This document shows positions 1 to 17,058 of a stretch of DNA of 17,058 nucleotides, piece by piece. Source of the stretch: Candidatus Fraserbacteria bacterium (GTDB lineage Bacteria > Bipolaricaulota > Bipolaricaulia > RBG-16-55-9). Each line of letters opens with the position of its first letter. Position 1 is the stretch's first letter. The notes under the pieces are model-generated. The model had not been told where the DNA came from, did not search any database, and saw only the letters and a list, made by a program, of their open reading frames with translations. The DNA is taken from assembly GCA_037442925.1 (NCBI GenBank), contig JBBIPG010000050.1, forward strand, positions 1-17,058. Reading direction: 5' to 3'. The position numbers and the translations under genes are program-made.

Positions 1-84
1 ATTGCGGCCACCCGTGCCAACATCAGCGGTGTGGAGATCGATGCGTCGGCCACCTTCCGCACCTGGAAGATGGAGAAGAAGTAA
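1..84 (+). CDS. 3' end of an upstream gene (partial); possibly an ABC peptide/nickel substrate-binding protein (family 5) C-terminus
   Basis: Frame 1 is open to TAA at 82-84 (IAATRANISGVEIDASATFRTWKMEKK*) and is followed by a terminator. The product guess rests only on loose resemblance to DppA/OppA tails. Confidence 0.5.
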   Translation: MAATRANISGVEIDASATFRTWKMEKK

Positions 85-112
85 CCCAGTAGCAAGCTAG
101 GACGCTAAGGTC

Positions 113-151
113 GGGGGCAAGTGCATTGCCGCTTGCCCCCTTCTCTTTCTT
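113..151 (+). terminator. Rho-independent terminator
   Basis: GGGGGCAAG (113-121) pairs with CTTGCCCCC (132-140), followed by the pyrimidine/U-rich tail TTCTCTTTCTT, just after the stop at 84. Confidence 0.8.
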
Positions 152-177
152 ACCCCTTGCTGGAAAATTCACCCCAC

Positions 178-206
178 TTGACAAGCCCTCCGTCCTCCGT
201 TATAAT
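178..206 (+). promoter_or_regulatory. sigma70/sigmaA promoter of hsp20
   Basis: Perfect consensus TTGACA (178-183), 17-bp spacer, TATAAT (201-206). Confidence 0.92.
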
Positions 207-210
207 GCTG

Positions 211-237
211 TTAGCAGTCTAGCATCAAGACTGCTAA
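211..237 (+). promoter_or_regulatory. CIRCE element (HrcA operator), variant
   Basis: TTAGCAGTC-N9-GACTGCTAA versus consensus TTAGCACTC-N9-GAGTGCTAA. Perfectly palindromic, over the expected transcription start of a chaperone gene. Confidence 0.9.
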
Positions 238-273
238 ATCTCAGATAATGCGGAACAGAAGGAGGGAATCACC

Positions 274-714
274 ATGGTACGACTTCCAGAACTCTGGCGG
301 GAGCCATTGGCTCTCAGCCGCCGAATGGAACGGCTCTTCGATGACTTCTTCAGCCACGACTGGCCCTTCGAGGCCACTACCTTCGGACGCACCGACATCT
401 ACGAGAAGGACGGCCAATTGGTCTATGAGACGGAACTGCCCGGTGTCAAACGCGAGGACGTCCACATCAAAGTCGAGGACGGAAGACTGATCATCTCTGG
501 CGAGAGCAAGCGCGAGGAGCGCGTGGAAGAGGAGAACTACTTCCGCATGGGACGCCGTTATGGCAAGTTCCAGCGCTTGTTCCCGCTCCCGGAGGAGATC
601 GCCGATCCTAAGAAGATCAAGGCCAAATTCGACAACGGCATCCTGAAGGTCAGCGTGCCTCTTAAGGAATCTCTTAAAGAGAAGGAAAAGCCGATCGAAA
701 TCCGAGTGGAGTAG
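274..714 (+). CDS. Hsp20/alpha-crystallin family small heat-shock protein
   Basis: Motifs TDIYE, ELPGVKREDV, RRYGKFQR, IKAKFDNGILKVSVP. RBS AAGGAGGG at 259-266 and CIRCE upstream. Confidence 0.96.
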   Translation: MVRLPELWREPLALSRRMERLFDDFFSHDWPFEATTFGRTDIYEKDGQLVYETELPGVKREDVHIKVEDGRLIISGESKREERVEEENYFRMGRRYGKFQRLFPLPEEIADPKKIKAKFDNGILKVSVPLKESLKEKEKPIEIRVE

Positions 715-1733
<1,019 letters not shown>

Positions 1734-1734
<1 letters not shown>

Positions 1735-2192
1735 TGGCCGAGCTCAAAGTCTCCAAGATCAGACGCGGGACGGTGATCGATCACATCCGCTCTGGGATGG
1801 CACCGGCCGTGCTTAAGATACTGGGCATCGATCGCGGCTTCTCTGATGTCGTCGTGGTTGCCATGAACGTGAAAAGCTCTCAACTGGGCAGCAAAGACAT
1901 CGTCAAAGTGGAAAACCAGATCCTCGATGAAGAGACACTAAAGAAGATCTCGATTATCGCTCCTCACGCCACCATCAATATCGTCAAAGACTTCGAAATT
2001 GTAGAGAAGCGAGGCGTCTCACTGCCCAAGGAGCTTCGCGGTATCTTAAAGTGTCCCAACCGCAACTGCATCACCAACTCCACCGAGCGTGTGGAATCGT
2101 ACTTCGTGTGCGAACGCAAAGACCCCGTCGAATTCCGTTGTCACTACTGCGAAGAACTCGTCGAGGCGGAGCAAGCTGAGTTGATCCTCTGA
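1734..2192 (+). CDS. pyrI: Aspartate carbamoyltransferase regulatory subunit
   Basis: LKVSKIRRGTVIDHI, KDIVKVE, Zn ligands CPNRNC and CHYC. TAATG overlap with the pyrB stop. Confidence 0.96.
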
Positions 2193-2761
2193 TGCGAGCC
2201 TTCTTCTGTCTGGAGTTAGATCCCCCTCTGCAACAAGAACTGGATAAGATCACACAGACGCTTCGTAGAGTGCGCTTGAAGGTCAGCTGGGTCAAGCCAG
2301 AGAACTTGCACGTCACGATGCGATTCCTGGGTGAGATTTCCGAAGGGCTTGTGCCGAAACTGGAAGCCGCTGCGCGTGAGGCCTTGCGAGAGAGCGACAT
2401 TCCATCGGCTGTCACATGGGAGCTGGATCGAGTGGGAGCCTTCCCCAGCGTTGAGCGCCCGCGGGTGGTTTGGGTAGGCAGTTGGCAGGAGCCGGAGATG
2501 CTGGGTCGTCTGGCTATCGCTTTGCAAGAGAAGATGGAGCCATTGGGCTTCAAACCGGAGCGCGACCGTTTTGTGACGCACATCACACTGGGGCGGGTCA
2601 AGGACGAAGGACCAGTTGTCAGGGCGTTGACCCAAGCCTTGCAAGCTCTCACGCCGTTTCGCCACACGGCGTGCGTCCGTGATCTCACACTGATGGAGAG
2701 CCAACTCACGCCTCAAGGCTCCATCTACCGGCCCGTCTTTCGCCTTTCATTCTTACAGTAG
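2192..2761 (+). CDS. thpR: RNA 2',3'-cyclic phosphodiesterase (LigT/2'-5' RNA ligase, 2H phosphoesterase)
   Basis: Two HxT motifs (NLHVTMRFLG, HITLGR), GAFP..RPRVVW, and C-terminal ESQLTPQGSIY. TGATG overlap with pyrI. Confidence 0.93.
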   Translation: MRAFFCLELDPPLQQELDKITQTLRRVRLKVSWVKPENLHVTMRFLGEISEGLVPKLEAAAREALRESDIPSAVTWELDRVGAFPSVERPRVVWVGSWQEPEMLGRLAIALQEKMEPLGFKPERDRFVTHITLGRVKDEGPVVRALTQALQALTPFRHTACVRDLTLMESQLTPQGSIYRPVFRLSFLQ

Positions 2762-2771
2762 AGGTTTCTAC

Positions 2772-3197
2772 ATGCCATTTGAATATCGTGAGCACACAGG
2801 CGAAGCGTGGCTGGTAGCTATCGGCAAGACGCTCGAAGAGGCGTTTGCTGAGGGGGCCCGAGCACTGTTCAACTTGATGGTCGATCTGGCTCACATCGAG
2901 CCTCAGCAATCCGTGGAGATCTCTTGTCATTCTGATGCGGTGGATACACTCTTTGTCGAATGGCTAAATGCTCTTATCGTTCAGAAAGACACTCAAGGTA
3001 TGCTCTTCTCTCGTTTTGAGATCGAGCCCATTCGCAAGACAGCCCAAGAGTATGAGCTAAGGGCGAAGGCTTGGGGTGAGTCATTTGATCCTCGAAAACA
3101 CGAGAGCCACGTAGACGTAAAAGCAGCCACCTACGCCGGACTCAAATGCGAGAAAACGAGCGAAGGGTATCGGGTGGAGTGCGTGGTCGATATTTGA
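2772..3197 (+). CDS. Archease (RtcB-activating cofactor family)
   Basis: FEYREHT, GKTLEEAF, AWGE, VKAATY, terminal VDI; 141 aa. RBS GAGG at 2761. Confidence 0.9.
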   Translation: MPFEYREHTGEAWLVAIGKTLEEAFAEGARALFNLMVDLAHIEPQQSVEISCHSDAVDTLFVEWLNALIVQKDTQGMLFSRFEIEPIRKTAQEYELRAKAWGESFDPRKHESHVDVKAATYAGLKCEKTSEGYRVECVVDI

Positions 3198-3200
3198 AGT

Positions 3201-3698
3201 TTAGTCCATGCGTGCCTCGCCGCGCTTGACCATCGGGTCGCGGCCACTGGCTCCTGGATGCTTTTCCGTCAACATCTCTTTCGTGTAGATCATCTCTTCG
3301 CGGGTGTATCCCGAAAGCTCATACTCATCGCTTAGCACAATGCAGTCCACAGGACAGACTTCTTCACAGTCGCCCACGAAGATGCAGCGCAGCATATTGA
3401 TCTGAAAGTCGGCTGCATAACGCGCCGTCTTTGAAATGGGCTTATCTTTCGGATTCGGGGCATCCTGGACGTGAATAGCCTGCGCGGGGCAGACGATCTC
3501 GCAGAGATGGCAGGCGATGCACCGCTCCATGCCATCCTCCCACAAGCGCAGATAGTGCCGTCCTCGGAACATCGAAGGCGGCTTACGCTTCACATCGGGG
3601 TATTGAATCGTCACCGGCTTCTCAAAGAGGTAGCTGAATGTGACGCTCATCCCCTTGAGCATGGCAGACAAGCCTTCCAGTGCGTTCTTCATAGACAT
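3201..3698 (-). CDS. nuoI: NADH-quinone oxidoreductase subunit I (ferredoxin-like)
   Basis: VTIQYP, FRGRH, ERCIACHLCEIVCP, INMLRCIFVGDCEEVCP (second motif lacks one Cys), YTKEML. Confidence 0.93.
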   Translation of the reverse strand: MSMKNALEGLSAMLKGMSVTFSYLFEKPVTIQYPDVKRKPPSMFRGRHYLRLWEDGMERCIACHLCEIVCPAQAIHVQDAPNPKDKPISKTARYAADFQINMLRCIFVGDCEEVCPVDCIVLSDEYELSGYTREEMIYTKEMLTEKHPGASGRDPMVKRGEARMD

Positions 3699-3707
3699 CG
3701 TTTCAGA

Positions 3708-4904
3708 TCACCTGTCCACGTCACCCAATACGGGGTCAACACTGGCAATGGCTACGACAGCATCCGCGATATAGCCACCTTCAACCAGGAGCGGCAGAGC
3801 TTGAGCGTTCACAAACGAGGGCGAGCGCATGCGAACTCTCAGGGGCTTATTGCTTCCGTCACTTACAACCCAGTAGCCCTTCTCTCCACGCGGGGATTCG
3901 ACCGTCACATAGGATTCGCCTGGTGGCACGAGAAATCCCCGATGTGGATGACGCCACCACACCGAACGCTCACTCTTCGAAGGAGGCTGGAGCCCTTCAG
4001 CTACAATCGGGCCCTGAGGCAGCTTGGCCAGCACTTGCTCCACGATGCGAAGACTCTGTTCCATCTCGGACATGCGCACCAGATACCGTGCATAGGCATC
4101 GCCCGCTGGCTGAGTGGGAATTTCGAATTCAAACTCTGGATAGGCGGAGTAGGGAAAGGCCCGCCGGGTATCATACGCAACGCCACAGGCCCTTAGGATC
4201 GGTCCCGTAAGCGCATAGGCATAGCATTGTTCTCTCGTGAGCACGGCAATCCCCTCGTTGCGCATGCGCCAGATGGGGTTCTTCGTCAGGAGATCGTGAT
4301 ACTCTTTCCAGTGAACTCGGAATTCGCCGACGAACTGCTTCACAGCGTCCTCGAAGCCACGAGGCAAATCCCTCATCACGCCGCCCACGCGGAAGTAACG
4401 CGGGAACATGCGAGCACCGGAGATCAGCTCAAAGAGATCTAAGATGCTCTCGCGATCACGGAAGCAGTACATGAAGACGCTCGATACGTTGAGTTCCAAG
4501 GCGCCCGTTCCCAACCAGACGAGATGGCTGGCAATCCGCGAGAGCTCACACATCATGACTCGTATGTACTGCGCCCGCTTGGGAGCCTCGATCCCCAAGA
4601 GCTTCTCCACCGCGAGAACATATCCCATCTCCTCATGCAAGCTGGAGAGATAGTCCATGCGGTCGATCAGCGGGACGACTTGATGATACGTGCGATACTC
4701 GCACTCCTTCTCGATCCCCGTGTGCAAATAGCCAATGTGAGGCTCGCAGTGAACCACACGCTCCCCATCGAGCTCCAGCACCAAGCGGAGCACCCCGTGT
4801 GTGCTGGGGTGCTGAGGCCCCAGGTTGAGCACCATCGTTTCGGTGCCCTTCTCCTGGTCCGTCTTGACCCTCTCTAGTTCGAGATCAATCTGTTCTTTCC
4901 ACAT
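3708..4904 (-). CDS. nuoD: NADH-quinone oxidoreductase subunit D (quinone-binding 49 kDa subunit)
   Basis: NLGPQHPSTHGVLRL, IGYLHTGIEK, DRMDYL, ESPRGE, terminal DPVLGDVDR. No NiFe CxxC motifs. Confidence 0.96.
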   Translation of the reverse strand: MWKEQIDLELERVKTDQEKGTETMVLNLGPQHPSTHGVLRLVLELDGERVVHCEPHIGYLHTGIEKECEYRTYHQVVPLIDRMDYLSSLHEEMGYVLAVEKLLGIEAPKRAQYIRVMMCELSRIASHLVWLGTGALELNVSSVFMYCFRDRESILDLFELISGARMFPRYFRVGGVMRDLPRGFEDAVKQFVGEFRVHWKEYHDLLTKNPIWRMRNEGIAVLTREQCYAYALTGPILRACGVAYDTRRAFPYSAYPEFEFEIPTQPAGDAYARYLVRMSEMEQSLRIVEQVLAKLPQGPIVAEGLQPPSKSERSVWWRHPHRGFLVPPGESYVTVESPRGEKGYWVVSDGSNKPLRVRMRSPSFVNAQALPLLVEGGYIADAVVAIASVDPVLGDVDR

Positions 4905-4925
4905 GGCACACGCATCTCTTCATCC

Positions 4926-5459
4926 TTATTCGTATTTCTTGGGAATGACCTCGCTCGGAAGCTTATGGGTCCTGACGCCTTTGAACTGGACAGGCTCCTC
5001 GGTGAGCGAATAATCTTTTCGTAAGGGGTGGCCGATCCATTCATCCGGCATGAGAAGCCTCTTCAGATGGGGATGTCCCTCAAATCGAATCCCGTAGAAG
5101 TCATAGAGCTCGCGTTCAAACCAGTTGGCTGACGGCCAGAGTCTTGTCGCCGAAGGGAGCAGAGGGTTCTCGCGCTCCAGTTTCACTTTGATCATCAGCT
5201 TGACCAACTGTGTGTGCGAATGCAGGAGATAGATGACATGGAAATAGGGTTCCCTCTCTAGATAATCGGCGGCCGTGAGATCGTAGAGTACATTGAACTC
5301 CAGTTGCTCTTTGGCCAGGGCCAGGATGTCGAGCAGAGCCTCTTTCTTCACCACAAGCATCCTCAGGCCAGACTTAATGACTTCTTCACCCGTGATCGCA
5401 CCGGGATAGCGCCCGCGAATCTGCGCGACGGCTTGCGTCACATGCTCTGGGTTCCCCAA
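4926..5459 (-). CDS. nuoC: NADH-quinone oxidoreductase subunit C
   Basis: DLTAADY, WPSANWFERELYDFYGIRFEGHPHLKRLLMPDEWIGHPLRKDY. Start set at TTG 5459 (SD GGAGAGGA upstream); the ORF-track GTG at 5498 abuts the predicted -10 box. Confidence 0.92.
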   Translation of the reverse strand: MGNPEHVTQAVAQIRGRYPGAITGEEVIKSGLRMLVVKKEALLDILALAKEQLEFNVLYDLTAADYLEREPYFHVIYLLHSHTQLVKLMIKVKLERENPLLPSATRLWPSANWFERELYDFYGIRFEGHPHLKRLLMPDEWIGHPLRKDYSLTEEPVQFKGVRTHKLPSEVIPKKYE

Positions 5460-5498
5460 GCTTCTTCCTCTCCGCGCATTCCATGAAAAGTTGCCCAC

Positions 5499-5527
5499 AT
5501 GCTAACAGAACTGCCCGATATTCTCAA
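5499..5527 (-). promoter_or_regulatory. Putative sigma70 promoter for nuoCDI
   Basis: Minus strand TTGAGA (5527-5522), 17-bp spacer, TAGCAT (5504-5499) with an extended -10 TG. The -35 overlaps the folC stop codon. Confidence 0.6.
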
Positions 5528-6867
5528 TGATGGACGTCATGGCGCAAGGGCCATTTCGCCGCTACCACACCGGCCAAGTAGAACGATCCGGTGATGCAAA
5601 GAATATCGCCAGACTCTGTCAGCTCGAGTGCGCGACGAAGCCCCTTCTCGATGTCTGGTTCCGATTCACATACGAAGCCCGGCGACAGCTCTTGGGCCAT
5701 GTGGCAGAGTTCGCTCGGGTCCACTCCCCGCGGGTGTCCGATTCCCGTGAACACAGCCGCTGAGGCCATGGGAATGATCTGGCATAGGCTTTCTTTGACG
5801 TCTTTGTCGCGAGACATGCCGAGCAAGAGCACAACGCGCTTGCCGGGATAATGAACACTCAGTGTTTCGCGTAGTGCCCGCAGCGAGACGGGATTGTGCG
5901 CCACATCCAAGATGACCATGGGGGTTTTGCCAATGACTTCGATGCGGCCGCGCAACGTAACATTCGCCAGTCCACGGCGTACGTGCGCCTCTTCCAGAGT
6001 GAGAGGAAGAACCTCGCAGAGCGCTTCGAGGGCAGCCACGGCCACCGCGGCGTTCCTGCGTTGATGTTCTCCCACGAGAGGCAGCGTGAGGCTGTCGTAT
6101 TGTCGTCGCCACGTCTTTAACGAGAACTCTTGGCTCTCCTTGCTCTCTCTTAGCTCAAAGTCTCGACTCAATTCGAAGAGCGGTGCCTTCCGCTCTTGGG
6201 CGATCTCGCGAATCACGTGTGCAGGTCCAGGTTCGATCACTCCGGAGATCACGGGAACTCCTGCCTTGACGATGCCGGCTTTCTCCGCGGCAATCTTCTC
6301 CAACGTATTGCCCAAGATGTGCATGTGATCGTAATCAATGCTGGTGATGACCGAGACTTTAGGATGGACCACGTTTGTGGAATCGAGCCTTCCCCCCAAG
6401 CCGACTTCCAACACCACGCAATCAACGCCCATCTCAGCGAAATACACGAGTGCCAAGACGGTGATGAGATCGAAGAACGTCAGCGGATTGCCCGCCACGC
6501 GTTGCCGTTCGAGATGTGGGTACAGCATGTTCATCATGTCAACGAAATGATCATCGGGAATATCGCGGCCGTTTACAGAGATGCGCTCGTTCAGTTTGAT
6601 CAGATGGGGCTTCGAGAAGAGTCCAACTCGTTGTTTCCTGGTCTGAAGCACTGACGCTACAAAGGCACAGACTGAACCTTTGCCTTTGGTCCCGGCCACG
6701 TGCACAATGGGGTATTCTTTGTCAGGGTCGCCCAAGGCATGTAGCACAGCGCGCACGCGATTCAAGTCCAAAACATCGCGGGTGTAGCGGATATCGCTCA
6801 TCCGCTCATAGTTTGTGAATTGCGTGATATAGCGGAACGCTTCTGAGAAAGTCTGAAACGGTCTCAC
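5524..6867 (-). CDS. folC: Bifunctional folylpolyglutamate synthase/dihydrofolate synthase
   Basis: HVAGTKGKGS P-loop, LEVGLGGRLDSTNV, DHMHILGNT..IAAEKAGI, DVAHNP, ITGSFYL. GTG start with SD GGAGGAGG. Confidence 0.96.
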   Translation of the reverse strand: MRPFQTFSEAFRYITQFTNYERMSDIRYTRDVLDLNRVRAVLHALGDPDKEYPIVHVAGTKGKGSVCAFVASVLQTRKQRVGLFSKPHLIKLNERISVNGRDIPDDHFVDMMNMLYPHLERQRVAGNPLTFFDLITVLALVYFAEMGVDCVVLEVGLGGRLDSTNVVHPKVSVITSIDYDHMHILGNTLEKIAAEKAGIVKAGVPVISGVIEPGPAHVIREIAQERKAPLFELSRDFELRESKESQEFSLKTWRRQYDSLTLPLVGEHQRRNAAVAVAALEALCEVLPLTLEEAHVRRGLANVTLRGRIEVIGKTPMVILDVAHNPVSLRALRETLSVHYPGKRVVLLLGMSRDKDVKESLCQIIPMASAAVFTGIGHPRGVDPSELCHMAQELSPGFVCESEPDIEKGLRRALELTESGDILCITGSFYLAGVVAAKWPLRHDVHH

Positions 6868-7002
6868 CGCAGCCTCCTCCGTGCAAGCTATCTATCTTTC
6901 TATAGTAGTGTAGCCAGAGGAGTCTTGCCCATACCGTTACGAGACGAGATACAATCTGTGCAAAGAAGGGCAGTGAAGAAGGCGCGCGAATGATGTAAGT
7001 CA

Positions 7003-7032
7003 TTGATCTGTGAGAATCCGTCGACCTAAAAT
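7003..7032 (+). promoter_or_regulatory. Putative sigma70 promoter of the aminotransferase
   Basis: TTGATC (7003-7008), 18-bp spacer, TAAAAT (7027-7032) in the divergent intergenic region. Confidence 0.5.
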
Positions 7033-7078
7033 GGAACAGAGATGTGCGGCGGCCACGTAGCCCGCCGAAGGAGGTACG

Positions 7079-8293
7079 ATGCGCGAGCTACTTTCCCAGC
7101 GGGCTCGGGGCGTGAAACGCTCAGAGATCCGCGAACTGCTCAAACTCACGGAGCAGCCTGGCATCATCTCCTTTGCTGGAGGTCTACCCGATCCCGAAAC
7201 GTTCCCCACCCAAGAGTTCGCCCAAGCTGCCCAACAGGTCATCCAACAAGATTACCACAAATCACTCCAGTACGGTGCGACCGAAGGCGATAAGCGGTTT
7301 CGCCAGGCTGTCATCGATTGGTTGACTCAAGAGGGTTTACCACTCCGGCTCGATGAGATCATAGCTACCAGCGCCGCTCAGCAGGGATTGGATTTGATCT
7401 GCAAAGTCTTTCTCGATCCGGGTGATCTGGTCTACTGCGATCTCCCCACGTATCTGGGAGCCATCCAGGCCTTCACAGCCTATCAAGCGGAGAAGATCGG
7501 CATTCCCATGGAAGAGGACGGCATGAATCTGGAGGTCTTGAAATCCAAGCTCGAAGAGGCAAGACGAGCAGATAAGCGCCCCAAGCTGGTCTATATTGTG
7601 CCCAACTTTCAGAACCCCAGCGGGATCACCTTAAGCGAAGCCAAGCGCAAGGAACTCGTCGAGATCGCCCAGCAGTACAACCTTCTGATCATCGAAGATG
7701 ATCCCTATGGTTGGCTCCGCTACGAGGACAGACCGATCCCGTCGCTAAAGAGCTTGGACAAATACGGCAGAGTCATCCTGCTTTTGTCGTTCTCCAAGCT
7801 GCTGTGCCCAGGGCTGAGACTGGGCATCTTGGCTGCTTCACCGGACGTGCTAAGTGAGATCGTCAAATTGAAGCAACCTACGGATCTGTGCACGCCCTCG
7901 TTCACCCAGAGTCTCGCCTATCACTATCTGCGCGCTCATGATTTTCACGAACGTATTGAGCATCTCAAGCGCATCTACAAGGAGAAGCGCGACGCGATGC
8001 TCGAAGCGCTCGAAGAATACATGCCCCGACATCCCGAGATTCACTGGACCAGACCTCAGGGTGGCTTCTTCGTCTGGATGACCCTGCCGGAGTACATCGA
8101 TTCTACAGAACTCCTCAGGCGTGCCTTGTCAGCGCAAGTGGCCTTCGTGACCGGCAGCGCTTTCTTCGTGGATGGCAGCGGAAAGAACACCCTCAGGCTT
8201 TCCTTTGCGGAGCAGAAGCCGGAGGTCATTCGAGAGGGGATGTGTCGTCTGGGGCAGACCATCGAGGAAGCGATCGCTACCCGCGTGACGTAG
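7079..8293 (+). CDS. PLP-dependent aminotransferase class I/II (LysN/aromatic-aminoadipate type, no HTH domain)
   Basis: SEIRELLK, ISFAGGLP, LQYG, PNFQNPSG, IIEDDPY, PLP lysine in SFSKLLCPGLRLG, PQGGFF, LRLSF. SD AAGGAGGT. Confidence 0.93.
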   Translation: MRELLSQRARGVKRSEIRELLKLTEQPGIISFAGGLPDPETFPTQEFAQAAQQVIQQDYHKSLQYGATEGDKRFRQAVIDWLTQEGLPLRLDEIIATSAAQQGLDLICKVFLDPGDLVYCDLPTYLGAIQAFTAYQAEKIGIPMEEDGMNLEVLKSKLEEARRADKRPKLVYIVPNFQNPSGITLSEAKRKELVEIAQQYNLLIIEDDPYGWLRYEDRPIPSLKSLDKYGRVILLLSFSKLLCPGLRLGILAASPDVLSEIVKLKQPTDLCTPSFTQSLAYHYLRAHDFHERIEHLKRIYKEKRDAMLEALEEYMPRHPEIHWTRPQGGFFVWMTLPEYIDSTELLRRALSAQVAFVTGSAFFVDGSGKNTLRLSFAEQKPEVIREGMCRLGQTIEEAIATRVT

Positions 8294-8418
8294 CCAAGAG
8301 AGCTGGCAGCACCGCAAGTACATGACGGCAGTCATCGTGCTGTCTGCGCTAGATCATTGTGGATAATACTCCCTATCTCCTACAATCCAGTAAACCCGCA
8401 AGAGAAAGGGTGTGAGCG

Positions 8419-9312
8419 ATGGGAACGCTCATTGACGGGAAGAAGATAGCCCAAGGAATTCGCGAAGAACTCAAAATCGAAGTGGACCGACTCCGACAAG
8501 AGCATGGGATCGTGCCTGGGCTGGCAGCTGTGTTGGTCGGCGATAACCCTGCTTCCAAAGTCTACGTGAATATGAAGGCGAAAGCCTGTGGTGAGACCGG
8601 AATCTTCTCAGAGAAGATTCTCTTGCCCAAAGATACACCTCAGGATGCTCTTATCGCGACCATTCACGAACTGAACCGCGACGACCGGATTCACGGAATT
8701 CTCATTCAGCTACCCCTGCCGGCCCATTTGGATGAGCGTGCTGTGCTCCAAGAGGCCGACCCCCATAAGGACGTGGACGGCTTTCATCCTGTGAATCTGG
8801 GGAGACTCCTCTCGGCCAAGTACTGGCATGAGCTGCCACCGTTTGTGCCTTGCACGCCCGCCGGGATCATCAAACTCATTGAATCTACTGAGATCGAGAT
8901 CGAAGGCAAACACGCCGTCGTCGTGGGACGTAGCGTCATCGTCGGCAAACCTGTGGCGATGCTGCTGTTGGCCAAGCAGGCTACCACAGTGATTGCCCAC
9001 TCTCGCACGCAGAATCTAAGAGAACTCTGTCGCCAGGCGGATATTCTGGTTGTGGCTGCCGGCCGAACCAAACTCGTGACGGCGGATTTTATTAAACGGG
9101 GTGCGGTCGTGATCGACGTGGGGACAAACAAGATGCCCGACGGCAAGCTCGTGGGTGACGTGGATTTCGAAGCCGCCAAAGAGGTGGCAGGCTTCATTAC
9201 GCCGGTGCCTGGGGGCGTCGGCCCGATGACGATTGCCATGCTGCTCAAGAACACAGTTGAGGCAGCCAAGGGCATGGCCGCCAAGCTCGACGTTGTAGGT
9301 ACGCCCTCTTGA
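8419..9312 (+). CDS. folD: Bifunctional methylene-THF dehydrogenase/methenyl-THF cyclohydrolase
   Basis: IDGKKIA, YVNMK, GILIQLPLP, KDVDGFHP, PCTP, GRSVIVGKP, ITPVPGGVGPMT. Confidence 0.97.
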   Translation: MGTLIDGKKIAQGIREELKIEVDRLRQEHGIVPGLAAVLVGDNPASKVYVNMKAKACGETGIFSEKILLPKDTPQDALIATIHELNRDDRIHGILIQLPLPAHLDERAVLQEADPHKDVDGFHPVNLGRLLSAKYWHELPPFVPCTPAGIIKLIESTEIEIEGKHAVVVGRSVIVGKPVAMLLLAKQATTVIAHSRTQNLRELCRQADILVVAAGRTKLVTADFIKRGAVVIDVGTNKMPDGKLVGDVDFEAAKEVAGFITPVPGGVGPMTIAMLLKNTVEAAKGMAAKLDVVGTPS

Positions 9313-9320
9313 TTTTGTTC

Positions 9321-9350
9321 TTGCCTCGTGTAGATCAAGTAGTGTAAGAT
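9321..9350 (+). promoter_or_regulatory. Putative sigma70 promoter of the small membrane protein/symporter pair
   Basis: TTGCCT (9321-9326), 18-bp spacer, TAAGAT (9345-9350), 11 nt before ATG 9362. Confidence 0.4.
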
Positions 9351-9361
9351 CGCACTCAGTC

Positions 9362-9607
9362 ATGAGCACCCGGATCAAAGAGAGGATTCTCTGGCTGGTC
9401 GTGCTCATGATTGTCGGTCTGCACATCGATCTTTGGGGCTGGAATCGAATTGAGCCTCTCCTTGCCGGTTGGATCCCTTATCATCTGTGGTATCACGGAC
9501 TCCTCACCCTGTTCGTAGCCGTCTGTATGCTCTGGCTTGCCCTGCGGATCTGGCCAGATCCGCCCGCAGATCTCATCAGCAAAGAAGACATGGAGAAGTC
9601 CTCATGA
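9362..9607 (+). CDS. Small two-TM symporter accessory protein (DUF3311/DUF997-like)
   Basis: Two hydrophobic segments around EPLLAGWIPYHLW; ATGA overlap with the downstream SSS gene, the typical arrangement for this family. Confidence 0.8.
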   Translation: MSTRIKERILWLVVLMIVGLHIDLWGWNRIEPLLAGWIPYHLWYHGLLTLFVAVCMLWLALRIWPDPPADLISKEDMEKSS

Positions 9608-11106
9608 CCGAGGCTACGGCCTCTGTGCTTGTCGTGGTGGTAGTCTATTTGATTATCTTGCTGGCCATCGGCTGGTGGAGTTACCGTCGGACGATCCCCA
9701 CGCCGGAGGACTTCTTCATGGCTGGGCGCGCCATTGGGCCCGTGGCTCTTATCTTGATCATCTACGCCACGAATATGACGGCTTTCTACATGATGGGCGT
9801 GCCGGGTTTGGCCTACCGCCAGGGAATTGGCACCTACGGCTACGTCGCGTTTGCCTCGGCCTTGGTCATCCCTGTGATGTTCTATCTCATCGGCTATCGC
9901 GCATGGCTGGCGGGTAAGCGTTATGGCTATATGACTCCGCCGGAGCTCTTCGGCGCACGATGGCAGAGTCCCACAGTCTCGTTGGTGCTATTTGTGCTCT
10001 TAGTTTTCTATACAGTTCCCTACATTGTCACATCCGTCATCGGGGCCGGGCTGGCCGTCGAGTCGCTGACGCAAGGGCAGATCTCGTATGTCTGGGCCGC
10101 TGCAGGAGCGCTCTTAATCACCATGCTCTATACGGTCTTTGGCGGGATGCGCGGGACAGCCTGGACGAGTGTCTTTCAGGGACTGGTCTTCATCGTCGTG
10201 GGACTGCTCACGTTTGTGCTGATCGCTCAGGCTCTGGGAGGCTTTCAGGCAATCACCCAGCGCGTCTGGGCAGAGCGCCCCGATCTCCTGCAGCGAGAAG
10301 GGAACTTCGACCCCAAGGTCTGGTTCAGTTTCATGCTGATCGCACCGCTTGCTGTGATCGCCTTCCCTCATGTCTTTATGCGGATGCTCATCGGCAAGAG
10401 CCATCGCACGCTCAAGACTCTTACGGTTGTGTATCCCTTCCTCTTCTTGCTGACTTGGCCTCCGGTGATCTACATCGGCCTGTGGGGCAGCGTCATCTTC
10501 CCAGGGCTAGACGCCAAGAGCTCCGATGCGATTCTACCCATGATGATCTCACACTTCCTGCCAGCGGCCCTACTCGGCTTGGGCCTTGCTGCCATCTTGG
10601 CCGCCATCATGTCGACTCTGGATGCGATGCTGCTCACCTTGAGCACCATGCTGACCCGCGATATGCTGCGCCCCTTCTTTCCTGCACTGGTCGAAGAGAA
10701 AGGCCGTGAAGTAGCCTTGGCTCGTCTCTTCGGCATCCTCATCTCCGCTTTGGCACTGTGGGGAGCGCTGATCCGTCCGGACACGATCTACGCGATCGCA
10801 AGCTTCGCCTTCACGGGCTACGCCTTAACGGTTCCTGCCATGCTCGCTGGCTTGCACTGGAGGCGGAGCACAGCGACCGGGGCCCTGGCTTCCCTGATCG
10901 TACCCAACATCCTTCTGCCCTTCTACTACTTCACACCCTACCTGAATTGGAGCACCTTTGGATTTCTTCCCGTTGTACCGTTGCTGGCACTTTCCATCGC
11001 GCTTCTCATCGGCGTCTCACTCCTAACCTCCTCATCCCAGGAAGCGAGCAGCCGCTTCTTCAAACTCTATGACAAGCTGAATGGTGGGAGACAAGAAGCC
11101 CGTTAA
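9604..11106 (+). CDS. Sodium:solute symporter (SSS; PutP/PanF/MctP-like), substrate unknown
   Basis: EDFFMAGRAIGP, GVPGLAY, YTVFGGMRGTAWT, AAIMSTLD and many TM helices. Start set at ATG 9604 (SD GGAG, overlap with accessory gene) rather than 9469. Confidence 0.93.
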   Translation: MTEATASVLVVVVVYLIILLAIGWWSYRRTIPTPEDFFMAGRAIGPVALILIIYATNMTAFYMMGVPGLAYRQGIGTYGYVAFASALVIPVMFYLIGYRAWLAGKRYGYMTPPELFGARWQSPTVSLVLFVLLVFYTVPYIVTSVIGAGLAVESLTQGQISYVWAAAGALLITMLYTVFGGMRGTAWTSVFQGLVFIVVGLLTFVLIAQALGGFQAITQRVWAERPDLLQREGNFDPKVWFSFMLIAPLAVIAFPHVFMRMLIGKSHRTLKTLTVVYPFLFLLTWPPVIYIGLWGSVIFPGLDAKSSDAILPMMISHFLPAALLGLGLAAILAAIMSTLDAMLLTLSTMLTRDMLRPFFPALVEEKGREVALARLFGILISALALWGALIRPDTIYAIASFAFTGYALTVPAMLAGLHWRRSTATGALASLIVPNILLPFYYFTPYLNWSTFGFLPVVPLLALSIALLIGVSLLTSSSQEASSRFFKLYDKLNGGRQEAR

Positions 11107-11978
11107 CCGGAGTTCAGCCCGGCGGAGTCCAACACCCTGGGGACGTACCTCTCCCAGCCAAGAGGCATGAGGTGCACCCCTTGGCAGAGATCCTTGATCT
11201 CATGAATGAGGCGGGCGGCAATCTCAATGCTCTTCTTCACCCTATCTTCTGAGCGTTCCATCTCCTGGATGAGCGGCTCGGGCACGTGAACGCCGGCGAC
11301 GTTCCTGTTCATGAACCGTGCCATACCCGCTGATTTCAAAAGAATAATCCCGGCGATGACCGGGACGTTGAGGTGCTTGGCTTGGTCCATGAACGTAGCG
11401 AACTTCTCAGGTTCGTAGATCGCCTGGGTCTGGAAGAACTGGGCTCCCGCTTCGACTTTCTTCTCCATCTTGAGGAGCTGCGGCTCCAGGGGGTTCGCCC
11501 CTGGCGTCACTACCGCCCCCAGGCAGAAGTCCGGCTTCCCTTGGAGCTCCTTGCCGGCAAGATCGTAGCCTTTCCCGAGCGTTCTGGCGGTGGCCAAAAG
11601 CGAGACGGAATCGAGGTCAAAGACCGGCATGGCCTCAGGATGGTCCCCGAAGGAGACGTGATCTCCCGTAAGACAGAGCACGTTCTCCACTCCCATCACC
11701 CAGGCCGAGAGCAGATCTGACTGTAGAGCAATGCGGTTTCGATCGCGACAAGTAAGCTGAAAGATGGGCTCAATGCCTCGTTCCTTGAGAAGATGGGAGG
11801 AGACGAGTGGCCCGAGCCGCATCACCGAAGACTGCTGATCGGTGATATTGATGGCATCCACACACGAGCGCAAGAGTTCTGCGTTTTCCAACATCTCCAC
11901 GATGTCGGTTCCCTTGGGTGGACCGACTTCCGAGGTGATCACGAACTTGCCGCGGGCAAACAGCTCAGTCAGCTTCAT
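11103..11978 (-). CDS. metF: Methylenetetrahydrofolate reductase, acetogen/MetV-associated type
   Basis: SEVGPPKG, NITD, QLTCRDRNRIALQSDL, LCLTGDH, FDLDSV, KKVEAGAQFFQTQ. ATGA overlap with metV. Confidence 0.94.
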   Translation of the reverse strand: MKLTELFARGKFVITSEVGPPKGTDIVEMLENAELLRSCVDAINITDQQSSVMRLGPLVSSHLLKERGIEPIFQLTCRDRNRIALQSDLLSAWVMGVENVLCLTGDHVSFGDHPEAMPVFDLDSVSLLATARTLGKGYDLAGKELQGKPDFCLGAVVTPGANPLEPQLLKMEKKVEAGAQFFQTQAIYEPEKFATFMDQAKHLNVPVIAGIILLKSAGMARFMNRNVAGVHVPEPLIQEMERSEDRVKKSIEIAARLIHEIKDLCQGVHLMPLGWERYVPRVLDSAGLNSG

Positions 11979-12670
11979 CTCTGCACGGTCTCCTCAACTG
12001 CTTCCAAAGCCCATCGGGCGGTGGCTCTTACGCGTTTGGGCGGCTGCATCTTGGAAAAGTCTTTGAATTGGGGCGGGCTCTTCTTCAAGACATCGAGGCG
12101 GCCTTGTTGCTTGAGGCGCTTATAGATCAAGTGCCAGCCGCAGGGCCGAACCTCCGGCTCGACTTCGCACCGCCCGTCCCGCGCTCCTCCGCAGGGACCG
12201 TTGACCAAGCCTTTACTACAAGCAGTGAGCGGACAGACCCCGGCAGTTAATCCCAGAAAGCATTGGCCACACTCGAAGCAGCGCTCTACACCCGGCCATT
12301 CCCCGCGCACTCCTCCCAGCGAGATGGTATTGCAGGCCGGATAGACGGGCTTCTCCGGTAGCACCGCCGCCACAGCCTGGACTCCAATGCCGCAGGTGGC
12401 AGCTACGATGGCCTCGGCCGAACGAAGCTCTCTTTGATACACTTCCAACCCGCTCCTTACCAGAGCCTTCTGGCAGAGGAAGTCGATCACCTTCCAGCCG
12501 ACGATCTGCTTGCCCCTCTGCGCTATCTCGTCTTTCAGCTCTAAGACTTCTCGTTCCCCTCCGGTGCCCGACGCTGCCGCGCAACCATTACAGCCCAAGA
12601 GGAAGACCCTCCGTCGGCCCTCAAGCATCTTGAGTAGTTCCTCCAGCGGCTTGCGTTCAGAAAGCAGCAT
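11975..12670 (-). CDS. metV: MetV (MTHFR small Fe-S/Zn subunit; MTHFR C-terminal-like domain)
   Basis: GCNGC..GTGG, LCQ, CGIGVQ and the Cys-rich ERCFECGQC..GVCPLTACSKGLVNGPCGG..GRCEV..PCGW domain. Directly upstream of metF; SD GGAGG. Confidence 0.9.
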   Translation of the reverse strand: MLLSERKPLEELLKMLEGRRRVFLLGCNGCAAASGTGGEREVLELKDEIAQRGKQIVGWKVIDFLCQKALVRSGLEVYQRELRSAEAIVAATCGIGVQAVAAVLPEKPVYPACNTISLGGVRGEWPGVERCFECGQCFLGLTAGVCPLTACSKGLVNGPCGGARDGRCEVEPEVRPCGWHLIYKRLKQQGRLDVLKKSPPQFKDFSKMQPPKRVRATARWALEAVEETVQR

Positions 12671-12679
12671 CTCATCCTC

Positions 12680-14170
12680 CTAATGGACAGCGCAGGCCAG
12701 ACACGGATCAAAGGACCGGACGATGCGTACGATCTCGAAGGGATTTTCCTTATCTTTGCACGGGCTCCCTTCGATTGCTTGCTCGATCGGGCCGGGAACG
12801 CCGTTATTATCTCTTGGAGAGGCGTTCCATGTGGTAGGAACGACGCACTGGTAGTGTGCGATCTTCTTCCCTTCGATCCTAAGCTGGTGCAAGAGTGACC
12901 CGCGGGGAGCATCGACCAGCCCTGCGCCCCCTCCCTCCTCGGGGAGATCATATGAAGTGTAGACCGGTCCGCCCGGCTCAAGCTCGAGCACCCATTCAGC
13001 CATCGCATTGGCAATCAATGTGCAATCGAGCGCTCGTGCCAGGTGTCGCCCTAGCACGGAGAAGAGGGACTGCGGCCCGACTTCGAGTTCACCCAGGGCC
13101 CAGTCCACAAGCTCTCGAACCTTCTGGTTCCCTTGAGCATAATTCACCAGTATGCGCGCCAGCGGGCCGACTTCGTACACTTCACCGTCGTAACGCGGGG
13201 CCTTGAGCCAGGAGTAGGCTCCCTCCTTGCCCCAGTCAGGCTTGGTTTCGCCTTCTTTGGGATGGCGGGGGTCTTTGGACGAGGAATACCAGGAGTGGCG
13301 GACTGATTCGGTGATCTTGGCCGGGTCAAGCTCCCCAGCGTTTAGATCCATAGAGGTCGTGCCTGCCGAGAAGAACTTCCCGTTTTCTTGAGGGAAGCCG
13401 CCGTATGCCAAGAGATTCCCGCATCCTTTGCCGATTTCCAAATAATCAGGGTAACTTTGGGCGATCTGTAAGACATCGGGGACATAGACGTTATCGATGA
13501 AGCGGCGGATCTCATTGAGCCGCCACAGGAAGGAAACTATGAGATCCACCGTCGGGACACATGTGACCCCGCCGGGGACGATGCCCACGTTGTGGGGCAC
13601 CTTGCCGCCAAAGATCGCCAGCATCTCGTGAGCTTTGCGGCGTAAGTCAAACGCTTGCAGATAATGAGCTGCTGCCTCTTGGGCTGCTTTCTTTGGGAGG
13701 CGATAATCTCCCTCGTACCGCGGCAGGAACGGCCCCAGTTCTCCGCGAGCGAGAAACTGTTTCACCGACTGCAAGGCCGGGTCACTACCGTTGTAATCAG
13801 CCACCGCCGTAAGATCCACATAGTCGAGTGCCGACAGGTGATAGAAGTGAAGGATATGGGATTGGATGAAGTTCGATCCCAAGATGAGATTGCGGATGAT
13901 CCGACCGTTCTTTGTGATGTTCTTATCGATGCCGAAGGCTTGATCGAGGGCGAAGGTGGAGGCGGTGGCGTGGATGATGGGGCAGACACCGCAGATCCGT
14001 TGAGTGAGCAGGGGAGCGTCGCGGGGATCGCGCCCTTGCAGAATGAGCTCGAGGCCACGGAAGAGGGTCCCGGAGCTTCTCGCTTCCTTCACGACGCCCT
14101 TCTCGACTATGACTTCAATCTTTAAGTGCCCCTCGATGCGGGTTACGGGATCGATGACGATCTTGGTCAT
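12680..14170 (-). CDS. [NiFe]-hydrogenase large subunit (group 1-like, HysA-like but Cys-type, no C-terminal extension)
   Basis: IDPVTRIEGH, L1 motif QRICGVCP, YSWLKAPRY, APRG, VVPTTWN, L2 motif FDPCLACAVH followed immediately by TAG. Confidence 0.96.
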   Translation of the reverse strand: MTKIVIDPVTRIEGHLKIEVIVEKGVVKEARSSGTLFRGLELILQGRDPRDAPLLTQRICGVCPIIHATASTFALDQAFGIDKNITKNGRIIRNLILGSNFIQSHILHFYHLSALDYVDLTAVADYNGSDPALQSVKQFLARGELGPFLPRYEGDYRLPKKAAQEAAAHYLQAFDLRRKAHEMLAIFGGKVPHNVGIVPGGVTCVPTVDLIVSFLWRLNEIRRFIDNVYVPDVLQIAQSYPDYLEIGKGCGNLLAYGGFPQENGKFFSAGTTSMDLNAGELDPAKITESVRHSWYSSSKDPRHPKEGETKPDWGKEGAYSWLKAPRYDGEVYEVGPLARILVNYAQGNQKVRELVDWALGELEVGPQSLFSVLGRHLARALDCTLIANAMAEWVLELEPGGPVYTSYDLPEEGGGAGLVDAPRGSLLHQLRIEGKKIAHYQCVVPTTWNASPRDNNGVPGPIEQAIEGSPCKDKENPFEIVRIVRSFDPCLACAVH

Positions 14171-15037
14171 CTATGCCTTCTTTCCCTCACTCAGCTCCAG
14201 CGGAGCCGTCACGGTCATCTTCTCGTAGAACGGCGAGACGAGATCCGGGAAGCCCGGCTCGACACAGCCGTTGCAGGGCGCGCTGCAGCCGATCACCCAA
14301 TTGGTCCCGCCATTCCACAGTCGCAATGGGCAGTCAGCGTGGGTGATCGGCCCCTTACAGCCCAGCTCATAGAGGCAGCCCTCGTCACTAAGACACTTAG
14401 CAAACTTCCCCTCGTCGAAATAGGCCCGCCGGGGACAGTTCTCGTGAATCAGCTTGCCGTAGAAGAGCTTAGGCCGACGATGTTCATCCAGCTCTAACCC
14501 TGAGAGGCCTTTAAGCAGAATGCTTGCGACAGTGCCCACGAACCAGTCGGGGTGCGGTGGACAGCCGGGGACATTGATCAGAGGAGTGGTGATCCCTCTT
14601 GTGGCAAAGAGATCGCCGACGCCGACGCAACCGGTCGGATTGGGCTTGGCGGCAAAGATCCCTCCGAAAGAAGCGCAGGTCCCCAGTGCGATCACGGCCT
14701 GAGCTGTCCTCCCCAGAGATTCCACCCGCTCGACCATCGGTTCCTCTCCAATGGTCCCGTAGACGCCGTTCTCCGCTGTGGGAATGGCACCCTCCACAAC
14801 CAAGAGAAAGCGCCCTTGAAGATCCTGCTCTGTTTCTTTCAGCACGTTTAGGACTGGCTCCCCGGCTCCGGCCATCACCGTCGCCTGAAACCTCAGATTG
14901 ATGTGTCGGCCGGGAAGCACCTCGTCCAATAAGAGCTCAGAAATCCGCGGACTGGCCGAGTTGAGGACTGAAACAGAGCAGCCGCTACAGGTAGCTGCCT
15001 GTAACCAGATCACCGGAATCTCTTGCGTCTTCCCCAT
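14171..15037 (-). CDS. [NiFe]-hydrogenase small subunit, no Tat signal peptide or TM anchor
   Basis: VIWLQAATCSGCS, VVEGAIP, GTCASFGG, NVPGCPPHP, IHENCPRR, GCLYELGCKGP, DCP..WNGG..PCNGC. TAG-ATG abutment with the large subunit. Confidence 0.96.
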   Translation of the reverse strand: MGKTQEIPVIWLQAATCSGCSVSVLNSASPRISELLLDEVLPGRHINLRFQATVMAGAGEPVLNVLKETEQDLQGRFLLVVEGAIPTAENGVYGTIGEEPMVERVESLGRTAQAVIALGTCASFGGIFAAKPNPTGCVGVGDLFATRGITTPLINVPGCPPHPDWFVGTVASILLKGLSGLELDEHRRPKLFYGKLIHENCPRRAYFDEGKFAKCLSDEGCLYELGCKGPITHADCPLRLWNGGTNWVIGCSAPCNGCVEPGFPDLVSPFYEKMTVTAPLELSEGKKA

Positions 15038-15069
15038 CTTCAGATTCCCCCTACGATGGGTACGCTCTG

Positions 15070-15087
15070 CGAGTATCCCGAGTATCC
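15070..15087. repeat. Tandem 9-bp direct repeat CGAGTATCC x2
   Basis: CGAGTATCC at 15070-15078 and 15079-15087. Confidence 0.7.
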
Positions 15088-15112
15088 TAGGACGATCAGA
15101 GCAGATGGTCTA
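15084..15112 (-). promoter_or_regulatory. Possible internal sigma70 promoter upstream of the hydrogenase small subunit
   Basis: Minus strand TAGACC (15112-15107), 17-bp spacer, TAGGAT (15089-15084), in the only sizeable gap (15038-15138) of the cluster. Confidence 0.4.
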
Positions 15113-15138
15113 TGATCTTGAGCAGAACAAGCCCTGAC

Positions 15139-15531
15139 TTAGATCATTTTCAGTCGCTTCTCCACCCGCTTGAGCAGCTCCTCAGGGGTCACGGGCTTAT
15201 CGATGTAGTCCTCGGCTTCGAGTTTCAGCCCTTGAGTCACAGAGAGTGTGACCTCGCCCCATTTCTCCGCGAGGCTCGTTAGAATGATCACCGGGATCTT
15301 GGCAAGTTGGGGATCGGATTTGATCTCCTCACAGACCCGAAAGCCGTCCTGATGGGGCATGATGATGTCCAAGATCACCAGATCGGGCCTTTCGCTTCTG
15401 ACTTTGGCCAGCCCTTCTTTGCCGTTGTAGGCAACCGATACTTGATATTTCTTGCTCTCTAAGACGATTTTGGTGGCCTCGACGAAATCGGGATCATCGT
15501 CGATGATGAGAATCCTGGGCTTGCGCTCCAT
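15139..15531 (-). CDS. Stand-alone response-regulator receiver domain (CheY-like)
   Basis: ILIIDDD, phosphoacceptor PDLVILDIIMP, IILTS, DYIDKP. No output domain. Confidence 0.94.
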   Translation of the reverse strand: MERKPRILIIDDDPDFVEATKIVLESKKYQVSVAYNGKEGLAKVRSERPDLVILDIIMPHQDGFRVCEEIKSDPQLAKIPVIILTSLAEKWGEVTLSVTQGLKLEAEDYIDKPVTPEELLKRVEKRLKMI

Positions 15532-15945
15532 TTAGCCTCCTTTCCTTCCCTTGGCCAAGAGCTTCTCCACCCGATGGAGGAGATCTGGGGGGGCAATCGG
15601 CTTCTCCACGTAATCATCCACGTCCATCTCCAAGCCTGTCTCCAGCTCGTAGCGGCGGCGGCTGGCCTCCTCGCGCACAGCGGTCAAGATCAAGATGGGG
15701 ATATCCGCGTGCTTGGCATATCTTGGGTCCTCTTTTAAGGCCTTGATGACGCCAAAGCCGTCGAGTCTTGGCATGAGCAAATCCAAGACGATCAGATCCG
15801 GTGGGTCCTTCTTGATTTGCTCTAAACACTCGATCCCGTCTTTGGCAGTCGCTACCTGATACGCTTGGCTCTCTAGAATGGTGGTCATCGACACCCTGAG
15901 GTCTGGATCGTCGTCTACCAGCAAAATTTTCGCCTCTTTCTTCAT
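15532..15945 (-). CDS. Stand-alone response-regulator receiver domain (CheY-like)
   Basis: ILLVDDD, PDLIVLDLLMP, LILTA, DYVEKP. Start set at ATG 15945 (SD GAGGAGG); the ORF-track GTG at 15960 overlaps that SD. Confidence 0.94.
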   Translation of the reverse strand: MKKEAKILLVDDDPDLRVSMTTILESQAYQVATAKDGIECLEQIKKDPPDLIVLDLLMPRLDGFGVIKALKEDPRYAKHADIPILILTAVREEASRRRYELETGLEMDVDDYVEKPIAPPDLLHRVEKLLAKGRKGG

Positions 15946-15966
15946 CTTCAGCCTCCTCACTATATG

Positions 15967-16884
15967 CTATAACAACGGCCTGGGCAGTAAGTTTGCCCTC
16001 CGCAAGATTTCGGGTACGGCCTCCTCCCAGCCGACAGCCATGATGTGGATCCCGTGGACGCCGGGGATCTCTAGGAGCTGCGCGATGATCTCAAGGCAAA
16101 TCCTGATCCCCTCCTCCTTGGCATCCTTGGCGTCCTCCATTCGGGTTACAATCTCGTTGGGGACGACCACGCCGGCGACGTAATCCCGCATGTAGCGGGC
16201 CATACCGGCTGACTTGGGGGGGATGACCCCGGCTAAGATATGGACCTGCTTATCTAGCCCTCGCTCTACAACCATCTCCATGAACTTCTTGAAGCGCGAC
16301 ACATCGAAGACCGCCTGGGTCTGGATGAAGTCGACCCCAGACTGGACCTTCTTGGCCAATCGGATCACTCGAAACTCGAAGGGCTCGGCGAAGGGGTTCT
16401 CCGCCGCACCGATGAACAGCGGTACCTCACCTTGGATCTCCTTGCCCGAGAGGAGTTTTCTATCGTCCCGCATCTGCTTGAGCGTCTGGATCAGCTGAAT
16501 GGAATCTAAGTCCCAGACGCCCTTGGCCTGGGGGTGATCGCCGAGTCGCTGGTGGTCGCCGCTTAGACAGAGAACGTTTTGAATCCCCAGAGCGACTGCC
16601 CCCAATATGTCGCTCTGGATGGCTAATCTATTGCGATCGCGGGTGGTGATCTGCAGCACCGGCTCGATCCCCATCTGTTTCAAGATGACGCAGGAAGGGA
16701 AGCTACCCATGCGCACGATTGCCGTCTGATTGTCCGTCACGTTGACCGCATCGCAATGGTTTCTTAAAAGCTCGCCCTTACTCTCGATCACCCGACGGGT
16801 CGTCCCCCGAGGCGGACCAAGCTCCGCCGTGACAGCAAACTTGCCCTGATTGAGGATCTTTTCCAGATTGCTTCCAGCCTTCAT
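15967..16884 (-). CDS. metF: Methylenetetrahydrofolate reductase, second paralog (acetogen type)
   Basis: [70 protein letters not shown]. Confidence 0.94.
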
Positions 16885-17058
16885 CTCATCGCTCCTCCCT
16901 TGGGCAGAGTGAACGTGAATTTGCAGCCCTTCCCCGTCTTAGGATCTGGGCTTTCGGCCCAGATCCGCCCGCCATGGGCCTCGACGATCTTCTTGGCGAT
17001 CGCCAGTCCCAGCCCAGCACCCTTGGTCTCCACACTCTTACCACGATAGAACTCCTCG
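16881..17058 (-). CDS. Sensor histidine kinase, C-terminal HATPase_c fragment (partial, continues beyond window)
   Basis: Own translation (not in ORF track): [58 protein letters not shown], showing the F box, G2 box GxGLGL, HGG and FTFTLP. ATGA overlap with metF. Confidence 0.92.
16942..16966. repeat. Perfect 10-bp inverted repeat inside the kinase gene
   Basis: GGATCTGGGC-TTTCG-GCCCAGATCC. Confidence 0.75.

Follow-up and report, generated by a model that had tools for sequence, protein, structure and literature searches.

The window, i.e., the whole 17,058-nt stretch of DNA analysed, was a complete contig, and its end shared a 192-nt overlap (96.4%) with another contig, C16. It encoded a [NiFe]-hydrogenase followed by a methylene-THF reductase of the MetVF type, together with two-component genes and a second metF. 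The features were as follows:

16881–17058, minus strand: 3′ end of a histidine kinase gene (HK), accessory
15967–16884, minus strand: second metF (305 aa; Pfam MTHFR), accessory
15532–15960, minus strand: stand-alone receiver-domain protein without output domain (REC; Pfam Response_reg), accessory
15139–15531, minus strand: second stand-alone REC (Pfam Response_reg), accessory
15038–15138, minus strand: 101-nt gap 5′ of the small subunit gene
14171–15037, minus strand: [NiFe]-hydrogenase small subunit (288 aa; Pfam NiFe_hyd_SSU_C and Oxidored_q6), core
12680–14170, minus strand: [NiFe]-hydrogenase large subunit (496 aa; Pfam NiFeSe_Hases), core
11975–12670, minus strand: metV (231 aa; PF12225), core
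11103–11978, minus strand: metF, methylene-THF reductase flavoprotein subunit (291 aa; Pfam MTHFR, PF02219), core
8419–9312, plus strand: folD, left native flank of the slot

Coordinates and Pfam matches confirmed the same-strand order given in the preliminary description (HK-metF-REC-REC-small-large-metV-metF, all on the minus strand). The tight spacing noted there (0–21 nt with one 101-nt exception, and 9 nt from the large-subunit stop to metV) was also found: HK and metF overlapped by 4 nt, the next gaps measured 6 nt (21 nt when counted from the ATG start), 0, 101, 0 and 9 nt, and metV and metF overlapped by 4 nt. Pfam detected no cytochrome b, diaphorase, Hdr/MvhD or RnfC2 genes, so that their absence, previously described for part of the window, held for all of it. 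The core of the system consisted of four genes, encoding a Tat-less group 1a-like small subunit, a large subunit, MetV and MetF.

Both hydrogenase subunits had Desulfovibrio/Desulfomicrobium group 1 enzymes as their best PDB matches (E ~1e-128 and ~1e-73). The large subunit carried both Ni-binding CxxC motifs of the group 1 type (RICGVCP and DPCLACAVH) and scored 703 bits against NF033181 (cut-off 600). Unlike [NiFeSe] HysAB, it had Cys rather than Sec at the ligand site, and the scores for HysA/HysB were below the NCBIfam cut-offs (NF045518, 546 against 780; NF045520, 309 against 470). ARAGORN listed no tRNA-Sec. In the small subunit, the ligand positions were C17, C20, C121 and C159 for the proximal cluster, C236, C255 and C258 for the medial cluster, with V248 where NiFeSe enzymes have Cys, and H198, C201, C221 and C227 for the distal cluster. 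The small subunit had no Tat leader, the first start codon past the upstream stop being 16 residues before the first Cys, and no hydrophobic C-terminal anchor. Neither a start codon in frame for a leader nor a sigma-70 consensus promoter was present in the 101-nt gap, and a promoter and terminator scan gave matches at chance level. The traits of periplasmic uptake-type 1a enzymes, a Tat leader and a cytochrome b/c or NrfD partner or a membrane anchor, were missing; TatC was encoded by the genome. Compared with the periplasmic group 1a/1b [NiFeSe]/[NiFe] enzymes of the structures 1CC1 (Desulfomicrobium baculatum), 1H2R (Desulfovibrio vulgaris) and 5JSU, the NiFe and Fe-S ligands were the same, whereas a Tat leader, Sec and a cytochrome partner were lacking, Val occupied the medial-cluster Cys/Pro position, and this copy had no C-terminal extension. 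The large subunit ended at the His of DPCLACAVH, without the maturation extension; judged by its sequence, this copy would not require an endopeptidase. A broken large subunit was considered and rejected because extension-less copies recurred among relatives (four Tat-less genome loci, 5/49 in a reverse search from MetV, and 27/40 in the phylum of the source genome).

The order small-large-(hycI)-metV-metF was conserved across several phyla, in many uncultured anaerobes, as locus counts showed for the synteny that the preliminary description had proposed to look for, and these counts pointed to more than a chance arrangement. The genome set comprised 80 loci of large-subunit relatives, 52 of them Tat-less and 25 Tat-bearing, with RR or RK as the leader pattern (L133, L148 and L149 have RK leaders of 40–50 residues). 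MetV was encoded at 47 of the 52 Tat-less loci, in 42 of these ≤1.2 kb downstream of the large subunit, while the five loci without metV were contig ends cutting inside the large subunit. None of the 25 Tat-bearing loci had metV. All 40 loci fetched from the source phylum were Tat-less with metV. Cytochrome b, c and NrfD were absent among 41 unassigned neighbours of the Tat-less loci (and of two cut loci) but neighboured 12 of the 25 Tat-bearing ones, and a hydrophobic small-subunit tail was found at 0/53 Tat-less-side versus 11/25 Tat-bearing loci. Leader loss was a direct observation, as were the genes, motifs, synteny, clade structure and slot replacement. Since the Tat-less hydrogenases fell on one side of a single branch (support 91–94, not starred), the correlation between leader loss and metV probably reflects one evolutionary event rather than many.

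MetV lay directly upstream of metF and contained Fe-S cysteines, 12 conserved Cys columns, the NGPCGG motif and a clade signature, W125. The hydrogenase-linked MetVs formed their own clade, with W125 in 109/111 rows inside and 0/30 outside. Two RnfC-linked MetVs (L212, L223), both without W125, were placed inside the clade on a long branch; folD-linked and NuoEF/Fdh-linked MetVs fell outside. In the reverse search from MetV in metagenomes, 63/80 loci belonged to the linked clade. Hydrogenase genes were located upstream at 53 of these 63 loci and hycI directly upstream at two more, compared with a hydrogenase at none of the 17 loci outside the clade; all 29 scorable small subunits were Tat-less. 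One linked-clade locus (L178) had no hydrogenase in the 583 nt upstream. Divergence of the large subunit was followed more closely by MetV than by MetF (Spearman 0.70 versus 0.29, 42 loci), and at several Dehalococcoidia loci the MetF type was exchanged and MetV retained. No relatives of MetV were found in the PDB by sequence or profile, the ESM Atlas gave only PF12225 clusters and no model, and MetV did not match small-subunit profiles (probability 1.5%).

The preliminary description had embedded the two-component genes in the system, which was not borne out. The complete kinase gene (C16:15–1877) encoded a cNMP-binding domain, hydrophobic segments, HisKA and HATPase_c, with no match to a PAS domain. 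A kinase was present at only 8/48 module loci, and in 11 of 13 matches it was directly followed by the other metF type. The second MetF, 42% identical to the first, was of this kinase-linked type, and its partner is likely the MetV encoded at C16:1996–2646. We assign the kinase, the two receivers and the second metF to another MetVF system, which adjoins the core without belonging to it.

Upstream hdrA or mvhD, raised earlier as a possible explanation of the MetVF donor, was not found: contig C16 contained no hdr, mvhD or rnfC2, and MvhD (PF02662) was unmatched in the source genome (G000, 94% complete). A genome of the same genus (G001) encoded folD followed by hdrC-hdrB-hdrA-mvhD-metV-metF-fhs. 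Since hdrCBA-mvhD-metVF lies there between the same folD and fhs flanks, the block in the window occupies the slot of a known donor, in agreement with the earlier proposal that the hydrogenase takes the place of known donor modules. The Hyp genes and the remainder of the pathway were present in the source genome. Its single RnfC over the cut-off was located in an rnf-like operon on another contig (C17), not beside metVF, and nuoEF-fdhA was likewise located elsewhere (C2). AcsB was encoded by 43/48 module genomes. Because at least two MetVs (40/48) and MvhD (35/48) were frequent among them, the module is rarely the sole route; G077, a single-chromosome record, encoded AcsB and one MetV, of the linked type, with no MvhD match.

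The adjacency of HysAB and MetVF has been mentioned in one sentence for Ca. Bipolaricaulia MAGs (two OTUs), where the enzyme beside metVF was classed as group 1a and suggested to provide electrons for methylene-THF reduction (PMC11287216). That account concerns the same phylum and the same adjacency; its section 16 is silent on Tat loss, a dedicated MetV clade, other phyla and replacement of Hdr/MvhD. The label "candidate new system" in the preliminary description therefore has to be qualified, since the adjacency and the donor hypothesis had precedents in PMC11287216; the system is best seen as a known enzyme with a proposed new type of donor and is not unprecedented. Clostridial acetogens, too, possess group 1a hydrogenases without a Tat leader, for which passages of PMC9431212 name no MetVF link. 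The 6S/Hdr-type MetVF-HdrABC-MvhD of Moorella thermoacetica, Sporomusa ovata and type I Acetothermia (PMC9586279) likewise pairs a MetVF core with a redox module of its own, encoded alongside. In S. ovata, membranes catalyse the reduction of methylene-THF by H2 (PMC9430772), but there H2 enters via the membrane and a hydrogenase that is exported and anchored by cytochrome b, and hdrABC/mvhD were absent beside metVF here (window and C16). The 2S-type of Clostridium ljungdahlii and Thermoanaerobacter kivui, the 3S-type MetVF-RnfC2 of Acetobacterium woodii and the NuoEFG-linked X-type share a MetV with NGPCGG, encoded upstream of and overlapping metF, as described in parts of PMC8515935. No rnfC2 was located beside metVF here, and no nuoEFG homologues upstream of it. 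The 2S-type consists of MetVF alone with ferredoxin as the in vitro donor; the MetV here belonged to a clade apart from folD-linked MetVs. None of the five MTHFR groups in section 13 of PMC8515935 has a catalytic hydrogenase partner.

We propose that the four core genes encode a soluble H2:methylene-THF oxidoreductase that works in the cytoplasm and converts methylene-THF to methyl-THF (probability roughly 65%); location, complex, electron path and direction are what we infer from the sequences. Because a leaderless hydrogenase recurs beside its own MetVF type in several phyla, H2 likely drives this step of the carbon-fixing acetyl-CoA pathway directly, a predicted route. H2 would be split at the NiFe site, and electrons would travel through the three Fe-S clusters of the small subunit, leave the distal one for the Fe-S clusters of the dedicated MetV, acting as a donor-specific adaptor, and finally reach the MetF flavin. 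MetV would hold the position of the cytochrome b/c or NrfD partners of exported relatives, and the hydrogenase that of HdrABC-MvhD, RnfC2 or NuoEFG in known MetVF types. With a computed standard free energy of ~−41 kJ/mol and an equilibrium at about 0.006 Pa H2, the reaction would run strongly downhill, and no energy would be conserved by the enzyme itself. NADH and ferredoxin would be spared for other Wood-Ljungdahl steps, and H2 could be used at levels too low for NAD+ reduction. The proposed working principle has a counterpart in the hydrogen-dependent CO2 reductase (HDCR) of acetogens, a soluble hydrogenase wired via Fe-S subunits to a C1 reductase without a diffusible cofactor. In HDCR, which operates near equilibrium, the partners are an [FeFe]-hydrogenase and a formate dehydrogenase; the proteins are not homologous. 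By a somewhat narrower balance of probability, the module may represent a widespread four-subunit, HDCR-like, hard-wired H2-dependent methylene-THF reductase derived from a periplasmic group 1a hydrogenase retargeted to the cytoplasm. MetV paralogues would then be donor-specific plugs (hydrogenase, MvhD/Hdr, NuoEF/Fdh, RnfC2), with donor cassettes swapped in place between close relatives (G000 versus G001).

Several points count against the proposed oxidoreductase: the probably single origin of the correlation between leader loss and metV, the rarity of the module as sole route, the two RnfC-linked MetVs and L178, and the Tat-less enzymes of clostridial acetogens. Direct coupling also forfeits the biggest drop in energy that the pathway offers, a high price for an acetogen. 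This last objection would be answered if the module belonged to a larger assembly that conserves energy or bifurcates electrons (together with the second MetVF, Hdr/Mvh, Rnf or a membrane complex), or if it consumed the H2 of a cycle driven by an ion-pumping group 4 hydrogenase. The hydrogenase indeed lies inside hdrA-mvhD-metV ... metV at three Anaerolineae/Chloroflexota loci (L075, L078, L080), with hdrCB next in L075 and L078, and the source genome has the Rnf-like operon. Yet mvhD occurred at just 7/48 module loci and MvhD was unmatched in G000 and G077. By motif, G000 had only two NiFe large subunits, the module's own and one of group 3b-type, and the Ni-binding motifs were missing from its HyfG-like protein; we consider such an assembly improbable. 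An indirect link is somewhat less improbable, though still unlikely: since MetVF purified from other acetogens accepts electrons from ferredoxin, a small soluble carrier (ferredoxin, flavodoxin) could be reduced by the cytoplasmic hydrogenase and re-oxidised by a 2S-type MetVF, which would give the same net reaction, with the operon reflecting co-expression only. Reduced ferredoxin is used in vitro by the MetVF enzymes from C. ljungdahlii, T. kivui and S. ovata (PMC8515935, PMC8578170, PMC9430772, each in part), the S. ovata enzyme does not associate stably with Hdr/Mvh, and small ferredoxin-like ORFs were present in the genome. Against this, a ferredoxin at −450 mV was computed to be reducible by H2 only at very high pressure, no carrier gene was conserved among the scanned neighbours, and a MetV clade that is specific to the hydrogenase and marked by an invariant residue is not what a carrier link predicts.

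The module could also work in the opposite direction, oxidising methyl-THF and giving off H2 while acetate or methyl groups are oxidised syntrophically. Both [NiFe]-hydrogenases and MTHFR are reversible and the pathway operates both ways, as outlined in part of PMC6895022, but uncoupled oxidation needs H2 below ~0.006 Pa at equal folate pools and the module has no energy-input subunit, which makes this direction quite improbable. Least credible was an H2 sensor signalling via the adjacent kinase and receivers. The missing Tat leader, the lack of a C-terminal extension in this copy and the adjoining kinase and two receivers resemble such a sensor. Group 2b regulatory hydrogenases are constantly linked to a PAS histidine kinase. 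Here, the constant neighbour was metV instead, the sporadic kinase was tied to the other metF and lacked a PAS match, and the best structural matches were the group 1 enzymes; the sensor reading was rejected.

The physiological donor of the MetVF-type reductase has been termed enigmatic in a passage of PMC8578170. The ATP balance of the Wood-Ljungdahl pathway depends on this donor, for which the module names a concrete candidate, H2. If the proposed oxidoreductase is real, it would add one donor type to the five of PMC8515935 (section 13) and alter energy models for subsurface Bipolaricaulota, Dehalococcoidia, Anaerolineae and Planctomycetota. Metagenomic "group 1a" calls would then not always indicate periplasmic respiratory H2 uptake. 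The W125-type MetV provides a sequence marker for the module.

The charge near the distal cluster (residues 202–218) averaged +1.7 in Tat-less and −0.4 in Tat-bearing small subunits, a hint of more basic surroundings in the former, with overlapping ranges and related rows. The small subunit, large subunit and metV shared a frame and the first two ended in TAG; a read-through fusion was rejected as chance because no CUA-anticodon tRNA was listed and the spacing differed in relatives. Among sequencing runs, no RNA run was listed as containing this DNA. Contigs of run X1, possibly the source of this DNA and not independent, covered 10900–16967, and no difference was listed there at the stop of the large subunit; X2 and X3 gave short pieces only, and none of these runs entered the argument as evidence. 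GC3, not a decisive sign of transfer, was 0.68–0.76 against a genome mean of 0.65 (sd 0.056).

Between 17058 and 11103, all of the genes lay on the minus strand, in the following order.

Minus strand, histidine kinase (end only)
Minus strand, metF on the kinase side (305 aa)
Minus strand, two stand-alone receiver proteins, between the 305-aa metF and the small subunit
14171–15037, minus strand, [NiFe]-hydrogenase small subunit (288 aa)
Minus strand, [NiFe]-hydrogenase large subunit (496 aa)
Minus strand, metV, directly after the large subunit (231 aa)
Minus strand, metF following metV (291 aa)

The same-strand order and spacing given in the preliminary description were borne out, with overlaps of 4 nt, gaps of 0–21 nt, one 101-nt gap, and a 9-nt space separating metV from the large-subunit gene. 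The two MetF proteins shared 42% identity. The large subunit scored above the cut-off of NCBIfam NF033181 (703 versus 600 bits) and below that of the NCBIfam NiFeSe model, and the closest structures for both subunits were group 1 enzymes of Desulfovibrio/Desulfomicrobium. The small subunit had 16 residues from its start to the first Cys and no twin-arginine leader, unlike Tat-bearing relatives in the same alignment; clostridial group 1a enzymes are likewise without Tat leaders (PMC9431212, partial text). Since TatC was encoded in the genome, the missing leader is not explained by loss of the Tat pathway. The large subunit ended in DPCLACAVH, without the C-terminal extension of five aligned relatives. 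Extension-less large subunits were also seen in 27 of 40 own-phylum loci (L275–L301), many of them with CAVQ or CAIQ at the C-terminus, where His is normally the last residue, and hycI was absent from the fetched stretches of all 27. At small-subunit residue 248 (medial cluster), the clade had Cys in 36/53 and Val in 15/53, some own-phylum loci had Pro or Ala, and the window protein had Val followed by Cys three residues on; the Fe–S cluster type at this position may differ among hydrogenase subclades.

The module of Tat-less small subunit, large subunit, metV and metF is real and conserved. Species genomes were searched with an alignment of three sequences, and the best 80 of 599 confirmed loci were kept. 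Among these, metV accompanied 47 of 52 Tat-less loci, in 42 of which it lay no more than 1.2 kb downstream of the large-subunit gene, and the five loci without it were all cut inside the large subunit. None of the 25 loci with a Tat-type leader had metV in the fetched downstream flank (at least 1.3 kb in all). Three loci were unclassified: L076 (cut), L141 (metV present) and L150 (metV absent). L150, from Desulfothermobacter acidiphilus, carried a related large subunit; its fetched flank lacked a small subunit, and after the large subunit came mvhD and then nuoF-like and fdhA-like genes. By submitters' labels, module loci came from Bipolaricaulia/Fraserbacteria, Anaerolineae, Dehalococcoidia, Planctomycetota, Actinomycetota, Spirochaetota and Desulfotignum, with single loci labelled Thermotogae and Vermiphilus. 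All Tat-less rows lay to one side of one branch of the large-subunit tree (support 91; 93.8 in a second tree, 53/82 rows; neither value starred), with pairwise identities as low as 44%. This single branch suggests that the association of leader loss with metV likely had one origin, retained through long divergence, rather than many independent ones. Within the phylum, the small-subunit profile matched 57 of 184 genomes, and the loci fetched from 40 of these were all Tat-less with metV (40/40). The predicted small–large–metV–metF synteny was kept. A few loci were shared between the hydrogenase-, MetV- and own-phylum-based sets. In one relative (L034:12757–15606), the small subunit, the large subunit start and metF looked frameshifted, possibly through assembly errors.

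Hydrogenase-linked MetVs formed one clade (48/61 rows, support 89), separate from mvhD-linked and Fdh/NuoEF-linked copies. Metagenomes were scanned with an alignment of linked MetVs (best 80 of 596 loci), a query biased to this clade that measures specificity, not frequency. The clade took in 63 of the 80 loci (FastTree 99). Hydrogenase genes lay upstream in 53 and hycI directly upstream in two; upstream DNA was too short in six, two of which resembled a hycI tail by eye and one of which (L178) had no hydrogenase in 583 nt and hycI after metF. None of the 17 loci outside the clade had hydrogenase genes. Small subunits were scorable in 29 of 36 cases, all Tat-less. W125 (GxWxxxERC) was present in 109/111 clade rows versus 0/30 outside at the same column; mvhD-linked MetVs had a Trp two positions later. 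Two RnfC-linked MetVs (L212, L223) in an A. woodii-like arrangement fell inside the clade on a long branch, sharing some clade residues without W125, through common ancestry or artefact. Pairwise identities correlated with those of the large subunit at a Spearman coefficient of 0.70 for MetV and 0.29 for MetF (42 loci, with shared descent left uncorrected). In several loci from Dehalococcoidia, linked MetV was combined with the other MetF type. In Dehalococcoidia-type loci, DUF3786 recurred downstream of metF (L081, L090, L093, L098, L100), often with a MobA-like gene next.

The hydrogenase/MetVF block occupied the chromosomal slot of a known donor module. In the same-genus genome G001, hdrC-hdrB-hdrA-mvhD-metV-metF was flanked by folD, which shared 86% identity with the window copy, and by fhs, which shared 90% with the copy on contig C16; the corresponding interval of the window's genome instead contained a symporter together with the hydrogenase/MetVF block. 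The window is all of contig C50, whose end overlapped the start of C16 by 192 nt (96.4%), and both G001 flanks were collinear with the two contigs, adding support for the join. The MetV and MetF of G001 were 44% and 59% identical to the nearest copies here. Block genes were 69–84% identical to those of L072, from another family, versus only 67% and 51% for its folD and fhs, and the block hydrogenase was absent from all eight other family genomes (completeness 80–90%). We infer that the block was acquired laterally and displaced a Moorella-type donor, the presumed direction of this exchange. A small membrane ORF and the sodium:solute symporter (9362–11106, between folD and the block) were not in the matching G001 slot; the symporter end overlapped the metF stop by 4 nt.

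C16 carried the complete kinase (cNMP-binding domain, hydrophobic segments, HisKA, HATPase) and, divergent from it, a second metV and fhs. These genes occupy the upstream DNA, so the check for an upstream hdr, mvhD or rnfC2 gene, run across the overlap, found nothing of the kind. No MvhD (PF02662) match was found in this genome (94% complete), which also encoded an ACS/CODH cluster, Fhs, FolD, nuoEF-fdhA, hyp genes and, on a separate contig, RnfC in an rnf-like operon. The only other NiFe large subunit found by motif was of group 3b type. Two-component proteins had been described as embedded in the system, a claim that was not supported: the cNMP-domain kinase was found at just 8 of 48 module loci, and in 11 of 13 kinase matches the very next gene encoded the other MetF type. 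By gene neighbourhood, kinase and receiver genes are assigned to the second MetVF and not to the core; a phoBR-like pair flanks metF in a marine Chloroflexi hdrABC-mvhD-metVF cluster (PMC5736913, partial text).

Five methylene-THF reductase groups have been distinguished, none hydrogenase-linked in the text excerpt (PMC8515935). In two Bipolaricaulia OTUs, MetVF adjoins a group 1a HysAB that may supply electrons (PMC11287216, partial text). Neither another paper on HysAB with MetVF nor a biochemical study of a hydrogenase–MetVF enzyme was found in the open-access literature; supplements and subscription papers could hold more. By its gene content, the module is a new, uncharacterised putative variant of MetVF-type methylene-THF reductase that differs in its electron donor; the idea has appeared in print once, in passing. 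New from the window are the in-place exchange with a congener's Hdr/MvhD cassette and the finding that the two-component genes stand apart from the core. The 'hydrogenase' encoded next to the metVF genes of T. phaeum is a subunit of the MvhD type (PMC6895022, partial text), and membranes of S. ovata perform H2-dependent methylene-THF reduction via exported hydrogenases (PMC9430772, partial text). Further related work is found in PMC8578170, PMC7325909, PMC10689502 and PMC7334858 (partial texts).

The module is probably (about 0.65) a soluble H2:methylene-THF oxidoreductase in which MetV would act as an adaptor, receiving electrons from the distal cluster of the small subunit; the genes, leader loss, synteny, MetV clade and slot are observed, and its location, subunit contact, electron path and direction are what we infer. 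None of 41 same-strand neighbours without an assignment at Tat-less (and cut) loci was a cytochrome b, c or NrfD, and 12/25 Tat-bearing loci had one (ORFs of 90–520 aa, up to 0.7 kb upstream or 1.5–3.3 kb downstream), and a hydrophobic C-terminal tail occurred in 0/53 Tat-less versus 11/25 Tat-bearing small subunits. It is unlikely that hydrogenase and MetVF are joined through a carrier, and somewhat less likely still that the module is an arm of a larger coupled system. Among 48 module genomes (completeness not given), 43 had AcsB, 40 at least two MetVs and 35 MvhD anywhere; six had one MetV match and no MvhD match, including a single-chromosome record (G077) with fhs-folD-small-large-hycI-metV-metF. 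These counts suggest that the module is usually accompanied by other donor routes and that in some genomes it is the sole visible one. With E0' values of −414 mV for H2 and −200 mV for methylene-THF (PMC9586279, PMC9430772; partial texts), direct coupling was computed to yield −41 kJ/mol, with equilibrium at approximately 0.006 Pa H2 compared with 66 Pa when the acceptor is NAD+ at its standard potential. That the soluble enzyme runs in reverse is improbable, and a sensor role for the hydrogenase is very improbable.

Elsewhere in the window (3201–5498), a short run of nuoC, nuoD and nuoI homologues followed folC, the other nuo genes being missing. On contig C17 of the same genome (20000–29000), an unusual Rnf-like operon had its rnfC/rnfD-like genes downstream of ORFs whose translations, viewed by eye, resembled Rieske and cytochrome b proteins. 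Immediately ahead of its CGCFEC motif, the acsB gene (1199 aa; L309:198–3797, contig C2:49097–52696) contained an apparent intein with LAGLIDADG domains (LAGLIDADG_3, E 4.5e-17; Intein_splicing, E 1.5e-7, under its cut-off).
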